A stretch of 64,000 bases of DNA from an uncultured Actinomycetes bacterium (GCA_963733905.1 CAVTEU010000007.1:356556-420555), one strand, 5' to 3'. Shown: positions 1 through 64,000, counted from the stretch's first letter. Translations and numbers: made by a program. The notes: generated by a model from the letters alone, not told the origin.

Positions 1-455
1 AACCGCTCGATCTCCTCTTCCTCGTTCTCGTCCTGGATCTCGATGCCGGCGTCCTCGAGGACTTCGGGCATGGCGAAGATGGGGGCGTCGGTCCGGGCGG
101 CGAGGGCGATGGCGTCCGAAGGCCGCGACGACACCCGCACCTGCTTCCCGTCCTGATCGAAGATCAAATCGGCGTAGAACACCTGGTCGCGCAGTTCGGT
201 GACCACCACCTTCGAAACCCGGGACCCGAGTGCCTCGGAGACCGCCTTGAGCAGGTCGTGGGTGAGCGGGCGCTGCGGGACCATGTGCTCGAGGGCGAAG
301 GCGATGGCGGTGGCCTCGACGGCTCCGATCCAGATGGGTAGGTAGCGGGTCCCCGAGCTCTCTCGCAGCAGAACGATCGGCTGGTTGCTGGGAAGTTCGA
401 CCCTTACCCCAACCAGCTCCATCGAGATGCCGTCGTTGGGGTGTTCCCCGCTCAT
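1..455 (-). CDS. Bifunctional nuclease family protein (DUF151), 3' end runs off the window
   Basis: Hand translation [66 protein letters not shown]; ATG overlaps the hpt stop (ATGA). Confidence 0.9.
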   Translation of the reverse strand, partial: MSGEHPNDGISMELVGVRVELPSNQPIVLLRESSGTRYLPIWIGAVEATAIAFALEHMVPQRPLTHDLLKAVSEALGSRVSKVVVTELRDQVFYADLIFDQDGKQVRVSSRPSDAIALAARTDAPIFAMPEVLEDAGIEIQDENEEEEIER

Positions 456-1042
456 TCGGGCAGGTTATCACCGGGTGGTCTGAACAGCCGCGAGGCGAAT
501 CGCTGCGGCTCGAACTGGAAACTGACGAGGTCGAGCACCGCCCACACCGACCGCAAGTTGCGGAAGCGGCCCTCCCAGTCGAGCCCGTACCCGAGCAGGA
601 ACTCGTCGCCGACCTCGAATCCCCGGTACTCGAGCGGGACCTCGACGATGCGCCGCACCGCCTTGTCGAACAGGGTCACCGTTGCCAGCGAGGCCACTTC
701 ACGAGCCGCGATGAGTCGACGTAGCACCGTGAGCGAGAGCCCGGTATCGACCACGTCCTCGACCAGGAGGACGTGACGCCCCTCCAGAGAGGTCTCGGTG
801 TCCATGGCGATGCGCACCCGACCTCCCTCGCCGAACCTGGTGAGCGCAAGGAAGTCGACCTCGAGCTCGACGTCCATCGAACGGATCAGATCGGCCACGA
901 AAGGGAGCGCGCCTTGGAGCACGGCAACGAGAACAGGGCGACGATCCTGGTAGTCCTCGGCGAGTTGCGAACCAAGCTCTGCGATCCTGGAGCGCAGTGC
1001 TGGCTCCGGGATCACCTCGACCAGCGTCTCGTCAGTCGTCAC
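452..1042 (-). CDS. hpt: Hypoxanthine phosphoribosyltransferase
   Basis: PRPP motif VLLVEDVVDTGLSL, VLQGALPF, FLLGYGLD; GTG start at 1042 overlaps the upstream stop. Confidence 0.9.
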   Translation of the reverse strand: MTTDETLVEVIPEPALRSRIAELGSQLAEDYQDRRPVLVAVLQGALPFVADLIRSMDVELEVDFLALTRFGEGGRVRIAMDTETSLEGRHVLLVEDVVDTGLSLTVLRRLIAAREVASLATVTLFDKAVRRIVEVPLEYRGFEVGDEFLLGYGLDWEGRFRNLRSVWAVLDLVSFQFEPQRFASRLFRPPGDNLPE

Positions 1043-2060
1043 CGAAGAGACGTCCCAGCCATCCGAGCGAATCGAGCAGTGTCGGGAGGGCGTCGGGGAC
1101 CGGAGGGGTCGGCGGCGATGCAGCCACGGTTGTGTCCGTGGTAGGGGGTGCGATCGTGGTGGGAACGGTGGTGGACGCCGGGCCACCGTTTCCACCGGCT
1201 CGAGGACGGCGCGGGGGGTCGAATGCGTCGAACCCGTATTCGAGCAGCGTGCCGGCATCAGCGAAATGGTCGGCAGAACCCATCACCACGGCATAAAGCC
1301 GCCGGCCATTGCGCTCGGCACCGGATACCAACACCAGCCCGGAGAGCGGCGTGTCACCGGTCTTGAGCCCGAAGGCCCCCGGCACCTGCGACAGCAGCTT
1401 GTTGGTCCCGGTCACCACCCGCAGCGGCGACCCGGGGAGCACCGCCGACCTCAGCCGCATCATCCTTGCCAGCTCGGGGTGCTCCATCACCGCCTGGCCC
1501 ATCTCGACGAGGTCCTTGGCCGATGCGTAGTGGCCCTCGGCGTCGAGCCCACTCGGATTGGCGAAATGGGTGTTCTCCAAGCCCATCTGGTCGGCTTTGC
1601 GGTTCATCAGCCCGACGAAGCGGTCGATGGATCCGGCGACATGGATCGCCAGCAGGTCTGCGAGATCGTTGCCCGACTTCACCATCAAGCCGGTGAGCAT
1701 CTCCTCGACCGTCCAGCGCTCGTCCCGCCCTACTCCGATCATCTGCCCGCCGATGGGGATGTAGTCGTTGGGAACCTCGACGATCTCGTCCATCCCGGCC
1801 CGCTCGGCGACAACCAGCGCCGTCATGAGCTTGGTGGTCGATGCCATCCCCCGCCGGACGTCGGGCTCGTCGGCGGCTAGCAGCACGTCGTTGGTGTCGT
1901 CCCAGAGGATCCAGGTCGCCGAATCGATAGGCGGCGGCGGCGGGGCGTTGCGCACCCACGCCGGTGCCCCGCTCGACTCACCACCCTGCTCCTGGGCGAG
2001 CGCGCCGATCGGGGCGAGGGCGGACAGGGCGACGAGGAGGGAGGCGACGAGACGCATCAA
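1032..2060 (-). CDS. D-alanyl-D-alanine carboxypeptidase (peptidase S11)
   Basis: Signal peptide; SxxK (ASTTK), SxN (SGND) and KTG motifs; Pro/Thr-rich tail. Confidence 0.9.
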   Translation of the reverse strand: MMRLVASLLVALSALAPIGALAQEQGGESSGAPAWVRNAPPPPPIDSATWILWDDTNDVLLAADEPDVRRGMASTTKLMTALVVAERAGMDEIVEVPNDYIPIGGQMIGVGRDERWTVEEMLTGLMVKSGNDLADLLAIHVAGSIDRFVGLMNRKADQMGLENTHFANPSGLDAEGHYASAKDLVEMGQAVMEHPELARMMRLRSAVLPGSPLRVVTGTNKLLSQVPGAFGLKTGDTPLSGLVLVSGAERNGRRLYAVVMGSADHFADAGTLLEYGFDAFDPPRRPRAGGNGGPASTTVPTTIAPPTTDTTVAASPPTPPVPDALPTLLDSLGWLGRLFGDD

Positions 2061-2734
2061 CGATGAAGGATGGCTTGCGCTTGGATATCGAGCAAAGCGG
2101 CTTGGAGACGCTGGAGGGCATCCACGACCTCGCTCATAGTGTCGGCGAGGCGACGGCGGCCCTCGGGGCTGCGGTTCCGCTGCAAAGGCGCCACCAACTG
2201 CTCGAGTACGTCAACCGCCCGATCGGTCCCGATCCCCACCGAGCGGAGGTGGCGTGCCTCGAGCCCTGATGCGAAGAGTCGCGATGCCTGCACAGCCACG
2301 TCCACCGCTTCCTCGGCTACCAGACCGTCGTCGTCGGGGTCGAGCAGACCGTGGTCCACCAGTTGTCCGAGCTGGTCGAGCGACAAGCCGGAACGTCGCG
2401 CCAGGTCGTCGAACCCGATGCGCATCGGTTGGTCGCCGTCTGCCGATGGGCGGCGGCGGCTTCCATCAGGGCCCTCGCGGTCCTCTCCCCGCTCCCACAT
2501 GGTCAGCTTCGCCTTGATCACCTTGAGCGGGAGGTACTGGTCTCGCTGCAGCTCGAGGATGTACCGGAGCCGTTCCAGGTCCTCCTGGTGGAACTGGCGG
2601 TACCCCGATGCGCTCCGGGTGGGTCGGAGAAGTCCCTGGCTCTCCAGGAACCTGACCTTGGATACGGAGATCTCGGGGAACTCCTCCTGGAGGAGGTTTA
2701 TCGCTTCGCCGATGGTGAGCGCTCCGTTACTCAT
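2057..2734 (-). CDS. MerR-family regulator (FtsR-like)
   Basis: LTIGEAINLLQEEFPEISVSKVRFLESQGLLRPTRSASGYRQF..YLPLKVIK; lies downstream of a GarA-like gene as in other actinobacteria. Confidence 0.85.
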   Translation of the reverse strand: MSNGALTIGEAINLLQEEFPEISVSKVRFLESQGLLRPTRSASGYRQFHQEDLERLRYILELQRDQYLPLKVIKAKLTMWERGEDREGPDGSRRRPSADGDQPMRIGFDDLARRSGLSLDQLGQLVDHGLLDPDDDGLVAEEAVDVAVQASRLFASGLEARHLRSVGIGTDRAVDVLEQLVAPLQRNRSPEGRRRLADTMSEVVDALQRLQAALLDIQAQAILHR

Positions 2735-3182
2735 CGCCCAACGCCACCAGCATGTGGAACCGTCCGATGATGACCTCGTCACCAGGCTTCAGCGCCGCTC
2801 GGTCAACGCGGTCGCCGTTGACGTAGGTGCCGTTCGTCGAGCCGAGATCTTCGATCACGATCCCCTGCTCCTCGACCGTGAAGCGGCAATGGTCACGGGA
2901 GACGGTTACGTCGTCGAGGAAGATGTCCGAGTCGGGCGCCCGCCCGGCGCTCGCGGTCCCCAATGGGAGGACCCAGGTCTGCCCGGCGCGCGGCCCACGC
3001 TCGGCCACCAGGGCGAATCCGCTGAACCCGGAGAGATGGGCCGCCTCGTCAGGGGTGAGCGGCGGGGCGGTGGGGTCCATGGGGACGTACGTGATCGTCG
3101 GCTCGCTGTCGACGCTCGTACCGCAGCTTGGGCACACCGCGGCGCCCGGCGGCAGCTGAGCGCGACAATGGGGGCATTGCAT
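2727..3182 (-). CDS. Zinc-ribbon plus FHA domain protein (GarA/OdhI-like)
   Basis: CPHC..CPSCG ribbon; FHA motifs GRAPDSDIFLDDVTVSRDH and DLGSTNGTYVNG; TACGAT -10 box 7 nt before ATG 3182. Confidence 0.85.
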   Translation of the reverse strand: MQCPHCRAQLPPGAAVCPSCGTSVDSEPTITYVPMDPTAPPLTPDEAAHLSGFSGFALVAERGPRAGQTWVLPLGTASAGRAPDSDIFLDDVTVSRDHCRFTVEEQGIVIEDLGSTNGTYVNGDRVDRAALKPGDEVIIGRFHMLVALGDE

Positions 3183-3275
3183 GGCCATCATCGTAGTGAG
3201 GGGTCGGTCGGCCGCCTGGAAGCGGTCCTTCAAAGCGGCACGATTCGACTACCGTTTTCCACGGATGGGCCGGCG

Positions 3276-3800
3276 ATGAGACGACGGATCCCAAACCCGA
3301 AGCGACGTGGGTTGTTGTTGCTGGCGACAGCCGCAGTCGCCATCACCCTCGGTGTCATGGGATTGTCCGCCGCCGTGCTGCCCCAGCCGCAGGATCTCGA
3401 CGGGATCGTCATCCAGGGCTCGGTGGCCAAGCTCGTCGTTCGTGGTGACATCGACGGCGTGCTCCTGCTGCGAGATGCCGGGCTCAACACCTTCGATCGG
3501 TACTCGCGTGAGTTCGAATTGCTGTTCAACAGCGGGTACCGCCAGCGTGTCCGGTTCGCCGGCGTCGCCCCCGACGGCGCAGCCGAGGTCACCACTGGTG
3601 ATGGGATGCAAGCCCAGTTCGCCATCTTCGAGCGGGATTTCCTCTCGTTCGAAGGCGAGTGCACCATCGACTTCACCCGGTCCGACTTCGCCTGGCTCAC
3701 CGGCCGGGTCCGCTGCCCGGAGCTTCACTCGCTCCGAGGCGACGACGTGATAGTGCTCGATGCCGCGTTTCACAGCCCGATCTCGGGAGGGACGGGGTAA
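3276..3800 (+). CDS. Hypothetical membrane-anchored protein (paralog of 16725-17412)
   Basis: C-terminal 174 aa of the 2070..3800 ORF; MRRRIPNPKRRG plus hydrophobic anchor; fills the gap between convergent genes. Confidence 0.7.
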   Translation: MRRRIPNPKRRGLLLLATAAVAITLGVMGLSAAVLPQPQDLDGIVIQGSVAKLVVRGDIDGVLLLRDAGLNTFDRYSREFELLFNSGYRQRVRFAGVAPDGAAEVTTGDGMQAQFAIFERDFLSFEGECTIDFTRSDFAWLTGRVRCPELHSLRGDDVIVLDAAFHSPISGGTG

Positions 3801-3806
3801 GAGGAT

Positions 3807-3841
3807 CAGTACTTAGTACTTGGTACTCAGTAGCCAGAGCT
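3807..3841. repeat. Heptamer tandem array (YAGTACT-like x5)
   Basis: CAGTACT TAGTACT TGGTACT CAGTAGC CAGAGCT. Confidence 0.8.
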
Positions 3842-4797
3842 CAGAACCTGATCCGCCACCTCGAGGTACTGCCGAAGCGGGCACGCGAGGCGAGCAATTC
3901 TGGATCCACCGCCTCGCGGAGTCCGACGCTGATCAGATAGAAGGCGCCGCAGAGCAGTGTGATCCCGAGACCACCGGCGAGCAGGGCATTCCATGCGTAG
4001 TCCCGGGGAACCAGACCCGGTGATGGGAGCCCGCTGTAGATCAGGCTGCCGTAGCCGAACCAGTCACCCCCGGCACCGGTGAACTCGAGGAAGCCGAACG
4101 TGATCACGGCGCCGGTGACAGCAGCCATCATCTGCACCGCTGTCATCGGGAGCAGATGCGGCAGCAGGTGGATGCGGATGATCCACCATCCCGACCCTCC
4201 GGCGGTGCGCGCCGCCTCCATGAACGGTTTCGCCATCACGACCAGCGCCTGCGATCGGAGCACCAGCGCCGCCGTGCTCAGCCCGAACAGCAACCCGTAC
4301 AGGCCACCGAGGACGGGCGGCTGCAGGTGGGGAGCGCTCACCCCGATGATGAACAGCGCAACGGGCGGTGGAAGAAGGACGAGGGCGTCGGCAAGGTGGG
4401 TGAGTGCCCCGTCGATCGGACCCCGTCTGTAGGCGGCGATCGCCGCCACCGCGGTGGCCGCCAACCCCGCCACGAGGGCGGCCGAGAGGGCAACCTGGAG
4501 TGTCGGCCACGTGGAATGGGTGAACATGCTGAACACGTCGCGCCCGTAGCTGTCCGTTCCGAGGAGATGGCGAACCGAAATTCCCGCCGGATGGGTGATG
4601 GTGGCATCCCACCCCGCCACCGGCTCGTAGACCAGCCATTGCCCCCTCCACAGCGTGCGGGCCAGGATGGGCCGGGAAACCGCCAGCACCAGAAACCCGG
4701 CGAGCAAGCCGAGCCCGATGCGGATCTTGGCGTTGAGTGGGACCCTCGGCTGAGGAACACCGCGGGGCGGTGCTTCCGGGGGTGCCACCGCGGTCAC
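3841..4797 (-). CDS. Oligopeptide ABC permease (DppC/OppC-like)
   Basis: HLLGTDSYGRDVFS; EAA motif FMEAARTAGGSGWWIIRIHLLPHL; GLREAVDP. Confidence 0.9.
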   Translation of the reverse strand: MTAVAPPEAPPRGVPQPRVPLNAKIRIGLGLLAGFLVLAVSRPILARTLWRGQWLVYEPVAGWDATITHPAGISVRHLLGTDSYGRDVFSMFTHSTWPTLQVALSAALVAGLAATAVAAIAAYRRGPIDGALTHLADALVLLPPPVALFIIGVSAPHLQPPVLGGLYGLLFGLSTAALVLRSQALVVMAKPFMEAARTAGGSGWWIIRIHLLPHLLPMTAVQMMAAVTGAVITFGFLEFTGAGGDWFGYGSLIYSGLPSPGLVPRDYAWNALLAGGLGITLLCGAFYLISVGLREAVDPELLASRARFGSTSRWRIRF

Positions 4798-5978
4798 GCC
4801 ATCGCCGCCGTTCGAACGCGCGGATCGAGCACCGCAACCAAGATATCCATGAGAAGCCGCAGCACCAGCCCGATGATCCCCACCACGACCACCACTCCGA
4901 GCACCACCGGCGTATCGGCGGTCCCGACCGCCTCGAAGAAGGTCTGCGAAAGCCCCCCGACCTCCAGTTGCTGCTCGATGATGATCAGGGCGGTGAGGAT
5001 GTACGGGACACCGACGAACAACCTGGTGAGCACGGGGAGCATTGCGTTCCGCGCCACATGGCGGTCCCGCACCACGCGCCCCGGCAGCCCCTTGGCGTAT
5101 GCCGTCTTGACATAGTCCTCCGACGCCTCCTCGGCCATGCCGGTGCGCATCAGGATCGCGACCTCACCGAACCCGAGGATGATGAAGGCGATCATGGCGA
5201 GGAAAGGGCTGCCTCTCCCCACGTTCACACCGGCCGTGCCTCGGAACATGAGGTCGAGGGCCTCGGTCCCGGCACCGGTCAGCCCGACGCCTATCAGTGC
5301 CGCGATGATCGTCACCGGAAGGGCGAGAGCAGCCAGCAAGCGGAGGTCCCACCGCCTGGCATAGGCGCGCAGGGCGAATGCGGCGATCACCGCCCCCAGC
5401 ACCGAGACCGCCACCAAGGTGAGCACCTGCAGCTGGGTGAGATAGGTACTTCGCCACACCTGGAGGCTGTCGGAGGGGAGCCCGAGGGCGAACCGGAGCT
5501 CGTAGAACGGCATGGTCAGGAAGTAGGTCATCACGAAGACGAGCAGAGGTGGGAACAAGGTCGAGAGCAGGACGCTCGCCGTCGTGGCCGCCGAGCCAAC
5601 GGCACGGTTTCGATGCCAGGCGGCAACCCTCCCCAGCCACTCGCCGAGCAGATAAGCGAGGATCCCGCCCACGGCAAAGACCAGGAGGGTGAAGGGGAGC
5701 GATCGTCCGATGATCGCCGAGACCGGCTCACCGGTGTACGACATACCCAGGTCGCCCTGGGCAAGCCCCAGAACGTAGATGCCGACCCTGGCCAGCAGCG
5801 GACGGTCCAGACCAAGAGACTCGCGGAGTTCGTAGTAGTCGTCGCCCCTACCGCCAAAAGCGAATTGGGTGGCGAAGTCGAAAGGGAGCAGCAACTGCAA
5901 CCCAACGAAGACGATGACCACGAAGATGAGGAGCGTGACGACCGCCCACCCCAGCCTGCGGAGGAGGTAGTTGGTCAT
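4794..5978 (-). CDS. Oligopeptide ABC permease (DppB/OppB-like)
   Basis: YLLRRL N-terminus; EDYVKTAYAKGL..HVARNAMLP; DILVAVLDPRVR. Confidence 0.9.
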   Translation of the reverse strand: MTNYLLRRLGWAVVTLLIFVVIVFVGLQLLLPFDFATQFAFGGRGDDYYELRESLGLDRPLLARVGIYVLGLAQGDLGMSYTGEPVSAIIGRSLPFTLLVFAVGGILAYLLGEWLGRVAAWHRNRAVGSAATTASVLLSTLFPPLLVFVMTYFLTMPFYELRFALGLPSDSLQVWRSTYLTQLQVLTLVAVSVLGAVIAAFALRAYARRWDLRLLAALALPVTIIAALIGVGLTGAGTEALDLMFRGTAGVNVGRGSPFLAMIAFIILGFGEVAILMRTGMAEEASEDYVKTAYAKGLPGRVVRDRHVARNAMLPVLTRLFVGVPYILTALIIIEQQLEVGGLSQTFFEAVGTADTPVVLGVVVVVGIIGLVLRLLMDILVAVLDPRVRTAAMA

Positions 5979-5993
5979 GCTCCCTTGGGAGAG

Positions 5994-6377
5994 TCAGTCA
6001 TTCTCGGTGTGCGTCCGGTATGTCTCCGGCTCGAGCAGGCCGTCATATTCGGCGTCGTCGGCAGGCTCGATATCGACGAACCATCCGTCGTCGTATGGGC
6101 TCTGGTTGACCAACTCTGGATGGTCGGCCAACTCACCGTTCACCGCGGCAACTTTCCCGCTCAATGGCGCGTAGACCTCGGCTACCGATTTGGTCGACTC
6201 GACCTCGGCCAGTGTCTCTCCCTTGGTCAGCGATCGGCCTTGCTCGGGAAGATCGACGAAGACGATGTCGCCCAGGGCATCCTGTGCGTAGTCGGTTATG
6301 CCAACCCGTACCAGCCCGTTTGAGCGTTGCGCCCACTCGTGATCTTCGGTGAACCGACGGTCGTCGGGGACTTGCAT
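5994..6377 (-). CDS. gcvH: Glycine cleavage system H protein
   Basis: FTEDHEW..VGITDYAQDALGDIVFV; lipoyl motif EVESTKSV; VNQSPYDDGW. Confidence 0.95.
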   Translation of the reverse strand: MQVPDDRRFTEDHEWAQRSNGLVRVGITDYAQDALGDIVFVDLPEQGRSLTKGETLAEVESTKSVAEVYAPLSGKVAAVNGELADHPELVNQSPYDDGWFVDIEPADDAEYDGLLEPETYRTHTEND

Positions 6378-6429
6378 CCGAGCGGCCTCCAATCTCGCTT
6401 GGCGCCCCGGAGGATACCGGCGGCTTGGG

Positions 6430-6995
6430 CTACCGCGGCGAGCGAAGTCGGTTTCCTATCTCCCTCAGGTACTGGAATGCCACGATGTAATAGAGGACTA
6501 TCCCGACCACGCAGGTGATCCAGGCCCCCACCTCGAAGAAGGTGCGGAGACCGCTGGGGAACGATTCGACGGCGGCAAGGTAGAACGACGGGATGGCGCC
6601 GTAGAGGAGGAACGTGGCCCATTTGCCCAAGGGCCGCACCGCAACCCTCTCCCCCTTCCGGACGGTCAGCAGCACCGTGGCCACCGCCATGACCAACTCC
6701 CGAAGCACCAGCGCCGCGGCCAGCACCGGAGGTATCACGCCGACTATCCACCCGCCGACCACTGCGGCAAACACGGCGAGACGGTCCGCCACCGGGTCGA
6801 GCGCCTTCCCCAACTCCGAAACCTGACCAAGCCGCCGAGCCAGCCAACCATCGACCCAATCGGTCACCCCGATCGCGAACAGAAGCACCGCCGCCCACAG
6901 GAAGTTCTCCTCCCAAACGAGCAGCCAGACGAAAACGGGACAGCGAGCAGCCGGAGGAAGGAGATCAGGTTGGGGATGGTGAGGATGGCGTTCAT
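6430..6995 (-). CDS. CDP-alcohol phosphatidyltransferase (PgsA2-like), one indel near 6935
   Basis: MNAILTIPNLISFLRL joined to TDWVDGWLARRLGQVSELGKALDPVADR. Confidence 0.85.
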
Positions 6996-7024
6996 CTCCG
7001 AGGACGGAACGGTAGGAGTGCTTC

Positions 7025-7084
7025 AAGACGGAAGACGGAAGACGGAAGTAAAGACAGACGGCGACGGCAGACGGCGGACGGCAG
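7025..7084. repeat. Heptamer arrays AAGACGG x3 and CRGACGG x4
   Basis: aagacgg aagacgg aagacgg .. cagacgg cgacgg cagacgg cggacgg. Confidence 0.85.
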
Positions 7085-7106
7085 AACTGCAAACGTGCTC
7101 GAGGGT

Positions 7107-7135
7107 CTAAGTACTAAGTACTAAGTACTAAGTAC
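7107..7135. repeat. Perfect heptamer array CTAAGTA x4
   Basis: Four exact copies abutting the ABC ATPase stop codon; AT-rich in a 70% GC background. Confidence 0.95.
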
Positions 7136-8173
7136 TCAGGCTGCTCCCTGCTCCACCAGATAGCACGCCACGTAATGCCCATTGCCCTTGTCTTCGAGTG
7201 GGGGGTGGTCGTTCTGCCGGCAGATCTCGGCAGCCCAGGGGCAGCGTTCGATGAAACGGCACACAGGTGGCGGGTTGATCGGCTTGGAGATGCCGCCCTT
7301 GATCTCGACCGGGGTTCGTGTGTACGAGGGGTCGGGGACCGGCACCGCCGAGAGCAGCGCCTTGGTGTAGGGGTGGAGCGGGTTGGCCAGCAGCTCCTCG
7401 GTGCTCGCCAGCTCGACGATCTTCCCCAGGTACATCACGGCGATCCGGTCGCACATGTACCTGGCTACGGCGAGGTCATGGGTGATGTAGAGGTAGGAGA
7501 CGTCGAACTCGCTGCCGAGCTTGAGCATCAGGTCCATGATCGAGATGCGGATGCTCACGTCGAGCATCGAGGTCGGCTCGTCCGCCACCACGAACGAGGG
7601 GTCGAGCACCAGCGCCCTGGCGATGGCGACCCGCTGGCGCTGGCCCCCGGAGAGCTCGTGGGGGTAGCGGAACATGAAGGTCACCGGCGGGGTGAGCCCC
7701 ACCAGTTGGAGCAGTTCCATGACCCGCTCTTCCCGCTCGGGACGTGTGCCGACGCCCTGCACGGCCAGCGGCTCGGACATGGTGTCGTAGATGGTTCGGC
7801 GCGGGTTCATCGACTCGTATGGGTCCTGGAAGATCATCTGGACCCTGCGACGGAACGCCTTCATGTCTTCCCGCTTGATGTGGGCGACGTCGATGGCCTC
7901 GCTCCCCTCGGCCAGCAGGATCCGGCCGCCGGTCGCCTCCATCAGCTTGACCAGCATCCTCCCGGTGGTGGTCTTGCCGCACCCCGACTCCCCCACCAGC
8001 CCGAGGCTCTCACCGAGGGCGATGTCGAAGCTGACGCCGTCCACGGCATGGACGAAATCGGTGGCGGCACGGAACAGCCCCCGGGAGATGGGGAACTTTC
8101 TCTCCAGGTTCTCCACCTGGAGGAGGGGCGGGTTCACCGGGGTCAGCGGCGAGGGTGTTGCCGGGGCGGTCAT
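7136..8173 (-). CDS. Oligopeptide ABC ATP-binding protein (OppF/DppF-like)
   Basis: Walker [10 protein letters not shown]; LSGGQRQR; VADEPT; C-terminal HPYT and Cys cluster. Confidence 0.93.
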
Positions 8174-9218
8174 CTGCGCAGCGCCTCCTCGAGCACGGGC
8201 ACCTCTTCCCAGTGCCAGCAGGCCACCCGGTGTCCGGGGAGCACCTCCTCGAGAGGTGGCTCCTCCACGGTGCACTTCTCGGTGGCGAACGGGCACCGGG
8301 GGTGGAAACGGCAGCCCGGTGGGCGGATGGAGCAGGTCGGGGGGCTCGCCGCTCGAGCGGGGCGAGCTTGCGCCGTGGCCCGGTGATCGACGGAGTGGAC
8401 CGGAGCAGCAGGTAGGCGTACGGATGGATCGGGCCGGGAGAACACATCGAGGGTGGTCCCGTACTCGACCAGCTTGCCGGCGTACATGACGCCGATCGAG
8501 TCGGTGACCTCGGCGATCACCGCGATGTCGTGGGAGATGTAGATGATGCTCATCCCCAGCTCCGCCTGGATCCTCTTCAGCTCCTTGAGGATCTGGTCCT
8601 GGACGATGACGTCGAGCGCTGTGGTCGGCTCGTCGGCGATGATCACCTGTGGGCTGCAGGAGAGCGCCATGGCGATCACGGCCCGCTGCCGCATTCCGCC
8701 GGAGAACTCGTGCGGGTAGCGGTCGAGCATCGCGGGGGCGAGGCCCACGCTCTCGGAAGAGCTGCGCCATGTGATGCCGCGTCTCGGCGTATGTCATCTT
8801 CGCCGCGGAGAAGTGGGTGTCGAGCGCCTCCTTGATCTGGTCGCCCACCCGCTGCACCGGGTTCCAGGAGTTCATGGCGCCCTGGAAGACCATGGCGATG
8901 TCGTTCCACCGCCGCTGCCGCATCTCTTCTTCGGTCAAGGCGATCAGGTCGGTTGCCGTCGAGCCTGATCTCACCCGAGACGAATCTGGCGTTGTCGGGG
9001 AGCAGCCTCAGCAGCGAGAGCGCCACCGAGGTCTTGCCACACCCCGACTCCCCCACCAGGCCGACCGCCTCCCCCTCGTGGATGGTGAAGCTGACGTCCT
9101 CGACCGCCGAAACGTCGCCCGCCTTGACCTTGTACCGCATCACCAGCTGGTCGACCTCGAGCAGCGGCTTGGTCGGGTCTACGGAGCGCGCCGAGAGGTC
9201 TTCAAGCGATGTGGTCAT
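8170..9218 (-). CDS. Oligopeptide ABC ATP-binding protein (OppD/DppD-like), several indels
   Basis: GESGCGKTS in ORF 8676..9218; [18 protein letters not shown] and CRFHPRC in 8170..8748. Confidence 0.85.
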
Positions 9219-9233
9219 CGAGGTCCTTTCGAT

Positions 9234-10390
9234 TCACCTGGCGCGGAGCCTGGGGTTGACCACTTCGTCCATTGCCCGCCCCACCAGGAAGAATGCGAAG
9301 GCGAGCAGCGTCACCGCCAGCCCGGCGGGGAGCAGGAGCCACCAGTAGTCGGTGCCCGCCGAGCAGGTATCCCTGAGTGGCAGCGGTGTTGATCATGATC
9401 CCCCAGCTCATCGGGACGTTGAGCAGCCCGAGGAAGGAGAGGGTCGCTTCGAGCGAGATCGCCTCGGTGACCGTGAACATCATGTAGAGGAAGCTGAGCG
9501 GGAGGACGTTGGGGACGATGTGGCGGAAGATCACGTGCCAGTCACCGCCGCCGGCCACCCGGGCGGCATCGATGAAGGGCTTGACCCTCACCGAGAGCGC
9601 CTGCGACTTGAGCACGATGGCCGACACCCCCGAACCCGCCCAGGATCCCGATCAGCAGCCCGAGGAGCGGCAGGCTGATGGCGAACAGCGAGCGACACAC
9701 GATCAACACCGGGATCAGCGGGACGCACGAGGATGAAGTCGGCGAACCTCATCAGCGAGCGTGTCGACCCAGCCACCGAAGTGGGCGGCGACCGAACCGA
9801 CCGTGGTGGCGATGACCACGGTGACCACTGCGGCGACCGACCCGAGGAAGAAGGCTGCCCTGGCGCCGTACATCAGCTGGCGAGAGGATGTCGCGGCCCA
9901 GCGGGTCGGTCCCGAGGAAATGGGGATACTCACCGGTGAAGGTGGGCGGCGCCGGCTGGAGCGGGTACCTCGATCACGTCGCCGACCTCGACAAAGGGAG
10001 TGGTCTCCAGCCGGGCGGTTTGCACGTCGATCTCGGTGGTCGGGTCGGTGACCTCCTCGACCACGGTGAACTCTGTCACCACGGCGTCGTAGCCGGTTTG
10101 CGGGTCGTAGACCCGCGGGTCCCACACCGTGGCGATCAGGATCGGTTGCAGCACCGCCATCAGGGCGAAGATGGCGATGATGGCCAACCCGACGAAACCG
10201 ATCTTGTTCTCGGCGAACAGCGCCCAGTTGCGAGAGAGCGTCCGTCGCATCAGCCGGAGACGGACCCTCCAGAGCGGGACGGCGGTTACCGGGACGTCGG
10301 CGGCAATGACGTCGGGCTCGACGTCGCCGAGAGGAACCTCCACTACGGTTCTACGGGTGCGGCCGGGTCCTGCTTGGCCAGGTCGGTCAC
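9234..10390 (-). CDS. Oligopeptide ABC permease (DppC-like), several indels
   Basis: AGGAGG RBS before GTG 10390; fragments LMYGARAAFFLG, PFIDAARVAGG..HIVPNVLP; ends GRAMDEVVNPRLRAR. Confidence 0.8.
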
Positions 10391-10400
10391 GGCCACCTCC

Positions 10401-11564
10401 TCATGCGACGCGGATCCTCGGGTCGAGCAGCATGTAGACGATGTCGGCGATGAGATGCCCGACCAGTGCCAGGATCCCGATGATGCTCAGGGCGCCGATG
10501 GCCAGCGGGATGTCCTCGCGGAGCGATGCCTCGAGAAGCAGGCTCCCCACCCCCGGCCAGGAGAAGATGTACTCGGTGACGATCCCGCCGCCGATGACGA
10601 AGGCGAGGGCGAGCACCAGCGAGGTGGTGACCGGGAGCAGGGCGTTGCGGGCGGCATGTCTGTCACGAATCGTCCGACTCGGACAGCCCTTGGCCCGGGC
10701 GGTGAGGATGTAGTCCTCGCGCAGCGTCTCCAACATCGAGCTCCTGGTGAGCAGCATGGTCCCGGCGAAGGTGACCGCGGCGAGGGTGAGCACCGGTAGC
10801 ACGGTGTGGTGGGCGATGTCGCGGGCATATGTGGCCATCGGGGAGGTGAACCAGAAGATGGCAAACCCGGCCACGATCACCAAGAACCCGATGCGGCGGA
10901 TCGACCTTCCGACGGGCCGGGTCCGGGCTACTTCTGTACGCCAACCACACGATCAGCCCGTAGAGCGACGCTGGCGATCAGCACCGAGAGGATCATGACG
11001 CAGAAGACCTGGTTGGCCTGGAAAGGGGCGCCGTTCCATACCTCGGTCGTGATGAACCGGCCTATGGGGAACCATCCGAGTGATGAAGCCGAACAACCAG
11101 AGCATCATGATGGCGAACCACGGATAGAAGACCGTGTAGAGGAGGACCCCTCCAACGGTGATGGCGGTCTCGGTCCCCCGGCCACGCCGCCAGGCCACGA
11201 CCTTGCCCAGTGTGAACCCGAGCACGTAGGCGAGCGAGGGTGGCGCTGAGGAAGAGGACGATGGTCCGGGGCAATGCCGCCCAGAGGAGGTCCGAGACCT
11301 GTTGCGGGTAGCGGGTGAAGCTGAGCCCGAGGTCACCCTGGAAGAAGTTGCCGATATAGGTGATGTACTGCTCCCAGACCGACTTGTCGAGCCCCAAGCG
11401 CTCGGCGAGCTGCGCCCTGACCTCGGGTGGGATGCTCGGGATTGCCGATGAACTGGTCGGTGACGTCGCCCGGCTGCGCCTGGAGGAGAAAGAAAATGAA
11501 GGTCAGGATAGGCCAGGAAGAGCAGCGCGATCTGAATCAGTCGGCGGCCGATGAACTTCAGCAT
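10401..11564 (-). CDS. Oligopeptide ABC permease (DppB-like), several indels
   Basis: MLKFIGRRLIQ; GLDKSVWEQY..GDLGLSF; EDYILTARAKG..RNALLP..LDPRIR. Confidence 0.82.
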
Positions 11565-11669
11565 GGCGCCCTTGGCGATCCTTTCGGCAGACGGACCGGC
11601 CTTCGGTCAGCGTAGTCGTGGGGCGCTTTCTCTGCTCGCCGGAGCGCCCCCGGGATCGGGTGGGTGGAA

Positions 11670-11694
11670 TGGGGGGCGGTCGACCCGCCCCCCA
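11670..11694 (-). terminator. GC-rich hairpin downstream of the substrate-binding protein gene (terminator or mRNA-stabilising stem)
   Basis: TGGGGGGCGG-TCGAC-CCGCCCCCCA, perfect 10-bp stem; no clear U-tract. Confidence 0.55.
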
Positions 11695-11710
11695 AAGCCA
11701 CTCCGTTGTC

Positions 11711-13742
11711 TTACTGAGAGGCGGTCTGAACCGTGCCCTGCAGTCCGTTGAGGAACTGCAGACCGCTCAGTGTGTCCGTGAAGGGGTACAGAACCCGGTT
11801 GTTGTAGAACTCGAGGATGCCGGTGTCGAAGAGAACGATGTACGGCTTCTTCTCGGCGAGGATCTGCTCCATCTCCCAGATGATGTCGTACGCCTCTTCC
11901 TCGGTCTGAGCAGCATTGAGCTGCGTCGACCAGGGCCTCGAAGTCGGGGTCGTGGAACCCGGTGTTGTTGTTCCCGTCGTTGACAACCGTGAGGTTCCGG
12001 CTGGAGAAGAACGACTCGTGGAACGTCGGCAGCGCCGGGTTCCCGAGGCTCCACCCCAGGATGAACATGTCGAAGGTGAGCTCACCCTCATCGTTGGGCA
12101 CGTAGACCCGCTCGATGATGGTGTTGAACTCGGTCGGCTGGTTGTCGATCGGGATACCCAGCTGGGTGGCGACGCTCTCGATGTAGTTGCCGTAGTTCGC
12201 CCGCAGCGGGTCGTACGACGGCGTCGGCGAGATCAGCTCCAGCTCGTCGGACTCGGATTCCCGTTCGGGATCTTCATCCCGACGCCGGGGGTGATGGCGA
12301 GCGTCTCGGAGTCGACCGAAGGCTCGGTGTCCCAGGTGTATCCGGCGTCCTTGAGGATCTGGACCGCCTCGTTGAGACGGACGTCCGGGGTCTTGCCCTC
12401 GTACTGCGAGGCGATCTCGCTGGCTACTTCCTCGTTGTACCACTTGGTGTTCCCCTCGGGAACCTGCACGTACAGCGGGAAGGCCACGCCCTGGAGGACG
12501 CTGTTCGCCATGTACTCCTTGTCGATCATCACGGCCAGCGCATCGCGGAACGCCTGGTCGCTCATCGGCGCCCTGGTCAGGTTGAAGGCGAGGTACCGGT
12601 AGCCGTTCGTCGGGTTGACGACGGCGCTCAGGTCCTGATTGCCTTCGACCTGCTCCTGGAGACCACGCTGCATACCGAGCGGGTTGAGGAGGTAGTCCAC
12701 CTCACCGTCGGCCAGTGCCAGCACGGCGGCGTCCTGTGAGCCGTAGAACTGCAGCGTGGAGTCGGAGAGATACGGACCCTCGGTGTAGGTGGTCTCACCG
12801 CTGGTGACCTCCTGCCCCGCGCCGAAGTAGGTCTCGTTGGCCACGTTGCGGGCGAAGGCGCCCTCCTGACGGGTGTCGTAGACGATCGGGCCGGAGGCCG
12901 GGTCGCCGGCGCCCGAGGCTGCCTCGAGCGTCGCCAACGGATCCTCGCTGCCCGCTGCTTCCTCCACGACGTCCGCCCAGAAGTGCTGCGCCATGATCGG
13001 CATGTTGTGCGGGCCGTTGCCCAGACCCCACACCGAAACGCCCGGCTGCTGGTTCCAGGTGAATCTTGACGGTGTGGTCGTCCACCGCCTCGACCCCGGT
13101 TAGGCCTACCTGCGCCGACTCGTCGACCTCGGTCTCGGGGTCATCCTCTTGAGCCGCCCGGACATATTCGATCCAGTTGCCGCCTGAGGTTGAAGTCGCG
13201 GGCCGTGTGTCCAGGTGAAGACGTAGTCCTCGGCGGTGATGGGCTCACCGTCGCTCCACGCGGCGTCATTCCTTCATCGGGATCTCGGCCACCCAGGCGT
13301 CACCTTCCTGCGTCACCGCAGGGACCTCGTCGACGGCTGCAATGTCGGGAATGACCTCGAAGCCAGGAGCGGCGAGTCCGAACAGCCCGTCGTGGGTGTC
13401 GTCGAGCAGGTAGGAGTTCCACACGGTGGCGCCGCCGGTGTCGAGCAGCGTCCAGTAGTTGTCAGTGGTTACGTCGGCGAAGATCCCCATCGTGTAGGAG
13501 AAGCCCTCAGCCGACGGCGCTGCGGTCGTGTCCGTGCCGCCTGCCGCGGTGGTACCCGTGGCTCCGGCGGTGGTGTCAGTCCCACCCGCAGCTGTGGTGT
13601 CAGTTCCGCCCGCAGCCGTCGTGGCGGCGCCGCCGTCGGTGGTTGTGTCGGTAGTGCCCCCTTGGCAGGCGGCAGCTACCAGCGCAAACACCGCGACCAG
13701 CGCCAACCAGCGCCAGGACGCGAGCTTTTCACGCGTGCTCAT
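11711..13742 (-). CDS. Peptide ABC substrate-binding lipoprotein (family 5), several indels
   Basis: Lipobox VAAAC, Thr/Ala/Gly linker, WSDGEPITAEDY, YLAFNL..FRDALA, AYDIIWEMEQIL. Confidence 0.85.
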
Positions 13743-13872
13743 CAGTCGAGTCCTCCAATCGGTCCCACTTCCCATTCACTCTCCAAACCCGGGTGGTCCG
13801 CGCCACCCAGGCGAGTGTCACCGACATTACCGGAGGGGGCGTCGCTTGTGCAACGCGAAGCGGGGTTGTTTG

Positions 13873-13946
13873 TCGGGCCGGCCGGATTTGAACCGGCGAC
13901 CCCCAGTCCCCCAGACTGGTGCGCTACCAAGCTGCGCCACGGCCCG
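13873..13946 (-). tRNA. tRNA-Pro (GGG)
   Basis: Reverse complement CGGGCCG TGGCGCAGCTTGGTAGCGC A CCAGT CTGGGGG ACTGG GGGTC GCCGG TTCAAAT CCGGC CGGCCCG A; CCA not encoded. Confidence 0.95.
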
Positions 13947-13979
13947 CCGCGGCAATCGTAGACACGTGTCGGGCAGACC

Positions 13980-14138
13980 TCACCCTGCCAGCCAGTGAAT
14001 CAGCGCCTGAATGCCTTGGATCAGGCGCCATCCCAGATAGACGACGGCAGCCACGATGAGCAGCCAGAGGTGCCATGGGAGCCTGCCATCGTCTTCGGGG
14101 GGTTGCTGGTCGGGCTCGAGCGGGCTGCTAGGCCCCAT
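13980..14138 (-). CDS. Small single-TM membrane protein (52 aa)
   Basis: Hand translation MGPSSPLEPDQQPPEDDGRLPWHLWLLIVAAVVYLGWRLIQGIQALIHWLAG; start overlaps the der stop; absent from the ORF track. Confidence 0.65.
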   Translation of the reverse strand: MGPSSPLEPDQQPPEDDGRLPWHLWLLIVAAVVYLGWRLIQGIQALIHWLAG

Positions 14139-15471
14139 AGCGGCCGTCATCCCGTCTGGCGGTCCCCACCCGTCTCCGGCCCACCACTCTCACCGGTGTG
14201 CCGGTCAGGTCGATCTCCCTGCGCAGCCGGTTCTCCAGGAAGCGGATGTAGTCGGTGGGCAGCTCGCCTCCGGAAACGAAGAGGAGGACGGTCGGGGGAC
14301 GCACCCCAGCCTGCGTCGCATAGAGGATCTTCGCTCTCCTCCCCTGCCTGATCGGTGGAGGGTGCTCCTCCTGCCACGAGCGGACCAGCCGATTCAGCGG
14401 TCCGGTCGGCACCCTGGTCTCCCGATTGAGCCGGGCAGTCTCCACCGCAGCGGGGAGACGCTGGAGCCGGGCTCCGGTTCGCGCCGAGCCGCGCAACAGC
14501 GGTGCCCATGCGACGAACCCGAGACGCTCCCCCACCCCTCTCTCGGTCATCTGGCGTTCCTCCGGGTCGGCTGCGTCCCACTTGTTGAGGAGCACCACCA
14601 ACCCGGCGCCCGCCTCGACCACCTCCTCGGCCACTCTCTGATCCTGGGAGGTCACTCCTTCGACGGCATCAACCAGCAGCACGGCGACGTCGGACTCGGC
14701 CAGCGCCTTGCGTGCCCGGAGCACCGCATAGTGGTCGGCGCTCTCTGCGATCCGCGCCTGGCGCCGGATCCCCGCCGTGTCCACGACCCGGTATGGGACG
14801 CCGTCCAAATCGACGACGGCGTCGATCGGATCGCGGGTCGTCCCGGGCCGGGGCGACACCAGGACCCGCTCGGTGCCGGCCAGGCGGTTGAGAAGCGTCG
14901 ACTTTCCGACATTGGGTCGCCCCACGATCGCCAGCGAAGGCGTGCCGTCCTTTTCCAGCGCCGCCGGCCCCTCGGGGAGTGCGGCTACGAGGGCGTCGAG
15001 CAGCTCGCCCGTCCCCCGCCCGTGGAGTGCGCTCACCGGATACGGCTGACCGACGCCGAGGCTCCAGAGGTGGTGGACGTCGGCCTCCCTGGCGGCGTCA
15101 TCCACCTTGTTGGCCACGAGAAGCACGGGTGTGCCGGAGTTCTGGAGGAGCCGGGCAACCCCGGCATCGTCGGGCGAGATCCCGGTGGTGGCATCGACCA
15201 CGAAGAGAACCGCGTCGGCTGCCCGGACCGCAGCCTCTGCCTGTTGCCCGATCGCCACCACCAGGTCCTCGGTCGGGTCGACCTCCCACCCGCCGGTGTC
15301 GACCAAGAGAAAACCGTGACCCGCCCACTCGGCGGCGAACTCGCGGCGGTCACGGGTCACACCCGGCATCTCCTCGGTCACGGCGGAGCGCGAACCGATG
15401 ATCCGGTTGACCAGCGTCGATTTCCCCACGTTGGGCCGACCGACCACAGCTACGACGGGCACAGAGGTCAT
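14128..15471 (-). CDS. der: Ribosome biogenesis GTPase Der
   Basis: Two tandem GRPNVGKS / DTxG / NKxD GTPase domains plus KH-like tail. Confidence 0.96.
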   Translation of the reverse strand: MTSVPVVAVVGRPNVGKSTLVNRIIGSRSAVTEEMPGVTRDRREFAAEWAGHGFLLVDTGGWEVDPTEDLVVAIGQQAEAAVRAADAVLFVVDATTGISPDDAGVARLLQNSGTPVLLVANKVDDAAREADVHHLWSLGVGQPYPVSALHGRGTGELLDALVAALPEGPAALEKDGTPSLAIVGRPNVGKSTLLNRLAGTERVLVSPRPGTTRDPIDAVVDLDGVPYRVVDTAGIRRQARIAESADHYAVLRARKALAESDVAVLLVDAVEGVTSQDQRVAEEVVEAGAGLVVLLNKWDAADPEERQMTERGVGERLGFVAWAPLLRGSARTGARLQRLPAAVETARLNRETRVPTGPLNRLVRSWQEEHPPPIRQGRRAKILYATQAGVRPPTVLLFVSGGELPTDYIRFLENRLRREIDLTGTPVRVVGRRRVGTARRDDGRYGA

Positions 15472-15510
15472 GAGAGCCACAGTCAACACAGCCGGCGGGC
15501 CTCGACCGTT

Positions 15511-15584
15511 GCACGAACCCGTTTGGCACGAACCCGTTTTGGCGTCAGAAAACGCGGTCATGGGACGCGGGGTGACGCCAAAAC
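15511..15584. repeat. REP-like palindrome with a 14-bp direct duplication
   Basis: GCACGAACCCGTTT x2, then perfect inverted repeat GTTTTGGCGTCA (15536-47) / TGACGCCAAAAC (15573-84). Confidence 0.7.
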
Positions 15585-15618
15585 CGGTTGGGCGCCGTTG
15601 TTCCTACCATTCTGGCGA

Positions 15619-16669
15619 ATGGTTGACCGTGTACTGCTAGCCGAGCCGCGCGGGTTCTGCGCCGGTGTCGAGATGGCGATCAAGGCCCTCACCTGGATGG
15701 TTCGGGTCTTCGAGCCGCCCGTCTACTGCTACCACCAGATCGTCCACAACCAGTGGGTGGTGGAGGCCTTCGAGCGGGCCGGCGTCGTCTTCGTCGACGA
15801 CATCAGCGAGGTTCCGAAAGGGGCGCCGGTGATGCTCTCGGCCCACGGGTCGGCGCCCCAGGTGGTGGCCGGGGCCAAGGACCGGGCCGGGGTCGTGGTC
15901 GATGCGGTGTGCCCACTGGTCACCAAGGTGCACCACGAGGTGCGGCGGATGGCCGACCAGGGATACGAGATCATCTACATCGGCCACGAGGGTCACGACG
16001 AGGCGGTGGGGACCATGGCTGAGGCGCCCCAACGCCATGACGCTGGTCGATCCGGAGCGCGGGCTCGGGTCGTTCGATCCGGGCGACCCGTCGCGGGTGG
16101 CGCTGCTGGCGCAGACGACCCTTGGTGTACACGAATGGCGCTCGGTGATGGACAACGCCTCGGAGCGGTTCCCCGATCTCTGGACGGCCCGGCGCGGCGA
16201 TCTCTGTTACGCCACCACCAACCGCCAGGACGCGGTCCTCGAGCTCGCCCAGCAGTGCGACCTGATCCTGGTGGTGGGCTCGGAGACATCGTCCAACACC
16301 CTGGCGCTGGTCAGGGTGGCGGACGAGCAGGGTGTCGCCGCCCACCGCATCGACAACGCGGGGCAGATCGAGGAATCCTGGCTGGAGGGGGTTGGCACCG
16401 TGGGTGTCACCGCCGGCGCATCCGCCCCCGACCATCTGGTGGCGGAGGTGGTGGAGCGCCTCGCCCCCAGCCGCGGGGTGGAGTTGCTCCACGTCACCGG
16501 AGAGGACGAGTACTTCCCGTTGCCTCCCGCGCTGCGATCGATGATCTCGACGGTTCAGGCGCTGGTGGAGGCCGGGTACACCGCGCGCCGCCCCGGCGAA
16601 GCTGGCCTGTTGGAGAAGGACCGAACCTGGGGAGCTACCGAAGCCTTGGACGTCGTGGGTAGCAGCTAG
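15619..16669 (+). CDS. ispH: 4-hydroxy-3-methylbut-2-enyl diphosphate reductase, indel near 16030
   Basis: PRGFCAGV, IVHN, SAHG, DAVCPLV, GHDE, QTT, CYATTNRQ, SSN, TAGASAP. Confidence 0.95.
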
Positions 16670-16686
16670 TCAACTTGGGTTTCGGT

Positions 16687-16714
16687 AACCCAGAACCCAG
16701 AACCCAGAACCCAA
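16687..16714. repeat. Heptamer array AACCCAG x4
   Basis: aacccag aacccag aacccag aacccaa between convergent genes. Confidence 0.9.
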
Positions 16715-16724
16715 GACCCTTCCC

Positions 16725-17412
16725 CTACTCCTCCCACACCGCAAGGTATGCCGCGAACCGGCCATCGATCGAAACCGGATCGACCGGGTCGCGTACCGCC
16801 TCGATCGGCTCGCAGTCGATACCACCTTCGAGCGTCGCCAGTGCGACCACCGTTCGGGATACCCCGTCGACCGCCATGATCGTGGGCTCGATCTCGTTGA
16901 TCTCGGTCTCCCGTGCGGTCACGGTGCACTCGCCCTCGTTTGCGACGAACGTGGAGCGACCGAGCACGAACGTCGCTTCGGCGGGGCGCTCGAACTCCGG
17001 TTCCTGCTCGCGGCCCGCCCAGTTCCGAACCGTCATCAGCAACCGGTCGTCCCCGGAGCGGAACTCCACCGACAGGCCCCCGCCATCGGGGGCATCCATC
17101 ATCTCGACGGTGTGGAGCACGAACTCCCCCTCCACGCCGCCGTGGGCGGTGAGCACCGCACCCGGTTTCTCGCCGAGCACGAAGACGTCTGCGGTCGTCT
17201 CGGTCATGACATGAGCGGTGGTGGAAGATGCGGCGGAGACGGCGGTGGTCGGTGACGATGGCTCGAGGCCCGGTGCCGCTACCGGCGCCGGCGGCGGAGG
17301 GGCGAGGATCAACGCCCCCAGACCCCAGCACACCAAGGATCAAACCGACGAAGACGGCGCCGAGGACCACCAGGCCCCTCCGCCCCGGATCGAGGAGAGA
17401 ACGGCCGGGCAT
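16725..17412 (-). CDS. Hypothetical membrane-anchored protein (paralog of 3276-3800), indel near 17320
   Basis: MPGRSLLDPGRRGLVVLGAVFVGLILGVL joined to ORF 16725..17336; Pro/Thr linker and beta-rich domain with two Cys. Confidence 0.65.
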
Positions 17413-17496
17413 GACCGCGATGTTACCGCCGGGCGGTTCGTTGGAAGCGGCCAAGCCGGAGCCAGACCCAGAGCCAAGCCACTGTCACGATCAGCC

Positions 17497-18166
17497 TCAA
17501 GTCGTGCCTCGAGGAGCGGCCAACCGGACCATGTCGACGATCCGCTCGACCACCTGGTTGACGTCCATGTCACTCGTGTCGATCTCGACGGCACCGGCGG
17601 CGGGGCGCAAGGGAGAGATCTCCCGGGTCGAGTCGAATCGGTCGCGCCGCGCCAACTCGGCCGCCACCATGGACTGCTCGCCGGCGACCGATCCTTCGGC
17701 GGAACGGCGACTTGCCCGGACTTCGGGCCGGGCGGTGAGGAACACCTTGACCGGGGCGTCGGGGAAGACGACGGTGCCGATGTCCCTCCCCTCGACCACC
17801 GCCGAGCCGCTGTGGTCGGCCACCCAGCGCCGCTGCCGATCCACCATGATCCGCCGGACCTCGGGGTTGGCCGACACCCTGCTCACCGCAGCGGTGACCC
17901 ACTCGCCTCTTATCTCCTCACTCACATCGTCACCGTCGAGCAGCGTCCGGCCGTCGTCGAACTCGATGTCGGTCGGTGAGAGCGCCGCCGCCAGGCCGGG
18001 GCCATCTCCAAGCTCGATCTCACGCCGCAACGCCACGCAGGGTCGCCGCCCGGTAGAAGGCGCCGGTGTCGAGGTGGGGCAGCCCGAGCCGGCGCCCGGT
18101 CTCTCGGCTCACGGTCGACTTTCCCGAACCGCCCGGCCCGTCGATGGCGACGATCAACTCTTCCAT
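17497..18166 (-). CDS. cmk: Cytidylate kinase, indel near 18040
   Basis: [55 protein letters not shown]. Confidence 0.93.
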
Positions 18167-19450
18167 CGAGCAATCTCAGCGAAGAAGCCCGGCCATGTCT
18201 TGGTCACACACCCCGGGTCGTCGATCACCACGCCTGGGACCGCCAGCCCGGCAATGGCGAATGCCATCGCCATCCTGTGGTCGTCGTAGGTACGGACCAG
18301 GGCACCGTGGAGCGGTGCCGGCTCGACCGTGAGCGTGTCCGGGCCGGCCGATGCCCCGGCGCCGATCCGCCGCAACTCGGTCTCGAGCGCCGCCAGCCGA
18401 TCGGTCTCCTTGATCCGGAGTGTGCCCGCGCCCCGGATCGTGCTCGGCCGATCGGCGAAGGCGGCGACGACCGCGAGCGCCAGCACCGCGTCCGGCATCT
18501 CCGTCATGTCCACGTCCACGCCGCGCAACTCTCCAGGAGCCGGGCCGCGCACCTCGATCGTGGCGTCGGCGCAGATGACCTCGCACCCCATGGCCTCGAG
18601 CACACCGAGCAGCCCGAGGTCTGCCTGGGTCGAACCTGGGGGTATCCCCTCTACCCGCACCACGCCCCCGGTGACCGCCGCAGCGGCGAAGGGGTAGGCA
18701 GCCGCCGAGGCGTCTGCCTCGATGGAGTAGTCGGTGCCCCGGTATCCCCCCGGCTCGACCCGCACCCTCGCCTCCCCCGCCCAGCGAGCCGTTGCGCCGA
18801 AGCTGGTCATCACCTCGAGCGTGGTGCCGAGGTACGGCTTGGAGACGATCACGTCGTCGACGAAGCCGAGGGTCAACCCTGTCCGCGAATACGGGGCGAC
18901 CATGAGGACCGCCGAGGCGAACTGCGAAGACCGTCGGGCGTCGATGGTCACCTCGCCGCCCTCCACTCCGCCGCCATCCGACCCGGACCGGGGGGAAGCC
19001 CTCGTTCAGCGGCGTCTCGATCTCGCCGCCCATCGCCCGTCAGAGCCGCCACGAGATCGCCGATGGGTCGCTCCCTCATCCGGGGCGTGCCGTCGATGGT
19101 CGAGGGCCCGTCGGCGAGGGTCGCCGCCGCGGTGATGAACCTCGCCGTTGTCCCCGAGGCGGCGGCGTCGAGTGTGGCCGCCGGTCCGGTGAGCCGCGCC
19201 ATCCACCCCCTCCACCCGCCACGGGTCCTCGCTCGTCGAAGATCTCCACACCCAGGGCCTGGAGACAGCGGCGCATGGCATCGGTGTCGTCGCTTCTCAG
19301 CGGTCCCGACAGCCGCGATGTGCCGGCGGCCAGTGCCGCCACCAACAACGCCCTGTTGGTGATGCTCTTCGACCCGGGTGGGCGGACCGTGACGTCGAGG
19401 GCGACCTGGAGCGGTTCGATCTCCAGTTGCGCCGGGAAGGAGGAGGTCAC
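18154..19450 (-). CDS. aroA: 3-phosphoshikimate 1-carboxyvinyltransferase, indels
   Basis: [51 protein letters not shown]. Confidence 0.93.
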
Positions 19451-20231
19451 GGTGCCCGTGGGTGTAGCAGACCTGGGCGATGGGCAGCTTCGTAGAGGAG
19501 CCGGACCTCACCCGGGGTGAGCGTCCGCCACTCGCCGCGGCGCAGCCCCGGGTCGGTGATCGGGCCCGACGGCAGTGCGAAACAGCGAGAGCACCCTGTG
19601 CCCGACCGCATCGAGCATGCGGCGGACCTCGCGTTTGCGCCCCTCCCCCATGGTCAGCTCGAGATGTGATCGACCACCGCTCGAGCCGAGGAGCCGGGCC
19701 GAGATCGCCGCCGCCGGCCCGTCATCCAGTTCGACGCCTTGCTCCAGCCGCTGGAGGGTCGCTGCGTCGGGGCGGCCATCCACCATCAGGTTGTAGGTCT
19801 TGGTGATCCCGTATCGGGGATGGGTGACCAGGTTGGCCAACTCACCGTCGTTGGTGAGCAGCAGCAGCCCCTCCGTGTCGGCGTCGAGCCTTCCCACCGG
19901 GAACACCTTGGGGTCGGGGGGGACGATGTCGACCACGGTTGGTCGGCCCTGGGGATCGGCGCTGGTGCTGACCACGCCGGCCGGCTTGTTGAGCAAATAG
20001 GTGACGAGCCCGGGTCTGACCGGGAGGGGCACACCATCCACCGTCACTGCAGCCGTCTCCGGGTCGGCGCGGTCGCCAAGACGGGCGGTCCGGCCATCTA
20101 CATCGACCCGCCCCTCCCGGATCCACTCTTCTGCGGCGCGGCGCGAGGCGATGCCCGAGGCGGCAATTACCTTTTGGAGCCGAGGCGGCTCGGGCGCTTC
20201 TGGAGCCGGGCGGCTCTGGCCCGTTGGGCAC
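19447..20231 (-). CDS. rRNA pseudouridine synthase (RluB/RsuA family), indels
   Basis: S4 [18 protein letters not shown]; LNKPAG; [18 protein letters not shown]; [10 protein letters not shown]. Confidence 0.9.
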
Positions 20232-20233
20232 CG

Positions 20234-20810
20234 TCACACCTCGGAGCGGAAAGTCTCCTCGAGCCGATCGACCACGTCGGCCGGGGGAACATGGTCCGCC
20301 AAGGGAGGAAGCTCGTCGAGCGAGCGCATGCCGAGCTTCTCTAGGAACGTGGGAGTGGTCCGGTATACCGCTGGGCTCCCTGGTAGCGGCAGACGTCCCG
20401 CTTCCTCGATGAGCCCGTGACGTTCCAAGGTCCGCAGCGCCGACTCGGAGTCCACTCCCCGGATGTGGGTGATCTGGGCGCGGGTCACCGGCTGGCGGTA
20501 TGCGACCACTGCCAGGACCTCGAGCGCCGCCGGCGACAACCGGGTGGCAGAGGCACGCGAGAAGCGTTCCAGATGGGGAGCTGCCCCTGGTCTGGTGTAG
20601 ATCCGCCACCCCCGGCCCACCCGTCGCAGCTCGATGCCGTGGCCGTCGAGCCTGCTGGGCGACCCGCTCGAGCTCCACCTCGATCGTCTGTCGGGGCACC
20701 TCGAGCACCTCGGCCAGTTCCTCCACCGTCAGCGGCTCTTCAGCGACGAACAGGATCGCCTCCACCTGCGCCGCGGTGTCGAGCGTCTCCTCGCCCATGA
20801 GCCCGTTCAC
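20234..20810 (-). CDS. scpB: SMC-Scp complex subunit ScpB, indel near 20650
   Basis: VEAILFVAEEPL; LSPAALEVLAVVAYRQPVTRAQI..RGVDS; YRTTPTFL..LDELPPL. Confidence 0.92.
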
Positions 20811-21544
20811 TGCCCCACCGCCACGGCGCGCAGCTGGATCTCGGCCAGCAGGTCGGGTTGCTCGAGCTCGACCATGCCCCCACCTCGCCAACTCGAGCAT
20901 CGCAAGGAAGTAGGCGACGATCTCGACAGGTCGGGTGCAGTGGGCGACCAGCTCCTCGAACCCGGACTCGGCGATCCGCTGCAAGCCGGTTCCGCAGGTC
21001 GTCGATGGCGTCGGCCACCGAGGGGAGCTCGAGATCGAGGTGGTCGACCGACGGCTCCTCGTCCCTCTCGGCCATGACCGAGGCAGCGATCGCGGCCAGC
21101 CCTGCGACGTCGACCGGAACCCTGACCTCGAGCGGTGGTGGAGGGGGGAGATCGCCGAGTGCAGGGACCCGGGCATGCCACCGCGACCCATCGTCGAGCC
21201 TGCTCGCCAGCACCGCGGCGACATCCTTGAAGGTGACACATGCCAGCAAGCGGGCGAGCAACTGGTCGCGCTCTTCGAGCAGAGCCAACTCGTCGTCGAG
21301 ATCCACGTCATCGGGGCCGGGAAGGAGCCGTCGCGCCTTCAGCTCGATGAGGGTGGCGGCAACGAGGACGAACTCGCTGGTCACCTCGAGGTCGAGCCGC
21401 CGCATCTGCTCGAGATGGAAGCAGGTACTCGCCAACCAGGTCGGACAGCCGCATGGCGGTGACATCGATCTGGTGTCGGTTGACGAGTTGGAGCAGAAGA
21501 TCGAGCGGGCCCTCGAAGACCGATGTGCGCACCGTGTAGGTCAT
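20807..21544 (-). CDS. scpA: Segregation/condensation protein ScpA, indels
   Basis: FEGPLDLLLQLV; SEFVLVAATLIELKARRLLP; IVAYFLAMLELAR. Confidence 0.92.
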
Positions 21545-21620
21545 GGCGTGTAGCTCATTTCGGGTAGGTCATGTTTTGTAGGTCATTTTGGGGCGGGTCA
21601 TGCTGGGCAGCTCATTGGCA
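21536..21620 (-). repeat. Six direct repeats of about 14 bp, the last containing the scpA start codon
   Basis: TCAT recurs at 21541, 21555, 21569, 21583, 21598, 21612; minus-strand consensus ATGASCTAC-N5. Confidence 0.85.
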
Positions 21621-21674
21621 GGACCGCATGGTGACCGTGCGGAGGGCGGAGGTCAACGATCGAAACCATCGGTC

Positions 21675-22200
21675 TCACCCGTCGAGAAGACTCCCCGTTT
21701 CGTGGTCGGCGGCGAACAGCACCGCCCAGTCGTCGGGGTGGATCGTCCTTGGGCGTTTGCCGTGGTGATGGAGGGCGAACTCGACCACCAGCGGCTCGGC
21801 TCCCGTCTCCTCGAGCTCGGCGGCGCCGATTGCCGGATGGTCGAGGTAGACGGCGACCCGGCCGTACCCCTCCAAGCGGAGCTGGCGGAGGAGAGATGCG
21901 AGCACCCGCCCGAGGATGCCCAGCCGGGCATGACGCTTGCCGACGTCGTGCAGCAGCGCCGCCCTGACCAGATCCGGCCGCTGTGGGGAGCGTTGCTCGG
22001 CGAACCGGGCAGCCCGGTATGCGTGACGCTGGTCGGCAGAGAGGCTGATCCCGGAAGAGCGCCTTCTCTGGACCCGTGGAGCGCCCATCCACGAATGCCG
22101 ACTCGTCCGCATCGAGCGGCTCCGATGACGCCACGTCGAAGAACCGTTTGACCAGGTGGCTCCAGGGGTCGCGGTGCGTGTCGATCTTCGAACCCGGCAC
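21675..22200 (-). CDS. HD-domain protein, indel near 22040
   Basis: HLVKRFF..ADQRHAY..AALLHDVGK..HPAIGA..AAD. Confidence 0.75.
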
Positions 22201-22211
22201 CGAGGGCCGAA

Positions 22212-22568
22212 TCAGCCCTGGCGCGCCTTGCACTCCAAGCAGAGCACCGAGGAGGGCCGAGCCTCCAGACGGGCGTCACCGATCTCGCCCCCGCAGCGGT
22301 CACAGACCCCGTAGCTGCCATCGGTGATCTTCTGGAGCGCCCGATCGATCACCTCGACCTGGTTCTTGAGCGACTCGACCACACCGAGCAACTCGGTCCG
22401 CTCTGCGGTGGCGGCGCCGGCGTCGGCGAACCCGTCGCCAAACTCGAGGTCGGGGCGAAGGTCACCTGTCTCGGTGGCGCCAAGCTCGCTGAGCTGGTGC
22501 ACCAGACGGGCGCGCTCCTCGTCGAGAGTGTGACGAGCGGTATCGAGATCGTATGAGGACGTGGTCAT
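22212..22568 (-). CDS. TraR/DksA C4 zinc-finger protein
   Basis: Coiled coil, DxG tip, YGVCDRCGGEIGDARLEARP..LCLECK. Confidence 0.9.
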   Translation of the reverse strand: MTTSSYDLDTARHTLDEERARLVHQLSELGATETGDLRPDLEFGDGFADAGAATAERTELLGVVESLKNQVEVIDRALQKITDGSYGVCDRCGGEIGDARLEARPSSVLCLECKARQG

Positions 22569-23470
22569 CTGGCTCGGGGGTGAGAGGAGACGTACACCTC
22601 GTACAGGTGCCCGGCGGACACCTTGGTGTAAACCTGCGTTGTGCTGATGTTAGCGTGACCGAGCAGCTCCTGGACGGTCCTCAGATCGGCCCCCGCCTCG
22701 ACCATGTGGGTCGCCATCGAATGTCTGAGAACGTGCGGGGACACCTTGGCGGCGTCGAGCCCGGCTCGGGTGGCGGAGTGGCGCACCACGGCGAAGACCC
22801 CTTGTCGGGTCAGTCGCCCACCGCGGAAGTTGAGGAAGAGCGCGCCCGGGTCCTGACCAGGTCGCCGCAGGCTCAATCGGTCGGGCAGGTACAAGCTGAT
22901 GGCGTCCACCGCAGCGGTCCCCAGCGGAACAAGCCGCTGCTTCGATCCCTTCCCGGTGACCAGGGCGTTGCGCTCCTCCAACTCGAGGTCGACCAGGTCC
23001 AAACCGACCGCCTCGGCAACCCGGGCTCCCGTTGCGTAGAGGAACTCGAGCAGCGCCCTGTCCCTTCGACCCAGCGAGGTCGTCGTGTCGGGCGCCTCCA
23101 CCAGTCGGATGGCCTCATCGACCGACAGCGCCTTGGGCAAAGACACCCGGCGGGCGGGGCGGTCGAGAAGCACGGTCGGATCCTCCGATGCCATGCCTTC
23201 CGTCACAAGGAAGCGGTGCAGCCCTCGCACCGCCGCCGTTTTCCGCGCCACCGTCGATGGGGCGAGACCGGCGGTTGACAGCCGATTGACGAACGAGTCG
23301 ACCAGGTCGCGGCTCGGTTCAGCACCATCGAGGTGCTCCAGGTAGTCGGTCAGATCGCGCCGGTAGGCGGCGACGGTGTTCCCCGAGAGTCCTCTCTCGG
23401 CGGAGAGATGTCCCAGGTACTCGGTGACGGCCGCGGTGAGGTCGTTGGTGGGCGCTCCGCGGGCGCTCAC
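22565..23470 (-). CDS. xerD: Tyrosine recombinase XerD
   Basis: ERGLSGNTVAAYRRDL; TGARVAE, GKGSKQR, HVLRHS, LLGH, TQVY; conserved position after pyrG-NUDIX-ald. Confidence 0.9.
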   Translation of the reverse strand: MSARGAPTNDLTAAVTEYLGHLSAERGLSGNTVAAYRRDLTDYLEHLDGAEPSRDLVDSFVNRLSTAGLAPSTVARKTAAVRGLHRFLVTEGMASEDPTVLLDRPARRVSLPKALSVDEAIRLVEAPDTTTSLGRRDRALLEFLYATGARVAEAVGLDLVDLELEERNALVTGKGSKQRLVPLGTAAVDAISLYLPDRLSLRRPGQDPGALFLNFRGGRLTRQGVFAVVRHSATRAGLDAAKVSPHVLRHSMATHMVEAGADLRTVQELLGHANISTTQVYTKVSAGHLYEVYVSSHPRAR

Positions 23471-24597
23471 ACCGGGGCGACGCCCGCCAGCGCCACCTCG
23501 GGCGCCACCCACGTGGTACCGAGGCTCTCGGCCACGGCCCGGTTGGCGAACGAGCCATTGGCGACGTTGAGCCCGGGGACGAGCTCGGGGTGGCGGCGGA
23601 ACGCCTCGTGGACCCCGTGGTCGGCAAGCGCCAAGACGTAGGGGATGGTGGCGTTGGTCAGCGCGTAGGTGGAGGTATGGGGCACGGCGCCTGGGATGTT
23701 GCCCACCGCATAGTGGACGACATCGTGCACCGAATAGACGGGATCCTCGTGGGTCGTCTCCCGGCTCGTCTCGAAGCAGCCCCCCTGGTCGATGGCGATG
23801 TCCACCAGCACGGCCCCCCGCTTCATCCCGGCCACCATCTGCTCGGTGACCAAACGGGGCGCAGAAGCCCCAGGCACCAAGACCGACCCGATGACCAGGT
23901 CGGCGTCTTCCACCTGCTCCTCCAAGGTGAGCTGGTTCGAGGCAAGGGTCACGATCCGGCCGTGGTAGAGGGAATCGATAGCCCGGAGCCTCGACAGGTC
24001 ACGGTCGAGCGCCACCACCTCGGCCTGCATCCCCACCGCGATCACCGCGGCATTGGTCCCTGCGATCCCGGCTCCGATCACAACCACCTTGCCCGGCGCC
24101 ACGCCGGGGACACCGCCGAGCAGGATTCCCCGCCCGCCCTGCGCCCTCTCCAGGAAGTAGGCACCGGCCTGGGTCCCCATCCGCCCCGCAATCTCGGACA
24201 TGGGGGCGAGCAGCGGCAGCGAGCGATCGGCGAGTTGGACCGTCTCGTAGGCGATCCCGACCACACCGCTCTCCGCCAGCCCCTTGGCCAGGTTGGGATA
24301 GGCGGCGAGGTGCAGATAGGTGAAGACGATCTGACCGGGCCGAAAGCGCTCCACCTCGACCGGCTGCGGTTCCTTGACCTTGAGGATGAGGTCGGCCCCC
24401 TCGAACACATCCTCGGCGGTAGCGACTATCTCGGCGCCCTGGGCGGAGTACTCGGCATCGTGGATGGTGGAGCCATCACCCGCCTGGGACTGGACCAGGA
24501 CCCGGTGCCCACGGCTGACGAGCTCGCGCACACCCGTTGGGGTGATGGCCACCCTGCCCTCGGATGCCTTGATCTCGGTGGGGACGCCGACGATCAC
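23467..24597 (-). CDS. ald: Alanine dehydrogenase
   Basis: VGVPTEIK, KVKEP, TYLHLA, LLAPMSEIAGR, DIAIDQGGCFETS. Confidence 0.96.
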   Translation of the reverse strand: MIVGVPTEIKASEGRVAITPTGVRELVSRGHRVLVQSQAGDGSTIHDAEYSAQGAEIVATAEDVFEGADLILKVKEPQPVEVERFRPGQIVFTYLHLAAYPNLAKGLAESGVVGIAYETVQLADRSLPLLAPMSEIAGRMGTQAGAYFLERAQGGRGILLGGVPGVAPGKVVVIGAGIAGTNAAVIAVGMQAEVVALDRDLSRLRAIDSLYHGRIVTLASNQLTLEEQVEDADLVIGSVLVPGASAPRLVTEQMVAGMKRGAVLVDIAIDQGGCFETSRETTHEDPVYSVHDVVHYAVGNIPGAVPHTSTYALTNATIPYVLALADHGVHEAFRRHPELVPGLNVANGSFANRAVAESLGTTWVAPEVALAGVAPV

Positions 24598-25139
24598 CGT
24601 CGGCCACCGATCATCAGCAGACCGATCTGGGTCTTGGCGTCCACGATCTCACCTTCCCAGATCATCTCGACCGCCCTGGCGATCGGCAACCGGACGATCT
24701 CGCTCACCTCTTCTTCGGCGCCGATGGGCGACGACTCGACGGGGACCGGCTCCTCGGCGAGAAAGAGGGTGATCCGCTCGTCGGTGAAGCCGGGCGCGGT
24801 GAAGAACTCGCACAACGGCTCCAGCTTCACCGGCTGCAAACCCACCTCCTCGACGCACTCCCGCCGCGCCGCCTCCGCGGGGTCCTCGCCCCGGATGTCG
24901 AGTTTCCCGGCGGGGATCTCCAGCATGAACCTACGCACCGCGGTGCGGTGCTGGCGGATGAGGACGACGTCATCGCCGAGGACCGGCACCACCGCCACCG
25001 CGCCTGGGTGTCGGATCACATCGCGCTCCATCGAGCGTCCATCCGGCGCCAGCAGATGGTGCTTGCTCAACTCGAGAAATACCCCGCTGCCCATGATCCG
25101 CTCCCCGAGCATCCTGAACTCGGGGTCCGACGCAATCAC
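24594..25139 (-). CDS. NUDIX hydrolase (ADP-ribose pyrophosphatase-like)
   Basis: HPGAVAVV; EIPAGKLD..AARRECVEEVG; APGFTDE; DAKT. Confidence 0.88.
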   Translation of the reverse strand: MIASDPEFRMLGERIMGSGVFLELSKHHLLAPDGRSMERDVIRHPGAVAVVPVLGDDVVLIRQHRTAVRRFMLEIPAGKLDIRGEDPAEAARRECVEEVGLQPVKLEPLCEFFTAPGFTDERITLFLAEEPVPVESSPIGAEEEVSEIVRLPIARAVEMIWEGEIVDAKTQIGLLMIGGRR

Positions 25140-25152
25140 AGGGGGGAGGCGC

Positions 25153-26800
25153 TCAACCCAACTCGACCAGGGGTGCCTCGACCGGCGCAAGCCCGGCAGC
25201 GGCACGCTGCTTCTCGAGCGAGGCGGCGATGAACCCGGCAAAGAGCGGGTGGGCCTGGTTGGGTCGCGACTTGAACTCGGGGTGGAACTGGCTGGCGATG
25301 AAGAAGGGGTGCCCGGGCAGTTCGATGATCTCCACCAGCGAGTCATCCGGCGCCAGACCGGACAACCGCATACCGGCCTGCTCGAGGTCGGCGCGATAGC
25401 GGTTGTTGACCTCGAACCGGTGGCGGTGGCGCTCGTAGATCAACTCCTTGCCATAGAGCCTTCGGGCGAGCGATCCCTCCTCGAGCGCCGCCGGGTAAAG
25501 CCCGAGCCGCATCGTCCCGCCCAACTCGTCGACCGATTGCTGGCTCTCCATGAGATCGATCACCGGGTGGGCGGTTGTGGGATCGAACTCGGAGCTGTTG
25601 GCGTCAGGCATGTGGAGCTGCGACCGGGCGAACTCGATGACGGCGCACTGGAGCCCGAGGCACAGCCCGAGGAATGGGATGCCCTGCTCGCGGGCAAACC
25701 GGACCGCCTGCACCTTGCCTTCTATCCCCCGCACTCCGAAGCCACCGGGGACGAGGATCCCGTCGAGGTCGTCGAGGGTGGTCATGGCGAGCAGTCCGAC
25801 GGTGTCGTCGGAGGGCACCCAGCGGAGGTCGAGCCTGACGTCGTTGGCGGTAGCGCCGTGCCGCAACGCCTCGACCACGGAGAGGTAGGCGTCGGGGAGA
25901 TCCACGTACTTGCCCACCACGCCGATGGTGACCGTCGTCGCCGGCAACGGCCGAGCGGTGGACCATCCTCTCCCAGTCATCCAGATCCGGGTCGGGAGTT
26001 GACAGCTCGAGGGTGTCGCAGACGACCCGGTCGAGACCACCTCGGTTGAGCACCAACGGGACCTCGTATATGTCGTCGACATCGGTGGCGTTGATGACGG
26101 CGCCGGGGTCGACATCGCAGAAGAGGCTGATCTTGCGGCGGACGCCCTCGTCGATCGGCCGGTCGGAGCGGACGACGATCACGTCGGGCTGGATCCCCCT
26201 GCTCCGCAGTTCGGCGACCGAGTGCTGCGTCGGCTTGGTCTTTAGCTCCTCGGACGATCCGATGAACGGGACCAGCGTGACATGGATGTAGACGGTGTTC
26301 GCCTTGCCCAGGTCCTTGCGCAGCTGACGGATCGCCTCGAGGAAGGGGAGGCTCTCGATGTCACCGACAGTTCCTCCCACCTCGGTGATGACCACATCCA
26401 CTTCGGGGTCGCCGAGCCGGCGGATCCGCGTCTTGATCTCGTTGGTGACGTGGGGGATCACCTGGACGGTGTCCCCCAGGTAGTCGCCACGCCGCTCCTT
26501 CTGGATAACCGTCTGGTACACCGAGCCGGTGGTCACGTTCGAGGTGCGCCGCAGGTTCTCACCGGTGAAACGCTCGTAGTGGCCCAGGTCGAGGTCGGTC
26601 TCGCCGCCGTCATCGGTGACGAACACCTCGCCGTGTTGGAACGGGTTCATCGTGCCCGGGTCGACATTGATGTACGGGTCGAGCTTCTGGTTGACCACCC
26701 GCAGACCGCGCGCCTTGAGCAGTCGGCCGAGCGATGCTGCGGTTATCCCCTTCCCCAGGCTGGAGACCACACCACCGGTCACAAATACGTGCTTGCTCAT
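25153..26800 (-). CDS. pyrG: CTP synthase, indel near 25950
   Basis: [30 protein letters not shown]; GATase GLCLG, RHRHRFE, QFHPE. Confidence 0.96.
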
Positions 26801-26959
26801 CGCTCCTCCTCGTGGCTTGGCTTGCGCAGAGGAGGGGTGGAATCCCGGGAGCGCAGCAGGCGGCTCATCACGGGAGGCCAGAGTAGCACCGGGTGGCCGC
26901 GCCTCCCAGGACCGCACGGCCCGCGGGCCGGGCGAGGCAGACCGGGTTACCGTGGCGCC

Positions 26960-29185
26960 ATGGCGGGAGCATCACCGCAGCGACGCAGGGTACGTCCCGA
27001 CCTGTGGGCAGGGTGGCGACCCAACGGGGTCGGGGAGGTCAAGCCCAACCACTACGGAGAGATCTTCCGAACCGTCTGGGAGAACCGCGACTCGCTCCCC
27101 CGCGCCTGGGCGATCCTGACCAAAGGTGTCTGCGACGGGTGCGCCCTAGGTACCGCCGGCCTCCACGACTGGACGATCGACGGTGTCCACCTGTGCACCG
27201 TCCGGCTCAACCTCCTCCGGCTCAACACGATGGGACCGCTCGACCCGGCCGTCCTCGGAGACGTGACCGCACTTCGGGCGAGGTCGGGGAAGGACCTCCG
27301 TGAGTTGGGACGGCTCGCCCACCCCATGGTGAGGAGACGCGGTGAGCCGGGGTTCCGCCGGATCACCTGGGGCGAGGCGCTCGATCTGGTCGCCAATCGG
27401 CTGAAAAGAACTGATCCGGCAAGATTCGCCCTCTACCTCACGTCGAGGGGGCTGACGAACGAGACCTACTACGTGGCGCAGAAGTTCGTCCGGTTTCTCG
27501 GGTCGCCCAACATCGACAACGCAGCGAGGGTTTGCCATGCCCCCTCCACGATGGCCCTCAAAGGATCGATCGGATTTGGGGCGACCACCGTCTCCTACAA
27601 AGACATTTTCGAATCCGACCTGGTCGTCCTCTTTGGCAGCCACACCGCCAACGCCCAACCGGTGATGATGAAGTACCTCTACCTCGCTCGCAAGCAAGGG
27701 TTGCGGGTGGTGGTGGTCAACCCCTTCCGCGAACCCGCTCTGGAGCGATATTGGGTCCCGTCCAACCCGGAGAGCGCGATCTTCGGTACGCGCATCACCG
27801 ACGAGTTCTTCCCGATCCATACCGGTGGGGACATCGGGTTCGTGTCCGGTGTCCTCAAGGCGATGCTTGCCGAGGGGACCGTCGACCACGGCTTCATCGA
27901 AGCGCGCACCGAGGGATGGACCGAGCTTCGAGCCGCGGTCGAGGCATTCAGGTGGGAAGACCTCGAGGTTGCCTCGGGCTCGACGAGGGCCGAGATGGAG
28001 CGTTTCGCCCACGTCTATGGCGAGGCACGGTCCGCCATCCTCATCTGGTCCATGGGGGTGACCCAGCACGTTTTCGGGTCGGACAACGTGCGCGCCATCG
28101 CCAATCTGGCGCTGGCGCGGGGGAACATCGGCCGGCCGGGTGCCGGGCTGATGCCCATCCGCGGGCACTCCGGCGTCCAGGGCGGTGCCGAGATGGGTGC
28201 CTACGCCACAACGCTCCCCGGCGGGGCCGCCCTCAACGGCGAGTCGGCCGCCCGGCTCTCCGCCGACTACGGGTTCGACGTGCCGGCCACCCCGGGGCTG
28301 AGCGCCGCCGAGATGGCGGAGGCCGCCCACCGCGGCGAGCTCGACATCCTGTACTCGTGCGGTGGAAACTTCCTCGAGGTCCTACCCGACCCGCAACAGG
28401 TGAGGGAGGCGCTGGAGCGGGTCCCGCTGCGTGTCCACCAGGACATCGTCATCACCACACAGATGCTCCTCGATCCGGGTGAGGAGGTGGTTCTCTTGCC
28501 CGCCGCCACCCGCTACGAGCAGCGGGACGGCGGCACCGAGACGACGACAGAGCGGCGGGTGGTGTTCGGGCCCCAGGTGGTGCCGCCGGTGGGAGCGGCG
28601 CGCACCGAATGGGAGATCTTCCTCGACCTCGCCAGACGGGTGGATCCGGGGCGCGCCCATCTCATCGAGTTCGCCTCGGGTGAGGACATCCGCGCCGAGA
28701 TCGCCCGGGTGGTACCCACCTACCAAGGGGTCGAGAGCCTGACGGAACTGGGAGACAACGTGCAGTGGGGTGGGGAGCGCCTCGGCGAGGAGGGGCGGTT
28801 TCCCACTCCAGACGGGAAGGCGCACTTCGCCGTCGTCCAGCCACCACCCCCACCGGAGCCGGGCAGGTTCCGGCTCTCCACGAGGCGGGGCAAGCAGTTC
28901 AACACGATGGTGTTCTCCGAACGGGACCCGCTGACCGGGATGGGGCGCCATGACGTCCTGATGGCGCCCACCGACCTCGAGGGTTTGGGGCTGACCGACG
29001 GCACCCCGGTGACCGTCCGCTCGGCCCACGGCGAGCTCGCCGCAACGGTAAGGAGCGGGAAGATCCGGCCGGGGAATCTCCAGGCCTTTTGGCCCGAGGC
29101 CAACGTGTTGCTGGCACCGGGGGTACGCGACCCCGAGGCGTTGATCCCCGATTACACCGCGTTGGTCGAGGTGATCCCAGCCTGA
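26960..29185 (+). CDS. FdhF/YdeP-family molybdopterin oxidoreductase
   Basis: [41 protein letters not shown]-terminal TRRGKQFN; TACCGT -10 box 6 nt before ATG. Confidence 0.88.
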
Positions 29186-29186
29186 T

Positions 29187-30085
29187 CTAGGAGAGCGGTC
29201 CGAACGAGAAGACCGGCGGCCGGGTGGGGTAGGGAGCGCGGCAGGTGAGCATCGACTGCTCGGGTGAGCTCCGGTATTCGACCCTGACCGCCAACCTATC
29301 GCCATCCGGGCCACGCACCGCAACTTCGGCTGATCCCGGCGACAGGCGCCTCATCGAGATCACCTCCACGTCGTCGATCCCGACCCATCCGAAATCGGTC
29401 GCGCACGAAATGGTCGGTGGCCTGGGCGATGCGATGCATGGTGCTCCGACCTCGGTAGAGGTCGAGTTCGAGCCGGCCAAGTTCGAACGAGTCGATGAGG
29501 CGGGAGGCGTCCTCGGGTTCGACGCGCCCGAAATACGCCCCGTGGGGCAGGACGAGAATGTTGCCGGCGAACCGATCGCCGCCGATGTGCGATGTCTCCC
29601 ATACCCGGTCGGGGAGCACATCGGCCGACGCCCTGTACAACGGCCTTCCCCGGTCGGCACAGCAGATGTCGTGGCGCCCGTGGGTGCACACCAGGTAAAC
29701 GGGACGGGTGCTGGGGGAAACCAACGGGTTCTCCAGCCGCCAGCGCCGACAGGTCGACTTCGAGCACATCCTCGGGGGTGGTCAATGGGAGGCGCACCAA
29801 GACCGGTTCTGTGCCACCACCTCCGCTGTGGGCGAGGAACATGGCCCGCTCATCGGCATTGTCCCGACCCCGCCGGATCAGCAAAGGCCGGACGCCGTGG
29901 ATCGCGCTGCGCCGCTCCAACTCGACCGCCACCTCCAGAGGGAACCGGCTGTCAAGTAGTGCTTCGGGTCCCCACGGCCCGGGCTGCTCGACGACGATCC
30001 ATGCGGTGACGGTCGAAGCCGTGGCGTAAAGCGGCTCTTCCCGGCTCTCTGCTTCCTCCGAGCAACGGAACCGGCTCGCGGTCAA
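29187..30085 (-). CDS. Sucrase-ferredoxin-like protein (thioredoxin-fold 2Fe-2S), indels
   Basis: EQPGPWG N-domain; LVCTHGRHDICCA; VWETSHIGGDRFAGN; HGAYFGRV; YRGRS; rebuilt from three ORF fragments. Confidence 0.85.
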
Positions 30086-31241
30086 CCGCGCACCTCGAGC
30101 AGACCCTCCTTGATCAGCCTGCGGACGAGCACCAAGCGACTCGCCGCATCCAGCTGAATCTCATCGACCCGGATCTCGCCGCGTCCGACCACGTCAATCA
30201 TCACCGGCTCCATCCATGCCGGCATCCGCAGCTCGCGGTCACCGAGCAGCACCGCCAACTCGTCACCTTCGACCTGAAGAGGCACAGCGCGCCGGCCCTC
30301 ACCCCCACCACCGATCGGTCGGTGATCTCGTCGAGGTCGAGCACGCGTCGCATCTGACCGGCGAGCAACGGCTGGCGGGTGGTGAAGAACCGCCGCTGCA
30401 ACCGCCCCCCGATCGCATCCCTGTCCACTTTCGTCACCAGGAGGTCGGCGATCAGGTGGAGACGCTCGTCGACCGTCGCACGCAATGCCTCGCCGATCCT
30501 GGGCGAACCGCAGTGGCAAGCGGATCGTCGAGCTCACCATCAGTCTGCAGCAGCGACACCGCCGCCTCGAGAACATCCCTGGTCCCGATGGAAAGAATCC
30601 CGACGGTGAGGTGGACCGATGCCGAAGCCTGGGTGGCTGCGGCGTGAGGGAAGTTCTTCGGGATGTAGAGGCTGTCGCCCGGTTCGAGCTCGACCTCGAC
30701 CAGCGGAGCTCGGGTCGGCGGCAGGTCATGCCGCTCGTGCACCCACCAGCGCTTGCTGCCGTGACTTTGCAGCACGAAGACGTCGTGGTCGTCCTTGTGG
30801 GCATCGAAGCCCTGCGACCCAGGCGGCGTGATGTAGGCGTTGACCTGTACCGGGTGGCCGAGCGACGCCTCCAAGCTGCGGGCGAAGATCGCCACGGGAG
30901 ACCAGTAGCGGTGCATGCCCTGGAGCACGATCGTCGCCCCCTGGTCGAAGTGGGCGAACACGGCCGAGGCGTCGGCCACCCCGGTTGCCGTCTGAGATCC
31001 GGTTCGTGTGGTCTTGGTGTAACCGCTGGGTGGGAGGACCTTCCCATGGCGGACCAGCCGGAATGCCGGCAGCCGAAGACCACGCCGACGAGATCAGCCG
31101 GTCGACGTCGTCGAGCGAGAGCAGGTCGTCGAAGCCTCCCGGAGACCGGTGCAGGAGGGGACGCTCCCCCCACACTTCGGCGGCAAAGGCGGCTGGATCG
31201 CCGACGCAACGCTCGAGGCCGGCGTCGGGCACCTCTCTCAC
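30082..31241 (-). CDS. JmjC / cupin-4 Fe(II)-2OG oxygenase (YcfD/RoxA/NO66-like), indels
   Basis: NAYITPPGSQGFDAHKDDHDVFVLQSHGSKRW..LEPGDSLYIPKNFPH (HxD..H triad, 2OG Lys); winged-helix-like tail LVRRLIKEGLL. Confidence 0.9.
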
Positions 31242-31280
31242 GAGCTCCGGGTCATCCCGGCGGTGTTTGAGTGCTTGGCT

Positions 31281-31580
31281 CTACCGGTCGGTCCCGTCGA
31301 CACCGTCGCTGTCGGTGCCGTCGACCCCGTCGGCGTCGGTGCCGTCGACTCCGTCCACACCATCGGCATCGGTGCCGTCCACTCCATCCACACCGTCGGC
31401 ATCGGTGCCGTCCACTCCGTCGACCCCATCGGCATCGGTGCCGTCCACTCCGTCGACCCCGTCGGCATCGGTGCCGTCGACCCCGTCGGCCTCGTCGGCA
31501 TCGTCCTTCTGGGACGCCGGAACGCCATTGGTCACGTTGCGGATGTCCTCATCACGCAGCGACGGGTGTTCAGTGCTCAT
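31281..31580 (-). CDS. Asp-rich repeat peptide, putative RiPP-like precursor (7 x DGVDGTD)
   Basis: Strong GAGGAGG RBS; 25-aa unique leader with LRDEDI; DNA repeats differ at synonymous positions; directly upstream of the JmjC gene. Confidence 0.85.
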   Translation of the reverse strand: MSTEHPSLRDEDIRNVTNGVPASQKDDADEADGVDGTDADGVDGVDGTDADGVDGVDGTDADGVDGVDGTDADGVDGVDGTDADGVDGTDSDGVDGTDR

Positions 31581-31613
31581 CTCGCCCTCCTCAATTCGAT
31601 CCTGCGGCTGAGG

Positions 31614-33038
31614 CTAACCCTGCGCGACGAGATCCGGTTGGGCGGGGGGCGGTCCCGATTCGACCAACCGGCACAGCGCATCCACGGCGCGATCGACATC
31701 CTCCAAGTTGTTGTAGAGGGCGAAGCTCAACCTGCAGGTGGCTTGGGGCGCCAGCCCGAGCCATCGGTGGGCGAGGGAGGCGCAGTGACACCCGGCACGG
31801 CTCTCGACACCTTGTTGATCGAGTCCTTCGGCAAGGTCGTATGGGCTCCACCCTTCCACGTTGAAGGCGACGAGCGGGGAACGGTCTCGGTCGGCCGGCG
31901 GGCCGTAGATCGTGATCCCGGCTACCTCCGACAACCTCGTCATGGCATGGGTGGTGAGCAGCCTGGTGTGGGCCCGTACCGCGCTCATCACCTTTTCGAC
32001 CGTCGCCCGGTCCAGGGGCCTCTCGGTGCGGAAGTACGGCTCGGCATCCGGGCCGCAGACGATGTCCACCAAGAGACGAAGCGCCTGCGCCGACACGATC
32101 ACCTCGAGGACTGCGGGCGTGCCCGCCGCCGATCGCCAGGGGAGGTCGGCGTACTCGATGCGATCGTCCCAGACGCCACCGTCGGCGATCATGTCGCCGC
32201 CGTAGAGGAAGGGGCGCGACCCGGCCATGATGTCCTCGCGCCCGTAGAGAACACCCACCCCGAACGGCGCCAGGATCTTGTGGAATGAGAAGGACATCCA
32301 GTCGACATCGAGGGCGGTCACATCGACGGGGCTGCTCGGAACCAGTTGAGCCCCATCCACCAACAGAAGTGACCGGAGACGGCCATCGGGCTGCTCGTAT
32401 CCGCTGGCGTCGGTGATCGCACGGACATCGGCGAGCGGCGGTTTGGTGCCGAGGAAGTTGGAGGCACCGGTGCAACAGACCAACTTGGTCCTCTGGTCGA
32501 CGAGGTGCGACATCTGATCGAGATCCAGCTCCCCCGTGGCGGGATCGAAGTCGACCAGCCGGTACTCGACATGCCTACCCAGCGGTTCGAGGATCTCCTT
32601 CGTCATCCCGTACCAGGGCACGTAGTTGGAGTTGTGCTCCAGCCTGGTGGTGACCACGTTGTCGCCGTCGCGGAACTCGGTGAGCATCGAGTACATCACC
32701 GCGTTGTGCGCCTCGGTCGTGTTGCGGTAGATGGCGATGTTCCGCCTGCTCGGAGCGTTGATCCACTGGGCGATGGTGTCGTATGCGCTCTCGAAGAGGT
32801 CCGTCATCGTCCTCGAGGCCGTCGATGTGCCCCGATGGACGCTCTCGTAGCCGGGCACGAGCTCTGCAAGCAGTTCGACAAGCTGGCGCGGCGACTGTGT
32901 CGTGGCGGCGTTGTTGGTGACTATCCGTCCGCGCTCGACGAAGTCGAAGTAGCTCCTGACCCGGTCCACGTCCAACCGTGGCCCCTCAGCGGCTCGTTGC
33001 TCGGGTCGGTGCCGGCGTCCGGGTCCGAAATGAACCAT
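31614..33038 (-). CDS. Class V aminotransferase, SufS-type cysteine desulfurase-like
   Basis: NNAATTQ, VHRG, NTTEA, LEHNSN, VDGAQ, SFHK (PLP Lys), AGTP, RAGCHCA. Confidence 0.88.
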   Translation of the reverse strand: MVHFGPGRRHRPEQRAAEGPRLDVDRVRSYFDFVERGRIVTNNAATTQSPRQLVELLAELVPGYESVHRGTSTASRTMTDLFESAYDTIAQWINAPSRRNIAIYRNTTEAHNAVMYSMLTEFRDGDNVVTTRLEHNSNYVPWYGMTKEILEPLGRHVEYRLVDFDPATGELDLDQMSHLVDQRTKLVCCTGASNFLGTKPPLADVRAITDASGYEQPDGRLRSLLLVDGAQLVPSSPVDVTALDVDWMSFSFHKILAPFGVGVLYGREDIMAGSRPFLYGGDMIADGGVWDDRIEYADLPWRSAAGTPAVLEVIVSAQALRLLVDIVCGPDAEPYFRTERPLDRATVEKVMSAVRAHTRLLTTHAMTRLSEVAGITIYGPPADRDRSPLVAFNVEGWSPYDLAEGLDQQGVESRAGCHCASLAHRWLGLAPQATCRLSFALYNNLEDVDRAVDALCRLVESGPPPAQPDLVAQG

Positions 33039-33048
33039 GTCTCCCCGC

Positions 33049-34653
33049 TCAGTTGATCTTGCTGGTTCGCCCAGCCCACTCCTTGTCCCGCAGAACGTAC
33101 TTCTGGATCTTCCCCGTCGACGTCTTGGGCAATGCGGTGAGGAACTCGACCTGATCCGGCGCCTTGAACTTGGCGATCCGCTGGCGGACGTGTCCGATTA
33201 GCTCGTCTTCGGTCACCTCAGCGCCCGACTTGAGCACGACGAAGGCCTTGGGCCGCTCCCCCCAGTAGTCGTCGGGCACCGAGACCACCGCCACCTCGAG
33301 GACGGCGGGGTGGCTGACCAATGCCTGCTCGACCTCGATGGTCGAGATGTTCTCCCCACCCGAGACGATGATGTCCTTGGCTCGATCCCGCAGCTCGATG
33401 TAGCCGTCGGGGTGCCATACGCCGAGGTCGCCGGAGTGGAACCAACCACCGCGGAAGGCGTGCTCGGTCGCATCCGGGTCGTCGAAATAGCCCTTCATGA
33501 CATTGTTGCCCCGCATCACGACTTCTCCGATGGTGGACGCGTCTCGGGGGACGTCGGCCATCTCCTCATCAACCACCCTTATCGGGTCGGCCGAGACCAT
33601 GGCCAACCCCTGCCGGGCCATGAGCCGGGCGCGCTCCGCCGGCTCGAGGTGCGCCCAACCGGGCTGCTCCTGGCACACGGTGTACGGGCCGTAGGTCTCG
33701 GTGAGCCCGTAGACGTGGACCACCTCGGCGCCCAGCGCCGTCATCTGGGCGATCAGGGTTGGGCTGGGCGGGGCGCCCGCGGTTGTCACCACCAGCGGTG
33801 ACACCGAGGGGCCGAGCCTCAGCGGCGTTGGCCAGCGAGATCAGGACGGTTGGTGCTGCGTTGAGATGGGTGACGCCTTCGCTTTCGAGGAGCCGCCACA
33901 CCTCAGACGGGTCGACCGCCCGCAGACACACATGGGTGCCACCGATGGCGGTTACCCCCCAGGTGGTACACCAGCCGTTGCAGTGGAACATGGGGAGGGT
34001 CCACAGGTAGACCGACTCGGACGAATGCCGGGAGTGGATCACCTCGGCCATGGCGTTGAGATGCGCCCCCCGGTGCGTGTACATGACACCCTTGGGTCGG
34101 CCGGTCGTGCCGCTGGTGTAGTTGATCGAGATGGTGCGGTCCTCGTCGTCCACGGTCCAGGCCATCGGCTCGTCGTCGCCCCTGGCCATGAAGTCGGCGA
34201 ATCCGGTCGCCGGGAGTGACGACCCGCGGCCGGTGTCGTCCACCGTCACGATCTCCTCGACTCCACCCAGGTCGTGCATCGACCGGCTCGATCAACGGGG
34301 TGAGTTCGGAGTCCACAACGAGCAGCCTGGCGCCCGAGTGACCGAGGATGTATCGGATCTCCTCTGATGAGAGCCGGGTGTTGATCGCCACCAGCACCGC
34401 CTCTGCCAGAGGCACGCCGAAATGCGCAACCAGGAGCTCGGGGATGTTCGGGCAGAGATAGGCAACGCGGTCACCCTGCTCGATCCCCGATGCTTTGAGG
34501 GCATGTGCCAGGCGCGTGGCCGATTGCGCCATCTCGCGATAGCTGAGTCGCCGGTCGCCATGGACTGATGGCGGTCTTGTCCGGGAAGACCTCACTGCTC
34601 CGACCCAGGAATGAGAGCGGGGTCAGCTGCGTGAGATGGACGGGCTCGGCCAC
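33049..34653 (-). CDS. Acyl-CoA synthetase (AMP-binding), indels
   Basis: LTPLSFL, YTSGTTGRPKG, PMFHCNGW, YGLTET, GWFHSGD, DRAKDIIVSGGEN, LPKTSTGKI. Confidence 0.92.
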
Positions 34654-34879
34654 AGGTCTCCTCTCCAGATGTGTTCGGAGGGTAGGGCGGGCAGCGCCCG
34701 GCGTACCCTCGATCGACCGAGGACGTATCTGATCGGCTCGCTTGGGCCTCCTCCTCTACCCGGTCGAGGTCCGCATCGGACGGCGCACCTGGGCGGCCGA
34801 AATCGAGTCAGACGGTGTGGACCTCCCGGGGCACCAACCGGTCGAATGGGACATCGCCACCCGGATCGTCACCTGAGGG

Positions 34880-35647
34880 TCAACCCGGCCACGAGGGCGG
34901 CCGCTTCTCCAAGAAGGCGGTCATTCCTTCCTGGGCGTCGGCCAGTCCGGCGTTGCCGGTCATCACCGCCGACATCGACCGGTAGGCCTCCTCTTCGGTG
35001 GCGTCCACCTGGCGGTAGAACGCCTCCTTGCCGAGCCCGACCACTCGCGGGCTGAAACGGAGGATGCGTTCCACCAACTCGTCCACCTCGGCGTCGAGCC
35101 GATCGTCGGGTACCGCCTTGTTGACCAAACCCCACTCCGCAGCCGTCGCCGCGTCGACCCGGTCCCCGGTGAGCAGCATCTCCATGGCGCGTTTGCGCCC
35201 TACGGCTCTGGTTAGCGGGACCATCGGCGTCGAGCAGAACAACCCGATCATCACCCCAGGAGTGGCGAACCAGGCCGACTCGACCGCCACGGCCAGATCA
35301 CAGCTGGCCACGAGCTGACACCCTGCAGCGGCCGCGGGGCCCTGGACCCGCGCCACCACCGGCTGGGGGATTCTGTGGAGGGCGAGCATCATCTCGGTGC
35401 AGACGTCGAAGAGCAACCGGTGGTGATCCTCGTCGGCCCCGACCATCTCGGAGATGTCGTGGCCCGCCGAGAACACCGGGCCTTCGGCGCCGAGCACCAC
35501 CACTTCGGTCTCTGCCGGGAGCGTCCCAACCGCCTCGATCAGCTCCCGCATCGTCGCCAGCCCCAGAGCGTTTCGCCGCTCTGGTCGGTCCAGGGTCAAT
35601 CGGGTGACCCGGCCATCGTGCTTTATGGCGAGGTTCTCGCCCATCAT
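34880..35647 (-). CDS. Enoyl-CoA hydratase family protein
   Basis: LDRPERRNAL, FSAGHD, AAGCQLVASCDLA, TPGVMIGLFCSTP, AFLEKRPP. Confidence 0.9.
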   Translation of the reverse strand: MMGENLAIKHDGRVTRLTLDRPERRNALGLATMRELIEAVGTLPAETEVVVLGAEGPVFSAGHDISEMVGADEDHHRLLFDVCTEMMLALHRIPQPVVARVQGPAAAAGCQLVASCDLAVAVESAWFATPGVMIGLFCSTPMVPLTRAVGRKRAMEMLLTGDRVDAATAAEWGLVNKAVPDDRLDAEVDELVERILRFSPRVVGLGKEAFYRQVDATEEEAYRSMSAVMTGNAGLADAQEGMTAFLEKRPPSWPG

Positions 35648-35699
35648 CCCGTTTCTCCATTCGACCCGATCCGGCGGTCCCCGCTTGATCGATCGTAGG

Positions 35700-37304
35700 T
35701 CACTCGACAGAGCCGGCGGCGGCGATGGCGAGAAGCTCCTCGGCGTGCTCCCTGCCCCGCTCGCTCTCGGGCAGACCGGAGAGCATCCGGCTGAGCTCCT
35801 CGAGACGCTCATGCCCCTCGACCACCTCGACCGTCGCCGACGATCCATCCCGACGAACCACGGCATGGGTGTCGGCGAACGCCGCCACCTGAGGAAGGTG
35901 GGTGACGCACAGGACTTGTCGGTCGGCTGCCAGCTCGGCGAGCTTTGCGCCCAGGGCGAGCGCCGTCTTCCCACCGACGCCCGCATCGACCTCGTCGAAT
36001 GCGACCACGGGCGCACGGCCGGCGCCACCGGCGAGACGGAGCGCAAGGATGAGGCGGCTCAATTCCCCGCCCGAGGCCACCCGTGCCACTTCGCCCGGGA
36101 CGAGGCGGCGGTCAGAGGCGAAGAGCAACTTGATCGCTTCCGCACCCTCGGAGCCCGGTTTGGCCGGCGCGACCTCGACCTCGAGGTGGGGGTCGCTGAA
36201 ACCGAGCTGGCGGAGGTGGCCCAGCGCCGCATCGGCGAGCCGGCCGCCGGCAGCAGCACGGCTCTCTCGAAGCCGTGCGCCAAGTCGGTCGAGGGCGGTG
36301 ATTGCCTCGGCCAACTGACCTTCGATCTCCTCCGCTCTGGTGAGCGACCGCTCCATCCTCTCCGCCCGTGCCATGGCTTCCTCGCCGAAGAGGAGGACCT
36401 GATCGAGGGTGGCGCCGTACTTGCGCCGCAGCGAGTTGAGCAGGGCCAGCCGCTCCTCCAACTCCGCCAATTGCGCGGGGTCGCCTTCGAGAGCGTCTGC
36501 GGCGGCGCGCAACTCGACGGTGAGATCTCCCGTCACCGCCTGGGACTCCTCGGCGCGCTTTGCCAGTGGCTCGAGCGAACCGTCGAGGATGGAGGCTCGC
36601 CTCATCACCGCAACAACCTCCCCGATGGTGTCGCCAGCCGCCGTGGCGGCGGCGTGGGCGGCGGCGATCCTCTCGGTCAACTCCTCGAGATGACGGAGCC
36701 GACCAAGCATGCGCTCCAGTTCCTCGTCTTCCCCGGCGGTGAACCCGGCATCAGCTATCTCGCCTGCCTGGAACCGCGCCAACGCCGCGTCGCGCTGCAA
36801 TGCCTCCCTCCCACCACCGAGACCCTCGCTCTCCCTCGATAGCGATTGCGCCCTCTCCCAGGCGGCGCGGTAGTCGTCCCGCGCCCGGAGGCCGTCATCG
36901 TCGAGCAGCCGGTCGACGAGGGCACGGACCTCGGTCGGTCTGCTCAGCGCCTGGTGGTCGTGCTGACCCACGATCTCGACCAAGGTCCCGACCCGGTCGG
37001 CGAGGACACGGGCAGGAACCGGCGAACCATCGAGATATGCCCGGCTCCGTCCGCCACGGAGCACCTGTCGGGTTGCCGTCACTTCGTCGTCACCGGGAAA
37101 GAGCCGGGCTTCCACAGTCGTCTCGTCACCTTCCGGCCCGATCAGGTCGGGGCGGGCGGTCTCTCCGCAGAGGAGCCGCAGGGCGCCAAGCAGCAGCGTC
37201 TTGCCTGCGCCTGTCTCCCCGGACACCACCACCAACCCCGGTCCAGGCACGAGCCGGGCCGTGGCGATGATCCCCAGGTTGCGAACCGTGAGCTCGTCGA
37301 GCAC
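35700..37304 (-). CDS. recN: DNA repair protein RecN
   Basis: GETGAGKT, GQHD, coiled coil, ASGGELSR, FDEVDAGVGG, VTHLPQVAA. Confidence 0.95.
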   Translation of the reverse strand: MLDELTVRNLGIIATARLVPGPGLVVVSGETGAGKTLLLGALRLLCGETARPDLIGPEGDETTVEARLFPGDDEVTATRQVLRGGRSRAYLDGSPVPARVLADRVGTLVEIVGQHDHQALSRPTEVRALVDRLLDDDGLRARDDYRAAWERAQSLSRESEGLGGGREALQRDAALARFQAGEIADAGFTAGEDEELERMLGRLRHLEELTERIAAAHAAATAAGDTIGEVVAVMRRASILDGSLEPLAKRAEESQAVTGDLTVELRAAADALEGDPAQLAELEERLALLNSLRRKYGATLDQVLLFGEEAMARAERMERSLTRAEEIEGQLAEAITALDRLGARLRESRAAAGGRLADAALGHLRQLGFSDPHLEVEVAPAKPGSEGAEAIKLLFASDRRLVPGEVARVASGGELSRLILALRLAGGAGRAPVVAFDEVDAGVGGKTALALGAKLAELAADRQVLCVTHLPQVAAFADTHAVVRRDGSSATVEVVEGHERLEELSRMLSGLPESERGREHAEELLAIAAAGSVE

Positions 37305-37305
37305 G

Positions 37306-38124
37306 TCACAGCCCGCCGAGGCGGAATTTGGTCTTGACCCTTGCCGGGAAGCTGCGCCCGCTCATCTGGACGAATCGGACCGGCCGATCGCCGCGGCGGA
37401 TCTCGACGACGTCCCCCGGAGCGAGTTCTGCAACCGGGACCCCGTCGGTGCTGACCCTGACATGGCGGTCCTGGGCGACGGTGCAATGGACCACCACCGA
37501 GGCATCGAGCACGACGCTCCGGGTGAAGAGCGAGAAGGGCGCCACCGGGGTGAGCACGATCGCCTCCAACCCGGGATCGACCAGCGGGCCACCGGCCGAG
37601 AAGTTGTATGCGGTGGAGCCGGTCGGCGTCCCAAAGACGAGGCCGTCCGCCCGGTATGTGAGGAACGGCTCACCGTCGAATGCGACGGACAATGCGACCA
37701 GCCTCTGGCTGTCCACCTTCTCGACCACGACGTCGTTGACACCGACCGCCTCGTTCCCGCCGGCGACGGCATGCAACGTCATCCGCTCGGCGACGGTCCA
37801 CGATCCCGATGCGATGCGGTCGAGCACCATGTCGAGATCGCTCACCTCGGCGTCGGCGAGGAAGCCGACCGTGCCGAGGTTCACACCGAGCACGGGCACG
37901 TCTTCCCGAAGCGCCACCTGGACTGCGGCAAGCATCGTTCCGTCTCCTCCGACCGCCACCACGAGATCGAAGTCCTCGAAGGGTGTTGCATCGATGCCGA
38001 GCGCCTCGGCGGCCACCGCATCAGCGGTCACCTCAATCCCTCGCGCCCGTCCGCTGGCCGTCAGCTTCCGGCCGACCTCGAGGGCGTCCCTCCGCTCGAC
38101 ATGGGGAACCAGAGCGATCCTCAC
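37306..38124 (-). CDS. ppnK: NAD kinase
   Basis: GGDGTML, GVNLGTVGFL, ND, ADGLVFGTPTGSTAYNFSAGGP; GTG start overlaps the TlyA alternative-frame stop. Confidence 0.92.
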   Translation of the reverse strand: MRIALVPHVERRDALEVGRKLTASGRARGIEVTADAVAAEALGIDATPFEDFDLVVAVGGDGTMLAAVQVALREDVPVLGVNLGTVGFLADAEVSDLDMVLDRIASGSWTVAERMTLHAVAGGNEAVGVNDVVVEKVDSQRLVALSVAFDGEPFLTYRADGLVFGTPTGSTAYNFSAGGPLVDPGLEAIVLTPVAPFSLFTRSVVLDASVVVHCTVAQDRHVRVSTDGVPVAELAPGDVVEIRRGDRPVRFVQMSGRSFPARVKTKFRLGGL

Positions 38125-38904
38125 CGCGCCGCCTCCCCCACCATCGACTCGATCCCCTCGATCGAAGCCGGTCCCTTGACGGGCCAGCACGAAGTACTCG
38201 CGATTGCCGGCCTCCCCACGCAGCGACGATTCGGTTGCCGCCACCGTGCCGAGACCGACGGAATCAAGGCACCCGACCACCTTTCGCAACGCCTCGACGA
38301 GGTGTTCAGCCCGACGGACCACGCCACGCTTGTCCAAGGCAGCCCGGCCAACCTCGAATTGCGGTTTGACCAGGATCAAGAGATCTGTGCCCGGACCGCT
38401 CAGCGCCGCCAACACCTGGGCGACGAGACAGAGCGAGATGAATGAGAGATCGGCCACGATGAGGTCGAATGGCGCACCGAGCCCACCCGGGTCCACGCTG
38501 CGGAGATTGGTTCCGTCGAGCGCCACCACCCTCGGGTCGGCACCCAGTGCCGGCGCCAGCTGGCCGTGGCCAACATCGAGCGCCACCACTTGCTCGGCCC
38601 CGCGCTGTAACAGACAGTCAGTGAACCCGCCGGTCGAAGCGCCCGCATCGAGGCAGCGACGCCCGGCGACCTCGACATTCAGATCATCGATGGCGCGGTC
38701 AAGCTTGCGGCCACCTCTCGACACGAAGACGACCGCGGGCTCGTCCACCTCGAGGTTGTTGGACGGGCCGACCAGCGTCGACGACCGTCGAGCGGTGACA
38801 CCGTCCACCAACACCCGCCCCTCGGTGACGGCGCGCTGAGCCTCCGCCCGAGAAGGCGCTTGGCGGCGCGCCACCAAAGCCTGATCGAGCCGGACCCGGC
38901 TCAG
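38121..38904 (-). CDS. tlyA: TlyA-family rRNA 2'-O-methyltransferase, indel near 38170
   Basis: RLDQALV S4 start, VSRGGRKL, LDAGASTGGFTD, DVGHGQL, DLSFISL, LVKPQFE, GNREY. Confidence 0.92.
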
Positions 38905-39032
38905 CCGTCGCCGTCCGGGTCGGGGTCGAGCGCCTCGCCGAGCACGTCCACGAGCCGATCCGATATGTCCGGGGCATCACCGGGGTCGGCCCCTTCGAGT
39001 TCCTCGAGCAACGCTTCGATCTGATCGGACAT
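38901..39032 (-). CDS. Small acidic hypothetical protein (43 aa)
   Basis: MSDQIEALLEELEGADPGDAPDISDRLVDVLGEALDPDPDGDG; GATAAT -10 box 7 nt upstream; stop overlaps tlyA. Confidence 0.55.
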   Translation of the reverse strand: MSDQIEALLEELEGADPGDAPDISDRLVDVLGEALDPDPDGDG

Positions 39033-39190
39033 GGGCGCCATTATCCACCGCGGCGCCCTCGCCGGGGGGATCTTCCCCTCGGGTCTTCGACTGCTCGGCC
39101 GCCCCCCTTTCACCATCGCCGCCAAACCAGCGGTCTACCGGCTCCGAACCAGCGCCGGCGAGCAGGCACCCGAAGGGGGATGCGAAGTCC

Positions 39191-40059
39191 ATGCGACAGA
39201 CGACACGCCGGCGACGCGATGCGATCGTGGTGATTCTCGGGTTGGCGGTCGGGATCGGGGCAACCCTCCTGATCGACCGGCATCAACCCTCGGCCACCGA
39301 GCCGATAAGGCAACTGGCTACCGGAACCTCCCCCACCACGGTCACCTCGAGCGCCACCCGCAGCTGAGACCCCTGCCGCTCCGGCCTCGGCGGTGGCGGC
39401 GGTCGAGGGCTTCCTCACAGCCGAGCAGCAGGGAGAGATCGCCGAGTCGTTCAACTTCCTCAGCCGGGCGGACCGGCAGACACACGGATCGGCGGCGGGA
39501 TGGGAGGCGGCACATGCCGACCTGCTCCCCCCGATCGAGAGCTTCTCGGTCCGTTCTGGGATGAAGGTCGATGGATCGAGCGAGGTGGTCACCGATGTGG
39601 CCTTCACCGCCTCGCTCGATGAGGTCTCCGGGCTGGTACCCGGAAAGGCAGTTGTCACCTGGCGGCTGGTCCCCGAGGCGGGTGGTTGGCGCATCTCGCT
39701 TTCCGAGACCACGGTCGAGCCCAGCTATCCCCCCGAGCCGGCGGCAAGAGAGGCAGCCCGCCGCTGGGTGATGGACCGGACCGAGTGCGCCTCGGCGGTG
39801 GAGTACGAGGGTGGGCTGCTCGGGAACCCCGGTCTGGCTGATTCGCTGTGCGGGGCCGTGGGCCCTGCCGAAGTGGGACAACCAGGACCGCTCGAAGACC
39901 AGGTCGACGCCGCCCAGTTCATCGGGGCATTCGGCCCCGAGTTCGATCGATTGGGGACGCTCGGTCGCCGTCGATTCACCGACCCCGATGCGAGTCGTGC
40001 TGGCGCCTGTGGGTGACCAGTGGGTGGTCATCGGCGTCCTCCCAGAGGAAGCCGGATGA
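39191..40059 (+). CDS. Hypothetical membrane-anchored extracytoplasmic protein, indels
   Basis: MRQTTRRRRDAIVVILGLAVGIGATLLI TM, Thr-rich linker, then ORFs 39393..40016 and 39811..40059 stitched together. Confidence 0.6.
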
Positions 40060-40179
40060 CCCTCGGCAGGCGTTCCCGGGACCCGCCCCTCACTGGGTAG
40101 GAGAAGGCGGCAGCCGCCCGAGCCGCCAGCACGCAAGGGCACGGACACGCAGAAACGAACACGACACAGGAGGAATGAA

Positions 40180-41586
40180 ATGTCCCTCGCACGACGGCGA
40201 CTGCCCGTGGTACTGGTGGTCCTCGGGTTGGCAGCTGCGCTCTTCGTGGCGCTGCTATCACCCCTGGGCGCCTCCAGCCACCGCGAGGCGCCGCTGATCA
40301 CCGAGGACCCGGTAGCCGACAACACCGACGTGTACGCCTGGATGAAGGGCGAAAACCTGGTGGTGGTGGCCAACTGGATCCCGCTCGAAGAGCCTGCCGG
40401 CGGCCCGAACTTCTTCAAGTTCGGCGACGACGTGCTCTACGAGATCAACATCGACAACGACGGCGACGCCCGTGACGACTTCACCTACGAGTTCCGGTTC
40501 ACGACCAAGATCAAGAACCCGAACACGTTCCTCTACAACACGGGCCCCATCGAAACCCTCGATGACGCCGATTGGAACATGGTCCAGACCTACACCGTGT
40601 CGGAGGTCAAGAACGGCCGGAGGACCAAGCTGGGCAGTGGGCTCTTCTCACCACCCAACAACATCGGTCCCAGGTCGACCCCCAACTACGAGAACCTGGC
40701 GTCTCAAGCCGTCTACAGCCTCCCGGGTGGGATCAAGGTCTTCGCCGGACAGCGCGACGAGGTGTTCCCGGTGGACCTGGGGTCGATCTTCGACCTGGGC
40801 GGTTTGCGGCCGTTCAACAACTTCCATCTCCTGCCACTCGACGCCGAGTCCGGGATCGACGCCACAACCGGGTACAACGTCCACTCCATCGTGATGGAGA
40901 TCCCAGCCTCCAGGCTGGTGGACGACGACCCGGTTCTCGGGGTCTACTCGACGACCTACCGTCGTCAGACCCGGGTGTTCGCCTTTGGCGACGGGTCCAA
41001 GCCGTTCCACCTCGGGGACTGGGTCCAGGTCTCGCGGCTGGGGATGCCCCTGGTCAACGAGGTCGTGATCCCTCTGGGAAAGAAGGACCGCTTCAACGCA
41101 AGCGAGCCACGGGACGATGCGCAGTTCCTCAACTTCGTTGTCGACCCGGAACTGGGAAGGCTGATACCGGCGCTGTACGGCTCGAGTGGGATCAAGGTCC
41201 CGCAGGCACCGCGCAACGACCTGGTGACGATCTTCCTCACCGGGATCCCGGGGATCAACCAACCCAAGAACGTCAAGCCGTCGGAGATGCTCCGGATCAA
41301 CACCACGTTGCCGAGCGGTTTCCCCAACGGACGGACGCTCCAGGACGACATCGTCGACACCTCGCTCCAGGCGGTGGCGGGTGTGTTCTGCGACAGCGAC
41401 AGCGGTGACCCGGCAGACGGGTGCGCCGGAGCGAGCTTCGACAGCCCGTTCAACGTGTTCCCGAACAACGCCCTCAATGACGGCGCCACGGGGAACGACC
41501 GGCCATTCCTGACCGGCTTCCCCTACATGCCGACACCTCACCAGGGGTACGACCACGTCCACGACCACACCAACAGCGACGCCTGA
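40180..41586 (+). CDS. DUF4331 family secreted protein
   Basis: AGGAGG RBS, signal peptide, SSHREAP..DNTDVYA, P..GPNF..F, QVSRLGMPLVNE, GFPNGR..DD. Confidence 0.88.
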   Translation: MSLARRRLPVVLVVLGLAAALFVALLSPLGASSHREAPLITEDPVADNTDVYAWMKGENLVVVANWIPLEEPAGGPNFFKFGDDVLYEINIDNDGDARDDFTYEFRFTTKIKNPNTFLYNTGPIETLDDADWNMVQTYTVSEVKNGRRTKLGSGLFSPPNNIGPRSTPNYENLASQAVYSLPGGIKVFAGQRDEVFPVDLGSIFDLGGLRPFNNFHLLPLDAESGIDATTGYNVHSIVMEIPASRLVDDDPVLGVYSTTYRRQTRVFAFGDGSKPFHLGDWVQVSRLGMPLVNEVVIPLGKKDRFNASEPRDDAQFLNFVVDPELGRLIPALYGSSGIKVPQAPRNDLVTIFLTGIPGINQPKNVKPSEMLRINTTLPSGFPNGRTLQDDIVDTSLQAVAGVFCDSDSGDPADGCAGASFDSPFNVFPNNALNDGATGNDRPFLTGFPYMPTPHQGYDHVHDHTNSDA

Positions 41587-41593
41587 CGCTGCG

Positions 41594-42917
41594 GTGACGC
41601 GGCGGCGGGGGGCACGATCCCCCGCCGCCCGCGCCGTGGCACTGGCGATGGTGGCGCTACTGGCCGGTCTGGCGGTCGGTCGGTTCCTCACCGCCCGAGC
41701 CGAACCAGGTGCTGCCGTCTCGCCGGCCGCCGCATCGCTGGTGGAGACCATCGCCGTCCTCGAAGACCAGGTGTCGGTCGACCCCTCGGACGCCGGAGCG
41801 AGGCAACGCCTCGGGGTTGCCTACCTGCAACGGGCGGCCGAGGTTGGCGACCCGACGCTCTACTCGGCGGCGGAAAGGGTTCTCGGTGAGGCCGAGGAGC
41901 TTGCTCCCGGTGATCCCCGGACCGTGGCGGCGCTCGGAGTGCTCGCCCTGGCCCGTCACGACTTCGCCGAGGCTCTGAGACTCGGCCTGGCGGCACACGC
42001 CTCGGATCCATTCTCCGCCGATCCGCTCGCCGTGGTGGTCGACGCCGAGGTCGAGCTTGGCAAGTACCGATCGGCCGCCCGTCACCTGCAGCAGATGCTC
42101 GATCTCCGGCCGGGCCTGGCTGCGCTTGTCCAGAACCTCGTACCTCCGCGAGCTCAACGGCGATCTCGAAGGAGCGATCGAGGCGATGGAGCAGGCGCGT
42201 CTCGCCGGTTCAGGCTCGGTCCACGACGTTGCATCGGTCACCGCTCTCTCCGGGCAGTTGCTGCTTTTGGCAGGAGACCTGGATGGCGCCGCCGCAGCCT
42301 TCGCCAGCGCCGACAGCCTCGCCCCGGAGATGACGGTCAGCGCCGTCGGTTCCGCCCGGGTGGCCCTGGCCAGGGACGACCCTGAGGCGGCGGCCACCAT
42401 CCTCGAGGCGACCGTGGAGCGGTATCCGGCGCCGGAGCCGGTCGCCCTGCTCGGGGAGGTATACGCCCAGTTGGGACGGGAGGGCGATGCCACCGCCCAG
42501 TTCGACCTGGTGAGGACCATCGCACGCCTCCAAGAGAGTGAAGGTCAGATCGTCGATCTGGAGATGGCCCGCTTCGAAGCCGATCACGGCGACCCGGGCC
42601 GTGCCCTGCGGCTCGCCCGGGATGCACACCGTGCCCGGCCCACCATCCATGCTTCGGATGCTCTCGGTTGGGCGCTGTACCGGTCGGGGAACCCGGAAGG
42701 AGCATTGCCACATGCCAAGGCGGCACTCCGGCTGGGGACCATTGACCCAGTCATCCGCTACCACGCCGCGGCGATCTTCGCCGCCAACGGTCAAACGAAA
42801 TTGGCCGCCGATCAGGTGATGGTGGCGTTAGCCCACCGATTCACCCTCTCGCCGGCCCAGCTCGACGAGGCGACCAAGCTCGCCACCGAGCTTGGGGTTC
42901 CCGGACAGGAAAGGTAG
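41594..42917 (+). CDS. Tetratricopeptide repeat protein, indel near 42130; start may be later
   Basis: N-terminal TM; LGVAYLQRA..Y..AE, LARHDFAEAL, RTSYLRELNGD, DALGWALY helical repeats. Confidence 0.8.
41601..41629 (+). terminator. GC-rich hairpin after the DUF4331 gene
   Basis: GGCGGCGGGGG-N7-CCCCCGCCGCC 11-bp stem, no U-tract. Confidence 0.45.
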
Positions 42918-43026
42918 AGATATGCCGGTGAGGCCACCGTGTTGTTGCACCTGCGATTAGGTCCCGTCGTCGTCGATCAGGCGCTCTCCGCGCCGGCCGT
43001 CGATGAGGTCGGCGTCCCGGAATGCG

Positions 43027-43776
43027 TCACAGATCTCCCCGCGCCAACCGATCCGCCAGCTCGGCCAGGTCAGTCATCACCAGGTCGGCCAGCGGATGAG
43101 CTTCGCCCGACACGCCGCTGAGCACCTGGACCGAACGCCATCCCGCTTCCCTCGCCATGGCCAGATCGGTTTCGGGTCGGTCCCCCACCATCCACACCGG
43201 GCCGGGGCGGAGGCGCTCGATGACCAGTTCGACCATGGCCCTGTGCGGCTTGCCGGCGACAGCGGCGTCGATACCGCTCGCACGTTCCACCGCAGCCACC
43301 ATCGCACCGGCACCCGGCCACTGCCCCTCAGATGTCGGGTAGGTGGCGTCGTCGTTCGAGGCGACGAGCGCCGCACCGGCCCGCACCGCCAGCACCGCAT
43401 CGCGCAGCCGCTCGTAGGTGAGGGCGCGGTCGAGCCCGACCACCACCACCCGTGCCATCTTCCAATCCTCGGTGATCTCGACCCTGCGCTCGGTCAACCC
43501 CTCGACGATGCCGTCCCCGCCCAACACATAGGCGGGACCGTGGCCGGCGATGAGCGCCGCCGCCCTTCCCGAGTGGAGGACCTGGTCGCGGTTCGCCGGG
43601 TAGCCGGCGATACGGTGGATGCGTTCGGCGATGTCCGTCGCCGCCCGAGACGAGTTGTTGGTCACGAAGAGGACGTTCCACCCCGCCTCGTCGAAGCTGC
43701 GCAACGCCTCACCCGCCCCGGGCACCGGTTGCTCGCCGAGAAGGACCACCCCATCGATGTCGGCGACCAGGTTCAC
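43027..43776 (-). CDS. HAD-IIA family hydrolase (NagD-like)
   Basis: DIDGV, FVTNNS, ASNDD, GKP, MVGDRPETD. Confidence 0.9.
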   Translation of the reverse strand: MNLVADIDGVVLLGEQPVPGAGEALRSFDEAGWNVLFVTNNSSRAATDIAERIHRIAGYPANRDQVLHSGRAAALIAGHGPAYVLGGDGIVEGLTERRVEITEDWKMARVVVVGLDRALTYERLRDAVLAVRAGAALVASNDDATYPTSEGQWPGAGAMVAAVERASGIDAAVAGKPHRAMVELVIERLRPGPVWMVGDRPETDLAMAREAGWRSVQVLSGVSGEAHPLADLVMTDLAELADRLARGDL

Positions 43777-45130
43777 CCCGAGGAGCGCCTTCCCCACCCG
43801 TCGAGCACCCGGCCCAACAGGTCGGCGGTGCGGCCGAGCGAGTCGACGCTGACCCGCTCGTTGTTTCCGTGGAACATGTCGAGGAACTCGGAGAACGACA
43901 CCCGGTCGTCGAACAACCCAACCCCGTAGCAAGTCGTCCCGCGGTCGCGGAAGAACCGGGCATCGGTGGTGGCGGGAGTGAGGGCGGGCACCACGCGCCG
44001 TGAACCCGTCAGATCGCCTATCGCCTCGACGATCGCCTCCCACAGCAGACCGCGCGTCGGGCTCGAGTTGGCGATGTGGTCCATCACCGGGCGCAATTCG
44101 ATTCGGTCGGAGTCGGCGCCCATCGCCTTTCGAAGGTGGTCGTCGACGGTGTCGGCGTCCTGACCGGGGAGCACCCTGGCATCGACCTCGCCCACCACGT
44201 GGTCGGGGATGAGGTTCGCCTTGCCGCCCGTGCCGAAGACATTTGGGCTCACCGTGAGATGGGTGCAGGCGTGGACGTAGCGGGCCATCCCGATCGACTC
44301 GGCCTCGAGCGCTTCGATGGCGGCATCGACCCGCTCGGGATCGAGCAGGGCATCGCTCTCTCCTTCGGGCAATTCCAGCGCCTCGACGAAAGCGCGCCAT
44401 TCGTCGCTGATCGCCACTGGCATCTCGGCAGCGGCGATCCCCGCCATGGCTCGGGCGAGAGGGATCAGGGCGTTGTCCTGGCCGTATGGCACGCTGCCAT
44501 GACCCGGCGTCCCTCGGCTTATGAGCTTCCGCCAGTGCGGGCCCTTTTCCCCCACGTTCACCGGGTAGGCGACCCCTCCCGGCGTCTGCAGGACCGGGTA
44601 TGCGATCTCGGTGAGCAGAGCTTCGCAACCGACCAGGTCCCACCGCTCCCTCACCAGAGGGTCGGCGCCGAGCCCGCCACCGTTCTCCTCGTCGGCCACC
44701 GCCAGGAAGAGGAGGTCCCCCGGCAGCGGGTCCAACTCACCGCTGCGGTAGCCGCCGAACACTGCGGCCATGGCGGCGGTCAGATTGAGCATGTCCACTG
44801 CACCCCGGCCCCAGACGAACCCGTCCTCGATCACGCCTTCGAAGGGGTCCACCGACCATCCATCGGGGTTGGCGGGAACCACATCCAGATGACCCATCAG
44901 GGCCAGGCGCGGCGCCCCGGGCACGGTCCCCGGTACCCGCCAAACTGCGCTCTGCCTCCCCGGCGCCGGTTCCACGACTTCGTCGGGCTCACCGATGAGC
45001 CGCAGCCAGCGTTGCCACCGATCTTGCTTCGTGACCCGATTCGGGCGTCCCGTCGTTGACGCACGAGTTGCGGATGAGCGCAACCAACAACTCCGCCACT
45101 TGATCGGCCGACGGGCGTCTGAGCGGTCAC
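43773..45130 (-). CDS. M20/M25/M40 metallo-hydrolase, N-terminal indels
   Basis: [35 protein letters not shown]; AGAGGT RBS before GTG 45130. Confidence 0.88.
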
Positions 45131-45163
45131 GGCCAGACCTCTATCTGTCCGTCTTCCTTCTGG

Positions 45164-45191
45164 CTGCCGTCTGCCGTCCGCCGTCCGCCGT
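45164..45191. repeat. Heptamer array CYGCCGT x4
   Basis: ctgccgt ctgccgt ccgccgt ccgccgt; reverse complement of the 7055 array motif. Confidence 0.85.
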
Positions 45192-45209
45192 CTTTCTTGT
45201 GGCCGCCGT

Positions 45210-45625
45210 CTACTCCTGAGCAACTCCACCAGGTCCACCATCGTCGGAGTGACCGGACGGTCGAGGACCTCGTCCAACGGGACCCACTCGACCGCCACCG
45301 CGTCATCCCCGGCGGTGGCGTCGCCACCCACGATTCGGGCGGCAAAGTCGACCAGGGTGTAGTGCCACGCGGGCGGGTCTCCGGGTCCGAGGCTATCGCC
45401 CACCCAGACGACCTCGCCGGGCTCGATCTCGAGTCCTGTTTCCTCCCTGACCTCGCGGATCACCGCCTGGCGCTGTGTCTCGCCGAATCGCACCTTGCCA
45501 CCAGGAACAGCCCACAGACCCACGCCAGGGCCACGCCCCCGCTGGACCAGGAGCAGAGCGCCCCGCTCGACGATCACCGCCCCCACACCCGGGATCGGTC
45601 CGGCGGTGACGCTTCTGGCATCCAT
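45210..45625 (-). CDS. NUDIX hydrolase (3' boundary uncertain)
   Basis: [35 protein letters not shown]. Confidence 0.85.
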
Positions 45626-46441
45626 CGGCCGGTCAGGGTAGCCCTGGGTGCCGAGCGTCCTCCGAGCGGCGAAGCGCTTGGGGTCGGTCCACCGAGCAGC
45701 CTCCGGGCGAGCCGCTCTATACCCCACAGGGTGACGAGCCACATAGCCTCGAGGACCACGGCGAGACCCATCTTGGAACGACCGTGGCGCCGGTCGCGGA
45801 AGGCGATCGGTATCTCTCGCACGACCAATCCCCGCTCCACCGCCCGCCAGGCCATCTCGACCTGGAACGCATACCCTGCGGCCCGGCAGGTGGATGGGTC
45901 GAGAAGCGTCAGCGCCCCGGAGCGGAAAGCGCGGTATCCACTGGTGGCGTCGGCGATGGGAAGCCCCAGCGCCCACCGGGCGAATCCGTTTCCCCCTTTG
46001 GACAGAAGCCGCCGCGGGAGCGGCCATTCCGGCGTTGACCCACCCGGGACGTAGCGGGACCCGATGACCACATCGGCTCCCGATTCCAACTCCGCCAGCA
46101 ACCGCGGTAGGTCGGCCGGGTCGTGCGACAGGTCGGCATCCATCTCCACCACCACCGTGGCACCGTCGCCGAGGGCACGTGCGGAAACCGTCGCCGTAGG
46201 CGCGCCCCAGGCCTTCCTTTCCTCTTCTGTGGAGCACCGACATGTGCGGCCGGGTGCGGGCAAGATCGTCGGCCACTTGCCCGGTCCCATCGGGCGAGGC
46301 GTCGTCCACGATCAGGATCCGAACCCCGAATGCGTCGAGCGCCTCCGCCAGCAAGGGAAGGTTCTCGCGCTCGTCGTACGTGGGGACCACAACGGTGACG
46401 GAGGAACTGCCGAGTCCGGTTCCCTCCTCGGGCCTCACCAC
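45574..46441 (-). CDS. Polyprenol-monophosphomannose synthase (GT2), indel near 46170; 3' end uncertain
   Basis: [61 protein letters not shown]. Confidence 0.88.
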
Positions 46442-46484
46442 CGTGCGGCTCCGCCCCTACTGTCGATCCCGGCCGCCGTGGATG

Positions 46485-46925
46485 TCAGGCGCAATCGACG
46501 CAGAGGATCTTCTTCCGGTCGGCCAACTGGCTGGCTCTCTTCACCAGGAAGCAGGACCGGCAGACGAACTCGTCACCGCGCACCGCCTGCGCCTCGACGT
46601 TCATGGTCAGCTCCTCACGGCGGATGGCGCGCAGTTCGGCGACCTCGTCGACCAACAGCGTATCGGAGGCCTCTTCGTCGAGGAGCTCGAGCTCTTCGGC
46701 CTCGAGTTCGTCGAGAGCCTCGGTCTCGTCGTCCTCCTCGTCGTCCGACTCCTCCTCGTACTCGTCGTCCTCGGCGTCTTCCGCCTCGTCGACGTCTTCA
46801 ATCTCCTCGTCCTCGAGCGCCTCCTCCTCTACTTCCTCGAGTTCGACTTCCACATCGTCGGGCACGTCGAGCTCTTCGGGCTCCTCGAGTTCGATCTCCT
46901 CTTCCGACATGTTCTGTGTTGACAC
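46485..46925 (-). CDS. DUF4193 family protein (acidic N-terminus, C-terminal Zn finger)
   Basis: DEFVCRSCFLVKRASQLAD..CVDCA after a long Glu/Asp tract. Confidence 0.8.
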   Translation of the reverse strand: MSTQNMSEEEIELEEPEELDVPDDVEVELEEVEEEALEDEEIEDVDEAEDAEDDEYEEESDDEEDDETEALDELEAEELELLDEEASDTLLVDEVAELRAIRREELTMNVEAQAVRGDEFVCRSCFLVKRASQLADRKKILCVDCA

Positions 46926-47115
46926 CTTTGCCCCCTGAGAGCGACCAGCTCATCCAATTGCGCCCCCCGGCGCGGCGGGAGTGTAGGCAACGGCGCAGGA
47001 ACAAAACGGGTCGCCGTAGCAGCATGGGAACACACGCCATCGGCCGCGCATTCCCGGCGCTCATCAACGCCAGGCGCGGCCGGCTCGACCCACGCCATCT
47101 GCCGACGTCAACGGC

Positions 47116-47997
47116 TCAGATCAGGAACCGGATCGCACCCGGGAGGACTCTCCCTTCGACCGGGGTGTTGCCCAGGTGGTCGCCGTCCGCCTCGACCGGC
47201 CAGGGGACGTCGGTCTCGAGGCGGAACCAGGGTGCACTCCACCGTCGCACCGAGCGATCGCCGAGATGGACCCCGCGGACGATGCGCGGGACCAGGCGCA
47301 CCGCATCGCGAATCCGGGCGTCGATCACCTGGACGTCGACCTCACCGTCGACCAGCATCGCCTTGGGTGCGATGTTCCACCCGCCGGCGAAGAACTGGCC
47401 GTTGGCGAAGATCACCGCGGCAGCTGGACCCTCATAGCTGCGGCGACCCGCCTCCACCTTCACATCGATGCGGCGCAACCCGGGGACGCGACTGGCGAAT
47501 GCCAGCGCATAGCGGGCACCACCCATCGAGCGGCTGAGCCGGGCAGCGGCGCGGGCCGCCGCGGCGCCGATCCCGCCCTGAACGACGTTCAAGGCTCGCC
47601 TGGTGCCAAATGATCCCTCGATGCTGAGAGCATCCACCGTGTAGGTATCACCGCGAGCCAGCCGTGAGGCGGCGGCTTCCAGCGATCGCGGTAGGGCGAA
47701 GGTGCGGATGAAATCGCCGCCCGAGCCGGTGGGGAGGACACCGAGAACAGGTGGCTCCGCCCACTCGTGGCGGAGAAGTGTGTCCACGGCCAACCCGAGC
47801 GTCCCGTCACCGCCGACAACGATGAATCCCTCATCACGCCGGGCCACTCCTTCGTCGATCGCCGCGGCCATTGCCTCCCGGCCTGTCGGAGCGGAGACGA
47901 CAACGCTCAGTCCGGCTGCCTTCAGCATCTTCTCGACGAACTCCGGGTCCACCGATCTCCGCCCTGAGGCTGGGTTGACCGCCACCGTCCAGGTCAC
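47116..47997 (-). CDS. Diacylglycerol kinase family lipid kinase
   Basis: VNPASG, GGDGTL, PTGSGGDF, ANGQFFAGG, EADGD. Confidence 0.88.
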   Translation of the reverse strand: MTWTVAVNPASGRRSVDPEFVEKMLKAAGLSVVVSAPTGREAMAAAIDEGVARRDEGFIVVGGDGTLGLAVDTLLRHEWAEPPVLGVLPTGSGGDFIRTFALPRSLEAAASRLARGDTYTVDALSIEGSFGTRRALNVVQGGIGAAAARAAARLSRSMGGARYALAFASRVPGLRRIDVKVEAGRRSYEGPAAAVIFANGQFFAGGWNIAPKAMLVDGEVDVQVIDARIRDAVRLVPRIVRGVHLGDRSVRRWSAPWFRLETDVPWPVEADGDHLGNTPVEGRVLPGAIRFLI

Positions 47998-50612
47998 GCC
48001 AGCCCGCCAGCCGCCACCACCCCTCGGTCCATCGCCTCGAGCAGGGCGGTGGCGCTCTCCTCCATCTCGGGCCAGGCGTCGCGGATCTGTCGGGTCAGAT
48101 CGAGGATCTGCCGGCATACCCGGACGAAGTCACCCGGTGATACCGAGACGTCCTCGAGGAAGTCCTCCAGATCGTGCTCCGACGCCCAGCGGTGGGCCAG
48201 CAAGGCGAATCCCGGCTCGGGACGACGAGTCTCGGGGAGCCGGTGGCGCCGCTCCGCCGCGGTGAGCTCGTCCCACAAGGTGAGGATGGTGTCGAACCTG
48301 CGGCTGGTTTCGTCGGTCGGCCACTTTGCCACCCTGATCGTCCAGGCGCGGCTCGAAGACGAAGGCCGACGCCAGCGCCGCGGTCTCGGCGAGCGAGAGC
48401 CCGGTGAAACCCCCTCGTCGCAACGTCTCGGTGAGCAACAGGTCGAGTTCGTTGTAGACGAACCGGAGCTGTTCTCCCTGGGGCGTCAGCTGCCACCCGT
48501 CGACATAACCCCAACCATCGAGGACGTCGAGGATCGACTCGAAGTCGCGGACCAGGTCCTCGCCGGTCCGAACCGATTCGGATCGCGCCCGGGCGAGGCG
48601 CTGTTCGACCCGGCGCAACCGGCGTGCCGCCCGGAGATGGTCGTTCAGGTCCGGACAACCGGCGACCGGGTTGGCCGCGGGACGAGTGGGACGGCTCGCT
48701 GGGCGCCGTCGGCTTCCGTCAGGGCGGAAGTTGCGGAGCAGTCGAACCGCCCGCTGCTGGTAGCCCTTCTCCTTGGGCCGAAACGGGGTGGGGAGGGTGA
48801 CGCTGCCGATTCGGCTCGTCCCTTCGACCAGGTCCTCCCACGTCCACGATGTGACCTTGCCCGATGTGCCCAACAGCACGAGCCGGCCCTCGTCGCCCCT
48901 CCCGGACGATCGGCGGAAGAGAACCAGGTAGCGGCCGGCACGCCTCCCTCTCGGCACCTCGACCACGTCGCCACCGCGCAGCCTGTTGGCGAACATCGCC
49001 CGGTTCCGGTGCCTCGACTCTCCCCCGCTCGGCGTCGGCCTCGTCCAGATAGCTCCAGATGTCGCCCAGTTCGCACACTGCCTGGTCGCGCAACCGGACG
49101 ATCTCGGACTCGAGGCCCTCGATCCCGGCAGCCACCGTCGATGCTCGGTTCTTCCGCTGGAACTGAGCGAAAGATGCGGCGAGCAGTTCCTCGGCTCGCC
49201 GCCGGGGGTAGTTCGAGACCAGGTTGGCCGCCATGTTGTAGGTGGGCCGAAAGCTCGACACCAACTCGTGGCTCCCCGCCGCGGCGATCTCGGCCACCTG
49301 GTCGAACCGGACGTACGGCGAGTGGAGCACGACGCCGTACCCGCGTAGGTCGATCCCTCGCCTCCCCGCCCTCCCGGTGAGTTGCGTGTAGTCCCCCGGC
49401 TGCAACAAGCTCATGGCCCTCCCCGGTGAACTTGGAGAGAGACTCGAGAACGACGGTCTTCGCGGGCATGTTGATCCCCAGCGCCAGCGTCTCGGTGGCG
49501 AACACCGCCCTGACCAGCCCCCGCGAGAACAGGTCCTCGACCGTCTCCTTGAAGGCGGGGACCAGACCGGCGTGGTGCGCCGCCACCCCGTGCTCGAGAT
49601 GTGCCAGCCAGGGCGTCGTAACCGAGAACGCCGAGGTCGCGGTCACCGAGGTGCGAGGTGCGGGCCGCAGCAACCGTCCGGATCTCCTCCCTCTCGTCCG
49701 GGGTGGTGAGCCTAACCCCATCGGCGACGATCTGACGCGCCGCCGACTCGCACCCATCCCTGGAGAAGATGAAGTAGATGGCGGGGAGCATCCCCTCCTC
49801 GGCGAGGAGCTCGACCGTCTCGGTGCGGCGGGGTGTCCCGAACCGCCTGCGGTGACCTTGGGTGAGCAGCCGCTGAACCGCCGGGTTGGGCCGGCGCCGT
49901 CCGCCATCGCTCCCCCGAAAGGTCTCGTGCATGCGCACCGATGGCTGCGACCAGCGGTCCTTGACCATGTACAGGCTCTCCAGCGGCACCGGACGCGAGG
50001 TCTCCTCGACCAGCCGCGTCGGCCCGCGTCTCGTCTCCACCCAGGCGGCGAACTCGGCGGCGTTGGCGATGGTGGCGGACAAGCCCGACCAGTTGGATGT
50101 GGCGGGGGGCGTGGATGATGATCTCCTCCCACACCGGCCCCCGCGCCCGGTCCTGGAGGTAGTGGACCTCGTCGAGGATCACCACCCCGAGCCGATCGAG
50201 GTCCTCGGACCCGGCGTAGATCATGTTGCGTAGCACCTCGGTGGTCATGACCACGATCGGGCGCGCCGCCGTTGATCGAGTTGTCCCCGGTGAGCAGACC
50301 CACCAGGTCGTGCCCGTACTCGACGATGAAATCGCCGAACTTCTGGTTGGAGAGCGCCTTGATCGGCGTCGTGTAGAAGGCTCGCTCGCCCGACTCGAGG
50401 GCGAGATGCACCGCCGCCTCCGCCACCAGGGTCTTGCCCGACCCGGTCGGCGCGGTGACCACCACGGTGGCGCCTTCTTCCAACCCCTCACCCGCCTCCC
50501 GCTGGAAGCGATCGGGCTGATACGGCAGCGACCGCCAGAACTCGTCGAGCCGCGCCTGCCGCTCGCTGGCCACCGGGCTCAGCCGCCCGGGTCCGCGGCT
50601 GTCATATGTCAT
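47994..50612 (-). CDS. helY: DEAD/DEAH-box helicase HelY, several indels
   Basis: APTGSGKT, TPIKALSNQK, DEVH, SAT, ATETLALGINMPA, QLTGRAGRRG, GDFVR DSHCT tail. Confidence 0.9.
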
Positions 50613-51361
50613 CGCCGGAGCAGGAGTCGGACCAGCCAGATGGTGGCCTCGTAGAAGATGTAGAGCGGGACCGCCAACAATGCCAAGCGTCAGGGGGTCG
50701 CCGGTCGGGGTCACCGCCGCCCCCAACACCACGATCACCAGCACCGCCCAGCGGCGGCCCCTGCCGAGTTGCTCGGACGACACCAGCCCGGTGGCGGCCC
50801 CGGCGAAGAGGAAGAGCGGGAACTCGAACGCCAACCCGAAAACGAGGAGGAACCTGGTGACGAACGACATGTATTCGCCGATCTGCAGCGTCGACTCGAC
50901 GTCGGGGATGATCTGCAGCAGGAACCCGAGACCCCTGGGCAGGACCCAGTAGGCGAACGCCGTCCCGACGGCGAACAGGAGGACGAAAGCCGCCACCAGC
51001 GGGATTGCCCAGCGGCGCTCCCGCGGGGTGAGCGCCGGGTTGATGAACGCCCACACCTGATAGAACAACACCGGGCTGGCGAGGACGATGCCCGCCGTAG
51101 ATCGCCACTTTCATGGCGGTGCTGAACTGCTCGGTCGGCGAGAGCACCACGAGCGGCGACCCGTCGGGGAAGGCGATCTCGTACGGCCGGCGGAGCAGAT
51201 CGATGAGCTGGTTGCGGTAGAGGTAGGCGACGATCGCGCCCACCAGCACCACGGCGGCGCATTTCACGATCCGCCAGCGCAGCTCCTCAAGGTGTTCGAG
51301 GATGGGCAGCCGCTTCTCGTCGTGTCTGCCTCGGACCGCGGTCGTCGATGCTCTCAGCCAA
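50602..51361 (-). CDS. tatC: Twin-arginine translocase TatC, indels; start approximate
   Basis: ILEHLEELRWRI, SPTEQF, YQVWAFINPAL..ER, FGLAFEFP, TPTGDP. Confidence 0.9.
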
Positions 51362-51382
51362 GGTGAGCGCTCAGTCGCCCGG

Positions 51383-51876
51383 TCACTGCTCACCCTCGGT
51401 CTCGCCACGCTCCTCCAGGGCGGCGAGATCGGCGTATGCATCATCCGGAGTCGGTCCGGATGCCGACACCGGTCCCACCCACCGCACCTTGGGGAGGATC
51501 GGAGTGGTTTCCACCTCATCGGCTGTCGGGCTCGCCCTCTGCCGGCTGTTGTGGCGTTGGCGACACCGCGCCGGGACCGGGGCCGGAGGGCGGCTTCATC
51601 CCACCGTCGATCGAGCGAAGCGACCGCTGTTACTTCGCCTCCGGCGCCGGTGATGCTCCGCTTGACGTCATCGACGGTGCGGCGCGCCTCTTCCATTGGC
51701 TCGCGCAGCCCGGCTACCTCGTCGTCGAGGCCCTGGCGCAGGTCGGTGGCCGCATCCCTGACCGAACGCGCCCATCCCCCGACCTTCCTCGCCAGTTCGG
51801 GGAGCCGCTGCGGCCCAAAGACCACGAGCGCAACAAGCAGGATGATGATCAGTTCGGTGCCGCTCACGTCGAACAT
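51383..51876 (-). CDS. tatB: TatB-like twin-arginine translocase subunit, indel; end approximate
   Basis: MFDVSGTELIIILLVALVVFGPQRLPELAR, amphipathic helix and long C-terminal tail. Confidence 0.7.
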
Positions 51877-51920
51877 CGGATCGGATGGTAGGACGATCCG
51901 CGTCCTCGAACGGCCCGCTG

Positions 51921-52856
51921 CTACCGCCGGTAGCGGTCCAGGATCGCGGTGCGGAGCTTCTCGGTGGCCGCCGCCACCTCGTCACCTTCGACCAATTCGG
52001 CGGCGCTTCCGAGCCGTACCAACAGCCTGGCGGCGACCATCGGGTCGGGGGCGGAGAACCGGACAACCGACCAGCCATCGGGCTCATCGGCCACGTTGTC
52101 GACCTCGTAGTACTCGGTCACCCACCTCGCCTGCGGGCCGAGCCTGATGGTGGCCACCACGTCGTCCTCGGCCGGGGTGTAGCGGACCTCGGGCGGCGGC
52201 AACTGCTCCGGAGCAGGGAAAACCTCATCGGTCAACTCCAGGTCCCGGATCCGGTCAACCCGGAACCGCCGCTCGGCGCCCGCCTCCCGACAGAAGCCGG
52301 TGAGGTACCAGTTCCCCATGGTGGCGAACAGGGTCCACGGCTCCACCGTCCTCTTCGGTCGTCTCGCCCTTCCCGAGCGACGTGTAGGTGAGCCGCACGG
52401 CGCGCCGCTCCTTCACCGCCTGGCGGAGCGGAGCCAGCAACTCCGGTTCCGCCTCGACGTCCACCACCAGGACGTCCCCCCGTCGGGGAGGAGCGCCGCC
52501 TGGAGCTTGGCCACGGCCGACCCCAGAGCATCAGGCGCCTGGCCCGTGCTCTCCACCGCAAGCCCGGCTGCCAGCAGACCGAGCGCCTCCATCGGGGTGA
52601 GCCGGAGCGGACGGGAGAAGTAGTCGGCGGCGTCGATCACCACGTCGCCGTCCTCGATCGAGGCCCACATCAGGTCGCCCGGCCCATACCCGGGGAGGCC
52701 GCACACCAGAACGGTATTGAGGTCGGCCAGCAGCTCCCGCTCGTCGCGGTACCCGAAGCGGGCCACCACCTCCTCTGCCGCCGTCCCCGGGTTGGCGATG
52801 ACCCAAGGCACCATCGAAAGCAGCCGCACCATCCGGGTAGCGGTCTTGGAGGTCAT
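51921..52856 (-). CDS. pafC: WYL-domain regulator PafC, indels
   Basis: RLLSMVPW, CGLPGYGPGDL, RPLRLT..EA, WYLTGFC..FRVDRI. Confidence 0.88.
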
Positions 52857-52868
52857 GAGCCGTTCCGT

Positions 52869-52951
52869 GACGGCGGAAGGCGGACGCTGCGGCACGGCGG
52901 AGGGGCGGCCGAGCCCCACGTGCGACGGCGGCCGGCGGACGGCGGGCGGCG
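52869..52951. repeat. Degenerate heptamer arrays (GNCGGCG) between pafB and pafC
   Basis: gacggcg gaaggcg gacgctg .. gacggcg gccggcg gacggcg ggcggcg. Confidence 0.65.
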
Positions 52952-53042
52952 AGCCAGACCAACTGTCCCCGTCACCCCCGCCGGGGGGAAGGGCTCCCGC
53001 TGCGCCAGCAGCGGGTAGGAGGGCAGCGAACCTGGCGCACTG

Positions 53043-53968
53043 TCACGACCCGCCCTCGACCAGCGCGACGAGGCGATCCCTGAGCGCAGGTGGGGAGACG
53101 ATCTCGGCCGAAGCGCCGAAGGTGATCAGCCAGCCGACCAGGGAGTCCCGGTTGGCGACCTCGAGGGTCGCCTCCAGCGAACCGTCGTCGAGCCGGCGCA
53201 CCACTCCACCGGGAAGTTGGCGTTCCGCCCACCAGGCGACGTCGGGGTCGAAGCGGACGACTGCGGTCTCGGGATCATCGGTCCCCGCCTCCCAGGGCAA
53301 CTCGGGGAGGGCGGACTTTGCGTCGAAATCCGGCTTGGGCCGCTTCGAAGGCGTGCTCCTTGTCACCCGCCCTGTACCCACTCCCGCGGTCTACCCGGTA
53401 GGCGCGTTCCTGGCCCCTCTCCACCGCCATCAGATACCAGTGCCCGCGCCGATGGATCAAGCGCGAGAGGCTGGACCGACCGGGAACGGCCGCGGTACTC
53501 GAACTCCAGGATGCGGCGGTCGGCAATGGCGCGGAACGCCACCGCCAGGTCGTCCACGCCCACCCCGAGATCGGCAGCCAGCGGCTCGCCGGCTCCGGTC
53601 ACCGGGGCCCCGCCCAGCTTGAGCAGCGCCTCGGGGCCGGCGGCCCGTCCACCCAGCCTCACCACCTGAGCCGCCAGCCACAGCGCCGCCCGCTCTTCGT
53701 CGGTGAATCCAGGGTCCTCCAACTCGTATTCCTCTGCGGGTACCACGTAGCCGTGCTCGACTTCCCAGGCATCGGTGGGTCGCAACTCGAGGGGCACGCC
53801 CATCGCGCGGAGCAGTTCCTTGTCCCGCTCGAACATCCGGCGGAAGGCCTCGTCGGCATCGCGGTCGTACCCGGCCACGGTGCGACGAATCTCGTCCATC
53901 GTCACCGGCCTGCCCACCGTGAGCAGAAAGGCCAACAGGTTCAGAAGCCGCTCGACGACTTTGTTCAT
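53043..53968 (-). CDS. pafB: WYL-domain regulator PafB, indels
   Basis: ERLLNLL..AFRRMFERDKELLRAMG; GHWYL..YRVDR; WLITFG..PPALR. Confidence 0.9.
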
Positions 53969-53977
53969 GGCGTAGGT

Positions 53978-54005
53978 ACCTACAACCTAGAACCAACCAC
54001 CTACC
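53978..54005. repeat. Degenerate heptamer array ACCTACM x4
   Basis: acctaca acctaga accaacc acctacc between pafA and pafB. Confidence 0.7.
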
Positions 54006-54010
54006 ACGAG

Positions 54011-54031
54011 CCTCTGAGCTCCGCTCAGAGG
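54011..54031 (-). terminator. Hairpin overlapping the pafA stop codon
   Basis: CCTCTGAGC-TCC-GCTCAGAGG perfect 9-bp stem. Confidence 0.4.
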
Positions 54032-55380
54032 CTCCTGATCAGCTTCTCGACCCGCTCGTCCACCGCCTTGAAAGGGTCCTTGCAGAGCACGGTGCGCTGC
54101 GCCTGGTCGTTGAGTTTGAGGTGGACCCAGTCGACGGTGAAGTCCCGCTTCTGTGCCTTGGCCGCCTTGATGAACTCGCCGCGCAACCGCGCCCTGGTCG
54201 TCTGTGGAGGGGAGCTCACCGCCCGGTCGATGGCGTGCTCGGTCACCACCAGGTCCACCAGGCCGCGCTTGGCGAGGAGGTGGTAGACGCCGCGGTCGCG
54301 CATCACGTCGTGATACGAGAGGTCGAGCATCGCCAGCTTGGGGTGCGACACCGGGACCGCCCACTTCGCCTGGTACCGCTCGACGAGGTGGTGCTTGATC
54401 ACCCAGTCCACCTCGCGGTCGAGGCTGAGCGGGTCCTTCTCCAAACCGGTGAGCAGGTGCTCCCACATCTCCACCGCCCGCTGCACACCGGCAGGGAACC
54501 CCGGCGAGCGGCTGTAGCGGAGCGCCCGGTCGAGGTACTCCCACTGGATGTCGAGCGCCGAAAGATCCCGCCCGTTGGCCAGCCGCACCTTGCGCCGGCA
54601 GGTCGGGTCGTGGCTGATCTCGCGGATCCCCCTGATCGGGTTCTCCAGGGTGAGGTCGCGGAAGACGACACCGTCCTCGAGCATCTGGAGGAGCGCCGCA
54701 ACCGTCCCCACCTTGACGTAGGTGGCGTACTCGGACATGTTCGAGTCGCCGGCGATGACATGCAGCCGGCGGTAGCGCTCGGCGTCGGCGTGCGGCTCGT
54801 CGCGGGTGTTGATGATCGGGCGGCTTCTAGTGGTGGCCGACGACACCCCCTCCCAGATGTGCTCCGCCCGCTGCGACAGCGAGAACATCGTCCCCCGCGC
54901 CGTCTGCAGCAGCTTTCCCGCTCCCGAGAAGATCTGACGGCTCACCAGGAACGGGATCAGCGTGTCCACCATCCGCTGGAAGTCGGAGTGCCGGCTCACC
55001 AGGTAGTTCTCGTGGCACCCGTACGAGTTCCCGGCGGAGTCGGTGTTGTTCTTGAAGAGGTAGATCTGACCGCGGATCCCCTCCTCCTCGAGCCGCTGCT
55101 CGGCCGACCGGACCAGACCCTCGAGGATCCGCTCCCCCGCCTTGTCGTGGGCCACCAGGTCGTGGAGGCTGTCGCACTCCGGGGTGGCGTACTCCGGGTG
55201 GCTCCCCACGTCGAGATAGAGACGAGCCCCGTTCTCCAGGAACACATTCGAGGACCGGCCCCAACTGACCACCCGGCGGAACAGGTACCGAGCAACCTCG
55301 TCGGGGCTGAGCCGGCGCTGGCCCCGCAGCGTGCAGGTGACGCCGTACTCGTTCTCTATCCCGAAAATGCGCCGTTCCAC
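54025..55380 (-). CDS. pafA: Pup-protein ligase
   Basis: [60 protein letters not shown]. Confidence 0.97.
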
Positions 55381-55479
55381 TGGCGGCGACGGTAACAGTC
55401 GGTGCGGTCAACGAGGGAGAACAGAAGCTCCCACCATCGACGGAGCCGGCGCCGACTATCCGGCTCGGAACGCCGCCGA

Positions 55480-56157
55480 CTACTTCGGTTGCACTGCGGC
55501 GAGGTCCTCGAGGGAGAGCCGGCGGAACAGCCGGCGGGATCGACTTCGGTCGAGCACGGCTGCCTCCCAGCCGTCGATCTCCCGTTCCTCGGCGGTGCGG
55601 AATGCGTCTGCCACCTTGCGGAGGGTGTCGTCGAGCGAGGCGCCCTCCTCGTGTCCGGCCTGGAGCGTCTCGGTGAGTAGCTCGGCCTTGCCCCCCACCG
55701 CCGACACCCCGCGCTCGTCGTAGAGGGTCCCGTCGTAGGTCACCTTGAACAGCCGGTTGTCGTCGCCGTTCACCCCGACCTCGGCCACCAGGACCTCGAC
55801 CTCCCACGGCTTCATCTCGTGGGTGAAGATCCGCCCCAGCGTCTCGGCGAAGGCGTTGGCCAGGGCGATCCCGGTCACGTCCTGGCGGCTGTACATGTAC
55901 CCGGTGACGTCGGCGAACCGGATGCCGCCCTGGCGCAGGTTCTCGAACTCGTTGTACCGCCCCGCCCCGGCGAAGGCGAGCCGGTCGTAGATCTCGCTGA
56001 TCTTGTGGAGGGTCCTGCTCGGGTTCTCCGCCATCAGCAGGACACCATCGGCGTACTCGATGGCGACGATGGAACGGCCTCGGGCGATCCCCTTGCGGGC
56101 GTACTCCGCCTTGTCCTTTATGAGCTGCTCGGGCGGGACGTAGAAGGGGATGGTCAC
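55480..56157 (-). CDS. prcA: Proteasome subunit alpha
   Basis: PFYVPPEQLIKDKAEYARKGIARGRS, KISEIYDR, KPWEVE. Confidence 0.95.
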   Translation of the reverse strand: MTIPFYVPPEQLIKDKAEYARKGIARGRSIVAIEYADGVLLMAENPSRTLHKISEIYDRLAFAGAGRYNEFENLRQGGIRFADVTGYMYSRQDVTGIALANAFAETLGRIFTHEMKPWEVEVLVAEVGVNGDDNRLFKVTYDGTLYDERGVSAVGGKAELLTETLQAGHEEGASLDDTLRKVADAFRTAEEREIDGWEAAVLDRSRSRRLFRRLSLEDLAAVQPK

Positions 56158-56161
56158 GGCA

Positions 56162-56960
56162 TCACCGGACGGTCGCCAGCGCACGCTCCGCCACGGCGCG
56201 CACCCGTTCCGGGTCCACGTCGTGGTAGCCGGCGGAGGTCACGACGACCACGTTGGGGAGGATCCCACGGTGCAGGTCGGGACCGCCTGTGGCGGTGTCC
56301 TCCTGGGCTGCCGCCACCAGCGCCCCCATCCCGATATCGAGCGCTTCGTCCTCGGATAGGTCGGGCCGGTAGAAACCTCGGAGGAACGCCTTGGCCTCCT
56401 TGCCCCCCGACCCGGTTGCCCCGAAATCCTGCTCCTCGTAGCGGCCACCAACCACGTCGTAGGTGAAGACCCGTCCCGTCTCCTGTTCCTCGTCGTAGCC
56501 GGCGAACAGCGGGACCACCACCAGACCCTGGAAGGCCATGGGCAACTGGTTGCGGACCATCCGCGCCAGATAGGTCGCCTTGCCCTCCAGGCTGAGCCGG
56601 TGCGAGCGGATCTTCTCGTAGTGCTCCAACTCGGTCTGGAAGAGCCGAACCATCTCGACGGCTATCCCGGCGACTCCGGCGATGGCCACCGCTGAGAACT
56701 CGTCGGCTTGGAACACCTTTTGGATGCGGCGGTGCGCCACCAGGTTGCCCTCGGTCGCCTGACGGTCGCCGACCAGCGCCACCCCACCGGGGTAGCGGAT
56801 GGCGAGCACCGTCGTCGCCTCGGCTACCGGGAGCCGGGCGGGATCGACTTGTCCGGACCAGGGCGGGTCGAGCCCAAGTCGGACCCAACAGACCGGAGAA
56901 GCTGGACCCGGGAACCGGTGCGATGAGCGGCAGAGGTTCGGCCGACGGGTCTCCCGTCAC
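56162..56960 (-). CDS. prcB: Proteasome subunit beta, indel in the propeptide near 56885
   Basis: TTVLA..GDRQATEGN..QKV, ELEHYEK, LSLEGKA, GSGG, DTATGGPD. Confidence 0.95.
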
Positions 56961-57151
56961 TCGCCGCCCTTCTGGACGTAGTTCTTGACGAACTCCTCGG
57001 CGTTCTCCTCGAGGACGGCGTCGATTTCCTCGAGCAACTCGTCGATCTTCTCGGCGGTATCCCGGCCGCTGCGCCCGGCGGCAGCCTCGTCGGCCTCTTC
57101 GGCTTCCTCGGTTTGCCGCTGTGGTGCCTGCTTGCGCTCCTGCTCGGCCAT
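56957..57151 (-). CDS. pup: Prokaryotic ubiquitin-like protein Pup
   Basis: IDELLEEIDAVLEENAEEFVKNYVQKGGE. Confidence 0.97.
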   Translation of the reverse strand: MAEQERKQAPQRQTEEAEEADEAAAGRSGRDTAEKIDELLEEIDAVLEENAEEFVKNYVQKGGE

Positions 57152-57199
57152 CGAAACCTTCCTCGTCCTCGATCCGGGTCCTCGATCCGGTCTGGCGGC

Positions 57200-58675
57200 T
57201 CAGCCGCCGAGCGCCTCCAACAGCGCTGCGGCGTCCTCGGCCCGGTCCAGGATCGCTTCGACCTTGTCCTTGCCCCCCCGCAGGGGTTCCATCATAGGCA
57301 CCCTCTTGAGGGTCTCCCCTCCGGTGTCGAACACCATGGAGTCCCAGTTTGCGGCGACCAAAGCGCCGCTGAACTGGGCCACACAACGGCCCCGGAAGTA
57401 GGCCCGGGTGCTTTCCGGAGGCTCGGTGCAAGCCCTGGCCACCTCGTCGTCGGTGAAAAGCCGGCGCATGGCCCCGCTGCGGACCATCCGGCGGTGCAGC
57501 CCCAATTCCGGATCGACGTCGTGGTACTGCAGGTCGAGCGCCCCCATCTTCGGGTGCGTCCACTCGATGCCGTCGCGGTCGGCGTACCCGTTGAGCAGGC
57601 GCCATTTGGCCACCCAGTCCAACCGGTCGGCGCAGCGCATCGGGTCAGCCTCCAGATCGGTGAGCACTTCCTCCCAGGCAGCGACCACGTCTCCCCAGAC
57701 GGCCTCGGGAAGCTCCGATTGGGCGTACTTGGCCAGCCATTCCAGGTATTGGCCCTGGAGCTCGAGTGCGGTGGCGGTCCCGCCGCTCTCCAACTCGATG
57801 GGTCTGCCCAGATCGACGTCGTGGCTCACCTGCCAGCAGGCGGTCACCGGGTCCGCCAGTGTGAGCGGGTCGGGAATGGCGCCGTCCTCCAGAGCCGAGA
57901 GGAGCAACGAGGTCAGCCCCATCTTGAGGAAGATCTGCGGCTCCGAGAGGTTGGCGTCGCCGATGATGACGTGGAGCCGCCGGTACTTGGTCACGTCACC
58001 GTGTGGCTCGTCTCTCGTGTTGATGATGGGCCGCTTCAGCGTGGTCTCCAGCCCGACCTCCTCCTCGAAGAAATCGGCCCGCTGGGTGACTTGGAACGGG
58101 ACTGCGGGGCGGCCGTTCTCCGAGCCGACCTTGCCGGCGCCGGTTATCGGCTGGCGGGTGACAAGGAAGGTGGTGAGGTACTTGACCACCTCTCCGAAGG
58201 GGAGCGATCGAGCCAGCAGGTAGTTCTCATGGGCGCCGTATGAGTTGCCCTTGCGGTCGCTGTTGTTCTTGTAGAGCGAGAGTCGCTCGCCCTCCTTGAG
58301 CATCTGGCGGGCGTGCTCTGCGGCGCGGGCCATCACCACCTCGCCCGCCTTGTCGTAGAGCGCCGCCTCGAGCGGGTCGTAGCACTCCGGGCTGGAGTAC
58401 TCGGGGTGGGCGTGGTCGACGTAGAGCCGAGCGCCGTTGGTGAGGACGGCGTTCACCAGACCGGAGTCGACCTCGGGGAGGCCCTGCCCGTCGAACCCGA
58501 AGCCGCGGGCATCGCGGCCGGGAGACTCCTCCTCGAACGACCACTGCACCCGGGCCCGCTCCCCCGGGTACGAGTTGACCACGAGGCTCGATGCCAGCGC
58601 CGGGTTGAAGTCGGGTTGGTTGCGGATGACGATCCCGTACTCGGTCTCGGTCCCGAGCACCTTGTGGATGGCCAT
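57200..58675 (-). CDS. dop: Depupylase/deamidase Dop
   Basis: GTETEYGI, NGARLYVDHAHPEYSSPE, SYGAHENYL, EEEVGLETTLKRP, AANWDS. Confidence 0.96.
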   Translation of the reverse strand: MAIHKVLGTETEYGIVIRNQPDFNPALASSLVVNSYPGERARVQWSFEEESPGRDARGFGFDGQGLPEVDSGLVNAVLTNGARLYVDHAHPEYSSPECYDPLEAALYDKAGEVVMARAAEHARQMLKEGERLSLYKNNSDRKGNSYGAHENYLLARSLPFGEVVKYLTTFLVTRQPITGAGKVGSENGRPAVPFQVTQRADFFEEEVGLETTLKRPIINTRDEPHGDVTKYRRLHVIIGDANLSEPQIFLKMGLTSLLLSALEDGAIPDPLTLADPVTACWQVSHDVDLGRPIELESGGTATALELQGQYLEWLAKYAQSELPEAVWGDVVAAWEEVLTDLEADPMRCADRLDWVAKWRLLNGYADRDGIEWTHPKMGALDLQYHDVDPELGLHRRMVRSGAMRRLFTDDEVARACTEPPESTRAYFRGRCVAQFSGALVAANWDSMVFDTGGETLKRVPMMEPLRGGKDKVEAILDRAEDAAALLEALGG

Positions 58676-58740
58676 GATCAGGCCGGAGTCGGAGGTCGGA
58701 ATTCCGAAGCCGAACCGGCTGGCCGGCCCTTCCCTCGAAT

Positions 58741-58768
58741 CTTCCGTCTTCCGTCTTCCGTCTTCCGT
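58741..58768. repeat. Perfect heptamer array CTTCCGT x4 (degenerate partner array at 58684-58716)
   Basis: Exact reverse complement of the AAGACGG array at 7025; abuts the arc stop codon. Confidence 0.92.
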
Positions 58769-58771
58769 CTC

Positions 58772-60500
58772 TCACAGGTACTGCCCGGTGGTGACCGCTT
58801 CGATGGCGCGGGCCTCGTCATCGCCCTCGATCAGCGTCCGCACGTAGACGATGCGCTCGCCCTTCTTCCCCGAGATCTTCGCCCAGTCGTCCGGGTTGGT
58901 CGTGTTGGGCAGGTCCTCGTGCTCGCGGAACTCCTGCTTGATGGCGTCGAGGAGGTCGTTCAGCCGGACACCGCCCGTTCCCGTCTCGATGTGACGCTTG
59001 ATGGCGTCCTTCTTGGCCCGGCGCACGATGTTCTCGATCATGGCGCCGCTGGAGAAGTCCTTGAAGAAGAGGACCTCGCGGTCCCCGTTGGCGTATGTCA
59101 CCTCGAGGAAGCGGTTGACCTCGTCGGTGGCGTACATCGCATCGACGGTTCGTGTCACCAACTCGTCGACCAGCGGGGCGCGGTCGCCATCGTGACGCTC
59201 CAGCTCTGAGGCCTCGAGCGGGAACTCGTCCTGGAGGTAGATGCGGAATATCTGGCGTGCCGCCTTGTCGTCGGGCCGGGAGATCTTGATCTTCACGTCG
59301 AGCCGGCCGGGCCGGAGGATCGCCGGGTCGATCAGGTCCTCGCGGTTCGAGGCCCCGATCACGATGACGTTCTTCAGCTTCTCCACACCGTCGAGCTCGG
59401 AGAGGAGCTGCGGCACGATGGTGGACTCGACATCCGACGATATCCCACTCCCCCTGGTGCGGAAGAGCGAGTCCATCTCGTCGAAGAAGACGATGACGGG
59501 GACGCCTTCCTCCGATTTCTCCTTGGCCCGCTGGAAGATCAGCCGGATCTGGCGCTCGGTCTCACCCACATACTTGTTGAGTAGCTCGGGCCCCTTGATG
59601 TTGAGGAAATAGGAGCGGGCGTCGCTGTTGCCGGTCCGCTCCGCCACGGCCAGGGCGAGGCTGTTGGCCACCGCCTTTGCGATCAGTGTCTTGCCACACC
59701 CGGGGGGGCCGTAGAGAAGGACGCCCTTGGGCGCCGCCAACCCGTACTTCTCGAAGAGGTCCTTGTGGACGTACGGGAGCTCAACCGCATCGCGGATCTC
59801 CTCGATCTGGTGGTCGAGACCACCGACGTCTTCGTAGGTGACATCGGGGATCTCCTCGAGCACGAGTTCCTCGACCTCGGGCCGGGCGAGCCGCTCGTGG
59901 ACCAGACCGGTCCTCGAGTCGATGCGGACATGGTCTCCCGCCCGGATCGGGACATCGCGCATCGGCTCGGCGAGCTGGACGACCCGCTCCTCATCGGCGT
60001 GGGCCAGCACGAGCAGTCGGCCGTCCTCGAGCTTCTCCTTGACGGCCACGACCTCGCCGGTGGGCTCGAAGGATCGGACGTCAACGACGTTGTACGAATC
60101 ATTGAGAAGGACTTCCTGGCCCCGCGCCAGCATCTTGACCTCGATGTTGGGCTGAGCCGCCACCCGGAGCTTCCTCCCGGCGGAGAGGACATCGAGCGTC
60201 CCGTCCTGGTTGATCTGGAGGATCGTCCCGAAGGTGTTGGGCGGGGTGGTCAGCTTCTCGACCTCGTCGCGCAGCACGGCAAGCTGCTCGCGGGTCTCCT
60301 CGAGGACGGCTGTCAGCTTCTCGTTCTGTGCGGCGACCTGGGCGAGTTGGCCCTTGGTCTCGAGGAGTCGCTCCTCCATCACCCTGACCCGGCGCGGGGC
60401 GTCTTGCAGCCGGCGGCGCAGGACCGAGGTCTCCTCTTCGAGCGCCGCGAATGGTGGCTTTCAGCGCCGCCTCTTCGTGCTCCGGGCCCTGCTGCCCCAT
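58772..60500 (-). CDS. arc: Proteasome ATPase ARC/Mpa, indel near 60450
   Basis: GAGGAG RBS then MGQQGPEH.., coiled coil, [21 protein letters not shown]-terminal GQYL. Confidence 0.96.
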
Positions 60501-60670
60501 ACCGCGAGCTCCTCGTCGTTGCCTACCTCGCCCGCGAAGTATACGGCCGGGGGACCCCAAGCCATGGACCCCCGAGCCCCGGGCGAGTGGCCGCTGCCCA
60601 AGGACCATGCCCACTTCGAAACACCCGACCGGGGCTACGATCAGGGCGTAGTCACGAGGAGAAACAGGCC

Positions 60671-60917
60671 ATGAAGGTGTGGATCGATCAGGATCTCTGC
60701 ACAGGCGACGGTCTGTGCGAGGAGATCGCCCCAGACGTTTTCGTCCTGCTCGACGACGGTTTGGCCTACGTCAGGGATGGCGCCACCGTCTACGCCGACG
60801 CCAAGGGAAACGCCCAGGGCTCCGATGGTATCGCCCAGCGTCCCCGGCGGCCAGGAGGACATCACCATCGAGTCGGCCGAAGAGTGCCCTGGCGAATGCA
60901 TCTTCATCGAGCCGTGA
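60671..60917 (+). CDS. Single-cluster ferredoxin, indel near 60835
   Basis: MKVWIDQDLCTGDGLCEEIAP..AEECPGECIFIE. Confidence 0.88.
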
Positions 60918-60974
60918 TCGAACTGACCGCTACCGCTTGGTGAAGTTCGGGGCCCAGCCCGCCGATAGGGTCGC

Positions 60975-61850
60975 ATGGGCTTACGTGTCGCCGCAGCGCT
61001 GACACTCACCCTTCTCGTTGGTTGCTCCGCAGGACCGGTGACCGCCGACGCCGCCGCGGCTGATCAGGCCGAGCAATTGGACCTCGCCCGGGACGAGATA
61101 GCCGACCTCCAGAAACGCCTCGCCAGGGCGACGGGAGCAGCAGAAGACTCCGCGGCTCGAATCGACGAGTTGGAGAGCGACGTAGAGCAGCTGGGTGGCG
61201 AGCTCGAGGCAGCGGTCACCGCTGCGGAGACGGCGAAGCGGCAGCGCGACGACGCCAACTCCGAGCGCCGCCGTACCCTCCAGGCCCGCGCCAAACTTCG
61301 CAGCCAGTTGGAGGACACCGAGGAGGAACTGGCGGCCCTCCGGCTCCAATACGACGACGAACTCTCCACCGATCGGGCTGAAGTGCTCTCCACCGGCACC
61401 GGGGTCGCCTGCCGGCTGGGCGAGCAGCGCGCCGAGTCGGGCGCTGCCCAGCCCAACCTCGACGACATCAAGCGGGCCGTAGGGCGCGAGCCCGGTCTAT
61501 CGGAGCTCGACCTGAACCTCCTCCTCCCCGCCGAAGGCGATTGGTCGCCGATGGTCTCCGAGGCCCGCCGCTGCTTCTTGGAAGCAGGGGGCGAGGTGAG
61601 CGGCGAAGAGGGGTCGCTCAGCGCCGGAAGCTACGTGGTGGGAGAAGGTGTCCAACCCGGTAACTGGGAGGCCCGCTACCAGTTGGAGGACGACGAGTTC
61701 TGCTCTTTCACCCGGATGGACGAGAACGGTGATGTGATCGCCAGCGAGGTGGTCAGCGGACCCGGATCAGGCACCCTGGAGATCCAAGTGGTCGATGGTG
61801 ACGCCCGGGTGGTGGTGGCGGGCGCCTGCCGCTTCGAACTGGCTGGATAG
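60975..61850 (+). CDS. Putative coiled-coil lipoprotein
   Basis: Lipobox LLVGC, about 120-aa coiled coil, C-terminal GSYVVGEGVQPGNW..C beta domain. Confidence 0.7.
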   Translation: MGLRVAAALTLTLLVGCSAGPVTADAAAADQAEQLDLARDEIADLQKRLARATGAAEDSAARIDELESDVEQLGGELEAAVTAAETAKRQRDDANSERRRTLQARAKLRSQLEDTEEELAALRLQYDDELSTDRAEVLSTGTGVACRLGEQRAESGAAQPNLDDIKRAVGREPGLSELDLNLLLPAEGDWSPMVSEARRCFLEAGGEVSGEEGSLSAGSYVVGEGVQPGNWEARYQLEDDEFCSFTRMDENGDVIASEVVSGPGSGTLEIQVVDGDARVVVAGACRFELAG

Positions 61851-61855
61851 CAGGT

Positions 61856-62665
61856 TCAACCCTCGGTCGTGGCTGACCCAGGAACCTCGGCGAGCCGACG
61901 GGCCACGACCACGAAACCGGTGTGACCGACCATCCGATGATCGGGTCGAACCGATCTGCCTGACACCGACCAGGTCCGGAACAGCGTCTCGAAAGCCATC
62001 GTGTCGATGAAGCCGCCCGTCTGTTCAAGAGCCTCGACCGTCGTCTGCACCTGGGGAACGGTGGGCAGGTAGGCGCAGAACACGCCGCCCGGTGCAAGGC
62101 CCTCGCCAGCCCTGATGGCTGCGTGCCAGGGCTCGGGAAGGTCGAGCACCATCCGATCCGGTCGCACCCGGGCGATCTCACCCTCGACCTCGCCGATCAC
62201 CAATTCGAGTTGGGGGGGTAGCTCGCCGAAAAAATCGGAAATCGAGCGACGAGCGTGGGCGGCGTGGTCGTCGCGTCGCTCCACGCTGACCACCCGACCA
62301 TCGGTCCCGACGGCGCGGAGCAGGGCGCAGGTCAGAGCGCCGGACCCGGTCCCCGCCTCGAGCACAACGTCGCCCGGTCGGATGTCTGCCCAGACCAGGA
62401 TCTGTCCGATGTCCTTGGGGTAGACGACCTGGGCGCCGCGGGGCATCTTGAGGATGTAGTCGGCCAACCGGGGGCGGAGGACGGTGAGCCGTCCACCCCC
62501 GGACGAGGTCACGACGCTCCCCTCGTCGAGTCCGATCACCTCCGAGTGGGGCACGACCCCGCGATGGAAATGAAAGCTCCGTTCGGGATCGAGGCGTATC
62601 AGATAGCGGCGGCCCTTCTGGTCGAGGAGCAACACCGGCTCCCCGGCGCCGAGCGGCTCACTCAT
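61856..62665 (-). CDS. trmI: tRNA (adenine58-N1)-methyltransferase
   Basis: MPRGAQVVYPKD, VLEAGTGSGALT, LDLPEPW, VRPDHRMVGHTGF. Confidence 0.94.
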   Translation of the reverse strand: MSEPLGAGEPVLLLDQKGRRYLIRLDPERSFHFHRGVVPHSEVIGLDEGSVVTSSGGGRLTVLRPRLADYILKMPRGAQVVYPKDIGQILVWADIRPGDVVLEAGTGSGALTCALLRAVGTDGRVVSVERRDDHAAHARRSISDFFGELPPQLELVIGEVEGEIARVRPDRMVLDLPEPWHAAIRAGEGLAPGGVFCAYLPTVPQVQTTVEALEQTGGFIDTMAFETLFRTWSVSGRSVRPDHRMVGHTGFVVVARRLAEVPGSATTEG

Positions 62666-62703
62666 CTGCGATGGAATGCCGGCGCGTGCTGCTCGGTGGC
62701 AGT

Positions 62704-62799
62704 TCATTGGAAGAAGAAGATCGCCGTCGCGACGAGCGAGACAACCAGCCCGATGATCACGATCCAGATGACGACCCGGAAGAACTGTTGGTTTCGCAT
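62704..62799 (-). CDS. Small single-TM protein (31 aa)
   Basis: Hand translation MRNQQFFRVVIWIVIIGLVVSLVATAIFFFQ; TACAGT upstream. Confidence 0.5.
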   Translation of the reverse strand: MRNQQFFRVVIWIVIIGLVVSLVATAIFFFQ

Positions 62800-62843
62800 C
62801 GGGTGCCGGCACTGTATCGCCGGCGCGGTACCCTCATGGCGAG

Positions 62844-63110
62844 ATGCGACGGTTGATCAACCTCTTCATCGTTCGCAACCACGGGATCGAGCGTGGACTG
62901 GGCTGGATCGGCCGTAGTGCCCGCACCGGACGGGGTATTTATTTGGCGCGAGGAGGGGCTGCTCCTCGCCGTCTATTTGCTCACCCGCCCCAAGCCGCAG
63001 AGGCAGATCAGCCAACTCAAGGCAGAGCCAGGCGAGACGCTCCTGGTGAGGGTGCGACAGGTCGATGAGGAGCCGCTCGGGAGTCGAGCAGGCCCGCGCC
63101 CTGCTCGGCG
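62844..63110 (+). CDS. Small hypothetical membrane protein, probable indel
   Basis: MRRLINLF.. joined to GLLLAVYLLTRPKP..KAEPGETLLVRV; boundaries uncertain. Confidence 0.4.
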
Positions 63111-63112
63111 AG

Positions 63113-63313
63113 TCAGACCCTGTAGACCTCGACCACGGCCTGCCGGTGGCGGGTTCTCCTGTTCAGCAGGAAAATGAAGAGCAGTAGGGCGCCTACGCCG
63201 ATTCCTATTTGGATCGCCCTGCCCTTGACCGTCTCGGTTGTCTGGTTCACCGCTCGCTCGATCTGACGGGCCTTGGCCTCGATGTCGTCACGGGTGATTG
63301 TCATTTCGGTCAC
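63113..63313 (-). CDS. Small tail-anchored membrane protein (DUF3618-like)
   Basis: ITRDDIEAKARQI..IGVGALLLFIFLLNRR; GTGA overlap with the upstream gene. Confidence 0.65.
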   Translation of the reverse strand: MTEMTITRDDIEAKARQIERAVNQTTETVKGRAIQIGIGVGALLLFIFLLNRRTRHRQAVVEVYRV

Positions 63314-63600
63314 TTTGATGCCCTCCATGCCACCAGACCGGCAATTGCCAGCGCCACCAAGGCGGTGAGCAGCGAAGCCAACGCCACCCAGAGCCTGCCA
63401 TCGTCGAACAGCACGAGAAAGCCCTGATTGGCACCGAGAACCAGAAACAGGGCGCCAAGTGCCAGAAGCATCCCCCCGGCGAGGCTGATGCCGGCGACCT
63501 TCCCGAGCTGCTTGGCCGGCTCGACGGTCTCCTGCATCAGGTATGCCTTCGATATCTCGAAGAGCTCTTGGGTGAGTTGAGGGATCTCTTTGGCCGCCAT
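63310..63600 (-). CDS. Actinobacterial holin-X / YqjE-like two-TM protein
   Basis: AYLMQETVEPAKQLGK plus two TM helices; TAGCCT -10 box 8 nt before ATG. Confidence 0.7.
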   Translation of the reverse strand: MAAKEIPQLTQELFEISKAYLMQETVEPAKQLGKVAGISLAGGMLLALGALFLVLGANQGFLVLFDDGRLWVALASLLTALVALAIAGLVAWRASK

Positions 63601-63645
63601 AGGCGGTCAGGCTAGACACCGCCATCCGAAAAAGGTGCTCTCCGT

Positions 63646-64000
63646 CTACGCCGAAGCGGCGCCGAGCAGCGACGATGCCTCGGCGGAAGAACTCGAGCAG
63701 AGTGCCGTCTGGGTCGGGCAGACCCACCAGGTCGGCGTAGTCGAGGCTCGCCCCGCCGAACGCCTCGTCGTTCCAGAATGGGTCGGGAGCTTGCGGCGAC
63801 CATGGAGCGACGTACACGTATGGCTCGGGGTGCCCCTCGTCCCCAGGCGACCCGCCGAAGGAAGCCCGTCCCTTTTCCTCCGGCCCGATCTCCACGGCGG
63901 CGTCGAAGTGCTCCGGCCAGATCTGCACCCGCGACGGCTCGAGGTCGGCAGCTTCGAACCTGATGGTCTCCAGCACCCGAGTGACCGTCCCGAACCAGGA
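63646..64000 (-). CDS. Hypothetical protein (DUF5996-like), 5' truncated by the window edge
   Basis: QIWPEHFD..GGSPGDEGHPEPYVYVAPW; 3' end approximate because of a probable indel. Confidence 0.6.
   Translation of the reverse strand, partial: PGSGRSLGCWRPSGSKLPTSSRRGCRSGRSTSTPPWRSGRRKRDGLPSAGRLGTRGTPSHTCTSLHGRRKLPTHSGTTRRSAGRASTTPTWWVCPTQTALCSSSSAEASSLLGAASA

Follow-up and report, generated by a model that had tools for sequence, protein, structure and literature searches.

Genes and features of the locus

The locus occupies positions 29187 to 31580 of the window, i.e., the whole 64-kb stretch of DNA analysed, and carries three co-directional genes on the minus strand, which encode a precursor-like acidic repeat peptide, a JmjC-type oxygenase and a PF06999 protein (Table 1). 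The spacing of 39 nt between the peptide ORF and the GTG start of the JmjC gene at 31241, as well as the 4-nt overlap of the JmjC and PF06999 genes (TTGA, 30082-30085), agrees with a preliminary description of this DNA, and so does the strong ribosome-binding site ahead of the peptide ATG. Of the 74 peptide starts listed across related loci, most have a site of the GGAGG type ahead of them.

Table 1. Features of the peptide-JmjC-PF06999 locus and of the gene next to it (window coordinates)
Feature	Position	Strand	Remarks
Precursor-like peptide gene, 99 aa + stop	31281..31580	-	Intact ORF; ~25-aa leader, then Asp-rich repeat core
Ribosome-binding site GAGGAGG	31586..31592	-	5 nt ahead of peptide ATG; read from sequence
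Leader recognition motif (predicted), L8-R-D-E-D-I-R-N15	31536..31559	-	Family consensus L-x-D-E-D-I-x-T
Repeat core, 7 x DGVDGTD	31287..31503	-	Tandem Repeats Finder and translation
ROX-type JmjC Fe(II)/2-oxoglutarate oxygenase gene, four single-base indels	30082..31241	-	PF08007
Catalytic core, H-K-D...K (G-S-K-R-W)...H (F-P-H-A-A)	30644..30799	-	Alignment with NO66 segments
C-terminal winged-helix / RRE-like domain, predicted leader-binding site	30085..30320	-	Structure and complex models
PF06999 sucrase/ferredoxin-like (thioredoxin-like ferredoxin) gene, two single-base insertions	29187..30085	-	PF06999
Putative cluster-binding motif, C-X8-C-X23-H-X-G-G-D	29575..29688	-	Residue conservation; Apd1/Aim32 motif comparison
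SufS-like class-V aminotransferase gene	31614..33038	-	Co-directional, 33 nt upstream of peptide; PF00266 8.5e-82

The aminotransferase encoded upstream of the peptide reaches 297 bits with the SufS subfamily model, which is under the cut-off of 475. It was considered as a member of the module; however, a homologue adjoins in just two of 80 wider loci, and the gene is probably a genus-specific neighbour outside the module. The hexamer TAGCCT, previously proposed as a -10 box of the peptide gene, does occur at 31611-31616, but its TAG is the stop codon of this upstream gene and no promoter-like site was found there; a sigma-70 consensus scan, whose pattern does not extend to actinobacterial promoter types, returned none anywhere in 28900-33300. 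The 19-nt IdeR operator consensus showed no enrichment over shuffled controls in the 250 nt upstream of 73 peptide starts, and six or fewer mismatches were seen in only two of these 73 regions, both about 220 nt from the start. Nothing therefore ties the module to iron regulation. Simple 8-mer counting over the peptide upstream regions gave no shared motif. Three short contigs (63-151 nt, 90-99% alike) from one rhizosphere RNA library cover parts of the JmjC and peptide genes, which is a weak hint of transcription, and they may stem from relatives, or from DNA present in this library. As well, a second repeat locus in the same genome (G000:C3:27406-27474) was inspected and set aside as a chance DNA match, which has no Asp-rich frame.

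The preliminary description makes no mention of broken frames, and it had to be revised for two of the genes: the JmjC and PF06999 frames are broken by six single-base indels in the window. Three insertions (near 31083, 30517 and 30496) and one deletion (near 30279) spread the JmjC gene over three frames, and two more insertions, near 29709 and near 29392, split the PF06999 gene. All six lie within 2.05 kb and none in the flanking 3.3 kb of locus L001, as might be expected if both genes were true pseudogenes decaying in this genome, yet such decay is very improbable. Set against two congeners, one 96% and the other 93% identical, the window has 90 indel rows that are seen against both, 81 of which are single-base (73 insertions and 8 deletions), private to this assembly and scattered over all 64 kb, with one in pyrG; near-exclusive insertions are typical of uncorrected long reads. 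The source genome is only 81% complete, though it is in 20 contigs. The JmjC gene is single-frame in all five congeners, which have other frameshifts that are not in common with those of the window, while contigs from three soil metagenome runs, 95-99% alike, contradict all six indels. Because single-base indels run through the whole window, and because relatives and soil contigs lack all six, the frame breaks are, on this comparison of sequences, sequencing or assembly errors and not gene decay.

The acidic peptide and its two partner proteins

The peptide gene is intact and encodes 99 aa with a leader and seven repeats, exactly as first described. Its N-terminus reads M-S-T-E-H-P-S-L-R-D-E-D-I-R-N-V..., and according to Tandem Repeats Finder the DNA of the core repeats in frame, in tandem, with periods of 33 nt (5.6 copies) and of 24 nt (2.9 copies). 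Five congener orthologues are 82-99 aa long with variable repeat number, and all of them retain the codons of S-L-R-D-E-D-I with synonymous changes. Among 51 aligned peptides, D10 never varies, and conservation reaches 90% or more at L8, I13 and T15. Taken over 72 unique peptides, the repeat regions consist of 35.9% Asp, 18% Thr, 14% Gly, 9% Ser and 1.2% Glu. Asp is the sole residue that recurs in every peptide type, as some cores lack Gly (L038 and L064) and others are poor in Thr (L073, the ADGG type), and the abundance of Asp against the scarcity of Glu points to an Asp-specific chemistry.

No Pfam or NCBIfam family matches the peptide, and a sequence search for homologues gave only three weak matches (one named "hypothetical protein" and two nameless) owing to its low complexity; homologues were gathered by gene context instead. 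The exact peptide sequences that were looked up are absent from a collection of 15 billion proteins, which means that the module is missed by standard genome mining, and the peptide genes seem to be mostly uncalled by gene finders. The label "BatC", given in the preliminary description for such peptides, found no support here, since no NCBIfam match exists, the exact sequences are absent and the Atlas neighbours are named "hypothetical protein". Since every frame is open across the repeat, and protein entries and a family model are lacking, the small ORF might be no gene at all, the GC-rich tandem repeat being a non-coding or regulatory element before the JmjC gene. That is extremely improbable in view of the strong ribosome-binding site and ATG, a leader motif conserved as amino acids over 78 loci with only distantly related DNA, the synonymous changes within this motif, repeat periods in multiples of three and a stop codon invariably just ahead of the JmjC start.

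The JmjC gene belongs to PF08007, which matches the window piece at 30452-30979 with 84.5 bits (5.9e-24) and an intact orthologue with 74.7 bits (cut-off 22). The predicted fold of this 383-aa orthologue (pLDDT 83.7) matches NO66, MINA53 and YcfD along its whole length in Foldseek, and these ribosomal oxygenases (ROX) are its best structural matches, at a sequence identity of only 17-24%, with about 445 aligned columns and TMq 0.64-0.69 for NO66; the NO66 structure 4e4h gave an E value of 3.9e-25 and a TMq of 0.69. The three-domain architecture of ROX enzymes, i.e., JmjC, helical dimerisation and C-terminal winged-helix domains, is recovered in the model. The JmjC motifs align with the segments A-P-H-Y-D-D, G-R-K-L-W and F-I-H-Q-A of NO66, which carry its ligand residues. 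H146, D148, K161 and H197 are invariant among 22 aligned JmjC sequences, and H-x-D...H and the Lys are present in the window's own frame-1 piece, so that the iron triad and 2-oxoglutarate Lys noted before are indeed there. Sequence and model together support a ROX-type Fe/2OG oxygenase with intact catalytic residues. The C-terminus was correctly described as winged-helix-like, judging by the predicted structure, in which strands lie at 308-338 and helices at 339-351 and 363-375, and it contains the invariant blocks D-R-E-L-x-x-P and V-L-x-R-R-L-x-x-E-G-L-L-E. Candidate natural fusions of peptide and JmjC (P0134, P0150, P0225, P0160 and P0268) proved to be N-terminal extensions or frameshifted calls, none of them convincing; P0134 has two leader-like motifs and no repeats.

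The third gene encodes a PF06999 protein, with a family match of 1.7e-21 for the window piece at 29296-29769 and 75-78 bits over the window and an orthologue (cut-off 34.9). The intact 296-aa orthologue is predicted with a pLDDT of 94.7, and its central ~100 residues match the thioredoxin-like [2Fe-2S] ferredoxins 1m2d and 5abr (TMt 0.68-0.70, probability 1.00, E only ~2e-3), while its N- and C-terminal domains have no PDB match in Foldseek. C131, C139, C140 and H164 are invariant in the alignment and D168 occurs in 67 of 69 sequences; the additional cysteines C8 and C279 are invariant and present in 67/69, respectively. C-X8-C and H-I-G-G-D can be read in the window pieces. In Apd1 and Aim32 the ligand motif is given as C-X8-C...H-X-G-G-H, with two Cys and two His (PMC11138216). 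The earlier assignment to Apd1/Aim32-type Fe-S proteins therefore holds for the family, the thioredoxin-like ferredoxin fold and C-X8-C, but not for the last ligand, as the motif here is H-X-G-G-D, not H-X-G-G-H. The protein is probably a [2Fe-2S] thioredoxin-like ferredoxin with unusual ligands of a Cys2-His-Asp type, as far as the model can tell.

Conservation of the unit and the modelled leader contact

The preliminary description mentions similar trios in other actinobacteria, and the unit does recur across many soil actinobacteria, the cultured strain Halosaccharopolyspora lacisalsi DSM 45975 (L067) being one carrier. At 80 loci with a JmjC homologue (40-94% identity), an Asp-rich repeat ORF lies directly upstream of the JmjC gene in 79/79 assessable cases, so that a neighbourhood in which most JmjC homologues lack a peptide was not found. 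The leader motif L-x-D-E-D-I-x-T is present in all 78 assessable loci, and a PF06999 homologue follows directly downstream in 77 of 79. In a wider sample, an acidic or Gly-rich repeat ORF precedes 14/14 JmjC matches of at least 220 bits and 0/6 of those below 190 bits, and three distant loci (L110-L112) have repeats without a recognisable leader motif. These sequence data support the peptide, JmjC and PF06999 genes as a conserved unit. The JmjC homologue is found in 77 of 401 sampled Actinomycetota genomes, or in 73 of 397 without the unpublished genomes G086, G126, G302 and G377, and the profile matches 2387 cluster representatives (clusters at 50% identity) with E <= 1e-30, so the clade is not small.

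The PF06999 homologue is absent from three of the five near-complete genomes that hold the peptide-JmjC pair and therefore cannot be essential; it is best read as a frequent but dispensable accessory. Among 694 neighbour ORFs at the 80 loci, which were called with a crude ORF caller and clustered, no conserved protease, exporter or regulator was found, in line with the lack of a protease and exporter noted at the outset. The largest neighbour cluster besides JmjC and PF06999 covers 10/80 loci, and the recurring minor neighbours (a cupin_2 protein, an FtsH-like protein, GT4 and others) do not exceed this number. Pfam scans of representatives of ten of the larger neighbour clusters (5-10 of 80 loci each) revealed no HD-domain family.

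The modelling of the leader with the JmjC protein, which the preliminary description had suggested as a check, placed the leader on the C-terminal domain, with complex scores of 0.71, 0.71 and 0.70 against 0.00 for the best control. In a benchmark, this mark was attained by 58 of 80 solved complexes and by two of 110 mismatched pairs, although our model used alignments of our own and an added Fe ion, unlike the calibration of the tool. Contact agreement between runs was at least 19% and the partner pLDDT at least 37. The modelled interface involves JmjC residues 333-338, 340-341 and 361-376 and peptide residues 5-10 and 12-18, which coincide with the invariant blocks of both alignments; the leader motif is placed against the strand and the helix that are best conserved in the C-terminal domain, and the model positions the leader only and leaves the core unplaced (partner pLDDT 37). 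No solved ROX structure is known to have a peptide on the C-terminal domain, so memorisation of a solved complex is unlikely to account for the score. On this modelling, the JmjC enzyme appears to recognise the peptide via its leader.

A putative peptide-modification module and its relation to known systems

The locus is rather probably a self-contained peptide-modification module, in which the JmjC enzyme would hydroxylate the repeat peptide under guidance of the leader, probably at Asp. In this scheme, the small gene would be translated into a peptide of 52-126 aa with the short leader L-x-D-E-D-I-x-T and an Asp-rich repeat tail. The leader would dock as an added beta-strand on the winged-helix / RRE-like domain, as modelled with controls, and a linker of 6-17 residues would give the repeats access to the Fe(II)/2-oxoglutarate active site, where many repeat residues may be hydroxylated, most likely Asp at C-beta. 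The PF06999 helper may keep the iron of the JmjC enzyme reduced or carry out a follow-up step. Since no protease or exporter is conserved, the product probably remains in the cell as a modified acidic microprotein, which might bind metal. Asp as the target fits the Asp-rich and Glu-poor repeats and the precedent of a DGDG core, and judging by the composition of the repeats, with their Thr, Gly and Ser, another residue could be the target.

Other readings have to be weighed against leader-guided hydroxylation of the peptide. The peptide could regulate the JmjC enzyme, or act as its decoy or chaperone, rather than be its substrate, with a ribosomal protein as the real substrate, as in YcfD, NO66 and MINA53, and the full-length ROX fold, the PF08007 membership and the fact that this is the only PF08007 gene in the genome (G000) would all suit that view, as would a modelled complex that binds only the leader and leaves the core out of the active site. 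An acidic RNA or ribosome mimic that docks via its leader would be an example of such a decoy. We nevertheless hold this to be rather unlikely, because a leader with a repeat core of variable copy number is the layout of an enzyme substrate, because the repeats vary freely, yet keep Asp and avoid Glu, which a plain charge mimic would not need, and because the pair is tightly coupled at every assessable locus, whereas the clade itself is patchy among Actinomycetota genomes, unlike a core ribosome-modifying enzyme.

Alternatively, the peptide may be the substrate of a different chemistry: Thr, Ser, Val or Gly might be hydroxylated, or an oxidation in two steps might run via the PF06999 protein. 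Thr, Gly and Ser account for 42% of the residues in the repeat regions, and a two-enzyme cascade from Asp via hydroxy-Asp to aminomalonate has been published for a RiPP (PMC12186529); the PF06999 protein, with two extra domains lacking a PDB match and the conserved C8 and C279, might provide the second step. The two-step variant would have this protein take hydroxy-Asp further, e.g., towards aminomalonate or a keto acid. The probability of this reading is likewise low, as Asp alone recurs in all peptide types and is retained where Gly is missing or Thr is poor, the published cascade has an HD-domain protein as its second enzyme and no such protein is conserved near the module, and the PF06999 gene is missing from several carrier genomes. 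With hydroxylation at Asp as the preferred reading, a bolder proposal may be formulated: the product might be a ribosomal microprotein of poly-(beta-hydroxy-aspartate), each chain carrying 9-31 modified Asp, and act as an intracellular siderophore-like or Gla-like chelator, with the JmjC enzyme as the class-defining enzyme and the H-X-G-G-D partner re-reducing it or oxidising hydroxy-Asp. This proposal is tentative, and we regard it as doubtful rather than probable. If true, it would describe a new kind of ribosomal metal-binding molecule, the first relative of ribosomal oxygenases with a dedicated peptide substrate and a new RiPP-like class that is Actinomycetota-wide.

ROX enzymes are known to act on ribosomal proteins and to target Arg or His, not Asp, which speaks against the proposed scheme. 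The JmjC enzyme shares with NO66, MINA53, YcfD/RoxA and the Rhodothermus YcfD-like protein the PF08007 family, the H-x-D...H and Lys residues and the three-domain build; however, no dedicated peptide gene accompanies those enzymes, whereas an Asp-rich leader peptide is encoded upstream here and the C-terminal domain is the predicted leader binder. As the only known role of ROX-type JmjC enzymes is the modification of ribosomal proteins, a large bacterial clade with its own leader-tagged substrate would alter the view of the family, and with just two genes the module would be a simple model of how the ROX C-terminal domain recognises a substrate.

The arrangement of an encoded leader-core precursor adjoining its modifying enzyme, found at all assessable loci, resembles that of RiPP systems, but no conserved leader peptidase or exporter surrounds the 80 module loci. 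JmjC hydroxylases acting on RiPP precursors have been reported, such as BipG for biphenomycin (ornithine) and CzlI for curacozole (Phe), and they are tailoring enzymes in large clusters that also encode class-defining enzymes, proteases and transporters, with CzlI resembling YxbC rather than ROX (PMC12707348, PMC11575548). In the module, by contrast, the JmjC enzyme is the sole conserved modifying enzyme and faces a long Asp repeat core. A parallel in chemistry is offered by the Fe/2OG enzyme SmaO, which beta-hydroxylates Asp within a DGDG core, does not accept Glu, and belongs to a family that is not given in the main text (PMC12186529). As in the module, the Asp of this ribosomal peptide stands beside Gly, and a further iron protein is encoded with the enzyme; unlike the module, this second enzyme, SmaX, is an HD-domain protein instead of a PF06999 protein, and the precursor, as reported there, has a GG leader cut by a PCAT exporter and only two modified Asp (PMC12186529).

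RRE-like folds fused to PF08007 JmjC domains, with the closest bacterial JmjC homologues in RiPP-like contexts, have been reported in a paper that does not describe the present peptide family (PMC12710340). The predicted position of the leader, which runs as a strand along the last beta-strand and a helix within a small domain of winged-helix-like fold, is RRE-like, but the modelled order here is strands, helix, strand, helix, strand, whereas the canonical RRE has three strands followed by three helices. The combination of peptide, JmjC and PF06999 genes was not found described in a search of the main texts of the freely accessible literature.

As for the partner, PF06999, the thioredoxin-like ferredoxin core, C-X8-C and the first His of H-X-G-G are shared with Apd1/Aim32, while a near-invariant Asp replaces the second His, C8, C279 and two extra domains are added, and here the protein comes from bacteria and its gene accompanies that of a JmjC enzyme; the H-X-G-G-D protein would represent a new ligand set in this family. 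Finally, the Fe/2OG enzymes FIH, AspH and CinX introduce a beta-hydroxyl group into Asp or Asn of proteins or peptides, CinX being a RiPP Asp hydroxylase (PMC11575548), but they belong to other subfamilies, modify single sites and have no repeat substrate with its own leader. FIH, itself a JmjC enzyme (2cgo), is among the weaker structural matches to the JmjC model.

Layout of the locus and frame breaks in the enzyme genes

Three co-directional genes, encoding an Asp-rich repeat peptide, a ROX-type JmjC oxygenase (PF08007) and a ferredoxin-like protein (PF06999), lie on the minus strand with the spacing given in the preliminary description, and the peptide ORF with its repeats and strong ribosome-binding site was found as described. 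The TAGCCT hexamer proposed as the peptide gene's own -10 box does occur, at 31611-31616; the upstream gene, however, terminates at its TAG, and a sigma-70 consensus scan revealed no promoter-like site in 28900-33300. For the two enzyme genes, the described spacing and catalytic motifs stand, but neither gene is open in the raw sequence, which the preliminary description does not mention. Each is spread over three frames, and Pfam matches were obtained only for the middle pieces (PF08007, 5.9e-24; PF06999, 1.7e-21); the other six translated pieces, including the peptide, matched no Pfam family.

Features of the locus and its flanks (indels located by alignment to two congeners)
Feature	Position	Strand	Description
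Peptide ORF	31281-31580	minus	intact, 99 aa; starts M-S-T-E-H-P-S-L-R-D-E-D-I-R-N-V, ends with seven DGVDGTD units
Tandem repeats coding the DGVDGTD units	within 31281-31580	minus	in-frame; 33 nt (5.6 copies) and 24 nt (2.9 copies)
Ribosome-binding-type site GAGGAGG	5 nt before peptide ATG	minus	
JmjC start GTG	31241	minus	39-nt gap from peptide ORF
JmjC/ferredoxin-like overlap TTGA	30082-30085	minus	4 nt
Insertions, JmjC gene	near 31083, 30517, 30496	minus	
Deletion, JmjC gene	near 30279	minus	
Insertions, ferredoxin-like gene	near 29709, 29392	minus	
SufS-like class-V aminotransferase gene	31614-33038	minus	divergent in sequence; 33 nt upstream of peptide, same strand
FdhF-like molybdopterin oxidoreductase, large ORF	26282-29185	plus	converges on module end

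The locus carries six private single-base indels relative to two congeners (96% and 93% DNA identity). Across the whole window, 90 indel rows were common to both congener comparisons, 81 of them single-base (73 insertions and 8 deletions), and such indels break up many genes, among them the essential pyrG (25936) and an acyl-CoA synthetase gene (33802, 34281, 34567). The source genome is a 20-contig MAG with a completeness score of only 81%. The JmjC gene is single-frame in all five congeners, whose own frameshifts differ, lie elsewhere and are not shared, and soil contigs, 95-99% alike and drawn from three public metagenome runs, contradict every one of the six indels. As judged from these comparisons, the frame breaks of both enzyme genes are assembly errors, so the intact orthologues of a congener locus, L006, were used for protein work (92-aa peptide, 383-aa JmjC and 296-aa ferredoxin-like protein). 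The indel pattern is typical of an unpolished long-read MAG, and any ORF-based reading of the window therefore needs frame correction.

The SufS-like gene scored 297 bits for the SufS subfamily, below the cut-off of 475, and resembles encapsulin cargo cysteine desulfurases, also below the cut-off. It lies beside the trio in only two of the 80 homologue loci and is kept there only within the genus. The FdhF-like ORF is also present at L006, with no functional link to the trio evident.

Conservation of the trio and properties of the peptide

A 22-sequence JmjC profile retrieved 583 relatives among 598 candidate stretches from one-genome-per-species contigs, and the best 80 (identity 40-94%) were kept as loci. 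An Asp-rich ORF ends just 5' of the JmjC gene in 79 of these 80, the last (L039) beginning at a contig end. The leader motif occurs in all 78 assessable loci, of which 74 were recognized by pattern, L040 by a relaxed rule, and L021, L047 and L058, whose peptides are themselves frameshifted in long-read MAGs, by eye; contig ends truncate L031 and L039. In 77 of the 80 loci a PF06999 homologue directly follows the JmjC gene; L046 and L073 are without one, and L069 is contig-cut. The trio is a real, conserved and tightly coupled gene unit.

Clustering of 694 neighbour ORFs, called by a crude method that picked up the PF06999 gene in just 44 loci, gave no further partner in more than 10 of the 80 loci. 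Pfam scans of representatives from ten of the clusters next in size (5-10 loci each) identified a cupin_2 protein, an FtsH-like protease, a GT4 glycosyltransferase and a PDZ protein, among others, and no family for three of the ten. These recurring neighbours look like local synteny rather than a conserved protease, exporter or regulator, in line with the earlier claim that the system has no protease or exporter.

The 72 unique peptides are 52-126 aa long (median 79). Their motif begins between residues 4 and 22 and is followed by 6-17 linker residues, and each repeat region contains 9-31 Asp. The repeats consist of 35.9% Asp, 18.2% Thr, 14.4% Gly, 9.4% Ser, 9.2% Ala and only 1.2% Glu; Cys occurs in one peptide only, and aromatic residues are almost absent. 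This thirty-fold excess of Asp speaks against negative charge as such being what matters and points to Asp-specific chemistry or geometry. Across the 51 rows of the peptide alignment, D10 never changes, and conservation reaches at least 90% at L8, I13 and T15. Codon changes inside the motif are all synonymous within the genus, in contrast to variable residues on either side and a variable number of repeats. The peptide is matched by no Pfam or NCBIfam model, and the label "BatC" found no support.

The JmjC enzyme, modelled leader docking and the ferredoxin-like partner

The JmjC model (AlphaFold, pLDDT 83.7) aligned along its entire length with NO66 (E 3.9e-25, TMq 0.69), followed by MINA53 and YcfD. 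Profile alignment to NO66 lined up H146-x-D148, K161 and H197, which are invariant in 22 sequences and also present in the window's own frame-1 piece; the ROX-type catalytic set, iron triad and 2OG Lys alike, is intact as first proposed. The genome possesses one PF08007 gene and one PF06999 gene.

Complex models of JmjC and the peptide with one Fe ion scored 0.71, 0.71 and 0.70, with a best control of 0.00; 58 of 80 solved complexes and 2 of 110 mismatched pairs attained that mark. The custom alignments and the riding Fe ion depart from the tool's calibration. Contact agreement between runs was at least 19% and partner pLDDT at least 37. The confident modelled interface joins JmjC 333-338, 340-341 and 361-376 to peptide 5-10 and 12-18, placing the leader motif against an invariant D-R-E-L-x-x-P strand and V-L-x-R-R-L-x-x-E-G-L-L-E helix of the C-terminal domain, while the repeat core is unplaced. 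Leader motif and C-terminal domain are co-conserved, and the docking, as modelled, takes the form seen with RiPP recognition elements (RREs). Fusions of RRE-like folds to PF08007 domains were noted in a 2025 survey, which places bacterial homologues in RiPP-like contexts (PMC12710340); it does not describe the present peptide family.

The ferredoxin-like protein (pLDDT 94.7) resembles thioredoxin-like [2Fe-2S] ferredoxins 1m2d and 5abr in a central stretch of roughly 100 residues (TMt 0.68-0.70, E about 2e-3), and its N- and C-terminal domains gave no structure match. C8, C131, C139, C140 and H164 are invariant, and C279 and D168 each occur in 67 of 69 sequences, giving the motif C-X8-C-X23-H-X-G-G-D. 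The suggested Apd1/Aim32-type assignment holds for the central fold and C-X8-C, but H-X-G-G-D replaces the H-X-G-G-H reported for that family (PMC11138216). Among five near-complete genomes with a peptide-JmjC pair and no adjacent PF06999 copy, three are without any homologue and two carry one about 20 kb and about 375 kb away, which argues that the peptide-JmjC pair is the module core and the ferredoxin-like protein accessory.

In the proposed mechanism, the peptide would be translated, its leader would dock on the JmjC C-terminal domain, as modelled with controls, and the enzyme would hydroxylate the repeats, probably at Asp C-beta. The PF06999 protein may play a supporting redox or follow-up role, and the product might, speculatively, bind metal inside the cell. 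In previous reports, SmaO beta-hydroxylates Asp in a DGDG core, needs a following Gly and rejects Glu (PMC12186529), and BipG and CzlI are JmjC hydroxylases of RiPP precursors (PMC12707348, PMC11575548). Leader-guided Fe/2OG peptide hydroxylation is already known, whereas a ribosomal-oxygenase relative with a putative acidic repeat substrate of its own and a putative H-X-G-G-D Fe-S partner is not, and no description of the trio was found in the searchable literature.

Distribution and distant variants

In an even sample of Actinomycetota, a JmjC homologue (E <= 1e-10) occurs in 77 of 401 genomes, or 73 of 397 without the four unpublished genomes G086, G126, G302 and G377; of the 12443 cluster representatives that the profile matches at E <= 0.001, 2387 reach E <= 1e-30. 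DNA searches found the full locus in all five congeners and no match longer than about 70 nt in 35 other genomes of the same family or order, and none of the six same-order genomes listed in the phylum sample has a JmjC homologue. Such patchiness suggests horizontal transfer. Outside the genus, the nearest JmjC relatives carry the label Acidimicrobiia.

Of 20 weaker or more distant JmjC hits, the 14 scoring 220 bits or more are all preceded immediately by a repeat ORF, and nine of them are followed by a PF06999 gene; the six below 190 bits have neither. A second peptide flavour (L101-L103, L106, L108, L110-L112) carries Gly/Ala/Asp/His repeats, E-G-P-A-D-G-G-x-N-P-x-G-H-D-G-G-A-D-G, behind, where a leader is recognizable, M-A-L-D-D-D-M/I-T-T. 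L110-L112 have repeats without a recognizable leader, and their JmjC match ends short of the C-terminal domain; this pattern fits leader and domain belonging together and may reflect co-variation of the leader with its docking domain.

A further subclade (L104, L105 and L107, from genomes G183, G336 and G324) has Glu-containing repeats, P-T-E-D-D-E-N-L-D-A-P-G-E-H-S-x-D-T-G-D-E, an I-S-N-D-D-I-S leader and no adjacent PF06999 gene, two of the three genomes being without any PF06999 homologue. Finally, the JmjC cluster representative P0134 (493 aa) possesses a 98-residue N-terminal extension with two leader-like motifs (L-A-D-D-D-Q-I-T-T and L-S-D-E-E-I-T-T) and no acidic repeats, and may represent either a gene that is mis-called or frameshifted or a variant that docks on itself.
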